Of a stretch of 64,000 bases of DNA, positions 1-64,000 are shown piece by piece. The stretch comes from Lama guanicoe (taxonomy: Eukaryota), in assembly GCA_013239625.1 (NCBI GenBank), contig MU056216.1, forward strand, positions 12,930,729 through 12,994,728. Reading direction: 5' to 3'. A model generated the notes under the pieces. That model had not been told where the DNA came from. It did no database searches and saw only the letters and a list, made by a program, of their open reading frames with translations. A program made the translations under genes and the position numbers. Positions within the stretch are counted from its first letter, which is position 1. Every line of letters begins with the position of its first letter.

Positions 1-2220
1 TACTGCTGTATGTTTCAGACATGTTTGTATGAACTTTGTATTTGATTCAGAGTCCTCTGTTGATTCTGCAGCCACTCTGCTGCTTCTCTTCAGTTTGTAT
101 AGAACAGACAGGGCCTTGAGGTTTCTCTGTGACATTGATGTTACAAGAAAATGTTCTCTTTTATATCAGCACTGTTTTCCAATTCACCTGTCAGGGAAGC
201 CAAATCCTATGTGTTGATGATATTAGTTTGTAGCCATGAAAAGAATTTGGGTGTGATAGGCCATGTATTCAGACTTCCTTTTTATAATAAGACCTACAGG
301 CAATGGTAGATTATTTTATCACATTTAGTGCATGGGAAATAGCAGATGTGCTAGGAGAAGCTACCACAAGTATAAGTCAGTGAACTGGGTCTGTTCTGAG
401 TTTTAAATGAGACATGCCAAAGTGGGCTTGCCCCTGTAAAAGATACTGAAGAGTAACATGATACTGTTCTTTGTTATCTTGTCATGTTTCGCTGACTTGT
501 TTGAGGTCTTCACTGTGTCAAAATGTCAAAATTGTAATGATCAAGTGTGTAAAGTTTATCAAAATTGGAGATTTTGATACATGGCTGCGCTTTCAATTAG
601 GAAAAGCTATTTGACAGATTGGACAGGATGCAAACACAGAACTATTAAAACGGGTCTGCCTGGGGCGCATGCTAGACCAGGAAAGCTATCCTGAAACAGG
701 CAGAAGGACTGTTGCTCTCATCCGTTTCACGCTATTTTTGAAGAGTTTATAAACTAGCACTCCTTCAACTCTCTTCTTTGCCTTCAGATTTCATTTTGTA
801 TAAAATGAGAAAAGACGAATGATAAACTATAGAATCAAAATTGAATGAGAAATCTGTTTCTCCTAACAGATAATAACCCTGCCATGGTATACTCTGTCAA
901 CATGTTATGAGTCATATGGTAATATACTTTTTAACCTGAGATTTCTCAATTGCTTTAGTGAATGCTAATCCTGAGAGTTTCCCTGCAGGAATAAAAACAG
1001 AGAGGTTTGGGGACTCAGCAGAATTCTGCAGGGACGTGGAATCAAAGCCATTGAAAGGTGTCATCTCTTACAGCATTGTAATCACTCCTAAGCTGCTTTC
1101 ACAGTTTATTTAGTACAATAAGATGAGGAAATCAAATACGGTCAGAGAAAGTTCAGACTGTGTAACTGAAACCAGTGACGCAGAATATGTTAAGTTATGC
1201 CAAAACTCTCTGGATTTCTATTCCAGGATTTGCAAGAAGGTGGGGAAAGGATGACTGGGGAGGGTGGGAAAGACTGTAGATGTCTTTATTCTTTTACCTT
1301 GGAAGCTTGAGTTACCAAGCCCGCACCCGCGCAGCTAGAACGTGCACACGCCAGCGGGACTGACTGACTACTTCATTACGACAGGCACACTGTGCTCGCG
1401 GGGCCTCGGGGGTGCTGCTGTTCCTGTGTGCGATTATAATGTTGTAATGTATTGCATNNNNNNNNNNNNNNNNNNNNNNNNNNNNNNNNNNNNNNNNNNN
1501 NNNNNNNNNNNNNNNNNNNNNNNNNNNNNNNNNNNNNNNNNNNNNNNNNNNNNNNNNNNNNNNNNNNNNNNNNNNNNNNNNNNNNNNNNNNNNNNNNNNN
1601 NNNNNNNNNNNNNNNNNNNNNNNNNNNNNNNNNNNNNTTGCATTTGGGAAGGGACTGGAGGAAGGAAACAATCAATAAAGCTTTCAAAGTCCAAGAACTG
1701 CTCCCGTTTGGTCTGCTGCCTTACAGTTTAGGCTGCAGACAGCTGAGTAGCGCAGACATGCCCTCACAGACACAGCAGTAAAAGCATACCCTTACGTTAG
1801 TGCATTGCTGTCACTCTGCATATTTAGGTAAACGTTCATTATAAGCCTGTATCCAAAAGTCATGACTTTTTTTCCTTTTTAGTTCCTAAAATGTCATACA
1901 AAATCCTTAGGTTTTAGGAAAAGCTTCTCTCAAAAAGGAAGAAAAGTAGTTGGTCAGGCAAAAACCATGGTATTGAAATCTAACACTACAGAATTCAGTT
2001 CTTGATTTTACTCAGTGTTCTAACAGATTTCAATTTATTATAGTGACTTAAGAGGAAGCAGTAGGTTAACCATCAAAGAGAAATTTAGGGAACAAACTGT
2101 GAATGAAACCTTACAGTGGAGTTTCACTCTTGTTCCATATATTTTTAAAATGTTGATATGCGTCTGTAACAAAAGCATAAAATTGCAGCGTAGTAACAAT
2201 CCCCTTTCTTTATTCACTAG
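1..2220 (+). other. FLT1: Distal intron 13, the region corresponding to the long 3'UTR of soluble sFlt1-i13
   Basis: Lies immediately upstream of exon 14; AT-rich and free of recognisable repeats; AATAAA at 990-995 and 1674-1679. sFlt1-i13 is known to arise by polyadenylation in intron 13. Confidence 0.7.
1458..1637. other. Assembly gap (180 N)
   Basis: run of N. Confidence 1.
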
Positions 2221-2367
2221 ATCAGGAAGCACCGTACCTCCTGCGCAACCTCAGCGACCACACAGTGGCTCTCAGCAGCTCCACGACCCTAGACTGTCAT
2301 GCAAACGGCGTTCCAGAACCCCAGATAACCTGGTTTAAAAACAACCACAAAATACTACAAGAACCTG
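2221..2367 (+). CDS. FLT1: FLT1 exon 14 (Ig-like domain 7, N-part): (D)QEAPYLLRNLSDHTVALSSSTTLDCHANGVPEPQITWFKNNHKILQEP
   Basis: ttattcactag|ATCAGGAAG ... GAACCTG|gtaaga; 147 nt; not captured in frame by the ORF track. Confidence 0.98.
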
Positions 2368-3049
2368 GTAAGAGACTTTTTTCCCCTTGTGTTTACTCTT
2401 TCTCCTTCTTCCTTTAACCTTCCTATCACCTTCTTCCGGTTTGTTTAGAACCCCTTGCTGGTAGAGCTGCAAAAAAACTGGGCTCTGGTCTGGGTTTCGA
2501 TCACTTCAGGTGAGGATTGTTTGAGCCAGTTCTTATGCAGACATATTCCTAAGCCTATAGAAGGAGCCTCATGGAATCTGCTTTAAATCGTGCATTCAGA
2601 AAGAAACGCTAAGAGCCGCTCAGAAAATATTTCAGTTTGTGACAACAACAGGGAAAGTAAATCCATTCCTTGGCTTGCAGGATAACAGTTTGGAAAATAT
2701 ATGCAGTTAAGAGCAGATTTATCATCTTCTTAGTTCACCTACACCGATGTTAATGATTTGGTAAAAAGAAGAATATTTTAAATTATGTTTTATCATACTG
2801 GTTAAAAAAAGAAATCTAAACTCATGGTCATGTGTTGATCTTCTTTCAACCAAAAATATATTTAAAGACGACTAGACTGAAATCAGAAAGTAGAAACAGT
2901 ACCTATTGTGTGCCTCATGATCCCATGGTTAAATAAGATTAAAATGAACTTATCTGTAAGTTTGATTAATAATTACGTTTATATTGAAGATAAACTTGCC
3001 ATTTATTTGCAACATTCCAACGCCCTAAAACAAATAACTGGCACATGGG

Positions 3050-4040
3050 GTCATCCTTCAGTGTGAATCCTCTCCTCTAAGTGAAGTCTCCACTTGAGTT
3101 TGATGCACCAAGAAAGGTCCTGGTGTAACATCTCCAATTTTCCAATATCTACAAATATCTTAGGAAGGCCTTACACTAAGCAGGTCCAGAACTAATCCCG
3201 TAACACCATTCTTCTCCTCTTGTATGGACATCAAGTACATCACCCACGCTAGGAGGTGACCCCTCTCCTTCCACCTCTGATCCATCAGGCTGAGCAGGCT
3301 GGACCCACTAAACACAGAACGTGTCTCGGCCCAGCCTCTCCTCTGCTTATTCTTGTCAGTCTCTTGGGTCAGCTGCTGCCCATCCCCTGGACATCAGCAG
3401 GGCTCTCCTAACTGGTCTCCCTGCCTCCCCCTCCTTTCTTTACATCTACTTTCCACACAGTTGCATAAGGTGTCACTTCCCCATTTTGAGCCTTCCATTG
3501 GCTCTCCGTCGCAGGACCGGGTTCACGCATCTGACGAGGAAGACCCTCAGCAGCACGCCCTGCCTGCAGCTTACAGCTCTCTGCTCGCCCTCCCCGGCCT
3601 TGAACTTTAAATTCCAGCAACTGCCAAACTCGTAGATCACGGCACGTGTTCTGCTGCTTCATCTCCCATGCTTTTTTTGTTCTCGTGTCCCCTTTGCCTG
3701 GAGAAGCTCCCCTTCCTCTAATCCATCCCTTAAGACAGACTGGACGTCTTCTGTCCAGAAAGCCTTGTTCCACCCCTGCGAAGAGGAGGCAGGTCCTCCG
3801 TGCGTCTTAGGATCTGTGAGCATTTCTATTCTCTCTCACTGAGTTGTTTTCTGGTCATCAGTTCGTGTGTGTCTGTATGATCTATGCCTGTTTCTACTGC
3901 CCTCTGACTGCAGTGTCATGACTTCCTGTGGACACTCTCTTCCTCTGGGTGAATCCTATCACACCTGCATCCTGAGGACCAATAGTGTAGAAACCACAGT
4001 GCATGGCAATCAATAAATGTTTTCATGAATGAAGGAATGA
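3050..4040 (+). mobile_element. L2 3' fragment (boundaries approximate)
   Basis: tctccacttgag...ctcctaactggtctccctgcctcc...; ends tcaataaatgttttcatgaatgaaggaatga. Confidence 0.7.
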
Positions 4041-5120
4041 GTAGTTTTCAGAAAATCTTATTCTATCCTTAGCAAGTTCACTTGGGAGCACAAATGCCCA
4101 GACTTTGGGAGAGGAGAGAGGCTATACCATAGAATTTTAAAACTGAAGGGATCTTTGGAATATCTTTAGTTCCATTTGTAGAAGAGAAAATTTAGGCGCA
4201 AAGAGGGAAGGTGATTTGCTCAAGAAGACACGCTATTAAGATGAGCAGTTTCATAGAACGCTAATCCCTTGAACGATTCTACCAAAGTAAAAGGATGAAT
4301 GAATATGTGAGTTAGTAAACAGCCTGTGAAACAATGGCTGTAATATCCTCCCCCTGGAGATTCAGAGTTCCCATTAGTACATTAAAGACCCAAAGAAGTC
4401 CCGTAGTGAAGAAACCAGGTAAACCATGGTTTTACGTTCTGTATGCCTCAAGTGTACTTGATCACAAAATATATTTTATGAAATGTTTTTATAAGATGTT
4501 GGGTGGTTCTTTGAAAGTAGATTTGGCTTACATTCAGGTTTCATACTTTGGATGTGGGTTGAAGAACTGGAGTTGAACCGATCTGAAAGTTCACGACCAC
4601 CCTGGGATTAGAGGAAAGACAAGGCAGTTACTGCAAATGGAGAAAGACGGTGAGGCGCTGGGAGGGGCTGGTCCCAGCACCGTCCTCAGGGGGCAGAGAA
4701 TCTGGGCGACTCAACTGTCCTTACTCTCTGAGCCTCTGTTTCCTTATTCACAAAACTGGGATAATACTGACCACATAGGGATGTGGTGTGATTTAAACAC
4801 GTTAATATAACTAAGCTGACCTATGTCATGGCTTAGTAAATATTACCTTCTGACCGACCTCATTGATACAGAAATTGGTCAGTGAGTTGTCAGAATTTAT
4901 TGGGTGGTATCAGAGAGTTAATTAATAAGTCAGCTCAAATGTCAAACGACTCTAAATCTAACAAAGATGTCCTCTTCACAGCTTTCTTTGTTCTTCTGAG
5001 GGTCAAAAGAAGAGTATCTAAAAAGAATCATATAAATTCTTACATAAAATCTTTCACATATATCATCCTAATATGTCATATTATTAGCATTTTTTGAGTT
5101 CAGCAATACTGTGTCAATTT

Positions 5121-5139
5121 TCTCTCTCTCTCTCTCTCT
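5121..5139. repeat. (TC)n microsatellite
   Basis: tctctctctctctctctct. Confidence 0.9.
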
Positions 5140-6060
5140 TAACTTTACTCTCTAAAACTACAGTAGCTTTTTGGAATGGAACTTCTTAGTTTTCTGGAGA
5201 TAATCTTTCTTACACGGACATGGTGTTTGTAAGGTTTCATACGTAAGATTCCCATCTGAGACGGCAAACTCAGCAGCCCAAGCAACACACTCTGTGACCG
5301 TGACCCGCGTGTCCGTGCGTGTGGGCGTCTTCAAAAGTACCAGTTCTTTTTATAGTTATTTCTTTTTACAAATCTATAAGTAAAGATTATGGGTAACCAA
5401 AGTGCCCATCCTTGACTCACTGGTTGTTCCAAAGCTGACAGGGAAAACCATCAAGATCACCCCCCGAAAAAGACGGAAAACTAGTTCACTGTGTATGAAG
5501 ACTTTGGAAAACTCAGCTGAGTTTTAAAAACCTGAGAATAAACTACATCCTTTGGAGACTTGAGATGCATCTTTTTATGAAGCCTGGCGACCCAGAAAGC
5601 ACTGCATGCGATACAGCGAGTATTTTGGTGACCCTGGCTCATGGCTGGGATGGAGCCCACTATCATGGAAGCAGGGCACGCGCCAGCGCTCCCGCTCCAG
5701 ACGAGCGGCGGGGGAACGCCTGCCTCCAGAACTTAAGGGGGTCGGACTTCTTCCCGCCCTTCTCATGTCCTTTCAGGGAAACCCTCAGTGGGGCACACGC
5801 ATTCTAGGGAAAAATATAATTTCAAGAAAGTTCTGTGAAAGCCAAGTAGGAAGTTCTTGGGATTAAAGCATCAAGCAGCAACAGGAGGGCCTCTAAGCAT
5901 GCAGCCCAGGGAGTCATGTGCACAGGGACAGAAGGTCACCTCCCCAGGTACCCACGGGGTGGGCTCCCTACTGCCCGGCACACAGCTGCAGGCTTTCCCG
6001 GGCCTCGACTGCCCGGCCACCCTACTAACTACCCCCCACGCCGCCCGGACAGCCTTTACT

Positions 6061-6182
6061 GTTTTTGTTTTTGTTTGGTGGGGGGTAGGTTTCTTTATTT
6101 ATGTATTTAATGGAGGCACCGGGGAAGGAACCCAGGACTGCGTGCATTTTCATGCGCTCTACACTGAGCTGTACCCTCTCCC
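6061..6182 (-). mobile_element. Vic-1-type tRNA-derived SINE
   Basis: Reverse complement reads gggagagggtacagctcagtgtagagcgcatg...gtcctgggttcc..ccccggtgcctccattaaatacataaataaagaaacctacccccc + A-rich tail. Confidence 0.85.
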
Positions 6183-7109
6183 GGAAAGCCTTTACAGGAT
6201 CCTCTTCTCCCCCCCAGCCTCTGGCCATCAGGCTCCTCCCTTCCTGTCCCAGCACATGGACTGCTGCCTTCTCTCTGATGCCTGGGCTCGTGTACAGTCC
6301 GTGTCATGCCTCAGGGAGCCTCCCTCGTTGTTCTCTCGTGTGATGTTTTGAAGCTCTACACTCTTCATATGTCTTTATTGAAAATAATTATAAAAATGCA
6401 TTGAGCATCACCAGGCACCCAAGAACCGTTAGGAGTTTTACAACAGTCTCAGTTTCTTTTCACCCCTGTCACCTGTGGTAGGTGCCGTTACTAGACACAT
6501 TCCCAGCTCTGCTTGGACTTCACACACTTGCTAGGTGGCTGGTGCTGTTCTAAGCTCTTTGCTAAAATTAATCTGTTTACCCCTCCTAACAAGTCTGTGA
6601 GGTTCCCTAAATTACGCCTGTTTTCCAGGCTAAGGTTTGAGGAAGCAAAGACACAGGAGAAATAACTGGCTCCAGGTGGTTGAGTTAGTGGGTAGCAGAC
6701 CAAGCTTCAAACCAGAAGAGGAACTCAGAGCATGTGGAGCTAAACGCTAGTTTGCATCACTCAGAACAGAACAGATGCTGGTTTTAAATGACTCCATGCA
6801 CATTAACAAGCATTTAAAACAATGACTATTTTCTCATTTCCAGTCCTTAAAGATTAAGCTTCCTGAAAACTATAGTTCACTCTTAAAATTTTATTTATTT
6901 TAAAAAATGTAATGCATGTTAAAAATATTAAAGCAATTTTTAGAAAGTGGACATGCTCTATATAAAATTTAAAATTATTTTGAGCCAAAGTCTAGGTCTT
7001 TTTAAGTTTTAAAAGGTCCAGAATTCATTCCATATCAGCCCAACAATCTTACTCATTTAACAGACTTTCTCTTTTTCCCCATTTGAGAGATTTAATCCCA
7101 TTAATGGAC

Positions 7110-7405
7110 TTTTTTTTTTAAACTGAAGTGATGTCAGTTCAACAGTGTTAGTTTCAGGTGTACAGCAAAGAGATTCGGTTACACATATATATACATATAT
7201 ATTTTTTCAGTTTCTTTTCCATTACAGCTTATTATAAGAAATTAAATTAAGGTCCCTGTGCTCTACACTAGGTCCTTGTTGTTTATCTATTTCATATATA
7301 GTAATGTGAATCTCTTAATCCCAAACTCCTAACCTATCCCCACCCTCCCCTTCCTACCCTGGTAACCACGGTTTGTTTTCTATGTCTTTGAGTCCGTTTC
7401 TGGTT
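7110..7405 (-). mobile_element. L1 3' end (cetartiodactyl type), 5'-truncated
   Basis: poly-T then actgaagt...tagtttcaggtgtacagcaaag...ccctgtgctctaca...atcccaaactcctaa; homologous to the 3' end of the 27.3-28.0 kb L1. Confidence 0.88.
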
Positions 7406-7500
7406 TCAACAAACATTATTAAGGCACTACTTTGTGTATGGTGCCATGCTAGGCTCTGTGAACACAACAGTGACTAAGAAAACTAAAATCTGAAAAACCA
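7406..7500 (-). mobile_element. L2 3' tail (antisense) hosting the e15b-like exon
   Basis: ttcaacaaacattattaaggcactactttgtg...gccatgctaggctctgtgaacacaacagtgactaaga resembles the antisense L2 tail. Confidence 0.7.
7453..7493 (+). CDS. FLT1: Putative alternative terminal exon e15b (soluble Flt1): GSVNTTVTKKTKI*
   Basis: ctag|GC TCT GTG AAC ACA ACA GTG ACT AAG AAA ACT AAA ATC TGA, in phase with exon 14; 13 aa; 9/13 identical to the human e15b tail as I recall it (GSANTAVNKKTEI); weak pyrimidine tract. Confidence 0.6.
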
Positions 7501-7939
7501 CATAGCTGAAGTAATGAATTAGTGTATGTGTTTAAATGATACGGTGTCTTCCCGCAGCAGCCACATGGGTCCCAACTTACTCTTTATCATAGTGTCAACT
7601 GGGCACCAGAGTTAACGAGTCTAAAAATGGAATCAGGCGAACTAGTAAACAGGACAGGTAGAAAATGTGGTGCAATCACAGGATTAAAATATCTTTAATA
7701 CATTAGATACATCCTTTATGCTTTAATTTGCCTACTTTAATGCTGAGCATACAAGAGATCCGCGATCATTCATTTTTAGTGGAATACACTGAATGGTAGA
7801 GAGAGAAAAAGGAAATGAGAGATGCGCAAGAAGTAGTAAAGGGAGAAGCTGCCAACCAGAGCCAAGTAAAGCAGCAGCTGGGAATGATTCCGAGGGACAG
7901 ATAGGTGGAAAGAGAAAGGTGATTTGAGACATATTTACT

Positions 7940-8157
7940 TTTTTTTTGTTTTCTTAACTTACTGAAGTATAGTCAGTTTACAATGTTGCATCAGCTTCTG
8001 GTGTACAGCGTCATGTTTCAGTCATACATATATACATATATTCCTTTACATAATAGGTCGCTACAAGATATTGAATATAGTTTCCTGTGCTACACAATAG
8101 AAACTTTTGTTTATCTATTTTATATATAGTAGTTAGTATCTGCAAATCTCAAACTCA
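7940..8157 (-). mobile_element. L1 3' end, 5'-truncated
   Basis: tgaagtatagtcagtttacaatgttg...ggtgtacagc...atattgaatatagtttcctgtgctaca. Confidence 0.88.
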
Positions 8158-9562
8158 AGACAACAGTGTTACTTTGAGGAGACAGGTGAAAAGAGGAGCC
8201 AGCTAAAGTGAGTATAGTATGAAGGACCAGACTTGAAAGAAAAACGTGATGTGGAAGGACCAGTTCCAAAAACGCACCCTGAGCACTCTCAGCCAGAGAC
8301 GAATCCTACCTGCCAGTGGCTGCTTTGAGCACAGTTTGATTCTTAGGAGTATACTGACAACAAAGCTCCTTTAGGAACATTCTTTCTGTCGGGCTGAACA
8401 TTTTAAGGGTTTGCACCCAGACTTGGGATAGTAGTCTGAAGTCACCTGGGAGAACAGCTGCCTCCCCTGGGTGTCTTCATTTCTCTCCAGCCGCCTGCCC
8501 AAGGGACTGGCAGTTCCCCCCACCAAATGATCAGAAAGTCACCTTTCTAGCTCACACTTTTCCCAGATTCTCCAATGAGGCCCTAAAAGTGTTCAAAGTT
8601 GTAACAGAGCTGAGTTAGCACTGCGAGTGGAGCTGCTGGCCACTGACTTTGGAGCAACGCTGGAAGGGATCAAGGTCAGTTTGCAAAGCAGAGGTGGCAG
8701 GAGGCGTCTGGCTTGGCTCTACATGAAGTGATGCAAGCAAGCACCAGCTCCCAAATGATGGTACAGAGAAAATGGGGTTCCTGGGGAAAAAGCCATTCAA
8801 ATGCTGAAAAAAATCATGAATTCTTCTTCTCTGAAAATATTTAAGAGAACAGAAGGCAATGTGACCTGAGCTGTTTGAGTCAAGTCCACCTGAACCGAGA
8901 AATCATCATCAAAATTTCTAGGACGGCAGAACATTTTCAGAATATTTTAAGATTAAAGCAGTAGAATTGGAACCACAAAGTGTTTAGGAAGCATAAATTC
9001 TGTCTTGACTAGATGAAGGCTGGAACAGGAGAGAATCACTTGAGCCCACTGATCACTCCTCCTTCCTAAGTGGGATCTTGGTCACTAGGACTGTTTATTT
9101 AATGATCTGAAAGGGACATCTTTCCTGTCATCACTGTAGCACTGACACCAAATACCTGTACTTGGAGGCACATATTCAGATCAGGGTGCCCTCCTGTCCT
9201 AGTACCCGGGGGGACAGAATTACAGCTGAAGTGCAAGGTGGCTGACAGAGATCATGGAAAGATCCTGAGGAAAAGCAGGAGAAAGACGGATGAGGACGTT
9301 GTAAGGCTCATAAACTGACTGTCACTCTCAGGCTATTCGAGCTTGATTTCCTAGAGTAATAAAATTCAGAAATATCAATTACCTTTTGCAAAACTTGGGT
9401 AGTAATTGCCTTTTCTTCCTCATGACATCTACCCTGAGAGTGCAAAATGAATTAAGAAACGTTTCAGGAAAAAAAATGAGTACAGGATCCCCAGGCACAC
9501 GCGGGGCAGTGCATGGAAGGGGAGGCCGGCTGCTGTTACCCTCGCTAAGCCCGTCAGTCTGC

Positions 9563-9604
9563 TCACGTGATTGGCTGCTGGTGACTGACTAAGCAGCCAA
9601 TCAC
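9563..9604. promoter_or_regulatory. Palindrome with two inverted CCAAT boxes and an overlapping TCACGTGA E-box (candidate enhancer or ancient DNA-element relic)
   Basis: gtgattggctgct (9567-9579) / agcagccaatcac (9592-9604), perfect 13-bp inverted repeat. Confidence 0.45.
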
Positions 9605-10536
9605 ATCACTCCTTCCTCTTCAACGTGCCTTTAAGGTGAGGAGGTCTAGGTACCCAGACCAAGAAGGGCCAAGCTTCACTAGAAGCTATACCAGGTGCTC
9701 TTCTCCCTTGCAGAAGCGTCGCAAGGTTTAGTTGTTCCTCTAACAGCCTCCGAAGCACAAAGGACATCCTGAACAACTGGCAGAGCTAAGGCTCAGTCCC
9801 TTTCTGGGAATAAACTTCCATTTAGAAGGTGAGGAGAAAGCACTGCAATTAAGGAGTGGAGTTGAGGGAACAGCAGGGAACACAGTTCTTTGGTTGGCAT
9901 CACCAGAGTCGAGAGCTACAAGCCCAGCCCCAGACAAAAGAGGACCCCTGGACCCTAACCACTGCTCCAATCGGTGAGAAAACAGTGGAGACAGTTACCT
10001 TCTGCACTTTTTGCAACGACTTGTTAACATTTGGCTAGTTCTGTGAGACTGACCCACATGGGGCAGTGGAGCTGTAGGGTTTACACCCAGAAAAGTAACG
10101 TAGCCCAGGAGTAGAATCCCATTTTGTATTGGAAATAGAAAGTTACTTATGAAGACTCAATCCTGACACCCGTAAATATACCTCTCTTTATTGTCAAGTT
10201 CCACTGTACTGAGGTCTTGCATATACATACACAGCATCATATCCTAATGCTTTGCCCCCAAAAAAGCTTTTTGGATGCATTTTCCAGCCAACATCCTCAT
10301 CCCCGTTCAGCCCAGAAAATCCTCCTGAAAGCTGTTCGCTACAGCAGGACCCGGCTGAGGATCACAGTGCAGCTGGCACAGACTCATTTATATAAATAAC
10401 AGGGTCCCTTGTTAGTCGAGTTCAACTGGGTGCCTTTTTAGAAGTCATCTTGAGTTTTCAAATGAAAAACTTGGAACCTAAGAAATGGGAGAGATCTTGC
10501 AAATGGGGGCATCACTTTAGAAAGAGCCGCTTCCTT

Positions 10537-10700
10537 TAAAAAAAAATTGTGGCAAAATACACAAAACAAATTTTACCACCGTACTCTTTAAAAGTGCACA
10601 ATTCAGGGACACTATGTATATTCACAGTGTTGTTAGACCATCACACCACTATCTAATTTCAGGACTTGTTCGTCACCTCAAACGGAAACCTCAGACCCAT
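10537..10700 (-). mobile_element. Older L1M 3' fragment
   Basis: ttgtggcaaaatacac...tgcacaattcag...atattcacagtgttg...ccatcac resembles L1MA/MB 3' end. Confidence 0.65.
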
Positions 10701-11392
10701 TACGACTCTTCCCTTTGGACTGTGAATTAACCTCCTCTTTTGATCCTTTTCTGTGACCTTTTGTGACACACAGAACTGTACTTTGAGCATGGCCACAATC
10801 AGAAGCCTGCTTTGTCGGAAGAGCAGTCAATGTCTGTGAAGCCAGGAGCAGAGGGAAATAGGGAATGAAGAAAAACAAAGAGACGAGAAATGTATGGAAT
10901 ATGAGGGGGAGGAGGGAGGGCCGACTCTCCCAGGAGTCATCGCAGAGACCGTCAGGGACTGTGCCCCGTCCAACGTCACTAACTCCAAAACTAAGATCCA
11001 CCATCTGGGCTCTTGGAGTGGAAGGGGCTCTCCAACCCCAATCCACAATTTCCTGCTTACACGGAAGCCTGGGTGACTAAGAAAGAAAACTCAGATACTA
11101 CCTAGATAAGTTTTCTCCTCTAATCTCTCGGCAAAATAATTAGATGAGGTTTTTCTGTCTCACGAGTCCAGGATTTGCATGGAAGCCCCACCTGCCGCCA
11201 AGTACAAACTTTAAACAGCTTAACCAGGACTTAAAGTAACACAAGGCAAAGTAGCTGGGGTCACCACTGTGCCTAATTCAATTAAGGAAAATATGCACAC
11301 AAATAAATTCTCAGATGACCTTAAGCTCAGCCCATCATTTGCATGACTAAATTGCTGCTGGAAAAAGTCAAATCAAGGAAGTTCACTCCAAA

Positions 11393-11486
11393 CAAATATA
11401 TCTAAGTATATGCCTAACTAGGACATTGTGCTGTACGCCAGAAACTGACACACTGTAACTGACTGTACTTCAACTAAAAAAAAAAA
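11393..11486 (+). mobile_element. Short L1 3' tail
   Basis: tgctgtacgccagaaactgacacactgtaactgactgtacttcaac + A11. Confidence 0.8.
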
Positions 11487-12459
11487 TTCCTCCTCCACTC
11501 CACATTCAGGTGATAAGCTTGATTTTTGCATAATCTGTTACTTAGATGTCTTAAACAATAAGGTTATATATTAGCTTAAGCAGCCATCTCATTTGACTCT
11601 GTCATAATTAAACTATCAGTGAAAAATCAAACACACACACACATTCCATAGGGGCTAGTCTTCTAATGGAATAGGTTTTGGTTTGTCCTCTTATTGCTTT
11701 AATCCAAAATTATAATTTATTATGAAGCAGAAATCTGCTTTTCTTGCTTCAAAAACATTTCATCATTCCATAGTCAATATTATAAAGTTTTGCAAATGTA
11801 TACATATTTGGATCCATTAAACTTTCATTCGGTGTCTCTTTGCTGATCATAAAGAGGACTACAATTTCATTTTTAAAACTACTGTCATTTATTTTCATTA
11901 AATAAATAGTACAAGAATACGTTTTTGTTGTAAAAGATCACATAGTACCAAAATAGAATAAGCTACAAAGATTTCCATTATGGAGAATTACACATGCTAG
12001 CTGTTTGATGTGTATGTTGTCAAAGAGTTTTCCATTTTGCACCTATACATGTGCATACATGCAGCCGTGGGGCTTAGCTGTATGTGGGGCAATTGACAGG
12101 CAGGAGTCATTCACTCATGCATTCAGGAGCTGTTCACTGAGAGCCAGCTCTGTGGCAGGAACACATGAGGTGCTGGAAACAAATCAGGCACCTTGAATTT
12201 ACTTTCTAATGGAAAAGCACAGGTAGTAAATTTAATGAACAGAACTATAAGCATATAGCATACCATTACATAGAAATACCTGCCGTGATGAACAAAACGA
12301 GGTAATGGATTGCAGCAGGGCTGCGTGGGGAAGCAGCCTAAGGAAAACCTGAGTGAGATCATACTCTGTATTGTGACTTGCTTTTACTGCTATGTATCCT
12401 GAAGGTCTTTCGTTGTTGGGATATATTGTCTGCCTCACTCTCTTAGGAGCCATTTGCTA

Positions 12460-12875
12460 TATTTTCTTATTTTTATTTTTTATTGAAGTATAGTTGATTA
12501 CAATGTTGTGTTGATTTCTGGTGTACCTCACAGTGATTCAGTTATATGTATATATATATTCTTTTTCATTATAGATTATCACAAGATACTGAATATAGTT
12601 CCCTGTGCTCCAGAGAAGGACATAGTTGTTTATCTGTTTTATATATAGTAGTCAGTTTCTGCAAATCCAAAACTTCCGATTTATCCCTCCCCTTCCCCTT
12701 TTCCCCTGGTAACCATAAGTTTGTTTTCTATGTCTGTGAGTCTTCTTGTAAATAAATTCATTTGTGTCAGTTTTTTAGATTGCACATATAAGTGAAATCA
12801 TGATGTTTATCCTTCTCTGACTTACTTTGTCTAGTATGACCAGCTCTGAGTCCACCCATGCTGCTGCAAATGCAG
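12460..12875 (-). mobile_element. L1 3' end (~410 bp)
   Basis: ttattgaagtatagttgattacaatgttgtg...ggtaaccataagtttgttttctatgtctgtgagtc...cacatataagtga...ctgacttactt. Confidence 0.9.
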
Positions 12876-13270
12876 CAGCCATCCACTATAATGTGGCATG
12901 TGTCCCCATACTTTATTTAGCTATTCTCCAACTGGCAGAAAAACACTTTTCTGACTTTAACAGGTATTCTACCACTGAGCTACACCCTCCCCACCTTCAA
13001 AGATTTGAAAAGTGTAGGAAAACTATAACCCATCATCAAGATAATCAGATGTCAGCATTTGGCCATATTTGCTTTAGACCCCACCCCACCCCTTTTATAT
13101 GTATGAAATTTGTACTGTCCCCACTCTTCGTCCCTCTCTCCAGAGGCACCACTGCCTTCTCAGGCCCGCTTGTGTGCTTGGCTGCACAGAAGTGTGTCTC
13201 TGGAGAGTGCAGAGTGCTGTTTTGTGGCCCAGCTGATGCTGACGCTCCCACGTGGATCCCTTGAGTTCAT

Positions 13271-13432
13271 CTTTTTTTTTTTAAGTTAAAAAAATTTTTT
13301 TTTGTTTTTCTTTGTGGGGGATTAAATATATTTTTAAATGTTTATTTATTTTAAGAGGAGGTAGTAAGAACTGAACCCAGGACCTTGTGCATGCTAAGCA
13401 TGCACTCTACCACTTGAGCTATACGCTCCCCC
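13271..13432 (-). mobile_element. Vic-1-type SINE
   Basis: gaacccaggaccttgtgcatgctaagcatgcactctaccacttgagctatacgctcccc preceded by a T-rich tail; a 5' fragment of the same family lies at 12961-12992. Confidence 0.9.
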
Positions 13433-14550
13433 TCAGCCATCCTTTGTTACAGCAGCACAGAGTGAGGCAAAGTCAGAAAGAGGAGCTGTGCTTGTTGACT
13501 TTGGACCCCCTCGCGCCCCATCTCTGCTCCTCCCAGTGACGGAAAGAAGGACCTGTGCCAGACGATGTCAGCTCACCAGCATCCGTGGCACCACCCTCTC
13601 ACCTCCACAATGACACATCTGTCTCCCTGGGTGAAATCCAGGTCCTCTGGCTTTACTTGTTCGTGCTGTTAGCCTTACAAGTGGAGATCTGAGCGACAGA
13701 AACTTGTTTGACAGTGGAGAGGACTGCGGGTCATCTACGTGTTCACTGCCCTGACCGCCCACTACCCAGCCACGCTTTCGCTTCCTGTGGTCACCACTTC
13801 TACTCTCTTAAACTTTTCAAAGCTTTCACTTAAATTCTTTCAGTTGATCCTCAAAGCAATACCATGAAATAGGTAAAGCAGGTTGTTTTGGGGTTTTTTT
13901 TGTTTTTTTCCAACTAATGAGAAAACAGCCCCAAAAGGACTAAACGATTTAGCCAAGGTTACAGGGGAGAGCTCTCATGTTTTCCTGGAATCATCTTGGA
14001 CTCATCTGTCTATATTCCTGGATCCAGAAGCACCAATCCCTATAGGTTGTTTCTACAAAGGGTCTGTTTCCATTCCTTCCCCTCCACTTCCTTTCCCATC
14101 CTCCAGGTTTGGAGCCTCCTCATTCCCTGCCTGAATTACAACTGGTGAGCTGAACTGCCAGAGACCCATTTTTCCTCATTCCAATCCATCCTGCATTCTC
14201 CTTCTAGACTAAACTTCCTTAAACATCACTGTCATTATGTCATTTCCCTCAAAAATCTTTGTGACCCTCTCTTTCCTTCTACATTGAATGGAAACTCCTC
14301 AGCCAGGATTTCAAAGCTCTCCATCTGAGATCACCTTTCCCTGACAAATACTCAAAACAGGTGCTGTCATTGAAAATAAAAACGGCTAACAGACACATGA
14401 AAGGTTGTGCCCCCCAAAATACAAATTAAGACAGTAATCATTTTTATCTAGGAAATCAACAAAATTTTGTGTTTTATATTTTGTAGATGATACTGCTCAG
14501 TCCTGGCAGGAGAATGATAGATGGTCTCTGCTCACAGAAGTGTTAACGGT

Positions 14551-14712
14551 GGGGGGAGGGGAGGGGAGGGGAGGAAGAGCGCATGCCTAGTGTGCAGGAG
14601 GTCCTGGGTTCAATCCCCAGTATTTCCATTATAAATAAATAAATAAACAAACAAATAAATAAATAAATAAACAAAGCTAATTACCTCCCCCAACAAAATA
14701 ATTAATTAATTA
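14551..14712 (+). mobile_element. Vic-1-type SINE with (GGGGA)n head and (AAAT)n tail
   Basis: gaggtcctgggttcaatccccagta B-box region; (aaat/aaac)n; ctaattacctcccc. Confidence 0.85.
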
Positions 14713-15063
14713 AAGACTTTAAAAAAGAATATGAAAAAGTAACCAACAGCAACAACAAAAAAGTGTTAAAGGGTATAATCTTTTTGGAAGGCAGTTTGAT
14801 TATGAGTCAAGAGCTTTTGACTCAATAGATCTGTTTCTATAAATCTATCCTAAGGAAATAGTCTGAAATATAGAAGAATCTTTATGCCTAAAGACACAAT
14901 GGCACTGTTACTTGCAGTTACAAGCAATTAGGTATAACCTCATACCAATCAGCAGGGACATACATATAATGAACCATCATATTCAAAGCATGTAAGGCCA
15001 TGGGAGAACACTTATGCTATGATATTGGGGGGGGGCAGGAATCAGTATTTAAAGTTGTAGATG

Positions 15064-15186
15064 GAAGGAGGTATATAGCTCAGTGGTAGAGTGTATGCTT
15101 AGCATGCACAAGGTTGTGGGTTCAATCCCCAGTACCTCCATCAAAATAAATAAATAAACCTAATTACCTCCCCCCTCCAAAAATAA
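15064..15186 (+). mobile_element. Vic-1-type SINE
   Basis: tatagctcagtggtagagtgtatgcttagcatgcacaaggttgtgggttcaatccccagtacctccat...cctaattacctcccc; A-box and B-box recognisable. Confidence 0.92.
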
Positions 15187-15559
15187 CGTTGTAAACATTT
15201 CTCCTTTCTCCAAATTGTTCTGAATTTGTCTTTCTCTCCCAGCACACTCTTTCACACCTTTTTCTCTCTCTTGAAAGCTTCAAAATTCCTTCCTCTTCCT
15301 CAACTGAAACAAATGAGGACCTCTTATCTACTGAGAAAATACATCACCAAATTGTCCAATCTACCGGTCCCTTTATGCTTAGCCATCCTTTCTGTTGAGG
15401 TGAACTATTTATCCCTACTTCTTCCCAAAGCCAATTTGGCCACTGAATTCCGTCCTCTCTCACTTCTTCAGGAAGCCACTCCAGGCGTGGTTCCTTCTCT
15501 TCTCATTTTCTCTACCAATCTCTTCCTCCCGGATTATTCCTATCAGCACATATACATGC

Positions 15560-16610
15560 TGTAAAATTCCACATTTGAAAACAGAATTCATTCCTTGATC
15601 CCCTGTTGATCTCCAGCTGCCTCCATGAAAGTAACCTCCTAACCAGCTCGACTCATCACCTCCTGTCTTCTCTTTAAGTGACATCAATCATGCTTTTGCT
15701 CCCAGACTTCACTGAACTGGCTCATTGTCAAACCCAGCGGTGAGTAACCTCTCCTCTCCGGCCCTCAGCGCCGCTGACCGTCTTCCCCCTCTGGGACCTC
15801 TTCCCTCGCGCTCCAGGAATCACGGTCTCCTGGTTTCCTTGCAACCTGCGGGGCTAGTCCGTCTTAGTCTCTGCTGTTTCCTCTTCTGCTTCCTCTAAGT
15901 TCCTGCAGCTCAGCCTTCAGACCTGCTGTCGGCCCTCCCTGCACTCACTTCCCATGAGGTCTGTTTCTGTTCCCACAGCTTCACTTGCCTCCCGAATGTT
16001 GATTCCACTTTATGGTCTCCAGCCCTGATCTCCTCCCTGAGCCCCCGTGAAACCTCCTTTGGATGTGTCGTGGGTCCCTCAAACTTGGTGTGCACGAGAC
16101 AGAACTCTGGCCTTTCCTCTCTCACACCTGGCCCCACAGGAGAGGGACCACCATTCTCCTTGGTTCAAGCCATCAACCGTGAAGTCAGACACTTACTACT
16201 CTTTTATGTACCGCAAGCTAATACAAAAGCAAGCCTTCAAACAGATCCCCGAGGCCACCAACTCCCAGCTCTTCCCACGGTCGCTCCAGGACAGAGCCGC
16301 CGTATCTTTCCCTCAGCAAGCTCCTTCCCGCCCCATGGGCTTCACACAGGTTACTCCCTGTGCCACCTCCCCGGACACCCCACCCAAAGCAGCCTCCCCG
16401 CCCTCCTTAACTCGTGACCCCCTTCACCCCATTTATTTTCCTCAGAGACTATTTGGCTCCTTGAAGTGACATCCTTCACTTTTACTTCTCCCAGACTATA
16501 ACTTAAGCCCTTTGTAGGCAAGGATTTATTTGCCTGGCTTATTATCACATGACCAGCCTCTGGAATCGTGTCTAGTACATGGTGGAGCTCAAAATATATA
16601 TTTAAACAAC
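15560..16610 (+). mobile_element. L2 fragment (boundaries approximate)
   Basis: tctccagccctgatctcctccctgagc...tggatgtgtc...ctcaaactt...; ends tagtacatggtggagctcaaaatatatatttaa. Confidence 0.7.
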
Positions 16611-17116
16611 AACTGGAAAAAAAATAAGTATGACGTCAATAAACAAAGCTGTGCAAAAACGTCCTCCTCAAGCAGACGAGTGCAGAGCTGACCGGAGGGG
16701 AGACTGCGGGCTTGTCTGTATTTCTACATTTTCTTTCTGCTTGCCTGTATTTCTCAAGTTTTCTATATTGAATTTATTTTTTATAATCAGGAAGGTACAA
16801 GCTATTTAAAGTAACAAAATAATACAGCCGCTGGTCTGGTCAGGCCCATTTTATTCCAGAACGAGCATTCAGGGCCTGTTCCTTTCAGAGTCATGCCTTT
16901 TATCAATGCCCCCATTTTTCTCATCGCCTCTGATAATCCTTGAGATCTCAACTCAAGGCCTGCCTCCTCCAGGCTGCCTTCCCTGATTATTACTGTTCTT
17001 ACTGATCTCCCTGCCCGGGCTTTGCCTTTAATTGGGTGTGCTCGCTTACACGTGTTCATTCTCACTTGTTGAACATTTTTCTGTTTGCTGGTGTAGGTGT
17101 GTGTCTGTGACAGAGC

Positions 17117-17142
17117 GTGTGTGTGTGTGTGTGTGTGTGTGT
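17117..17142. repeat. (GT)13 microsatellite
   Basis: uninterrupted gt run. Confidence 0.9.
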
Positions 17143-17912
17143 TTGGTATGAGGCCATTTTCCCTCCTCAAAAATAACCCTGTATTTACCGAGCACCTACT
17201 ATGTGCTGGGCACTTGCTGTTCATTTTCCCATTGATGGAGTAGAAACTGCTTTCATTTTCATCCGAAGACCGAGGAAGCGGAAGCTGAGAAAGGTTAAGG
17301 AACTCGCCTAAAGGGACAGAGCCACAGGCGGTGAGACCCGGCTGGAAGCCCAGCCCGAGCTCTTTCCCGCTGTGAGCGAAACGGGACTGGCTTCCAGCCC
17401 TGGGCCACAGAGTGCTTTCTGTCCAGCTGCGTACTCTGGGGGGCAGCACCTGAACCTTGCCAAACCTCAGTCTCCCCGCCTGTCAGAGGGACAAGGACAC
17501 CTCACAGGGTGGGCGCCAGGAGACAGGTGGCGCCCAGAGCCGTGCCTGGCCCCGGCAGGCGCTGAGGAAGCGGTAGTTACATGGTTAGAGGCGCCGCCTC
17601 CTCGATGTTTGCTCTCTCCAGTCGGGGACGGCAGCCCCATCGTGTCTTTCTGCACAGTGAGTGGCCCGGGGCCAGTCTCCATCTCCAAACCCAGGGCTCA
17701 GAGCTCTGCCTCAGTGGTGAAGGTGCTTTTAAAAAAAAAAAGCCCAGACGAGAGAAAACAAAAAAGCAGACCTGGTCCAGGTGCCTCGGACCTGGACCAG
17801 AGCTCGGATTTCCTCGTCTGAAGGCATAATGATCGGAAGAGGGCTGTGTTACAGAAGTACCTGTTATTGTTTGCCATCAGGCTCACTAATCTAAACACCT
17901 CTCACTCCTCAG

Positions 17913-18044
17913 GAATTATTTTAGGACCAGGAAGCAGCACGCTGTTTATTGAAAGAGTCACGGAAGAGGATGAAGGCATCTATCACTGCAAAGCCACCAA
18001 CCAGAAGGGGTCCGCGGAGAGTTCAGCCTACCTCACCGTTCAAG
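17913..18044 (+). CDS. FLT1: FLT1 exon 15 (Ig7 C-part): GIILGPGSSTLFIERVTEEDEGIYHCKATNQKGSAESSAYLTVQ
   Basis: ctcctcag|GAATT ... CAAG|gtaaac; 132 nt; within ORF 17846..18247. Confidence 0.98.
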
Positions 18045-19644
18045 GTAAACAGCTGCTTTGGGAAGCCACGAGAAACTGCTCAGACATCTCTTTCCCTGTT
18101 TGTTTAGCTTTCCACCTCCCGGTCTCCTGCTGCAGCTCCAGCCCATTCCTTTCCCTGACCCCTCCTCCTCTCCCCATCCCTCTGGGGAGGCCTGTCTGGT
18201 CCCTCCTGGAAAGGCCAAAGGTGAGGACACTGGCCAGCCACCCTTGAGAGGTCACCATCGGAACAGCCTCCGTAGGGGAGGTGGTTCCTGGAGCACCAGC
18301 TGCTGCGAGTGATGACACTGACCCGCAGAGAATGACCGGACTGGCCAGACCTCTGAGACAGAAATCCAAGAAGGAAGAAGATGAGGGGAGAGGCAGGGGA
18401 AAAAGTCCCCACACTGGAAATTATTCTTTTTCCTTTTCCACTTCCCACGAGTCACACATCTGCTGGCTCTCTCTCCAGGGTTTTCCTAAGCTGCTTTTTA
18501 ACACGAAGTAGGCTGCAAATTATCAGAGAGAAGCAACAGTAGACAGGCCCAGTTAAAGAAAATATTCCAAGTGCTTCCTCAGTTTGTGCAGCAGCAAAAT
18601 CCAAAAAGGTCTAATCCTACCCTGGGCGATGGCCACGTGGCTTCCATTTAGGAAGGAGATTAGACCTCAATTTCAATTTCCCAGTGCCAAGAGTCAGCCA
18701 AACACCTAACATTGACAGCACCATAAAGTGTTCAGATTGGCGCCCCTTCAGATGTAAACAGCCCTGGCATGCTGAGGTTTTACAGGAAAAGATGGAATTT
18801 GCTCAGTAGCCTGTTTACAAAGGCTCCCCAGTAGACTTCAGAAAATGAGGCATTTCTGGAGGAGGAACTAAGGCAGAAGGCAAAATACATCAGTTCTTCC
18901 GCCCTGGAAACTTACACTGCTTCAAGGTTGTAACTGAGAATTCCTTATCTCGTTCTTTTACCAGGAAATGATTTTTAAGTCTCCTGAAAAATCTGAAACG
19001 ACTCTACCACAAATTTATATCTTCAGAAAAAGCCCGGGGTAACATTTCCCAAATACTTTCAGTAATGGTTCTGTTTGTCTCTCAGATAATCCTTGTTTTA
19101 AAGTATTCTTTCTACCCTTCTGCTAACACATGGAGGAAACAGTGGATTAAGTGTGCCTCTCTCTTTAACACCTCCATCTTTAAAAGGTCCTTCATTTATC
19201 TTTTAACAAGGACCCCTGCCCCTCAGGGAGTAGCTGCCCCAGGCGAGGGAGGGACACAGGTCTGATTCAGGGATAGCAGGAGGGAGCGAGGAGGCATTCT
19301 CCCCACATCCTCACAATAACCCTGTCCAACACACAGGACAGTCACTACGAAACGTGGAGAAAAATGGAATGACTAGCCCAAATCCTACAGCCAGTAGTAA
19401 CAGACGTGCGGGGCTACCTGCTTTGATTCCCTCCAGCCCCCAACATGGCTGCCTTCCCTCCCCGACCTCCTTGACCAAGGAATGTTGTCCAGCAACGGCT
19501 GGGCAAAGATGGCTTGGGAGAAACCTTTGCCAATAGCAGAGATACTTATGCAAGTTTGTAGGCTTCCTCATCCTGTCCCTTCCCCTTTTCTGCCAGGCTG
19601 ATCTGGGTTTCCTAGAAGCCACGTTATCTTATGGCATCAGTGAG

Positions 19645-19724
19645 TTAGTTATTTATCTGTAACAGAGGCACTGGGGATCCAGCAGTGCTAAGCACATGCT
19701 CTACCACTGAGCTCTACCCTCCCC
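19645..19724 (-). mobile_element. Vic-1-type SINE, internally deleted
   Basis: gaggcactggggat...tgctaagcacatgctctaccactgagctctaccctcccc. Confidence 0.8.
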
Positions 19725-20830
19725 ACAACCGGTGTTTAATTAGTATCTTTGTGTGTGGGCGCCACACTAGACACTTGTAGTACTTAATCCCACTGACTTC
19801 ATGAGAATCCAGAATAAGTCGACTGTCTTCAGTCTACAGATGAGAAGATGGAGGCTCAAAGAGGTTAAATTACTTGCCCAAAGTCACACAACACACATGC
19901 GACGAGGCTGAGACTTGAGTCCGTAGCTGTAAACTGGAAAAGCTTCATTCCTTCCTCCTGAGGCACCTCAGAACTTGTCTGCAAGGCCTTGGTGTAAAAC
20001 CGAGCCTGCAGACTCTTCCAGTCACCTGTGATGTGGTTTTCCCTCTGCCTGCTTCTACATTGCCTCCATCGATTCCTTTTCCCGCTAATCTTATGCTTTT
20101 CAGAAAAGTCAGACGACATTAAGAGTACACTGTCACTGATCATTTCTACAAGTTTCTATCAGCCTGTATCATTTGCACTTGAGGAAAAGGGAGACCATTT
20201 TCACTTGAATTGCCCCCTATCAGCTGCCACTGCAGATGTTCTGACGCCCATCATCCCTGGGCACCATCGCTGAGCCGCCCCAACAGCCTGCCCGCTTGTG
20301 CTGTCATCCTGCTCCAGCCCGCTCACAGATCTCCAGAGGGAGCTTCTTAAATGACAAATCAGTTGTCCCCCCGCTTCAGATCTCGCCGTGGCTCCTGACT
20401 ACCCACGATCCTCATCCAGGCACACAGGGTCCTCCACGTGCTCCTTCTCCAGCCTCGTCTCTTCCCCCTGCCCACACGCCCCAGCCCCCAACTGCACTAA
20501 ACCACTCCTGAGTCCCTGAACACACCGCACCCCCTGACTCTTCTGCTCTTACACAGCACTTTCCTTCTGTCTGAACAGCCTTCCTTCCCAAATGGTTCTT
20601 CCCCAGACAATCCAGCTCATCTTTTAAAACTCACTTTTGCTCCCATGTCTTTCTCTACACCCAACCTCCTGTTTTACCGTCATTTTCCCTCCGTGCTCCC
20701 ACAGCGATTGACGTGGCCCTTTAATGCAATGCTTATCCCTTTTCTCTTCCAGTGCACTCAAGAAATATTTGTTGGATTAATCTATTTAGAAAACCACCAC
20801 TGAATGTCTGACAAAAAGAAATGTATCAAT

Positions 20831-20968
20831 GGGAGGGTATAGCTCACTGGTAGATTACGTGCTTAGCATGCTCGAGGTCCTGGGTTCAATCCCCAGTACC
20901 TCCATTTAAATAAAGAAACAGACTTAATTACCTCCTCCGCACCCCACCCCCAACACACATAAGAAAAA
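20831..20968 (+). mobile_element. Vic-1-type SINE with target-site duplication
   Basis: gggagggtatagctcactggtaga...gaggtcctgggttcaatccccagtacctccat; flanked by aaatgtatcaat / aaatacatcaat. Confidence 0.92.
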
Positions 20969-23489
20969 AATACATCAATATATTGTTTAGGGCAATAGAG
21001 AGAAGGCAAATTAAATTAGTCGTTAGCTCCAAACTTATTTATTTGCCCAAGACTATGCAGGATATGAATGTATAAGTCATGATCCCTAACCTCCGTGGAT
21101 TTTGAAAACCTAGTTGGAAGGAGATTAAGGGGAACATGAAACAACTAGAACCAAACCAAGAAACATCTTGAGCTTGTCCTAGAGGTAAAAGAGGAACACT
21201 AGCTTGTATAAAACATACTACACAATGCTGCTAATAAGGGCTAAAGGACTTCATAAACACAATAAATGATATAGAGAGTGACCCGACCTCTGAAGGAGGC
21301 ATTGCAAGATGTCAGATTAGGAAAGTGAATGAGGCAGGAAAGAAGACAGCAAGTTATGAGGCAGTTTGGGGCTTCCTACATGGATATCTCCCTTGGCAAT
21401 GATCTAAGTCTAAGTAATTCTAAACATTTCTTATTGGCTAGTCCATTGAATTTTCTGAGGAATTGGTACTTTTGATTCATGACCTCTTTCTCCTCATGTG
21501 GCATTAACCTTCAACATCACTTAAAGAGATGGTGTACTATGCAAGGTAGCTGCAGACATTACATAGATGGCTCCTTCTTTTTACCCATTATTGTCCCAAC
21601 AGCTGTGCTTTTTCTAGTTTTCCTGTCTTCTCCTTTGCGCTTTGTGGTTTTTTTTCTACTCTCAGAGTGATGGCCGTATCCAGCCTCTCTGCTGAAAAAT
21701 TGTGGTTAGCTGAGAAAATGATGACCTGATCAGCGTCATCAAACCACACCTGAAATACTGGTACCCATTTCTAAGAGAAGCACAAATAAATGAAGCCATG
21801 TCCTAACAGAGTAATGGTAAAATAGTGCAAGGAAATGAGGATGTTTAGTCTAAAAAGGGGTTAACTTCATGGTGACATGATTGTTTCCTTCAAATATTAA
21901 GGAGCTTTCAGACAGGAGGCACTGACCTCATTCTGTGATACACCAGAAAAGATAACCAGAACCAAGGAAGGGAGATGCTGGTGAAGTTTCAAGGAGGCAG
22001 ATTTCAGCCCATATAAGGATATAATTTTGCCTAGGAAGAATTTTTGAAAGTTGGTATTATGTAGATCTTATAAAGCAGTATCTCGAACAGAAGTACTTTG
22101 GGCTCACTGAATAAAAATTTGATCCTTGGATGCTGTTCAGAACAGTTGAACGCCGTACCTGCTAAGTGATTTCATCGCTGAAATTAAATTCTCGCTTCCA
22201 GAGTCTAAGTCAGTCTTCTTCTCACTCTGGTGGCTGCGAAACGTTCCCTAATTTTCTAATATAGGCAATACAGACCCTTCACACTGACCTATCTTGTCAG
22301 GTGGAGTTTAGGAAATGAAACCAGGCAAGTAAGTTGTGTCTGTGGCTATGTTTAACAGATTTAAAGAGGTTCATGAATTAGCCAGGAAGGAAACTGTCTG
22401 CTCTTTTTATTTCCCTTGAAAAAGGATTCTTATACTCAGAGATAAAACAATGTGTTATTTTTGTATCTGAAAAGGATGAGCGGACTGGGGAGTCAAAGTC
22501 ATTTCTTTAAATAATCACAGGTCGTGTTTGGTTTGGACCGCGCAGGAGCACATGCCGAGTGCTCAAAGGGGAAGTTCTAATATTAAAAACAACAGCAACA
22601 AATCTGTTACTAACCAAAATAACTTCTGAAATTAACACAGCGCTCCACAGCCCAGGGAACTCAATGGGACTGTTATAATGGAAGTGTGGCACTTTTTCAT
22701 CCAGGGACTTAAAATAAACTAGACTTTATCATTATTACTGCAAGGAATAACCACCATACATATATAAATACATTCGTATAACAGATTTAGGCCTTGCTCT
22801 TGAAATGCTATTTCAACAGCATTTCTAATTACACAGGAGAAAACAACTTGAAGAATAGCTACCATTTTTAACATTTTTTGAGGATGACTGATGGATGCAA
22901 AAATCACGGGAAGCACAGAAAGACTGCCTCAAGGGTCCTGCATACTTGAAATGGCATTATGGGTGGGAATCTGTAAATTCTGTGCCACAAAAATTGCACG
23001 TTAACACATTTCAGGAAAGGACTCACAGCAGGAAGGATACACTATGTTCTTTAATAAAGTCCCAAGAGTAAGAAGAGGAAGAGCTCAAAACAGACTCATC
23101 TTAGGCATCCAGCCTCTCCTGTTCACCGCCCTCCACCAGCGTTCAGTCTCCACCTCTCTTTTCTGAGCCTCCCGTGGTCCCTGACTCTCCACCAGGTTAG
23201 CGCCTCTCTTCCTGAAGCCGGCCCCTAGTGCTCTCCCAGGGCTATCCGGGCACCAGGAAGGATGTGATAAACTAATTCACATGAAGATGCTGGTGACTGA
23301 TGTCACCCCTCTCATGGGTGTCGGCAATTCCGAAGGGTTTCCCAAGGAGAAGACCGTCTGGAGACAGAGAGTTCACTGTTCCACATGGGAGGGCTGGGGG
23401 CGGGCCGTGTGTGCCTTTGCACTTAAGCCTACACAGTGACACGCGGCTGGCCTTGATCAAGAATTCAAAAACTGGTGATGGAATTTGGC

Positions 23490-23935
23490 TATAACATCTT
23501 GTGCTTGTGGAGCATGCCATGCACTGTGTTAAGCACGTAACATGCATGAGCCTCCTTAACTTTTGCAACAATCCAGTGAGGATTTTTTTTCCTACTTACA
23601 AGCGAGTATCTGAAGCACTGAGAGGGTCAGGACTTTGTCCAGGGTTACAAAGCAAGGAGGTGGCAGCGCTGAGAACTGAGGCTCTCCTGACCCTCAGCTC
23701 TAAGGCAGCAGGACTGCGTGGGGCAGAGGCCCCGATCCGAAGCTAGGTGCATCCCTGCTTTGTCACCTCAGGCAAATGACTTACATCCTGGTGCTTGAGT
23801 TTGCTCATTTGTAAAATGGGTGTGAATAACGGCATCCCAACCTTACAGGGATGTGGCAAGGATGAACACATTTAAAACAGTATCTGACATGTGACTAAAA
23901 AGAATCCTGCAAATAGTAGCTAGCATTACTGTTTG
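23490..23935. mobile_element. Two adjacent MIR fragments in opposite orientation
   Basis: tgaagcactgagagggtcaggactttgtccagggttaca and ggcaaatgactta...gagtttgctcatttgtaaaatggg core motifs. Confidence 0.7.
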
Positions 23936-26900
23936 TTAATATGATAAACCAAATTCCATTTCAACAAAATTCTCCATGTTGTAGTTTTCTTACACTGAGC
24001 CAGTAAGTCACACAAATGGTGTTCCAAACCACAAAATTCCTATTGGACCTAAGGGTTTAACTTGCTGTGATAAAAATGTTATGAAACTGACAAGACAGAA
24101 TTTTAGTATCTTTACCTAAAATTACTCTTGAAATGCATTTCAAATTTAATCCGATTATAGTATGTCCACACCTCACTGTCCTTAAGAGGGGTTCCAAACT
24201 GGTATGTGTACACTAATCTAGGTAGAGTCCAAAAAAGCTTCATAAACAGGATGAAGGCCAATTTTAATATCCAATAAGCCGTAGAGAAATTGCATAATCA
24301 GGTTAACTGGATCACTGGTTACTGGATTCGAGATAAAAGGAGGCAGCACTACTTGAGTGGCTCACGGGGGGAGCCAGGTCCAGATGTACCTGATTCATTT
24401 CATTTTTATCCACACATAAATACGTGTTGAGACTTCCACTAGGCCAGAGCTTAAGATGCAAAATGAACAAGAAACACATCCTTCCCTTGATGTCCTGATA
24501 GCTTCACAGGCCATAAACCCACATACACAGTTACCTCAAATTACAATAACGACAGAACCAGAGGACAACACCCAAGCCACACTACAGTGCCAGGCATAAT
24601 TCTCAGGGAAAGTAACTCGGCTGTTTGCAGAAAACAATCGGTACTTGGGTCAAAGGCTGATTAGTTTTAGAACAAAAGGACGGACTATGATTTCTGCAGC
24701 ATGTTTGGATGAAAAGAAAAAATTATCTTGTACTTGGAAGTCCAGAGAGAGGGGAAAAGGGGGAGAGAGGGGAGCAAGAAGCCTTCAAAATAACAGCTCC
24801 CACTTGTTTTCTCCACCTCCCCCGCGGGGCGGGCTGCTGCCATCACCTCCACACTTTAAGGATGAGGGAGCTGGGGTGCAGAGTCCTTGTCTTGGGCACA
24901 GCTGCTTGTAGGGCCACATAAAGACTTACCGCCCTGATCAAACCTGCGTTCAGTCTCTGAGGTCCGGGCAGGCCCTGGGGCTGGGGGCGTTACCCTGACT
25001 TCTTGGGAAGTACCATCTACTTACACCACGTGAGCTGAGCTGCCTGTTGGTGTGAGCAGTCTGGTGCCTCGTGTCAGGGTGGGTGTGATGCTTCCAGCGC
25101 CACAGCCTGGGCCTTGGGCAGATGGAGCTGCGTCACCGTCAGAAAAGCTCAGGGCAGGATGACCCAGCTGCCCAGGCAGAGGGGGCGAGGCGCCCTTCAG
25201 AAATCAGCCTGACCCCTGTCTGGCACCCGCCCTCTCCATCCCAGGAGGGATGGTGCGAGCCTGGGAGGGTAACTGACATGAACGCTCTGTACAACAGGGC
25301 AGCAATCTGTAACAGAAGGTCCAGTTACCCTAACTCTTCAAATCAGCCGCCTGCTGGTCGGTATTCCATGTAAATGTACCCTCGTACCATGTCCTGGTGC
25401 CGGCCTTTCACACACGGCAGATGGGAGGGATGTCCCTGAGATCCAGGGCTAACGCCCAGGTGTTGTCAACTCCCACCCACGTTGCACTGGCCTCCCTTCC
25501 CCTGCCATGTGCAGCTGGGCTGTGTCACGCACTGAGTTAGCCAGCCGACACCAGCGAGGTGAGGCTGGGTCTAGTCAGGCCAGTGTGTGGATGTCTGACC
25601 TCTGAACAAACCTCCGAGAGCTGGACAGGAAGAGATGCTGCCGACTCAACGTGCAGCAGCAGACCACCTTCATGGTTACTCTCCAAATAAAGACAGAGAT
25701 GAAGCTATCGAGTGAGAAGAGACAGACGCTGCCTCTTACGCAGTTTAGTTCTCAGTAAATAGTAACAGGATATTAAATAGATCTTCCCCTTCTACTAATG
25801 AGTGTTCGTCCTAAAGATGTTTTTAACGAGTTGATTCCGGAAATGCATAAGTGCACATAAACACATTTGGTCCCACTGAAAGGAATTCTGCCTGAGTAAG
25901 GACTGTGGAATTACTCTGGGGGTCCACGGCCTACCCTGGGGAATGCGGTGGGAAAGTTCCCACAAGGGGCGGGGCCTCTCCCAGGGCAGTCAAGCCGGAG
26001 GCATCTGCAGAGGTTTTATGCAGACAGTGCCTGTCTCAGGGTGCCTTCAGCACCTCCAGCTGCCAGAGGCCACTGCACCCTGAGCACGTCCCAATCAGTT
26101 TTTCAGTTCCACAAAACTTATTTGCAGCATAAGCAAGGAAGTGTGCATGTGTGCATCTGTGCACGTGCATGCGTGTGAATACAGCGAGGCAGCATTAGAC
26201 CCCTCACTGTGGGGGAGGAAATCCCACCATTACCTTGCACTTATAGTACTCCCATCAAGAGGATGCGTACTGAGAGGAAAGGTTAGCATCCTTTGAAATT
26301 TCTCCAAGTTTCAAAGGAGGCAGCAGGAGACGAAGCTTAAGAAACAGACAAGGTCGGGCACAAAGAACCTAAGAGTTCGGGTTTTTATTCTGACAGTGAC
26401 AGGGCTGGGCAGCAATGATGGAATTTAGAGGAGTCACGAGATTAACTTCGTGATTTGGCGAGGTCACCCTGGCTAGAGTGTCAGAGAGGCAGGGGGGACT
26501 CAAGGCTGCTTAGGAAGCTAATGGTGGGGACTGAGGAGGCGAGACTGTGTAGGACAGGAGGTGAGAATTTCAGGGCCTACAGGAAGTGCGTGTACGGGGT
26601 GGCTGAACCGATAGGAGAGGAGAGGGAAGATGCCCAGGTTTCCAGCTGGTGTATTTGCTGTTGCTCAGGGCCGGGAACCTTCACTGGCTCCGACTGCCTG
26701 CACAGGGATGCTCAGAATTCTCCGTGGTCTGGTCCTGTCCTGTATCTCGCATCATGCTGCCATCAGTGTCCTATCGCTTCCTGATTCTGGGTTTTTATTC
26801 ACACTGTTCCCTCTGCCGACAACATCCTGTCCTGCCGTCATCCCCGTTAGGTCAAAATCCATTTCAAATGTCACCTCTTCCAAAAGGCATTAGCTTCCCT

Positions 26901-27306
26901 CAATCTCCAAAACTCTTTGTACCCTATCTCTTAGTGTTCGGTTAGGCTGTGGGTGAGCTCCTGGAGTGACAACTCTCCCTTATTCAGCTTCCTACTTCCT
27001 TGCCTGGAGCAGGGCTTAGTATGTCTTTGCTGATTTGAAGCAAAGAGCCTGCAAGACAAAGTGCTCATCTACGAAAGGGGGTTATTTTCGCTACTGCTTC
27101 ATAGGGCGGTTGTGAGGATTTGGCACATAATAAATGCTCAATTAAAATTACCATCACCCACATCATCATTTCTAAAAGGAATAAGTTTCACTTGCTCTTG
27201 GCCTAACGTAATGATGAGCCTGTCTCCTTTTAGTAAACTTAAAGGAAAAGGGCACTGCTTCAGAGTTCCTAGGAAACTGTCCACTAGAATCAATAAGCTG
27301 GGAACA

Positions 27307-28047
27307 GAGGGTGTGGAGANNNNNNNNNNNNNNNNNNNNNNNNNNNNNNNNNNNNNNNNNNNNNNNNNNNNNNNNNNNNNNNNNNNNNNNNNNNNNNNNN
27401 NNNNNNNNNNNNNNNNNNNNNNNNNNNNNNNNNNNNNNNNNNNNNNNNNCAGAGAAAACTCTAATTCAAAAAGATACTTGCACTACAATGTACACAGCAG
27501 CACTATTTACAACAGCCAAGACATGGAAACAACCAAATGTCCATCCACAGATGAACAGGTAAAGAAGATGTGGTGTATATACATGCAATGGAATAGTACT
27601 CAGCCATAAAAAAGAATGAGCTAGTGCCATTTGCAACAACATGGATGGATCTAGAGATTATCATGTTAAGTGCAGTAAGTCAGACAGAGAGAGAGAAATA
27701 TACAATGTCACTTATATGTAGAATCTAAAAAAAATGACACAAATGAACTTACTTATAAAACAGAAATAGACTCACAGACATAGAAAAACTATGGTTACCA
27801 AAGGGGAAAGGGAGAGACGGATAAATTAGGAGTTTGGAATTAACAGAAACACACTACTGTATGTAAAATAGGTAAACAACAAGGTCCTACTGTATAGCAC
27901 AGGGAACCGTATTTAGTAGCTTACAATAACCTATAATGGAAAAGACTCTGAAAAAGAACAGATGCGTATGTGTAACTGAATCACTTTCCTGCACACCTGA
28001 AACTAACACACCATTGTAAATCAACTATACTTCAATTTTTAAAAATT
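27307..28047 (+). mobile_element. L1 3' fragment: decayed ORF2 C-terminus plus 3'UTR
   Basis: Frameshifted ORF2-like peptides EKTLIQKDTCTTMYTAALFTTAKTWKQP and KCPSTDEQVKKMWCIY; ends aatcaactatacttcaatttttaaaaa. Confidence 0.93.
27320..27449. other. Assembly gap (130 N) inside an L1
   Basis: run of N. Confidence 1.
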
Positions 28048-28704
28048 TTAATCAATCACAAACCTTTCTATCCATGAGTTTCAATAAGTAAAATATATAT
28101 AGAGGGAAAAGACTATATGGAACCTCTGACAGTGGTCACCTCAGGGAATTCAGATAATAAAAATTTACCTTCTTTACAAAAAAGAAAGAAAGAAAGAAAA
28201 GGCAAAGAACCACCATCCTGGCTTACTGGAGCATTTCTTTACAAATCCGAGAGCTTCCTCTCTGTGGAAGCTTCTCTTGGATACTTTAAGTCTTCTCTTT
28301 TTGGTCGTGGAGAAACAGTGCTCGGCTTTTGAGCTTTGTGATTCTGGGGAGTAAGGTGTTTGGGAAGAATCAGCCTCAGAAGGGAGCTCTTTGCATCTCA
28401 GCCCTGCAGGCTGACTGCCCGAAAGGCCAGAAACAGCCCCATATGTGAGCAGCAGGATGGGGAGGGGCCGGCCTGGCTGGTCCGAAAGGAGTGAGCTGGC
28501 GATGGTGACAGTCCTTGAGTTTTATTTTTATTCTTAAAATATACTTTGAAGAATTTGGTGAGTCCCAAAGGAGCTTTTTTATGTCATTTTTTCCCTTTTC
28601 TTTAGAATTTCCTCTAAAACCCATTAGGGAGATTTAACATAGTCCAGATTTAGCACTTTAATGGGCTTTGGTTCCTGCCTTAATTTTTTCCCATTTTTAA
28701 CTTC

Positions 28705-28940
28705 TCTAATTTTTTTTATTCTTATTTTTTATTGACGCTTAGTCGATTTACAATGTTAGTTTCAGGTGTACAGCAAAGTGATTCAGTTATACATATACAT
28801 ACATACATATTTTTTTCAGTTTCTTTTCCATTATGGCTCATTACAAGAAACTGAATATAGTTCCCTGTGTTCCACAGCAGGTCCTTGACGTTTGTCTGTT
28901 TTATATACAGAAATGGGTTTCTGTTAATCCCAAACTCCTA
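28705..28940 (-). mobile_element. L1 3' end, 5'-truncated
   Basis: gatttacaatgttagtttcaggtgtacagcaaagtgattcagttatacatatac...atcccaaactccta. Confidence 0.9.
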
Positions 28941-29225
28941 TGATTTTTAATGAGCTATTTCTGGGCTTAGAAAGTTTGCAAACTCCACAGCAAGATTTCT
29001 GAAAAATCTTTTAGTTTACATAGGAGTTTATAATGATAACAGCGTGGATCCCGCCTGACCTGGAAGCTACGAGGCTCTGTCCTGGAAACTGATCTCTGCG
29101 CCGGCCGACGGGGACCGCGTCTGCCATGATGAGCATTTCGGGGCCCTGGCCCACACCTGTCAGATCACAGACCCTGAGTTGGCGACTTGCCATTCAGCGC
29201 CCTCGTGGTGTTTTTGTCTCTCCAG

Positions 29226-29332
29226 GAACCTCGGACAAGTCCAACCTGGAGCTAATCACTCTGACATGTACCTGTGTGGCTGCAACCCTCTTCTGGCTCC
29301 TGTTAACTCTCTTTATCCGAAAACTGAAAAGG
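29226..29332 (+). CDS. FLT1: FLT1 exon 16 (transmembrane): GTSDKSNLELITLTCTCVAATLFWLLLTLFIRKLKR
   Basis: tctctccag|GAACC ... AAAAGG|gtaaga; 107 nt; hydrophobic helix followed by basic stop-transfer residues. Confidence 0.98.
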
Positions 29333-30489
29333 GTAAGAACGTTTCAGATGAAGTTCTATGCTCCATCTTATGTAAGACTGCACAATGCCTGCCTGATGTC
29401 TGGTGTGGCCCTGAACCAATGCTCGACCCTCTTCTTACCCCTCTACCCCTTGTTCCTGTCTCTGACCTGGCAAACATGGAAAATGAATCATTCAAATGTC
29501 TCTCAACCGTAATGTGGGGTAGTCAAAAGAAAAACTAGAGTAATGAACAGATGACTATTTCCCAGGGACAGAGGGGACATTTTTTATATTAAAATATGTA
29601 ATAAAGTCCTTGAATTAAATTCAACATGAGACCTAGAAAGCTCTCCTTTCCTCAACCTCACTCTTGGCTAAGAAACAAAAAGGAAAAAGCAAAATAAAGA
29701 CCCACCTCTGCCTTATCTCTCCGAAGTTTGTAGAAACAGACACCAGCACGGCTGCTCCGTGCTCTCTGAGCCCCATGATAAAATCCCATCCCTTACTTAG
29801 AGTGTGACCTTCAGGCTGGAATGCAGGGCATCAGATTTCCATTATCAGGCCTGTAGCATGACCTGCTTCTCTGAAGTTTGGTGGGAAAGCACCAACACCC
29901 ACTCACACCTCAAATACTGGCTGTGGGCCTGCTGGATGCGAGTGCCAGGCCCTGTGTCAGGCTCCTGGGTGGTAGTGCAGGGCAACTGTGCTTCCGTGTG
30001 CAGCCTGGGGAGAGACTGACTTTAACCAACTGGACAGACAAACGTCAAGTGGCAACTCGGGGTGGCCGAATGAATGACATCCCCTGGAGGGAAAGTGTTG
30101 CAGGCAGAGAGGACAGCACGTCGGCACCGGGGGCTGGGCAGAGGGGACACAGTGAGGAGGAGAGACTGACTGAGGCGGCGATGGGGACGAGGCAGGAAGT
30201 GAGGCAGGAAAGGAGAGGGGAGGAAAGGCTGGGAAGGAGTTTCGTCCATGTTTCAGAAGTAATAGGAAGCCTTGTGGGCAGGGGGGGCGGGGGGGTGCTG
30301 TTAAGCAGAGATAGGTGATCGTAAGTGTGAGAGATTTGTGTCTTGGAAGATGATTTTGGCCATATGAGGAGAATGGACTAGAGAAGGAGCAGGAGTGACT
30401 AGAGGAACCCAGTAGAAGACTTTGTAGCGGTCCAAGTAAGGAATGATGGTAGCTTAGTCTAAATGATTAGGGTCAAGAGATACTTAGGA

Positions 30490-30893
30490 CTGAGATTGAC
30501 AGATACAAACTAATATACGTAAAAATAGATAAACAACAAGTTCCTACTGTAGAGCACAGGGAACTATATTCAATGGTTTATAATAACCTATAATGAAAAA
30601 GAGTATCTATATAACTAACGATAATTTAAAAAACAAAATAAGGGGGGGAGGGTATAGCTCAGTGGTAGAGTGTGTGCTTAGCACACACAAGGTCCTGGGT
30701 TCAATCCCCAGTCCCTCCATTAAAAATAATTAAATAAACCTATCACCTCCTCCCCAGCAAAAATAAATAAATTAAAAAAATAAAAGACAAAACCAAAAAG
30801 AATATATGTATAACTGAATCACTATGCCATACACCAGAAACTAACACACAACGTAATTCAACTACACTTCAACTTCTTGAAAAATAGAAAAAA
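30490..30893 (+). mobile_element. L1 3' end interrupted by a Vic-1 SINE, inserted into an L2
   Basis: gattgacagatacaaacta...agcacagggaactatattcaa...; flanks aagagatacttagga (30475-30489) and gagagatatttggga (30894-30908). Confidence 0.88.
30642..30794 (+). mobile_element. Vic-1-type SINE nested in an L1 tail
   Basis: ggggagggtatagctcagtggtagagtgtgtgcttagcacacacaaggtcctgggttcaatcccc; duplicated L1 segment on both sides. Confidence 0.92.
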
Positions 30894-31869
30894 GAGAGAT
30901 ATTTGGGAGATAAAATGAACAAGACTTGCGAAGCACCCAGGAGGCCTCCTCAATTTCTGGAGATTTATTAGCCCCTATTAATGTACCTGGTCTTCTGGGA
31001 AGCTCTTCAGGTCGTATCTCAGTTAATCCTTCAAAACAACGCAAAGCTGGGAATACTATTACTCCCATTCCATAGAGACGGAAACCAAGGCTCAGAGAGG
31101 CAAAGTCACTTGGCCAGAGTCCCTCAGCTAGCTTGAGTCAGAGCCGAATTTTGAACCCAGGTTGTCTGACTTGCTGTTGAAAACCAGCAAGGGGTTCTTC
31201 ACAGTGTTGGTGTGAGAGGCCAGGCGGGAGCCACCCTCCCTGGTGAATGTGTACCATTAGGCTTTTGTTACAAGGAGTGATTGGTTCTGAGACGTGACAA
31301 TTAAGGCCACGGCTTTTGAAGGAAACGAAAGTTAAAACAGTGGCATTCTGAAAGGGGAGAGACATTGTAAAGGGAAACAGATCAAACAAAAAGCAAAACT
31401 TGCCAAATCGGTAAGGGAGCTACACAGACTACGGGAGTTCAAAGGAGGAGATGGGGAGAAAAACTTCAGAGAAAGCAGAGCTTCGAGACAGACCCTGAAG
31501 GTGGTGCCTGGAAGGAAAAGCAACAGAAAAACACAGCCCAGGGCAGAAGTCTGGTTCCTTTGCACATCGGAGCTCAGCAGAAATAAAACTGGAAAGGTGC
31601 ACTGGGGCTAAATTGAAGACATCCCTTGATTTAATGAAAATTTATGAAATTTTTAATAGCAATAAGAAAGGATGAAAACAAGAAATCGTCACTGCAGTAA
31701 CAGAATGCCTACAGATTTTGAGAAGTAACTCCTTGTGGAAAGCAGAGAGGAACAAGGCATCAAAAAAGATTTCCATGTGATTTCTTTAACCACCGTGTAA
31801 ATTCCTCATTGATAAAGGCTGCATTTTATCTTCTTATCCCCAGCCTCCACAGGCCAATGGTTTAACTAG

Positions 31870-32080
31870 AGATAATATTTATTCATGCCTACCATACACC
31901 AGGCGGTTCTAACAGCTTTACCTGGATGATTTCGTCTGATAGTCACAGCAACCCTGGGAGATAAGTACTATCGCCACCACTATTTTACAGATAAGGAAAC
32001 TAAGCTTAAAAAGCTTAAGCAACTGGCCCGAGGCTATACGCCACCCCGAAGCTGAGCTAGGATTCACATCCAGCCCCACA
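31870..32080 (-). mobile_element. MIR
   Basis: attttacagataaggaaactaagcttaaaaagcttaagcaactggcccgagg core. Confidence 0.75.
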
Positions 32081-33278
32081 GGCCTGGGCTCTGAAGTGCC
32101 TGTCCGTGCACCTTCCTAGTCCGGCACCTGGTAACTGCTTAGCGTTAATGTCAATTGAAAGAATAAATATTTGTCAACCAAGATTCTGCTGTCACACTCG
32201 CCTCAGAGCCCTTCCCTAAGGCTGGTTTGGTGTTTCCTCTCATCTGTCTGATTGAGGTAAACCGTAAAATTCCACAGGTGCCCCGTGGGAAGACTGTCTC
32301 CGTGGCCTGCCCCCCACCCTCCTTCAACGCCACCGCCCTCCCCTTGCTCCCTGCAGAACCCAAGCTGCCCCTTGCTGGGCTCCGGCTCTCCTGTGCTCTT
32401 GGAAGCCTGGGGATCGTTTCTCATGGCTTTGGTTAGACAGGACGTCGAAAGGTTTAGTCCTCAAATGGATAATACATCTATGCCTTTTTAAAGGAAAAAA
32501 CAAAAGTTTAGTCCTGAAACCCCCTCCGGCATCTCTACTAATGAGCACCCAGCACCCTGGTGCAGGAACGGACGCTCCCCTGCAAGCTTGCACGCTCGCG
32601 AGTGTCTGACGGGCTGGGCCCTCACAGTCTAACGCCAGTGGCGAACGCAGGCCATGACAAACGTGTGCACCCCCTCTTTCCCTGTTTTCCGCTCTTGGTG
32701 GAGGCCAGGCACGTCTTCCTGCCTTGAGCTATTTGTCACCCATTTTAGTGATAATTTTTGTGATGGATGAAGTGAGGGGTGACAGCACAGAGCAGGGTGA
32801 GTCAGGGCGGAAGAACGCAGGCGGGTGTGAAATGCGGTGCATTTGAGAGGTTGTCTTCTCTGCTGAACTCTGAGCCTATTTAGGGAAATGCGAGGAAAGA
32901 CAGGGCCCTAAACTCATTTAAATGTGGTTTACACAACTTCTAGGCAAGAGTTATCAAAACCCAGCTGATGTGGGCAAACATACTTCCTCTCTGTCCTGCC
33001 CACGGAAATGCAGTCAATCCTACAAGAACCATGAACAGGGCATTACCCATTCATGTGACTCTAAGACAGTAAATGCAAATCCAGTGATGTATGATTGGAA
33101 ATAAAGTGTCTTTTCTGGGCTTAATTTGCATTACCAAGATAAAACAAGCACTTGAAGCTCAGAGATGCCGCCTTACTTACTGGACATACTACCAAAAGAA
33201 CTTCAAATGTGGCTGTGCGTAAGTCTTACCCTTTGCCCTTTGCAATAATCAATTTTGATTTCTTACTGAAGATAGATC

Positions 33279-33398
33279 TTTTTTTTTTCTTTTGGGGGGG
33301 CGGTATTAGGTTTATTTTTTTTTTAATTTAAATTTTTTTGAACTCAGGACTTCAGGCATGCTAAGCACACATGCAACCCCTGAGCTACAGCTTCCCCC
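33279..33398 (-). mobile_element. Vic-1-type SINE, degenerate
   Basis: ggggcggtattaggtttattt...tgaactcaggacttcaggcatgctaagcacacatgcaacccctgagctacagcttcccc. Confidence 0.8.
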
Positions 33399-34318
33399 AA
33401 ATCTTTTTTTTTGTTACACTTTTCCTTTTTCACTTTTTCTTGTCTTTTTCCTGCTTGTGAGTCACAATAACGTATGGTGAATATAAATTTGCAACATATT
33501 TAATACATTTGCATTTTACGTGAACTTTAACTTACATACATTCAAAATGAACAGTGTGAATGAATCCAATCCACTTGTGAACAACGACCCACAAAATTTT
33601 GGTCACCAGGACACTTGGGTAGCCTGCTTGTTGGTGGAATCCTTTCCAGCCTTCTTTCAAAAATGCAGACTTTTCAGTGTTAAGTTCTGAGTTCAGAATG
33701 CTTTTCCTTAAAACTCCTCCAGGTAAATTTTATTCTGATCTCACTAACGGACCCTGCAGTCTTTCCAGGGAGCTTCTGAGTGTATTTAAACACCTCATAT
33801 GAACAGTGCCTCTCAACTGTCCCAGGGGTCCTGGGTTCTCTCTGCTACTTCTGGCCTTTCTTGCAAATGGAGAAAAGCCGCAAACATGGACCCCACTGTT
33901 GCCTTCTATAGCATATATTCCTGCTTGTACAGAGGGTCATGGAAAGTTCTTTTTCGTCATGCTTGGAATGATTTATAAAAACACTTTGCAGTTTTCCAAG
34001 AAGGACTGTCAGGTAATAAGAACTTGTTTAAGAACAAGCAATGTGGTCACTGGAGGACCTGAGTGCCTTCTGTCTGAGATGGGACGGGGGAGCTGGTACC
34101 ACAGTGTGGGGACAGTAAGAGGTTGTCTGATGGAAACCACACAGTCGGCTGTGCTGTGTGTATGGGTGTGCACAGGGCACTTTCTGTACCTAGCCACGTG
34201 GGTTCAACCAAACGCACCAAAACAGCAGCAGATGTTGCCAAGGTTGGTTTCAAGCTGGCTATCTGGGGTTTGTAAGTTGTTTCCTTGTTGGTGACTTTGG
34301 GATCTCTTTATTTCTCAG

Positions 34319-34451
34319 TCTTCTTCTGAGATTAAAACTGACTACCTATCGATTATCATGGACCCAGATGAAGTTCCCCTGGACGAGCAGTGTGAACGGC
34401 TCCCTTATGATGCCAGCAAGTGGGAGTTTGCCCGGGAGAGACTTAAACTGG
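34319..34451 (+). CDS. FLT1: FLT1 exon 17 (juxtamembrane): [44 protein letters not shown]
   Basis: tttctcag|TCTTCT ... CTGG|gtaatg; 133 nt. Confidence 0.98.
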
Positions 34452-36391
34452 GTAATGTATTTGTTCCACAGATGCCTAAACCCATACTGAGCATCACTTC
34501 CCAAATGCTGTGCTTTGAGGGAGACAAAAATAAACCAGTCCCAGGATTCTGCCCTCCTACTGCTTTCCAACTAGCAAGGGAGACAGACACAGAGGTAAAC
34601 AACTCTAACAGAAGCCTAAGCCAGCAGGTCCAGGGGACCCGGGAGCAGCTGTTTATTCTTTCAACAGTTATGAAGCACCTTTGCTGAGCAGCAGGCACCT
34701 AAGTCCTGGGGACACAAAGGTGCTTGAGTCTCTCCCCTTGAAGGGTGAAGGACACAGAAAAGCAGGTAAGTGAAGGGGAAGGGGAGAGACCCCTTCCAGC
34801 AGACTCTTACCAGGGTAGACACTATTCAATGATGAAATTTTTGAGGGTTGGACATTTGTGACCTAGACCACCATTCAGGATGGGGAGGCACAGTAAAACC
34901 AAGTATTTGGTCAAAGAGTTGGCCAAGGCTGTGGATCAAAAACTCCCTCTGAACAAATCTACAAATGACATGCTTCAAATTTCCTGGGTGTCTGAAATGA
35001 CCAGAAGAAGAAAGTCCAAGGAAGGGTCTTTAAGTTTTGTTTGTGAAGAGCTGCTGTTTCCCAGGTAACAGAGATGCCATCAGTCCTGCTTATCCCAAAG
35101 TTCCTCCCACGCAGACATCACCACGCAAAGTAGCCCCCAGCCCGTGGTGCAACAGAACGATACACAGGCAGACTGCACTGGGGTGGGGCCTGAGGGCACA
35201 GAGGGAAAGCCTTGAAATGATTCCACTTCCACTTCTTCCTACCTAAGAAAGAATATCTGGCCCCCCAAATATGTTCTGTTTGGCTTGGGGAAGACAACTG
35301 GAAATTGATTAAAAGCTGGCGAGACAGGCAAAAGCCAGCAATGGCTGCTGACGGGGAAAAAAATCAACTAAATTGGGAGCAGTGGAGGGCAGGTGACACA
35401 CTGGATGGGTTCCTTCTGCGAGTCTAAGTTGCACGGCAGCTAGCCTAGCCCCTCGGTGACCTAGGCAGGGAGCATCTTCCCACAACCGTAAGCCGCTGTC
35501 AGGCCACACTGCTTCCCAGAGTTGTTAGTCACAGCAGACATGCGTCTCCCAGTGTAGGATGTGGGAGCTTTCGGGCCCATTTCTTCATTCCTTGGCTGAG
35601 TACCGTTGTGATGGCACTTCCAGGGAGATGGCCAAGCCTGCTACCAGAAGTGCCCGGGGGCTCTGTGGGTTTAGATAATCTGATTTCAGAAGATTCTCCT
35701 ATAGTTCTTTCCCTTCCTGGAGTTGCCAGAGGCTATGATTCGGCTAATGTGCATGTGAGTATCTTTGATGGGTGAGAGAAAATATGTCAAACCCACTAAC
35801 TCTGCCTTTCAATGCAGAGTGTGGCTGCAAGGGCCAGAAGAGTCCTCTCCTACTTACGTGGGAGCAGAGAGGCCCAAAATGTGTTTGTTTTTTAAGCCAA
35901 ATAAACGACAGAAAGTAAACCGAAGTGATGTCTGGCAAGTGAAAGTAACCAAAATTATGCCTGGATGGATGAGGAGAAAAAGCTCGGCTGAGGGCAGAGT
36001 TACAGTGGGTTATAAATGGAGAGAAATACACCAAGCAAACAGCTTCTTACTGCAGCTGAACGTCCTCCGTAGGTTACAACTAGCAGCCCTGCTGAGAGAA
36101 GAGAGTTGATAGCACCTGATGGATAATCGAGTTGGAGGTTGGGTCAAAGGTGTTGCTACCATGGAAATTCCTGAAACCCAGTATTAAAGAAATATGTTTT
36201 ATTACTGATGCCTCACTAAACCTGGGAGAGAATTCAGCTCCTATAAATTTATCCCAGAAGTTGGGATAACGTCTGACCTTGCATATTCCTATTAGAAAAT
36301 AAAGTCAGAGTTATCTAATGTGGGAAACACAGAGTCTGGAATTTGGCAAGTGGATGTTGCCTGGACTGGTGCTGCCTCTTGTAAGACCAGC

Positions 36392-36520
36392 CTACAGATG
36401 AATAACAAGGTCCTACTGTACAGCACAGGGAACTATATTCAATACCTTATAATAGCCTACAATGAAAAAGAATACAAAAAGGAATATATGAATATATCTG
36501 AATCACTATGCTGTACACTT
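36392..36520 (+). mobile_element. L1 3'UTR fragment
   Basis: aacaaggtcctactgtacagcacagggaactatattcaatacc...ctgaatcactatgctgtacac. Confidence 0.85.
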
Positions 36521-37153
36521 CTCTGCGGTTGAAACAAATTACTACCAGTGGTTGATAGGCCCGTGTACTGAACCCTGAAGATTTGTAATCATCATGTAAT
36601 GATGCGTTAGAAATACTAAGAATATTTTGCCTGGCAAGGACGTCTGAGAAACGACCCTGATTTTTTGGTAGCTCTGATGCATTATTATAGCCAACAGCAG
36701 TGACCACCCTTCCCAGTTTCTTCCCTCCTGCTGAAAACAGATCAAAAGAAATAACCTTAAGTGGCAAGAAAGGGGGCTTAGTTTAAAGACAGGAAAATTT
36801 TTGCAGTAATGATGTTATTAAACAATGGAAGAGACCACCCATGATTTGGTAGCCTCTCCCCCAAAGAAGGGCTTTGTAAAAGAGGAAACAGGCCATCTAC
36901 CTGCACCAAATCCTTTCTAGGGGCTTAGCTTAGCGATGAAGGACGAAGGCAACTCAGAAGCACACACAGAGCTGGAAGGAAGATGCCCCAGAAACGTGGC
37001 CCTTACTTCCACTCTTGGGGTCAGTTCATTGGAGATTCCACTGAAAGCTACATGCCACACAAACATACACAGGGAAAAGGGCCCTTATGTCTGAAAGACA
37101 TAAACTCATCCTGCTGGCTTGGCAAACAAACCAATTTCTCCTTTTCATTGTAG

Positions 37154-37258
37154 GCAAATCGCTCGGAAGAGGGGCTTTTGGAAAAGTGGTTCAAGCATCG
37201 GCTTTTGGCATTAAGAAATCCCCCACGTGCCGGACTGTGGCTGTAAAAATGCTGAAAG
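37154..37258 (+). CDS. FLT1: FLT1 exon 18 (Gly-rich loop, VAVK lysine): [35 protein letters not shown]
   Basis: cattgtag|GCAAA ... GAAAG|gtatgg; 105 nt; GxGxFG and VAVK motifs. Confidence 0.98.
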
Positions 37259-38523
37259 GTATGGATGCTGTAGTTTGGCTTTCAACTCACCCATTATGTT
37301 CCCTAAATGTTGGTGCATGTTGGATCCGGAGCTGGCCTAGGAGCAGACAGAAGCTCGCTCTGCTGTGGCCACATAACTTTCTTTTGCTAGAAGTCCCTCT
37401 ACCTCAGCGGCTTGAGATTGGGCCAGCAAGAGCTCAGAATAGACCTGGTAATGAAACCCAGCCCCGTCCCTGGGAAAATGACTGGTCATCTCAAAGACCC
37501 TTCTCCCACCACATCTCATCCAGGGCCTTAAGTCCACTATAACCACAGTTTCAAAATCTTGGAATGATCCACAGTGACGTTATCGTGGAAACTTAGCTGT
37601 CCATCACAAATCTCAAAGGCTTAGCTGGGTCTGGACCTAATTATAAAGTAAAACTATGAAGCTGGGACAATTGACTTGATCAGAACCTCAAGCTATTTTA
37701 TACTGTCAAGTCCCGCCCATTAAACATTTCCTCTTTAGAAAACAAAACAAAACCTGTACACCAGAAATTGACACATCATAAACCAACTATACTTCAATTT
37801 TTAAAAAAATTTTCTAATGTTGAAGATACCAGCACTTTGTGAAGCACTGGGAGGTGGAGCCAAACCACATGGTGATTTACAACCACATCCTAACACAGAG
37901 TGAAAATGAAAATCACTGAAGATTGTGTAAACCAAACATCTCAAAGACTCCTAGGTCCTTTAAAGGGTAGACAGGACTTCATTTCTTCATTGTGATGAAA
38001 CTGTCATGTTACTTCAACGTGTTTTAAGGTTCCAAAACCAAAAAAGAAACTAGACTAAGAACCCAAAGGGCAGTTTATAGCTTTCCAAAGTCTCCAAGAA
38101 ACCGCCACGGGATTTTGGGGGAGGGGAGTGGGGAGCTATACACCCAACTAAGCAGGCAGCCGGCAAAGACTGCAGGACAAAGGGCCACCTGCCCAGGGAG
38201 ACTTCAGTCTTCGTCTTTGTCCAGCAGAGACACCATCCCTGCAAAAAGTCCCATACGGTGATGTTTTCCACTTCAAAAGGCTGTCAAGCGAAGGCTCTGC
38301 TAAAACTTTACAAAGAGCCCGACAGTCCTGCTCTGAGAGTAGCCAGGAAAGGAGTTTCACCTCCACGAATCTGCACTTGTTTGAGGTGGCCTGTCCAGAC
38401 AACGGTGGGCGTTTCTGGAAGCAGACCTGCTTTCCAGCACCTCACCCTGTACCCCCCACCCCAGGTTCTGAAGAGAAGAGGCATCAGTACGTCTTCCATG
38501 GGAGAAAGCACCAGACTAGGCAC

Positions 38524-38618
38524 TTTTTTATTTTTTTGTTGGTGGAGGTACTGGGGATTGACCCCAGGACCTCATGCACGCTAAGCACGCGCCCTACCAC
38601 TGGGCTGTGCCCTCCCCC
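38524..38618 (-). mobile_element. Vic-1-type SINE
   Basis: tggaggtactggggattgaccccaggacctcatgcacgctaagcacgcgccctaccactgggctgtgccctcccc. Confidence 0.9.
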
Positions 38619-40880
38619 TAGACGAGATACTCCAACGCAGACCGCATGAGATCGCCACTTTCCTTCCTGTTCTCGCTAAGCCTTTGGCGGTAGATGCTAC
38701 TATCCCAGCTTGCAGGTGAAGACACGTGGCCCAGGAAGGTTAAGCAGCCTCTGCAAGGCCACACAGCTCTCCAGTGCGGAAGGGAGGTCTGAGTGCAAGG
38801 CTTGCAGCTTTGAGGGCAAGCTCTTCCCCACCCCACCCCCAGCCTCAGCGCTACAGAGAGGTTGCAGAGGCCCGGCCTGCTGGATATGACCCATCACTCC
38901 AAAATCCTACAAAGGATCCTGCCTGCACTCTGGAGGCAAGCTACATCCAGCCTCGAGAGAAGTCAAAACTCAACCTGGAAGCACCTGCTTCCTTGGCTTG
39001 CTGTGCCTCCCTGTTTGCTTGCTCGCTTGCTTCCACCATCTCTAGGCGAGGCAAGTCTGCTGCCTGTGTCTGTCGATTGTGGGCCTAAGATAATACCTAT
39101 GACCCTGCCCATAAATGGGACAGTCTGAACAAAAGAACCTGGTTTTCCCCCTGTGCTAAAAGGGGCATAAATGCATGGAAGGATGGATGAGTTTGAGGGG
39201 GGGATATTCTGACCTGAGTTGTTTTTGTTTTTGTTTTTATTAAAGCCCTGGAGAATCTGGTCTATGCAATATAGAAAGAGTGTGTGTAATAGCTTTATAA
39301 ATGCTTACTTTTTTTTTTAAAGCCATCAGCCTTGATTGAAAAAGATTGCCAAATCACTCATTATATAAAATTCCTAAAAAAAAACTATTTTCATTCAAGC
39401 TTTCTTGTTTAAATTGGTCAGCCATCTGTTTCTGGGAGAAATTAGAAAGGCAGAATGTCAAGCAAAGGCCATAAGTCAGAAGCTCTTTTGAAGTGCCCTT
39501 GGAGTAAAACCTTTAACCTTTTTGGGCCTTAAGCCCATGTCTGGAATGAGAAGAGTCATCATGTTGTTAATTTGTCTAACAAGTATTTGTTGAGCATCTA
39601 CTGTGAGCCAATCCCAACCCCACTGGGAGGTTTCTAGAGTTTCTCTGGTTATTATTAAAAAGTGATTTGTGCTTATGAAACCCCATGTCGGTGTCTACCA
39701 CAATGTTAAATGCACATCCTTCAACCCACTTCCAGGACTCTCCTGCAGAACACTTGCACATGAGCACAAAGGTCACAGGCTGTCTATTACAGCATATTTG
39801 TAATGGCAAAAACAAAACAAAACAAAACAGCAGACAGTCTAAATGTCAGGAATGCCGCTAATCAATTTTTAAACATGGGAAAAGTCTATGCTGTATTAAA
39901 AAGAGGGGAATCACCTGAAACTAACACACATTGCAAATCAACTACACTTCAATTAAAAAACTTTCAAAGGAGGGAAAAGCAAATTAAAACATATATGTAT
40001 ATATAATCCCATTTATGTAAACAAACAAAAAGGACCTTTGATTGGGTATACATTTATAAATGCATAGAAAAAGGTGTGCAACTGCAAATGACTAACTGGT
40101 TACTTCTAAGCAGGTTGAAGTGGCTTTCACTTTTTACTTGATAAACTTCATATTGTTGAAATACTTTACAGCAAGCTTATATGATCTTTTTTTTTAAAAC
40201 TTCTAAACATAATTTACATTTTTAAATGCCTTAGACAGTAACCAATAAAAACAGACAGAACAAACGTAATTCAGGCTTTAGGCTCTGCTGAGTCTCAGAC
40301 TGATACTGTTTATCTCCGAAAACGAAGCTGAAGTCAGATGCCTATGCATTCTCCCGACTTGAGATAACCCTGCAGGCTGCTGGGAGGAAAAGGTTATAGG
40401 AGAAAATAACACACGGCAAAGATGTTTACACGAGCGGCCATTCCGCTCTTGCAGGCCCCCTCTCGCTCCTCCTCGGTAACTCTCCAAAGGGGAAAAGTGC
40501 GAAAGACGTGAGGTGTGGGTGCATCCCCACCTGGAAGGTTCTTGCTGGCTCTGGTTCCGAGGGTAGGAAGCCTTTGGAAGGCATTCTCATGAGGTGCCCA
40601 GCTCTGAGTCAGTGCATTACTGAACAGGACCACCAGGGCCACCAAGAGGAAACATCCAATGGCAAACCCCACTACCGCTCTGGGCCTCACTGTAATCAAG
40701 AGGATGTTGGCTCAAGAGGATGGGGAATAAAAACAGGCTGGAGGCTTGGCCTTTCTGCAGAATGTGGAGAAGTGAATGCAGTAACGGCTGAGCAGTGGCA
40801 AACCTGGCGGGCAGGACGGCCGCCCCAGAGGAAGAGCCCCATTGCCCTGTCGCCCTGACTCTCCCTTGCTCCTTACACAG

Positions 40881-40994
40881 AGGGGGCCACGGCCAGCGAG
40901 TACAAAGCTCTGATGACCGAGCTCAAGATCCTGACCCACATCGGCCACCATCTGAATGTCGTCAACCTGCTGGGAGCCTGTACCAAGCAAGGAG
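40881..40994 (+). CDS. FLT1: FLT1 exon 19 (alphaC helix): [38 protein letters not shown]
   Basis: ttacacag|AGGGG ... GGAG|gtaaat; 114 nt. Confidence 0.98.
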
Positions 40995-41679
40995 GTAAAT
41001 GGGAAGGGAGGGCCCCTGCTCCCCCATTCACACGCCAGGGGCAGCTCCCCATCCCACAGCTCCTCCTCATCTCCTGGAAGATGGCCCCGCAACAGCCCAG
41101 AGGGAGCAGCCTGTTCGATTATGGAAGGTGCTCCCATCCTGGAAATGCCTTCCTTATATGTACACTTAACTTAAAGGCTCTGAACCGAAGGACGCCCTTT
41201 TAGACCTCCTTCCACAGGCCTGAGGTCAAGTGGAGGGCATTTTTCTCAGGATGACTTGGAAGGAGTATGAACGGGGCTGAGGTATAGGCATAAAAAGGTG
41301 AGCACTCCTTGAAGCCTCATCTGGAGAAAGGAATCAATCCTGGTAGGATCCTAGGAGGAGGTGGTGTGGGGACAGCACCTTCCCAGGCCTCAACCACTGG
41401 GGCAAGTGCAGGAACAGAGCTGTGGTTATGACTGAGGACTCGAAGACCATTCCCTCCTCCCTCCTAGGGCAAGGTTAGCACTCCCAGCATGCCCTAGGGC
41501 AGGGCCCTTGGGAGCTTCTCTGAGGGCACTTCCACTTTAACCTGGAACCGGAAGTTTTTCTTCACCGCGGGCCTCATCGGAGGGGACAGATGAGGCAGCG
41601 GAATCTTTCAGGGCTTCCTGGGGATCCGCAGTGCAGTCCCAAGTTTTTCTTCCTTCCTGAACACCTTGCTACTTTAGCC

Positions 41680-41778
41680 CAGGGGTCCGCAAACGATGGC
41701 TGGCCAGCCTGTGAGCTTAGATTGACGGTTTTAAATATTTACCCTCTCTCCCTTTGCAAGAAAGTTTGCCGACCCCTG
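41680..41778. mobile_element. 99-bp MER58-like hAT MITE
   Basis: TIRs caggggtccgcaaac / gtttgccgacccctg; perfect 8-bp TSD ctttagcc (41672-41679, 41779-41786). Confidence 0.88.
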
Positions 41779-42215
41779 CTTTAGCCTTTCCAAAGCCCCA
41801 GGGCAATATCTGTGCAGATACCCTCAGGTTGCTGTGCTGATGGGGACAGTCAGGCCAGTAGGACCAGAAGGGGGCAGGGTGGTGTGACAGTGTCCTGTGG
41901 CTCACAGGTGGAGACGGTGGCTGGCAGTTAGTTATAGGTAGAGCCCTGACCATGGCCCTTCCCCTCCCCAGAGTCTTTTGTCTCTTCTTCTCCTCTTTTT
42001 TCTGCTTCTTCCCCATCCCCCAGGTGTCTCCTGTTCCTTTTGTATTTTTCAAACCCCTACTCAGATTCAATTGAAAGAAATCTCTCACCCCTAAGTTGCA
42101 TCTCCCAGACCCCGCTAATATAAAGGCAAGTTGGATGGACGTGTCTCAGGCCCACTGAAGGCTGGCATATGGCTGGCCGGCTCGATGTGACTGAGCATGT
42201 GCTGTTTTGCTGCAG

Positions 42216-42304
42216 GGCCTCTGATGGTGATCGTGGAGTACTGCAAGTATGGAAATCTATCCAACTACCTCAAGAGCAAACGGGCCTTGTTCTTTCTCAA
42301 CAAG
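42216..42304 (+). CDS. FLT1: FLT1 exon 20 (hinge): [30 protein letters not shown]
   Basis: ttgctgcag|GGCCT ... CAAG|gtaagg; 89 nt; too short for the ORF track. Confidence 0.98.
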
Positions 42305-42357
42305 GTAAGGAACTGAGGGTTGGAGGTTTGTAAAGACGGCAGTGAGTTTTTTTAGGC

Positions 42358-42859
42358 TGTAGCAGCATAAAGCAAGGGAAACCTATATTTTTCCACTGCC
42401 AACTCAAAACGAATGTCGCTAGCTATCGCCTGGCTGTAAGAGGGCTGAGTCACTCACCGCTGCTGTCGGTAACCTTTAACACACCCCGAAAGGAGTTCTG
42501 GGAGGAGATTAGGAATGGGACACTCTGCTCTGGGAAAACTGGCGGGACAGGCCTTCAGATATAGTTAGGTATTTTCATGAAAAATTTTTTTTATGAACCT
42601 GGATTCCTGCATCTTCCCATACTTAGAAAAGCCCTAAAACCATTAACTAAGATATCTGTTTCCTGTGACTGTGACACATAAGATGTGTGTCTGGTTGTAC
42701 TTACCCTCTTTGCCGAAATCTCAGACATACTGACCTCCCCCTACCTCATCAGCACAGTTTCTGAGAGGCTGTCTCCTGGGCTATTGTCCTCAGAAAGACA
42801 CTGAATAAACTCGACTCACAGCTTTTACACTGTGCTTTTTTTTTCCTTTTCAGTCAACA
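42358..42859 (+). mobile_element. Solo LTR, probably ERV1 class; 5' boundary uncertain
   Basis: 3' half typical of LTR39/MER39-like LTRs (ctgagaggctgtctcctgggct..gtcctcag...ctgAATAAActc.actcacagct...ttcagtcaaca); ends in CA. Confidence 0.7.
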
Positions 42860-43505
42860 CTGTTAATGACAGCTTAAAACACAATTTCTGCTTTTTCCTT
42901 TTAAAAAATTCTTTTCTTTCCATGCTAATATATCATACTCTTTTTGTGTACAGCACAGAGAATATTGGATCCTACTGTATGCAGTGACAACTATGGATTA
43001 AAATCTACTAGCCATCCACCTGAATACCTATCAAGTCATCTTGATAAATTTATCTTTATATATATATACACACACGCACACTCTTAGACGTGCACAAATC
43101 AGTCACTCGTTTCTTAAAAGATGATTGCAAGTATAATTGTTTCCATTTATTAAAGACTCAATCAACAGACCAGTGATGGGGTCAGAGAAATCATTGCCTT
43201 CCCTTCCAATTACCCTTTCTCCCTCTCCTCCAACACCCTCCCCACCCATGTCACCCCTATACACACACTGAACCAGCCTTATCCACTAAAATAAGGCTGT
43301 GCAATTAAAGGAACACATGGGTCCAAGTCCTAAGGCAAACAAAGTTTAAAAGAAATTACTGAATGGAGGAGAAGGACTTTAATAAAGCTTTGCCAGTGTG
43401 ACCTACCTCACCAATGTTGTGCCCTTCTCTGGACTAGGGAAGCTCTGGAGACAGTGATTTGACATGATTAACCTATAATCAGCAGTGTAGGTGATAAGTC
43501 CATGT

Positions 43506-43720
43506 AGTGTGGTGGTTAAGCATTCAGACTTCGGAATCAGATTTCCTGGGTTTAAATCCTGTCTGTACTACTCACGAAATCTGGGACCTTGGGCAAGTTA
43601 CTCCATCTCCTTAAGTTTCAGTTTCCTCATTTATTAAATGCAGGTAAGAATAGAACCCACCTCATGGAATTGTTGAGTCAGATTCCATTAATCACTCAAT
43701 AAATGTGAACTATCTTCATC
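43506..43720 (+). mobile_element. MIR
   Basis: gtggtggttaagc...cctgggtttaaatcct...gaccttgggcaagttact...cagtttcctcat. Confidence 0.85.
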
Positions 43721-45759
43721 ATTATTGCCCCACTGAGATAGAAAGTTTGGGTCAGTCCAGCTGAATGCCACTCATCTCTATGAGCTGTATGACGGATAAA
43801 GTATATGGCGTCCAAGAACGATGCCCATCTCTGTCATGCGGGCAAGATTCTTCACAAATAAGAACCACTAGACAGCTGGCCCATTCTCTCAGCTCTCAAA
43901 CTCTGATCCAGCCGGAGACACAGGTGACCCACCATACTGGCAACACAGATGCAAGAACATATTTTCCCCAATTTTAAACCATGGCCGCTAATAATTAGAA
44001 TCCGAAGCAGAAAGGGACCTCTGTGATCAGCTCATTCGCACTCACATTATAGAAAAGTCAAGTGATTGGCTTAAGAATGCACACTTAGCAAGAGGTGAAG
44101 TCAGGGAGAAAGAACCCAGCTCTCTTGATTCCCCTTCAATGCTTTTTCCGTGCACTACACTGGATAAGGAGAAGAAAAAACCCTAAGAAAAACTGGAAAG
44201 TGGTGCCCTGAGCTGAGAGCAGTACAAATTCTCTCCAGTCCTGAAATCCTGGGCTGGCTTCAGGAAGAACTAAGCCAGCAGGATACCCCAGGGACCTGGG
44301 CAGGATGGAACGTTTGGGTTCGTGTGTCCTTTGTTTTGAAGAGCTTGCTTCCTTCTCTGGCTATATTTAATGATTCGCCTCCCTGTTGGTGGAGCTTAGT
44401 GTTTTCGTGGAAAACACATGGCTGTATTTCATACTTGGAACCTCAAGTAATATAAAGAGAAGGTGAAGGAAAAACTGAAAGGCTAAGTAGAAACGGGATA
44501 TTTCATTTTCCACATAAACTCACTAGAATCTTTGAATATTATTTGTAATAAATTCACTGTATTCTGTCAGAGTCCTGAAAGTTTAGTAAATCAACCTTTA
44601 TTTACCAGAGACAGTTACCAATAAGCAAAGCTCGGTATACCATTGCTTGGGGGTCGGGAAGGGTGTGGGGGAGTGTGAGTTATGGTCCTTGGAGTCACGC
44701 CCCAGGCTGTGGATTTTGCGAGGAGGAGGAAGAAGGCTGCCCAGCGAACGCTGAGTGGGCCCGGGAGCCCTTTTCACCCCATCACCTCTGCCAGCACCCC
44801 TCCCTGCTGCCTTCTGTCCTGGGAAGGGTCTTTTGGAAAATAAAATTTCAGTGCCCAACTGAGCAGAATCAAATCTAACTGCCTCAGGGAGATACAATAA
44901 CCGAGAGTTACCCTCTCTATCTGTTCTCAGGTGGGTTATCTGGGTGGCGGCAGGTGTTCACTCTGAGGCCTCCCTCCCCTTCTGCAGCCCAGGAAGGTCT
45001 CTGCAGGGACAGGAGCCTGGGACCCTCCACACTTTGAGGGTTTATGGGGCAGAAGCACCCTTCTCGGTCCTCTGCTTGCTCCCACTGCGCCCTCTGGTGG
45101 AGGGATCACCCCACTCTGTGACACTTCAGAGAAAAGCCAGGGTCGGATGCAAGCCTGCTTAATCTTAGCACTGCCACACCACACAGGTAGACCAAGGGAC
45201 ACCACTGAACCCCAGTCCCTCTCAGCACCTGGTTGGTGCTGCCTCCTCGTGGACCTGAACTAGGTACATGTCGAGTCATGAAGCCCCTGGGAGTGCTGTT
45301 TCCGTGTCACAGCTATTAGATGAAGTACAAAAGGTGATTCAGGGTTTTTTCTGGTTCCATCCAGAATCAACAGCTCCTTCCCTGGACATACAGAATTAAA
45401 AAAAAAAAAAGATGATCGAGCTTTTCAGATGAGGAAAAAGAAATCCAGAAAAGGAAGGTGGTTTGCCCAAGATCACATGGTTAATGAAAGGGCCAGGTAC
45501 ACGCCAGGGTTTGGGCGCCCAGTTCAGGATGAAAGGCCTTTCCTACCCTTGTTAGGATCAAACTGTACCTTTGTTTTGAATGGAGGGGAGAAAAAGAAAC
45601 GAAACCAGAGAAGTTGACAACTGCAGCCTTGTCTGATGACTCCTCATCAGGATTACAAAGCGAAGTCCCAGCACCAGTGGGCTCCTGTTCCAGCACTCCA
45701 GATCACCTTTCATGGATGGCACACAGTTTGGAAAAGTTCTTAAGTGCATAGACTAGGGC

Positions 45760-45960
45760 TGGCCAAACCTGGGTTCAAGCTCTGCCATTTACTATCTGCA
45801 TGTGACTTTGATTACTTGATTTCTCTGAACCTATTTCTTCATGTATAAGCAAGAACAACTTCGTAACATTGTTGGAAAGATTAAATGAGAAAATGCCCCT
45901 AAGATGCTTAGGATACTGGCTCACACAGAGCATGCTCTCAATAAGTACCAGCTTCTGTGA
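45760..45960 (+). mobile_element. MIR
   Basis: cctgggttcaagctctgccatttacta...tgtgacttt...gattaaatgag...atgctcaataa. Confidence 0.75.
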
Positions 45961-46190
45961 ATACTCCCTTATCCTGCCTACGATGCTGCCTAGAAGCCCC
46001 GTCAAGAGCAGGACAGACCCACAGCCCCAGAGCAGCCAGCCACCTGGCCACCGTGGGGCCCCTGCTACTAATTTACTGTCTATTTTGTCGGGTGATATTC
46101 TCCCAACTCCAGTGATCACCAGCTTGAGGGACTGGTTTCCCCATTGTTGTTCTGTCCCCTTCATCTGTGTCTTTCTTGGTCTGCTCAAAG

Positions 46191-46347
46191 GATGCAGCAT
46201 TACACATGGAGCCTAAGAAAGAAAAAATGGAGCCGGACCTGGAGCAAGACAAGAAACAAAGACTAGACAGTGTCACCAGCAGCGAGAGCTTCGCAAGCTC
46301 CGGGTTCCAGGAAGATAAAAGTCTGAGTGATGTTGAGGAAGAGGAGG
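46191..46347 (+). CDS. FLT1: FLT1 exon 21 (kinase insert): [52 protein letters not shown]
   Basis: gctcaaag|GATGC ... GAGG|gtaggt; 157 nt. Confidence 0.98.
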
Positions 46348-46780
46348 GTAGGTATTAATTCCTTCCTGTCCTACAGTCTGAGATATTTTTACAACATACT
46401 GTGCATCTCTGAAATTTTTTTCTTATTTATCACCTTAATAAACATCCGTGGGAGACTCGAAGGGTAATGTCCTGGGGAGATAAGATGTGGATTTAGATTA
46501 TTTACAGAGTTACTAATTTTGACAAGGAACTGTACAACTGTCTCCCCTTGGGCCTTTTTGTCTTAACGAATCACCCCCCCCAACCCCCATGCCTGGATAA
46601 AATGGGCTAGAGGCCTGGAAAAATCTCTGATACTCATGTTGAAACTCAAATGCTCTTGAAAATGAACTCTGATCAACTTGTTGGTTTGTTTTTTGTTTTG
46701 CTAACATTGTTCCAATAACCTGGGATTTGGTGGACTAGCGTGAGCCATTACAAACAGTTACGGTTTTTAATGCTTTCCAG

Positions 46781-46878
46781 ATCCTGACGATTTCTACAAG
46801 CAGCCCATCACGATGGAAGATCTGATTTCTTACAGTTTTCAAGTGGCCAGAGGCATGGAGTTTTTGTCTTCTAGAAAG
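46781..46878 (+). CDS. FLT1: FLT1 exon 22: [33 protein letters not shown]
   Basis: ctttccag|ATCCT ... GAAAG|gtcagc; 98 nt. Confidence 0.98.
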
Positions 46879-47527
46879 GTCAGCCTCACTCTCCACTGTT
46901 TATTTCTCAGCCAGGCCTGGACTTGTGGGTATTCACACAAACATACGTCTTTGCTATAAAAATACTTTTCCTCATACTCACTTACATTTATGTCCTTAGA
47001 ATGTAGAGTGACCATCACCACACATGCCTTGGTTTGTCCTGATGTGAGTGGAGAGTTTTGAGAACAATGAGTCTTGGGGACCAGCGTGTAGCACTTAATT
47101 GCAGGAGAAAAGCTAACTGGGTTTCAGCAGAGAGAAACCTGACACCCGTGCTCCATCCGCACTGTCATTTGGCTGTTTTCAAAACCGGCCAGAATCTCAG
47201 AGTACCCGACTTCGCAGGAGCGTGTCTATTAATACATCCATGTGGAGTCCTCCCAGGAAACGCAGCTGCATCGTGATCTGGTCTCAGCAGCTTAGGATAA
47301 AAGGCTGTGGGAAGTTGTGCTCCCTGGGAGAGCCTGACTGCCCACTTTGTTTACTAGGACGCTGTCCTGCGAAACAGTAGCAAAGGGGAGTCAGGGCATT
47401 TCTTGACTTTGGGGCCTTGAGGGGTCTGTGTTTGTCAAGAAGTGCTTCAGGTCTGTGGTGACTGCACGCCCATCGGGAGCTGCTCCCTTCATGGAAAGGA
47501 AGCAGGTGAAATGGATCCTAGAATTAA

Positions 47528-48022
<495 letters not shown>

Positions 48023-48351
48023 TGACCTCTGTGGGAGTTTCCTGTGCTGCTGGAAAGAACAGCCTGGACTCGTCCCCTCAAATAAACCTGGGTGATGGAT
48101 TCAGCAGGTGTGCCTCTCAGGAAAGGGTGGGGAGGGCATCAATGTGATCTCGCAAGGAAGGAAGCGGCGTCCCTCCCCGTCTGCCTGCCCTGCTCAGCGT
48201 CTCTGCTGGCTCCCCCGGCCTCTCCTCCCCGCCTGCTTCTGGACAGAGTGTTATTTTCAGTTTTGTGGGTGACCTCTGTGTCCCCTCTTTTCTCTGGCCT
48301 TTACCCTGAAGGCCTGAGTCTGTCTCTGGGCTCTGACGACCTCTTTACAGT

Positions 48352-48507
48352 CATGGTTCTCAAACTCGAGCAAGCACACAGATCACCTGGAGAGCTAATT
48401 AAACGGGGTCAGTCCGTCAGGGGTGGGACCTGAGAATGTGCCTTTCTAGCAGCTTTCCAGGGGCTGCAGCCCCAGCTGGCCCCAGGACCCTGCTTTGAGA
48501 ACCGCTG
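48352..48507. mobile_element. MER5A-like hAT MITE
   Basis: TIRs tggttctcaaa / tttgagaaccg; internal atcacctggagagct and ggggtgggacctgagaatgtgc; approximate TSD ctttacag / ctccacag. Confidence 0.82.
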
Positions 48508-49215
48508 CTCCACAGCCTCTTTTCACAAAAGGGAGATGACACGCACGAGCTCACCCTGCAGCCCGAATTTGCAAAGGTGGCACCACCTGGGTGTCGGTCT
48601 GTCCTCCCTTTCTGTCCACCTGCGTCTCTTTCAGCCTCTGTCTCTGCATCACCGCATACTTCCTGTCAGTTCCCATCCGTCTGAAGCAGCAAGGCCTAAC
48701 GCCTGGGATTCCTGCTTGAAGACCAGCCGTATGGTGTCCCAAATATTATGTCACCTTCCTCTTTCCAGCACCTTTGCCTACTCCCTGCCCCCATTCAATG
48801 GCTTTTAGAAGCTGTCTTTTTACAGTGGAATGCCTCTCAGAGCCCCCCTTTTTGAGAACAATTCCTGGAAACCATCGATTTTCAGGACAGCTACTAATTC
48901 AGATCGCTCTTCACTCGGTCTCCCTGCGGAGCGCAGGCTTTTTAGGGGAGAAGGATATCTTACAACTGCTGAGTGAGGACGTACTGACAGCTGACGAAAC
49001 ACTCCTTGCTGTCACCGAAGTTGGTGCCGCACACGGCCCTCTCGCTGCAGTGTCACACTGCGTGTGACGAGTTTTCTGCATGTCAGGAAGCCACAGCTGC
49101 TCTGGGAAATGGCTTATGGGCCGAACGCCGTCTGGGTGGCGGCCGCATGGGTGCTTGGGCTGAATGTGCGCTGTCTGCATGTCCTTCTGCTCAAGACCCC
49201 CTTGCCCTTTTCTAG

Positions 49216-49698
<483 letters not shown>

Positions 49699-49934
49699 TG
49701 ATGTTAGCCCAGCCAGCCCTGGACATTGGCTTTTGCAGGATGAACAACAGGAACACTGGCTGTGTTTACTCTGCTTCCAACAACACCCACTCTGGGTGGC
49801 TGGAAGCCTTGTTTAGGGCCCCACGCACACACGGGCGCACAGGGCCCACATCTGCTTGCAGACACACACTGATGCTCTGAGGCCTCCCAAACACGGGGTC
49901 TAGCCAAGAGTCTTTTGGACTTGGCCAAAAATTT

Positions 49935-50066
49935 NNNNNNNNNNNNNNNNNNNNNNNNNNNNNNNNNNNNNNNNNNNNNNNNNNNNNNNNNNNNNNNNNN
50001 NNNNNNNNNNNNNNNNNNNNNNNNNNNNNNNNNNNNNNNNNNNNNNNNNNNNNNNNNNNNNNNNNN
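49935..50066. other. Assembly gap (132 N), intron 24
   Basis: run of N. Confidence 1.
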
Positions 50067-50732
50067 CCCCACAGTGACACAGTGCCAGCACTGCACGCCT
50101 CCCAGCTGCTTCCTTCCAGCAGTAATCACTAGAAAGTGCAGACAAACAAGTGTTCAGATAGCCAAGGTTCGAGGTCTGGAACGGAGCAGACTGGGAGGCC
50201 TTGCTCACCCCACCGCCAGCCTCATCCTGCGGCTCCAGGCCCCCTTCCCTTGGGCATATCACAGCAACCAGTCCCCAGCCGTGTGCCGTTTACAAGAAAG
50301 TGAGTTAAAATCATTCTCAGTGAGGTGCAAATGAGCCACAAGTAACCTCAGAGTCCACTGACTTTTTCAAAAGAAGCTTATTAACCCAAGGAATGAGTCT
50401 CTAAATGATGGAATTCTTTTAGAGTTCCTCACAGGGAGAGGGGAGGGACCAAACCCTTCAGATGACACCCTTTCTCCAGACCAGACAGGAGTGGCCGCGG
50501 GAATGTTTGCATCAGGCACCCAGCACCAAGCAATCCAGCGTGTGCCACTAGCGAGGATGCACTGGGTTTCCCTGTGGCTCGTCCCATGCTCTGAGATCCA
50601 GTCCCATCACTGGGAATTTATTACTAAACCATCACTTTGAGGGGAGGAAATACACACGGTATTGGCCCTTCATGGCCTCTCGTGCCCTGCAGCCTTAACG
50701 TGCCCTGTGTTTCCCCACGTTGCCCTGTACAG

Positions 50733-50832
50733 GTGGGTCCCCGTACCCGGGCGTGCAGATGGATGAGGACTTCTGCAGCCGCCTGAAGGAAGGCATGCGG
50801 ATGAGAGCCCCGGAATACGCCACTCCTGAAAT
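50733..50832 (+). CDS. FLT1: FLT1 exon 25: [33 protein letters not shown](I)
   Basis: ctgtacag|GTGGG ... GAAAT|gtgagc; 100 nt. Confidence 0.98.
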
Positions 50833-52329
50833 GTGAGCCCTGCCTCCACCATTGCCCGCCCAGCCCCTCAGGAGAGGGGCGTTCTGTTCACCCTGGGGGG
50901 TGTCTTCAGGGATGCCCCTGAGTAGCCCTGTGTGGCCCAGCTGTGCTAGGAGTATTTTCCAAAAGTGGGCAGCACATCCTTGACCTTTCCCTACCTGTGT
51001 CTTCTCTTGACCCCTGACATGACTCGCCAAGGCCTCTAGCTGGGAACTGACGTTAGAAACGCAGCTTCTAGTGTGAATCCAGGCACAACTGAACAGACCA
51101 CCCAGGAACTGAAGGCCAGACCTGGTCCTCACTCACCAGGTGGGAGCCAGCGAGCTCAGAGCCTGGGATGGAGGGCCACACTGCCCACCCTCCACCCACA
51201 CCGGAGACCCGAGGGGGCTGGTCTGGAGTGGGGGGTGAGGGGATCTGCTGACAGGAGTAATCCTGCTCCACAGAAGCCCACGTGGGGAATGAGATTGTTT
51301 AGACTCATGTCAGGACACGTGTAAACTCACTTTAGGACTCTGCTTGGCACCATCTGGAGCCGCTGCTCACGGTGGTCCCCTGCCGCGCAGGCCTGCGACT
51401 CCAGGAGGACCACAGGCCCTGTGCGATGCCAGCCGGCCCCCTCCGACCCTGCGCAGATGCTTGCTCCTTCTCTCGGACACTTTCTTCCTAAAGCTTTGTG
51501 GATGTTTTGCACTTGGGGCCCTGGGCGGGAATGTGATGACGCTGGCAGTTTTGTGGAGCTGCTGACAAGGACTTGGGCCTGTCTGAGGCGGCACCACATT
51601 TCCTGAACTGGCAGGCCCCCCCCCCTCGCACAGTGGGGGCCTGGCAGGAGCCCTGCGATGGCCTTTGGGAGGAGTCACAGGCAATGAAGGAAGTGAGGGC
51701 TTGGCCACAGTGCAAGGCCTCCGTCTCTCCTCCACTGTCCAGAGACAAGCTATGTCAGACCCACGATGAGGACAGGGGACTCGGGCCGCAAAGGCAGGGC
51801 TAGGGAGCAGCCTGAGGGCAGAGGAGAGAGGAGGGGCCTGTTCCTGTCAGTCGTAGGTGGTGTCCTGGCCAGGAAGGCACTGGAGGCAGGGCCCAGGGCC
51901 ACCTCTGGGCCGCAGAGAGAGCTCCCCACTGCTCGCTTCTTTACTTGCTGGAGAGGGGCAAACGCCAGGAGGTCTGGTTTAAAATGAGGGCACTTCGCAC
52001 TTTACAGCTAAGTATTTCACATGGGCCTCATGTGAAGACCCCAGCCTGCTTCATAGGCAGGCAGGCTTCTCATACGAATTTGATGAGCAATGAAACTAAG
52101 CCCCTGAGAAGGACCGTGACTTGTCAGCTAAGTGGAAAGGACTCTGGTTTAGAAGGCCGTCCTCAGGACTGAGCTCCCTAGATCACAGGGCTGATAAATG
52201 AGGAATCTACCCACATTCCTTAGAAGAAATGTTTCTCTAATATGGCCACTCATGCTTTGAATCAAGTATCTCCATCCACTTTTCATATGATCTGAAAATC
52301 ACAAGGGCAAGTTCTCAATGACTAACAGT

Positions 52330-52560
52330 AATAATAATCATTGCAGTCATTAATAATAACATTCAACATTTATCAGTTACTTAGTGCTTATTAAGTGTCG
52401 CACTGTTTTAAACACTTTACGTATTAATTTACCCAGTTCTCATAAACAACCTTATAAAGTGGGTACTGTCATCTCCATTCACAGATGAGGAAACCTAAGT
52501 GATGTGCCACTTTGCTAATAAGTTAAGCAAACCGAGCCTGGGTCCAGAGTCCACAACACC
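52330..52560 (-). mobile_element. MIR
   Basis: aataataacatt...cactttacgtatta...acaaccttataaagtgggtact...cacagatgaggaaacc. Confidence 0.75.
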
Positions 52561-55349
52561 ATGCTACAAACCTTCAGGCTGTGTTTCCAATTCTTATCCT
52601 GGTTCTGGTCCAAAATAACTCTAAAAGTACAAAGTCACATTGGCCCAAAACCTCCCCTGGACCTGATCACACCTTCACGTCTGTGTAAGGCAGCACTTGA
52701 ACCCCAGCCTGCAGAGAGAAGGGTGGCTCCTCGATCTGGGGAGTTCATTCTAGAAGTTATAACAAGAAAGCAGGGGCTCTGTGCAGTGTTTGCTAAGAAG
52801 TCCAGGACTCTGACCTCCAGCCATCCTCGAGCCTTTGGAAGCCCATGGAGTAATTTCCTTCCTGTTCGCTCCCACAGTGGGAGGGCCTGGGTGAGGACGA
52901 GAGCGGCACTCCGAATCAGGTTCTGTGACCTGAACTTGGCCTAAGTTGGCAAGCACTTGGGAGCCTGGGTGACAGCTTGGAAAGGAAGCTCTTCCCACAT
53001 CCCCCACTTATCTCAAGAAGCGCTGTGAGGCTTGGGGCAACTGGTGTCCCCTTTCCTTACTAAACCTGTTTACTCAGTGATGAAAGCCTGTTCAACGTTG
53101 AGTCACGGGTCCCTCGCCCAGAGCCTGTTTAATCAGGTGTCTTTCAATAAGATGATAAGCAATGAATGTCTTGATATTTTTTCTCCTCCTTTGGTGTTTG
53201 CTGAGATGATCTGCATTGAATTTTAGGCAGAGGGATGGAAACCAGAAATCTGAAACCAAGAATCAAAATAAAAACCAGCAGTAGTCGTAGGTGGTCCCTC
53301 TGGCTGGTTTCAGCAGAAAGGGACCTACGCACGGTCCCTGTGCTCCCGACAGCTGCTTCTCGGCGGCCAAGTGGTGCTGGCCGAGATAAGCCTGCGGCCT
53401 CGGCCGGCCCGAACACTCTTCACTCTAGGCCTCTCTTTTTTGCCTGGTTCAAGCCCTTCTCGCTTTGGCGACCTTTGAGAGAATATCTGTGTATATTGTT
53501 CTTCCATGCCTCTGAGAGTGTTTATTTCAAGAGACAAGGGAGCCTTAGACATAGGGCTGACGCAGGCCAGCCTCCACCACAGCCCATGCACCTGCGGTGC
53601 GGGTCTCAGCCTTGCGTCTGGTGACCACCTGTTTCTGCAGTATGCGTCTGTGTACCTGTCGCAATAAACTAGCACGGGGGTAAACAAGCCTTCCCAGGAG
53701 GGCCGCGCAGGCCCGCGCAGGCTCCGTCCTGTGTGCCTCAGACCTCTGGCCACCAGCAGGCTGGCCCAGGTTGTCTGAATGGAGCCCGTGCCTGGAGCCC
53801 TGACTGTGCGGCACTGTTGCGCAGGGAGAGGTAAGGGGTCTTGGGCACTGCGGCCCGTGTCCTGTGTCCCCAGAGAGCAGGGATAACAGCCCAGGGTTAA
53901 GAGCCCCCTTCTTCACTTGCAGCCTCCTAGGTGCCTGTAAACTGCCTAGTGCAGTGGTGCCTGACCCTGGCCCCTGGTCACACTCAGCCAAGGGCCCTCG
54001 CAGCTCAGAGCTGGTCGACCCCCGGGAGTTGGGTAAAAGGGGTACAGAAGATGGAATACAGGGTGGGAGGGACCAGAATCAGCTTCTGCGGGGTCTTGAC
54101 TGGAGGTCTGGACCTAGGTGGGAGAACTAGTGATTCAGACGTGTGATCTTTATGAGCTCTTGTCCCTTCATCAAAGGCTTAGGGCATCTGCCCACTGGGT
54201 ACTTTTCAGAAAGCAGCACCTCAGCTCCACCCCCCAGCCATAGGAGCTTGCTTGCGCTGACGGGTGCCCGTGGTACCACCATTCCCCCAGGCACCTAGAA
54301 TTTTGTCCTTGGGTTAAATCAGAACCTTTGGACACACACTCCAGTTTTGATCTGACCCCACCAGAGTCCTCCACAGTCCAGGTGGTCTTCTGAGAGAAAA
54401 GACTACTTACGATAAACATCTCTTGAGGACAAAGAGCCCAAAGAGGATTAACCCTTAAGGCAGGGTGTGTGCGCCCCAGCCCACCCACCGCAGGTGTTTT
54501 GCAAAGGGGCAGACAGAGACCTGTCCTCCCCGCAAACGTGACCAAGAGAGGAGACCGACGCCTTTCCGTCTAAACAGTCAGGAGAATCACGGGGGAACCT
54601 GCAGACATTTAAGTCCCAGGACAAGAGCTGGCTTCTGTAATATTAAGATAAACAGTTTCAAACCCAGAGGCTCAGCCTGCACCTTTTGTCTTGAGTGGGG
54701 AGAGGCCAGTGTTTACGAGGGCAGCTGTGAAATGTGAGGTGGGGCTACGCAGCCACGTGCAGAAAGCTCGCACTCGGCCAAGGAGCGCCTCAGGCTGTGT
54801 GGATGGCCACCTTTTAAAAGGAAGTGACATGGGAGATGGACACAGAGCCTCCCCCCGAATCACCACAGCCGAGCTTGGTAATGGACGTGGACGTGCTCGT
54901 GCTCACTAACAAGCCCAAGCCGACTCCCATCACAGCCCTGTCGGCAGCCCTACGGCCTCCGCACCCACGGAGAGCTGGGTCTGCGTCACCGCCCCCCCCC
55001 CAAGGACACTGTCCTGCTCTTGACAAGGCGGGAGGGCACCACACTCCACAGCCCAGTGGCCGGGGCTGTTTCTGCTCCACTCGGAGCACAGGCCTCCCAA
55101 AAGCCGGGCCGTCAGGGGCTCCGGGGGCTGCTTTACTGGTTTGCCAGTGCAGACCTATTTTCCACTACCGGCAGGACCTGACCCAGGCAGCCTGTGTGTG
55201 TCGCAGCTGCGTCCCCAGATCTAAAAATGAAGCAAACACCACACGCGTGTGGTCTTCACTCGCGTGCCCCCAGCCCCTTTGCTGGTGCGCAGGGAGACCC
55301 CGGGAGTCGCCTGCTCTCCAGCGACTTCTGCTCTACTTTCTCCCGGCAG

Positions 55350-55455
55350 CTATCAGACCATGCTGGACTGCTGGCACAGAGACCCCGCAGACAGGCCGCG
55401 ATTCGCAGAGCTTGTGGAGAAACTAGGCGACCTGCTCCAAGCCAACGTACAGCAG
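55350..55455 (+). CDS. FLT1: FLT1 exon 26 (end of kinase domain): [35 protein letters not shown]
   Basis: cccggcag|CTATC ... CAGCAG|gtgagc; 106 nt. Confidence 0.98.
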
Positions 55456-55573
55456 GTGAGCTTACCCAGACTATCAGGACGCCAGACGCCTTGAATGTAA
55501 GGCAGGGGGTCTTATTTGTCTGGTGTTATTTTAATGGCTGTTAAAAGCTGAGATCAGCAGTAAAAGAAAAATT

Positions 55574-55604
55574 GTGTGTGTGTGTGTACGTGTGTGTGTG
55601 TGTA
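55574..55604. repeat. Interrupted (GT)n microsatellite, intron 26
   Basis: gtgtgtgtgtgtgt-ac-gtgtgtgtgtgtgt. Confidence 0.9.
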
Positions 55605-55742
55605 TACACGTACGAGCAGAACTTGCTTCCCCGAACACAACCAGGACTGTGGCAGGCACACAGTAGAAGCTGACGCGGTGGTCCGCAGAAGCGGGATGAA
55701 GTGGGAACGTGGGCACCCAGAGCTCCGCCCTTGGTCTTGCAG

Positions 55743-55885
55743 GATGGGAAGGACTACATCCCACTCAACGCCATACTGACAGGAACCAGCGGGTTCACGT
55801 ACTCAACTCCTGCCTTCTCTGAGGACTTCTTCAAGGAAGATATTTCTGCTCCAAAGTTTAATTCAGGAAGTTCTGATAATGTAAG
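55743..55885 (+). CDS. FLT1: FLT1 exon 27 (contains Y1169 equivalent): DGKDYIPLNAILTGTSGFTYSTPAFSEDFFKEDISAPKFNSGSSDNV(R)
   Basis: tcttgcag|GATGG ... GTAAG|gtaaga; 143 nt. Confidence 0.97.
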
Positions 55886-57762
55886 GTAAGATTTCTTTCT
55901 TTCTCCAAATTCATTTAATAAAATTTTAAACGTATTAAAAAAGCCCACCTCCTAAGCCCAACCAGAGCATCCTGCCTGTCCTATCTCTCCCCTCCGAACA
56001 CGCGTGTTTTCCTTTTTGCTGAACCATTAGAAAGAGGACAGCGGGCCCTGTGACACTTCCCTCTGAACACTGGTCCACCTCTGGGAAGGCTGCTCTCCCT
56101 TCCCAGACACCACAGAAATGGATGATTCCTTCATATTAAATTTTCAAATTTCCATTATTTTCCCCAAATGTCTTTTATACTTTTTAAAAAGCACCCTCCA
56201 ATCGAGAATAACACACTACATTCCCTCTGGTTTCTCTAGTCTGTCTTATTCTAGATGAACTGCTCCACCTTTCTTCCCCCAATGACCTTGACTTTTTTCA
56301 TACCTTCCATAAAAGGAAACAAACTGGATTTTTCCCTCTTACCTGACAAACTAACGTCTCTCTCATTCCTGAAGAGGAGACTGAGGAAGGGGTGAGATAC
56401 TGGGGGCGGGGAAAGGGAGAAAGATGCACTGAGCACATCCGCAGCGCGGGGGATCCACACTCCAGTGCCAGCGGTTACCATGTGTCCCCCACTCCCAGGG
56501 CCAGCGGCTGCAGACACGTGCTGGGTGTGGCCTGGCGCTGTGCTAGGCTCTCTGCAGACTCCACCTTCATGCTCAGAACAGTGCTATGCGGACATCCAGA
56601 TATCCTTCCTGTCATACAAACAGCAACATCAAAGCTCCACAGCTTGCCAAAATTGTGTGGCTAGAAAGCGGCAGAAATAGGATTCCTAACCCAGGCATCT
56701 GACATGCCCTCCCTGTCCCCTGCAGTCAGGACTCTCTCTAGGACTTTTAGACTATCCTGTGAGCCTTCTAGCATCTTTATATGCAGTAGGTATAGTCCCA
56801 GGGCTCTGACCTCAGTCCGGCCAACCTTGCCAGGCGACCAGGCAAGGCGAGGGAAGAGCCGCAATGTCTGAGAGGACTGAGCCTGTCACAGGCCTGGAGC
56901 AAGCCCTGGGCCAGCCGACATTTGTGAATGGCTTACAGGTGAGCGGCCCTGTTTATACTTCACAACCAGCCCAAGAGGCTGAAAGAGATGAGTCCATCTT
57001 TTGAAGATGAGAAAACTAGCTTGCATTAAGTCCATTAGCAAAGTCGGACTGGGTCAGACCTCGGGAGGAGGCGTCAGAGCTACGTGGGCCCGTCCGGCCT
57101 GCCACTTAGCCTAACAGGGTGCCTGTCTGGGAAGTGGGACCTCGTCTACGGCGACGGGGCATCAGCCGAGTGAGCATACAGTGATGTCCCTGCTGGTCCC
57201 TCCTAGTACATGGTCCACAAAAGCTCAGTGGGCAGTTACAGGGAAATCATGTAAACACCGCCCCGTCCCCCAGTCTGTAATCAGAGAACAGGGTGTGCAG
57301 GCCTGGCCCCAGTCCCCAATTATGCCACCGAACTGGCTGTGTGGCCTGATGGGTCCTGGCCTTTCACGGTAACAGCTGCTCTGATGAAGCCGTGTCCCCG
57401 CTCTGGGCATCACTTCTCCCCTTTGGGATGTGGGTGTTTAGACCAGATGACGACTCAGGTGTCTTCTTGGCCTGACACCTGATTCTTCGAGGGACCAGAG
57501 GCCCGACCGCTACTGAATCTCTGAAGGGTTCCCCTGGGGTTTTGCTCAAAACCATGCCATGTGGATTAGCAGCCATGGGAGGAAGTAGCATCACCTCAGG
57601 ATTCCTAGGAGGGCACAGCCAGAGACTCACAGCCTCCCAGGGAGCGAGGCGAGACCTCCTGGTGTTCTGGCTCCTTGTAGCAGGGCTGCGGTGCCCACGG
57701 TCTCCCGACTAACCAAAGCCGGAGGCACTTCCCTGTCCTGACTACTCTTTCTGCTTCTTTAG

Positions 57763-57847
57763 ATATGTAAATGCTTTCAATTTAATCAGCCTGGAAAGAA
57801 TCAAAACCTTCGAAGAACTTTCACCAAATGCCACCTCCATGCTTGAT
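57763..57847 (+). CDS. FLT1: FLT1 exon 28 (Y1213 equivalent): YVNAFNLISLERIKTFEELSPNATSMLD
   Basis: ttctttag|ATATG ... GAT|gtaagt; 85 nt. Confidence 0.97.
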
Positions 57848-59502
57848 GTAAGTAATGGAATTAACCCACCAGTGCCCGCCTGGCAGGACCCTTGGCCAGA
57901 CCCCATCCAAACACAAACCCCAGTGGTCTGGTGGCTCTCAGTCCACGGGGGCCAGTAATCAGCGGTGGCTGAAATGACAATTTCGGGGGACTGACAACAA
58001 GACTTAGCTATACAGAACTAATTAGAAAGTAATTCTAGTTTGAAGATGACCCAGAATTCACTCCAGGGCCTGAGTCCTTGCCTGGTCATAGTCTAGTCCC
58101 TCCGTGGTGGGTTCTCAGCTTCTGGGCTCTCAGTGACGGAACCCTGCTTTCAGAGTAACAGAGGGACCCAAAGCTGTGTGAGTAGCCGGGCCTTCACAAC
58201 AAAGCAGAGAGCCCTCTCCTACGAGCAGCTTCAGGATCCTGCAAGAAGCCTGCCTGGGCCTTCTGCTCCCTCCCGCTGAGGTTCCAGAGGCTGAACAGCC
58301 ATGTTCCCACCCAGCCACACAGGGAGTAGCAGCCCAGACGGCCTGGCAAATGGGAAGCTAGACCCGCCTGTCCCTTAAAGATCTGGCACACGGGGAGGAG
58401 AGGGAGGCCTGGGCCCGAGTGTGACCTCCAGACACCCTGCTGCTGAGGGAGCTAGAAATGCTGACCTCAGGGCCACCCCTGTGTACCAAGCTGGCTCTGC
58501 ACCGTCACAAGATCTCCAGGGGCTGCGTACACGTTACAGTCTGAGAGGCGCCGGGACTGCCCGTGACCCAGAGGGGCCCGGGAGACCAGCTGCGGTGCGA
58601 AGGTTATGACTGTGAGCGGTGTGGCCTTGAGGCCCAGCACAGCCACCACTGGAAACACCCAGCCCTCTCAGACACCAGATATAAAAAGACTTAAACATTA
58701 AAAACACTGTTAATAAGCTGGAGAATACAGAAGCAAGGTAGCTGGAAATTCTGCTTTGCTGCTCAGGATACTGGTTTTGGGTTTTCAGTCCAAGGAAACG
58801 ATACTGAGCAAAACATGGAAGATTTCTTTGAACCTTAACCCTCGGCTCCTTGACACAGAGGGAACTCGAGCAGCCCCTTCGCTGAGACCCCTTTCCTGGT
58901 AGTCAAGGACGTGCACACAGCCCTGCTGGAGACGGGAGGGGTGGCAGAGCACGTGAGGTCCGCTTACTGGAAATGCCTGATTAACCGGGTAGGAAGGAGT
59001 CTGTGTAAAACTCGATGCTAAATGTGAATCAGTGAGGAAGTAAAATTGCTGGAAACTGTGACCGAGGAGGGCCTAAAAATTCTATAGAATCTTCAAGAAA
59101 GAAACTTAAACCATGTCTTTAATCGTGTCTCAGAACCTTCACATATCATAGCCAATGGTCATCTGCCAAATTAGCTTTAATATACTTATGCAGTAATTTT
59201 CATGAAAGTTTACTAAGAAGAATGCTCACCTGTCGCCTGCAGTTTTCCATTCTGTTTACATTTACTTTGTTCACCTTCAGGAAGAAGGGCCTCAGGGTCA
59301 CTGGGAATAGGGGTTCCTGCAGTGGACAGTTTAGACTAGCCAATACGGAGAGAATGCTTTGTCTTCACAGGCAGGGATTGCAAGAGGTGAGGGCAGAGCC
59401 TGGAGTGACTGCACATGTGCATCCCAGCATCACGCCCCTCCACTTGGCAAGGACCCCTCCGGGTCAAGCAGTTGGTGTAACCTTGTCCTTCTTCCCCGCC
59501 AG

Positions 59503-59597
59503 GACTACCAGGTGGACAGTGGCAGTCTGCTGGCATCCCCCTTGCTGAAGCGCTTCACCTGGGCTGAGAGCAAACCCAAGGCTGCGCTGAAGATCAA
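59503..59597 (+). CDS. FLT1: FLT1 exon 29 (Y1242 equivalent): DYQVDSGSLLASPLLKRFTWAESKPKAALKI(N)
   Basis: cccgccag|GACTA ... ATCAA|gtaagg; 95 nt. Confidence 0.97.
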
Positions 59598-60251
59598 GTA
59601 AGGGTACTGGGTGCCTCTTCTAGGGTCACTTCCCAGAGCGGGCGGGGCTGGGGTGAGAAGGAAGATGCTGGGGGTGGGCTGGTTAATTGTGATATTTGAG
59701 GCCTACTTGCTCCCCTGAACTAGTGTCCAGGCACTGCAGAAAGCACTCTTCCCCCTGAAGGACAGGAAAGAAGGCAGAAAAATCAGGTACATGAGTGCAA
59801 CGCTCTGGAAAGACTGCGATTTCAGAGAAAAACAGAAAATTCCAGCAGACAGGCAGCCCACGCATAGCCCCTTAGTTGAAAGGAGCCAGACCCACTCAAC
59901 TGTGAACAGCGCATGATTCGGACAGAAGCGTGCTTCTAGGGGCGGGGAGAATCTGCACCTGGTACCGTGCCCGGGGCCGCGGTGGAGCCAGTCCCGAGAC
60001 AGGCCATCCACAGAGCCCGACCTTTCCAGGTGAAGGCTCATTCCCTTGCGGTCCTGGCCCTCCTTCCTCCACACCTGACCCCTGACACTGCTGTCCGAAT
60101 TCCCCACGGCCCTGCTCCTCTCTGCTCGTCTCTGCCCAGGGACAGGGCTGGACAGGGTGAGGTCGGCCTGTCAGCCATGCCTTCCTCTCCTGGTCCAAAT
60201 GCCAGCCCCTGTCTCACCCACAGGCAGAGCCGGCTCCTCTTTTATCTACAT

Positions 60252-61201
60252 CAGGGGTCTGCCGACCTAGTCTTAAAGGGCCAGATAGCAAACAACCACT
60301 CAGCCCTGCCACTGGAGAGTAAAAGCAGCCGTCAACAGTACCCAAGCGAGGAGGTGCAGCTATGTCCAAGTCAGCTCTGCGCACAGAAACCGGTGGCCAC
60401 GCCCCAGGAGCACAGGAAAATACACTTATCATTAGTCACCAGGGAGATGCAAACGGAAACCACATGAGCTACCGCTTCACACCTGCTAGAACTTAAGAAT
60501 CAGCACAGGCCGACGTGGAGAAGCTCGGGCTCAGGACGCCTGCTGGTGGGAACGTGAAGTGACGCACCACTTTAGAAGATGGCCTAGCAGTCCTCCAAAG
60601 GTTAAACAGAGTAATCGGCCCCAGCCTTCCAGCTTCTTAAGGAGACGCCCACAGCAATGAAAACTCATGGCCACACAAAAACTTGCACATAGATGTTCAT
60701 AACAGCATTACTCATAAAAACCAAAAGTAGAAACAACTCGAATGTCCACCAATTAATGAATGGATAAACAAACAGTAGTATATCCATACAACAAAAAGTA
60801 TGAAACACTGACGCACGCTACCGCATCGGTGAACCTTGAATACTTTAGGTAGACAAGTCTAGTCATAAAACACCATGTATGGTACGGTTCCACTTATGAA
60901 ATGCCTGGAAGAGGCAAATCCAGAGACAGAAAACCCATCCGTGGTTGTCAGGGGCTGGGGGTGGAGGAGTGGGAAAGAGGAGTGACTGGTACACGAATGG
61001 GTGCGGGTTTTGGAGGATGACGAAACTGCTCTAAAACTTGTTATGGTGGCGCCAGCTATGAATATACAAAAGAACACTGACCTCTACGCTTGAAATAGAT
61101 AAAATTGTATGTAAATTATGTCAAGCTGTTGTTTAGAAAAAGAAAAAAAACACCACCGCCAAACAGGTGGCCAGTCCACAGGCTGTAGTTGGCGGACCCT
61201 G
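60252..61201 (+). mobile_element. MER58A-like hAT MITE split by the L1 insertion
   Basis: Left TIR caggggtctgccgac plus taaagggccagatag; right end gtagttggcggaccctg; approximate 8-bp TSD atctacat / atgtaaat. Confidence 0.75.
60400..61160 (+). mobile_element. Older L1M(B)-like 3' fragment inserted into a MER58-like element
   Basis: cattagtcaccagggagatgcaaac...cacacaaaaacttgcacatagatgttcataacagcatta...gaatggataaacaaa...ggcaaatccagagacagaaa; TSD aaaccggtggcca (60387-60399) / aaacaggtggcca (61161-61173). Confidence 0.85.
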
Positions 61202-61209
61202 ATGTAAAT

Positions 61210-62120
61210 CAAAGGGCGGTAACAGACGCGTCCGAGTGACGGCCGCAGCACAGCCCATCCGCTACGAGAGAATTCGCGGGACCGCACCGACTCCAGGCAG
61301 ACACCTGGAGTGTCTGCCTGGCACCAGCCGGGGTGCCAGAGCCGAGCCCCGCGGAGAGCAGCAGATTAGAGGACTCGACGCGGGGTGAGGGGAGGCGCTC
61401 CTTGTTTATGTTTGGGGACACCTCTAGATCTTGGCCAAGAAAGGAAAAACATTCATTGCATCCTCCACTCTGAGACTGAAATACAGGACCCGAACCAGAC
61501 GCCGGCGCCCAGAGCCAGTCTCACAACGCGCTGGTGCCCGGGGTTTTCTCATTCGCACCCCGGCTGCCGACAGAACCCCGCACGAGAGGACAAGAGCGCC
61601 TCCTGCCCCCGCGTGTCCGTCTTAGCCAAGCTGGTGTAACAGCTCGCACCCGGAAGCAGGTGTCCTCACCTCCGCCCTTGCTGGCGACATACCGGCCCAG
61701 AACTTCAGTTTCTAGAACACAAACACGATAGGGAAACCACTGTACTAACCTTTTTGTAGGACGTTCTAGTCGTTTCTTGAGGCCGTTGTAACAACCACAA
61801 ACTCGGCGGCTCCAAACAAGAGAAATGCATTCTCTCGGCACTCCGGAGGCTGGAAGTCCAAGGTCACGGCGTCAGCACGGCCGGGCTCCTTCCGGAGGCC
61901 CTGGGGAGGGTGGGCTCCTCGCCGCTCAGCCCTGGCGTCCCCCTGGGCACCCCCGGCTGCGGCCGCGTCTCTCCTCGGCCTTCCCACCACGTCCTCCCGC
62001 GTGCGCGCGCGCGGCCGGAAGCCCCGCCCCCTCCTTTATAAGGACGGGAGTGATTGCGCCGCGGGCCCACCTGGGTGATGCGGCCGCGGCGCCTCCTCTG
62101 AAGGTCCGTTAGCGTAATCA
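61210..62120. promoter_or_regulatory. CpG-island-like region in intron 29
   Basis: Dense CpG by eye; two GCGGCCGC sites (61959-61966, 62080-62087), a (CG)n run, CCGGAAG, CCCCGCCCC and TATA within 62001-62043. Confidence 0.6.
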
Positions 62121-62210
62121 CAGCTCTTGCCCTGGAAGGTTTGAGTCACAGGTTGCAGGGATTCGACATGAGTGTATTTGGGGGTGGGGAGTGTTTTTTA
62201 GCCTATCCCA
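61765..62210 (-). mobile_element. MLT1 (MaLR) solo LTR, unusually CpG-rich
   Basis: tgtaacaaccacaaact..gcggct..aaacaagagaaatgcattctctc...ggaggctggaagtccaaggtca...ttataaggac...gggcccacc...taatcaca...tcacaggtt.cagggatt: MLT1 landmarks in antisense order. Confidence 0.85.
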
Positions 62211-62521
62211 GCAGCTCACTGACCCGAGAGGAAGGGAGGGCTGGACCCAAGCCTGGGAGTCCTTTCCCACCAGGAATTCTGGGTTTGCAGTAACTAACCA
62301 CACGCTCCGCCCCCTGCCAGTGGACCGACTCTTTCTGCCAATGACACGAGCTGGGGGGAGAGAGGCCGTGTGCAGCTGCAGAGAATCTGAGTGGAGGTCG
62401 GGCTGGGATTCAGTGGCCATTACTTGCGGGGCAGTTACGAACAAGTGACCCACCACTTCAGTGTTTGTTTTCTAGAAACCAATTTTGTTCAATTGACTTT
62501 TGTTTCCTTTACTTTTTTTAG

Positions 62522-62723
62522 CTTGAGAGTAACCAGTAAAAGCAAGGAGTCCGGGCTTTCTGACCTCCCCAGACCCACATTCTGCCATTCCAGCTGTGGG
62601 CACATCAGCACCGGTCAGCGCAGGTTCACCTACGACCACTCGGAGCTGGAGAAGGCCATCTCCTGCTGCTCCCCTCCCCCCGACTACAACTCGGTGGTCC
62701 TGTGTCCCACCCCGCCCGTCTAA
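62522..62723 (+). CDS. FLT1: FLT1 exon 30 coding part: LRVTSKSKESGLSDLPRPTFCHSSCGHISTGQRRFTYDHSELEKAISCCSPPPDYNSVVLCPTPPV*
   Basis: long pyrimidine tract then ttttttag|CTTGA; stop TAA 62721-62723. Confidence 0.98.
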
Positions 62724-62755
62724 AGCCTGACGCACAGCCTGACGCACAGCCTGAC
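62724..62755 (+). repeat. 12-bp tandem repeat x2.7 (agcctgacgcac) directly after the stop codon
   Basis: agcctgacgcac agcctgacgcac agcctgac. Confidence 0.95.
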
Positions 62756-64000
62756 TTCTAGAGCCACATGTGTACTTATAGCCCCCCAAAACTAGCTTTT
62801 GCCAGTATTATACATATATAAATGTACACCGCCCTCTCCCCCCCGGGAGCAGCTGCTTGTTCTGATTTGTAACAGTGCTTTTTTCTCTTTTAACTAACAA
62901 GAATGTAACCCCAGACACGCAAAGGGCACCACGGCTAATCCTCACTTCACTCGGTGCGTAAGAGCCGTCCTCTCTGAGCCCAGCGACTGACCTCTGCTCC
63001 CGGACCTCAGCAGGGCCCGGAGGGCTCGGGAGACATGCTGGTCACCAGCAGCGCGGGCTCCACGCCAGCTGCTGCGGCCCCAGTCCTGGTCCTCCAGCAG
63101 CCGAGGCACGTAGGAGGGGAGGGAAAAAGGGAGCGAGGAAGAAGAGGAGAGAAAATAGGACAGGCCCCTGAGGAGGAAAGGGAGGGATTTGAGCTGAACC
63201 GCGCGCGGGAGGGAGGAGGGGAGTCCGTGACAAGGCCACCCGGTGGCACGTGAAAGAACCCGGCCAGGGAGCAGACAGGACAGAGGAGTGAGGGGAGTGA
63301 GCAAAGGACAAACATTATTTTTGGAATTACATGGCAAATTTGTAAACGTCAGTGATGGGGACGGGTTCTGTGCACACCACGAAGGCGCACATGGTTTATT
63401 TCTGGCATTTCTGCCCGGCCTCTGGCCTGGCCGCTGGACCCACACCACAAGCCAAGTGTGCCCTGGGCTGACAGCCTCACACCCCGCATACATCCCGAGT
63501 GAGTCTGATCTGTTAGGTTATCTGCTGGGCTTAAAGCCACGCTTTCAACAGTAATGTCAGAGTCTATTTTAAGTATGAATACCTAGTCAAGACACCTTTT
63601 TTTTTTTTGTATTAACCTGTTTCATGCAATTAGTTATAAAAGGACGCTGAGAAGGAAAAAGCAGTCTTGTGGAGGTTTTCTCTAGATCCAAACTAGGAGA
63701 GATGGAATCATTTAGACCCCAGTTAGGATAGATGGAATAAAAGAGAAGTCAGAGTGAAAACCCCATCTCTCCACCAACCAAACCGACTCCCTGAAACAGT
63801 GGGGACCCGAAGGACAGGAAGTCAGCCTGGCCCCCCCTTGTGTAATGGGGGCCTCACTATCTCATGTCATCTCCCAGACAGAAGAGCATTAACCAATGTC
63901 TATGAAGCACTTTATGCTCCTTGAGAAAAAAGGTGGTATGTAATGTATGCAAGATATTTCTAGAATTGGGACTCAGGATATTAGTTAATGAGCCATCAGT
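62724..64000 (+). other. FLT1: FLT1 3'UTR (proximal part, probably continues beyond the window)
   Basis: Follows the stop codon of the last exon; contains CAGTATTA (62803-62810) and GCACTTTA (63907-63914) miRNA seed matches. Confidence 0.9.

What the first reader, a model, noticed from the sequence alone, without database searches (positions are those of the whole stretch)
62685..62723. C-terminal docking tyrosine (human Y1333) is replaced by Cys
Seen: the protein ends DYNSVVL-C-P-TPPV* (TGT 62703-62705, CCC 62706-62708). The human end, from memory, is DYNSVVL-Y-S-TPPI*. Y1169, Y1213, Y1242, Y1309 and Y1327 equivalents are all kept. Known: Y1333 is a VEGFR1 autophosphorylation site reported to recruit c-Cbl/CD2AP for ligand-induced endocytosis and degradation, and its YxxP motif suits Nck/Crk. 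Inference: this receptor may be down-regulated more slowly and act as a longer-lived surface VEGF sink. The adjacent S>P change suggests the motif decayed rather than a single miscall.
Basis: partly seen in the sequence, partly recalled or inferred. Interest (0 to 1): 0.8.

Follow-up and report, generated by a model that had tools for sequence, protein, structure and literature searches.

The report
VEGFR1 tail tyrosine replaced by cysteine
In this camelid-type genome the VEGF receptor FLT1 (VEGFR1) ends ...VVLCPTPPV instead of the nearly universal ...VVLYSTPPV, so one conserved phosphotyrosine docking site is missing; published mutant data suggest the effect on receptor turnover is small.

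Summary
The last coding exon of FLT1 ends DYNSVVL-C-P-TPPV*, with TGT at 62703-05, CCC at 62706-08 and TAA at 62721-23. The equivalents of Y1169, Y1213, Y1242, Y1309 and Y1327 are all tyrosine codons.

The site is strongly conserved. Of 21 comparator tails, 19 have Tyr, including goat, red deer, donkey, two primates, Chinese hamster and two distant sequences of about 50% identity. The exceptions are one whale-style prediction (Asp) and one truncated tail. Human YSTPP fits the published Cbl-TKB motif pY(S/T)XXP. The window loses both the Tyr and the +1 Ser.

The functional inference is weak. Human Y1333F changed neither Flt1 abundance nor c-Cbl co-IP in HEK293 cells. VEGFR1 stability is reported to be governed by palmitoylation. 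Mice lacking the whole kinase domain and tail are healthy.

Verdict: a probably real, lineage-specific loss of one docking motif in an otherwise intact FLT1, of modest interest. This scan has no earlier follow-up of this stretch.

The parts
62522..62720 (+). Coding part of the last FLT1 exon (exon 30 equivalent), 66 codons plus one base that completes a split codon. The acceptor ...ttttttag lies just upstream.
   Evidence: The exon is 71-86% identical to FLT1 C-terminal fragments of goat, donkey, orangutan and others.
62703..62705 (+). TGT = Cys at the human Y1333 position
   Evidence: Tyr is found here in 19 of 21 comparators.
62706..62708 (+). CCC = Pro at the human S1334 position, the +1 residue of the pY motif
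   Evidence: Comparators have Ser in 18 and Ala in 2.
62709..62720 (+). TPPV, the rest of the former pY-S-T-P-P motif. The +3 and +4 prolines are kept.
62721..62723 (+). TAA stop codon
62685..62687 (+). TAC = Tyr, Y1327 equivalent, inside the conserved PPPDY
62631..62633 (+). TAC = Tyr, Y1309 equivalent (RRFTYD)
59500..59597 (+). Exon 29 equivalent (DYQVDSGSLLASPLLKRFTWAESKPKAALKI + AA). The Y1242 codon TAC is at 59506-08 and the GT donor at 59598.
57761..57847 (+). Exon 28 equivalent ((R)YVNAFNLISLERIKTFEELSPNATSMLD). The Y1213 codon TAT is at 57764-66.
55734..55886 (+). Exon 27 equivalent (..QDGKDYIPLNAILTGTSGFTYSTPAFSEDFFKEDISAPKFNSGSSDNV). The Y1169 codon TAC is at 55755-57.
47606..47734 (+). 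Kinase exon with [11 protein letters not shown] and the activation loop [13 protein letters not shown]. The Asn of KNPDY is present.
   Evidence: The exon is 95% identical to FLT1 fragments that carry PF07714.

Best explanation
This is the intact FLT1 (VEGFR1) orthologue of a camelid-type mammal. On its lineage the last phosphotyrosine docking motif of the disordered C-terminal tail, human pY1333-S-T-P-P, has been lost through Tyr>Cys and Ser>Pro. A Cys cannot be tyrosine-phosphorylated. Recruitment that needs pY1333 (NCK and CRK SH2 domains, the c-Cbl TKB domain, and the reported pY1333-STAT3 link) therefore cannot occur at this site. That step is an inference. The ligand-binding decoy function, the weak kinase and the five other docking tyrosines are unchanged. 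The most likely net effect is small: a near-neutral or mildly modulatory change in a moderately fast-evolving tail, not a large change in receptor lifetime.
For: Shown in the sequence: TGT and CCC at 62703-08, and all other tyrosines kept. The kinase exons are 95-100% identical to named FLT1 proteins and the splice sites are intact, so the gene is under constraint and is not a pseudogene. Tyr is conserved in 19 of 21 comparator tails, including two distant ones. The motif fits (NX/R)pY(S/T)XXP, and Y1333 binds NCK and CRK. The change consists of two substitutions, not a homopolymer indel. One run's independently built contigs hold 100% of 158 sampled 31-mers over 62400-64000, and 13 more DNA runs under four organism labels hold 92-99%. 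Evidence that the effect is small: Y1333F was without effect on Flt1 level or Cbl binding; stability is governed by palmitoylation; TK-/- mice are healthy. The tail carries five changes in its last 45 residues that are seen in neither goat nor the closest artiodactyl fragment (I, K, A, C, P), so it is not tightly constrained on this branch.
Against: There is no read-level or second-species confirmation of the codon. The 31-mer shares do not resolve a single codon. The near-invariance of this Tyr from distant vertebrates to primates argues that it is functionally important somewhere, so a 'near-neutral' reading may understate the effect. The Y1333F data come from HEK293 cells, not endothelium or macrophages. 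The earlier study quoted did find Y1333-dependent Cbl/CD2AP endocytosis in other cell types.
Confidence: 0.6

Rival explanations
1. One reading: loss of the Y1333 Cbl/CD2AP site slows ligand-induced endocytosis and degradation, making the membrane receptor a longer-lived VEGF/PlGF sink.
For: Y1333 was reported as the c-Cbl site for ubiquitination and endocytosis of Flt1 (ref. 20 as quoted). YSTPP matches the TKB consensus, and both the pY and the +1 residue are changed. The site is highly conserved.
Against: Y1333F changed neither Flt1 abundance, nor the rise in abundance after c-Cbl knock-down, nor co-IP with c-Cbl. Ligand-induced loss is attributed to depalmitoylation and lysosomal routing. 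mVEGFR1 is already unusually stable and recycles constitutively.
Confidence: 0.15
2. Assembly or consensus error, or a private or heterozygous allele of the sequenced animal; the species normally has Tyr.
For: Only one assembly was seen. The read check could not be run. No other camelid sequence was obtained.
Against: There are two separate base substitutions in 4 bp in a clean, N-free, non-repetitive coding stretch. Run X1's own contigs hold all 158 sampled words. With about 1 word in 10 sampled, at least one should span the codon with about 96% probability (my estimate). Two further samples of the same organism label hold 99%.
Confidence: 0.1
3. Gain rather than loss. The new Cys adds an S-acylation site near the CC pair of the tail, or S>P creates a PTPP (PxxP) core. 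Either would shift the tail from phospho-dependent to constitutive docking or stabilisation.
For: mVEGFR1 is palmitoylated on unmapped cytoplasmic cysteines, and palmitoylation stabilises it. The window's tail reads CPTPPV, with P-x-x-P.
Against: This is pure motif reasoning. No site mapping, predictor or homologue supports it. The Cys is 6 residues from the end of a soluble disordered tail, far from the membrane.
Confidence: 0.05
4. Adaptive tuning of VEGFR1 signalling in a hypoxia-tolerant lineage, through loss of the pY1333-STAT3/angiogenic output, possibly convergent with a whale.
For: pY1333 is linked to VEGFR1-STAT3 signalling in ischaemic muscle. A whale-style predicted protein (P0023) has Asp at this site and Cys at Y1309. 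Another agent's unchecked note calls this genome alpaca/llama-type.
Against: There are two unverified sequences and no selection test. It is unknown whether lowland camels share the change. No paper in the library links FLT1 to camelid adaptation.
Confidence: 0.07

Closest known systems
Human FLT1 / VEGFR1 (C-terminus DYNSVVLYSTPPI, sites Y1327 and Y1333)
   Same: The exon structure at the 3' end is the same. The kinase motifs HRDLAARN and DFG and the activation loop KNPDY are present. The tail tyrosines Y1169, Y1213, Y1242, Y1309 and Y1327 are kept, as are the CC pair and PPPDYNSVVL.
   Different: Y1333>C, S1334>P and I1338>V. Val at the last position is common in non-primates.
Engineered human Flt1 Y1333F (PMC4227870)
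   Same: It removes the same phospho-acceptor.
   Different: Phe keeps the aromatic ring and the +1 Ser, whereas the natural variant has Cys-Pro. Y1333F showed no change in abundance or c-Cbl binding in HEK293 cells.
c-Cbl TKB-binding degron (NX/R)pY(S/T)XXP, as in EGFR, ZAP-70 and Sprouty2
   Same: Human YSTPP fits pY(S/T)XXP, and the window keeps Pro at +4.
   Different: The window lacks the Tyr and the +1 Ser/Thr, so it cannot be a TKB ligand.
P0023 (eukprot bmy_09561T0; the id style of the bowhead-whale gene set, from my own knowledge and unverified)
   Same: It is the only other comparator with a full tail and no Tyr at this site.
   Different: It has Asp rather than Cys, with L>P at -1 and Y1309>C. 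Its quality is unknown.

Membership tests
FLT1 / VEGFR1 orthologue | Split tyrosine-kinase domain exons with HRDLAARN and DFG | tested here: met
   Searches show [42 protein letters not shown] at 47606-47734. The exons are 95-100% identical to fragments carrying PF07714 that are named FLT1 (Cervus, Piliocolobus).
FLT1 / VEGFR1 orthologue | FLT1-specific C-terminal tail | tested here: met
   The last exon hits only FLT1 C-terminal fragments, E 1e-30 to 1e-17, 67-86% identity. No Pfam family covers it.
FLT1 / VEGFR1 orthologue | Activation-loop Asn (KNPDY), cited as defining the decoy character (title of ref. R239) | tested here: met
   [13 protein letters not shown]
FLT1 / VEGFR1 orthologue | Seven-Ig ectodomain that binds VEGF-A, PlGF and VEGF-B | not tested
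   The upstream exons were not examined.
FLT1 / VEGFR1 orthologue | Full set of C-tail autophosphorylation tyrosines (1169, 1213, 1242, 1309, 1327, 1333) | tested here: not met
   Five of the six are present. Position 1333 is Cys. This is a site loss within the orthologue, not grounds to exclude it from the family.
c-Cbl TKB ligand motif (NX/R)pY(S/T)XXP | Phosphorylatable Tyr at position 0 | tested here: not met
   TGT = Cys
c-Cbl TKB ligand motif (NX/R)pY(S/T)XXP | Ser/Thr at +1 | tested here: not met
   CCC = Pro
c-Cbl TKB ligand motif (NX/R)pY(S/T)XXP | Pro at +4 | tested here: met
   C-P-T-P-P
c-Cbl TKB ligand motif (NX/R)pY(S/T)XXP | Actual binding of c-Cbl to the tail | not testable with these tools
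   This needs pull-down or co-IP. The published human data conflict.

The most novel reading that the evidence does not exclude
Loss of the last VEGFR1 docking tyrosine is a fixed, selected change in hypoxia-tolerant cetartiodactyl lineages (Cys in camelids, Asp in a whale). It rewires VEGFR1 tail signalling or turnover, for example the pY1333-STAT3 or Cbl route, and provides a natural knock-out of a site whose role is disputed in cell lines.
Probability: 0.07. Interest if true: 0.6.

Novelty: new variant of a known kind. Interest (0 to 1): 0.3.

Why it matters
The role of Y1333 in VEGFR1 down-regulation is disputed. One study ties it to Cbl/CD2AP, and another finds that Y1333F has no effect. 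A healthy mammalian lineage that naturally lacks the site, and the whole pY(S/T)XXP motif, would argue that it is dispensable in vivo, or would offer a natural variant for testing what it does in endothelium and macrophages. It does not change the basic picture of VEGFR1 as a decoy receptor.

Tried and rejected
1. Read-level check. The look-up of sequencing runs gave 24 coded runs.
- the DNA pattern came from 62682-62723;
- the peptide terms came from 62688 onward;
- searches used hit proteins, with words and scoring restricted to the part homologous to 62553 and beyond;
- alignment A2 starts at 62553;
- the local tblastn left those 40 bases out.

I could make no codon-level comparison (TAY>TGT) and run no dN/dS test.

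3. The metagenome scan for the camelid version of the codon context found 0 hits. I did not run a protein-level metagenome scan, because it would mainly draw human-like host contigs.

4. The representative search returned only C-terminal fragments and one spurious 3950-aa repeat protein (P0005). No full-length FLT1 was returned, and the length window of the word search never reached full-length or camelid proteins.

5. Pfam finds no family for the tail.

6. Literature searches for camel, alpaca or llama together with FLT1 found nothing relevant.

7. I rejected two other readings. It is not a CaaX box, because the Cys is at -6. It is not a PDZ ligand change, because the human tail already binds none of the tested PDZ domains.

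8. I built no joined spliced protein. Exons were handled one by one by reference.

9. I fetched no contig taken for human. I did not look up the contigs of P0010, an unnamed fragment with a primate-type tail.

Full report
**What is there**

Window 62522-62720 (+) is the coding part of the last exon of FLT1 (VEGFR1). It follows a polypyrimidine tract and an AG acceptor. It translates to ...LRVTSKSKESGLSDLPRPTFCHSSCGHISTGQRRFTYDHSELEKAISCCSPPPDYNSVVLCPTPPV*, with TGT at 62703-05, CCC at 62706-08 and TAA at 62721-23.

They show canonical splice sites and the remaining docking tyrosines as Tyr codons:

| Human site | Codon | Window start | Context |
|---|---|---|---|
| Y1169 | TAC | 55755 | DGKDY |
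| Y1213 | TAT | 57764 | (R)YVNAF |
| Y1242 | TAC | 59506 | DDYQ |
| Y1309 | TAC | 62631 | RFTYD |
| Y1327 | TAC | 62685 | PPDYN |

The kinase exon at 47606-47734 reads HRDLAARN...[19 protein letters not shown]. Kinase exons are 95-100% identical to protein fragments named FLT1 that carry PF07714. The gene is therefore an intact, constrained FLT1 orthologue, not a pseudogene.

Yes. One paper prints the VEGFR1 peptide DYNSVVLYSTPPI with tyrosines [1327, 1333]. Another prints the FLT1 (NM_002019.1) C-terminus SVVLYSTPPI.

**How conserved is the site?**

The last-exon peptide was searched in the representative library and three times in the word-indexed collection. Only C-terminal fragments of 65-401 aa were within reach. 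Named sources are:
- Capra hircus
- Cervus elaphus
- Equus asinus
- Pongo abelii
- Piliocolobus tephrosceles
- Cricetulus griseus

The rest were unnamed, including two distant sequences of about 50% identity.

In alignment A2, 19 of 21 comparators have Tyr at the window's Cys. The exceptions are:
- P0023 (eukprot bmy_09561T0). It ends VVPDSTPPV and also has RRFTCD, that is Y1309>C.
- P0006, whose tail is truncated (CCSPPLWEL).

At +1, 18 comparators have Ser and 2 have Ala. The block PPPDYNSVVLYSTPP is close to invariant, and the window carries two adjacent changes in it.

The closest fragment, P0022, is 90.6% identical over the exons. That is an artiodactyl level of identity, not a camelid one. 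No camelid sequence was obtained.

**Is it real and shared?**

I could not test this directly. The look-up of sequencing runs listed 24 coded runs:
- One run holds 100% of the 158 sampled 31-mers of 62400-64000.
- Thirteen further DNA runs, under four organism labels and several studies, hold 92-99%.
- RNA runs hold 21-34%.

With about one word in ten sampled, at least one word should span the codon with a probability of about 96% (my estimate). The 100% run therefore supports TGT CCC, but it may be the source animal.

A metagenome scan for the codon context found nothing.

The change is two substitutions 2 bases apart in clean coding sequence, 12 kb from the nearest N run. That is not a typical consensus error. 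I put about 10% on an error or a private allele.

**What the motif is**

- Y1333 is listed among the VEGFR1 autophosphorylation sites.
- It is described as binding NCK and CRK and as linked to VEGFR1-STAT3 signalling.
- It was reported as the c-Cbl site for ubiquitination and endocytosis (ref. 20 as quoted).
- The c-Cbl TKB domain recognises (NX/R)pY(S/T)XXP (abstract of PMC2943896).
- Human Y-S-T-P-P fits pY(S/T)XXP. The window's C-P-T-P-P lacks both the Tyr and the +1 Ser/Thr.

Any pY1333-dependent docking is therefore lost. This follows from the chemistry and was not measured.

**What it probably does**

It runs into three published results.
- In HEK293 cells, Flt1 Y1333F did not differ from wild type in abundance, in its response to c-Cbl knock-down, or in co-IP with c-Cbl. 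The authors concluded that Y1333 is not needed for stability or for the Cbl interaction, at least in those cells.
- In endothelial cells, mVEGFR1 is already very stable and recycles constitutively. Its stability and ligand-induced lysosomal loss are governed by palmitoylation and depalmitoylation.
- Mice expressing VEGFR1 without the kinase domain are healthy, with near-normal vessels.

The tail is also not tightly constrained on this branch. Five of its last 45 residues differ from both goat and the closest artiodactyl fragment.

My best reading (0.6) is a real, lineage-specific loss of one phospho-docking motif with a small or context-specific effect. The rivals are:

| Rival reading | Confidence |
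|---|---|
| Error or private allele | 0.10 |
| Hypoxia-related adaptive reading | 0.07 |
| Gain of an acylation or PxxP site | 0.05 |

The near-invariance of the Tyr across vertebrates is the main argument that the change is not neutral.

**Novelty and score**

No paper in the library links FLT1 to camelids, and the variant peptide is printed nowhere. It is a new variant of a well-known receptor. It is a useful natural experiment for a disputed site, but no mechanistic surprise.

- No letters of 62512-62551 went to a search tool.
- No N run was filled.
- No contig taken for human was fetched.

Noticed in passing
P0023 (eukprot bmy_09561T0), last 45 residues: This whale-style predicted FLT1 fragment also lacks the Y1333 tyrosine (VVPDSTPPV: L>P, Y>D) and has Cys at the Y1309 position (RRFTCD). 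It may be a second, independent loss in Cetartiodactyla, or it may reflect a low-quality gene model.
   Followed up: partly
window 62724-62755: Immediately after the stop codon, the 3'UTR starts with a 12-base unit AGCCTGACGCAC repeated about 2.7 times.
   Followed up: no
window 59596-59597 with the first base of the last exon: The codon split across the last intron reads AA|C (Asn), where comparators have Asp (LKI-D-LRVTS).
   Followed up: no
window 57761-57847: The exon 28 equivalent reads YVNAFNLISLERIK, where primate-type and most other fragments have FM (KFMSLERIK or NFMSLERIK). The pY1213-V-N core is kept.
   Followed up: no
P0006 (108 aa, unnamed): This primate-like FLT1 tail fragment ends prematurely in CCSPPLWEL and lacks PDYNSVVLYSTPP. 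It may be a frameshifted copy or a pseudogene.
   Followed up: no
P0005 (3950 aa): This is a spurious hit of the representative search: a highly repetitive protein in which 45 weak stretches sum to E 4e-19. It is not related to FLT1.
   Followed up: yes
window 55791-55810 (GFTYSTPAF): A second Y-S-T-P string, the human Y1184 equivalent, is kept in the tail. It has Ala rather than Pro at +4 and is not among the phosphosites listed.
   Followed up: no
window 62673-62687 (PPPDY): The invariant PPPDY just upstream of the lost site has the form of a PPxY (WW-domain ligand) motif and is retained. This is my own motif reasoning and was not tested.
   Followed up: no
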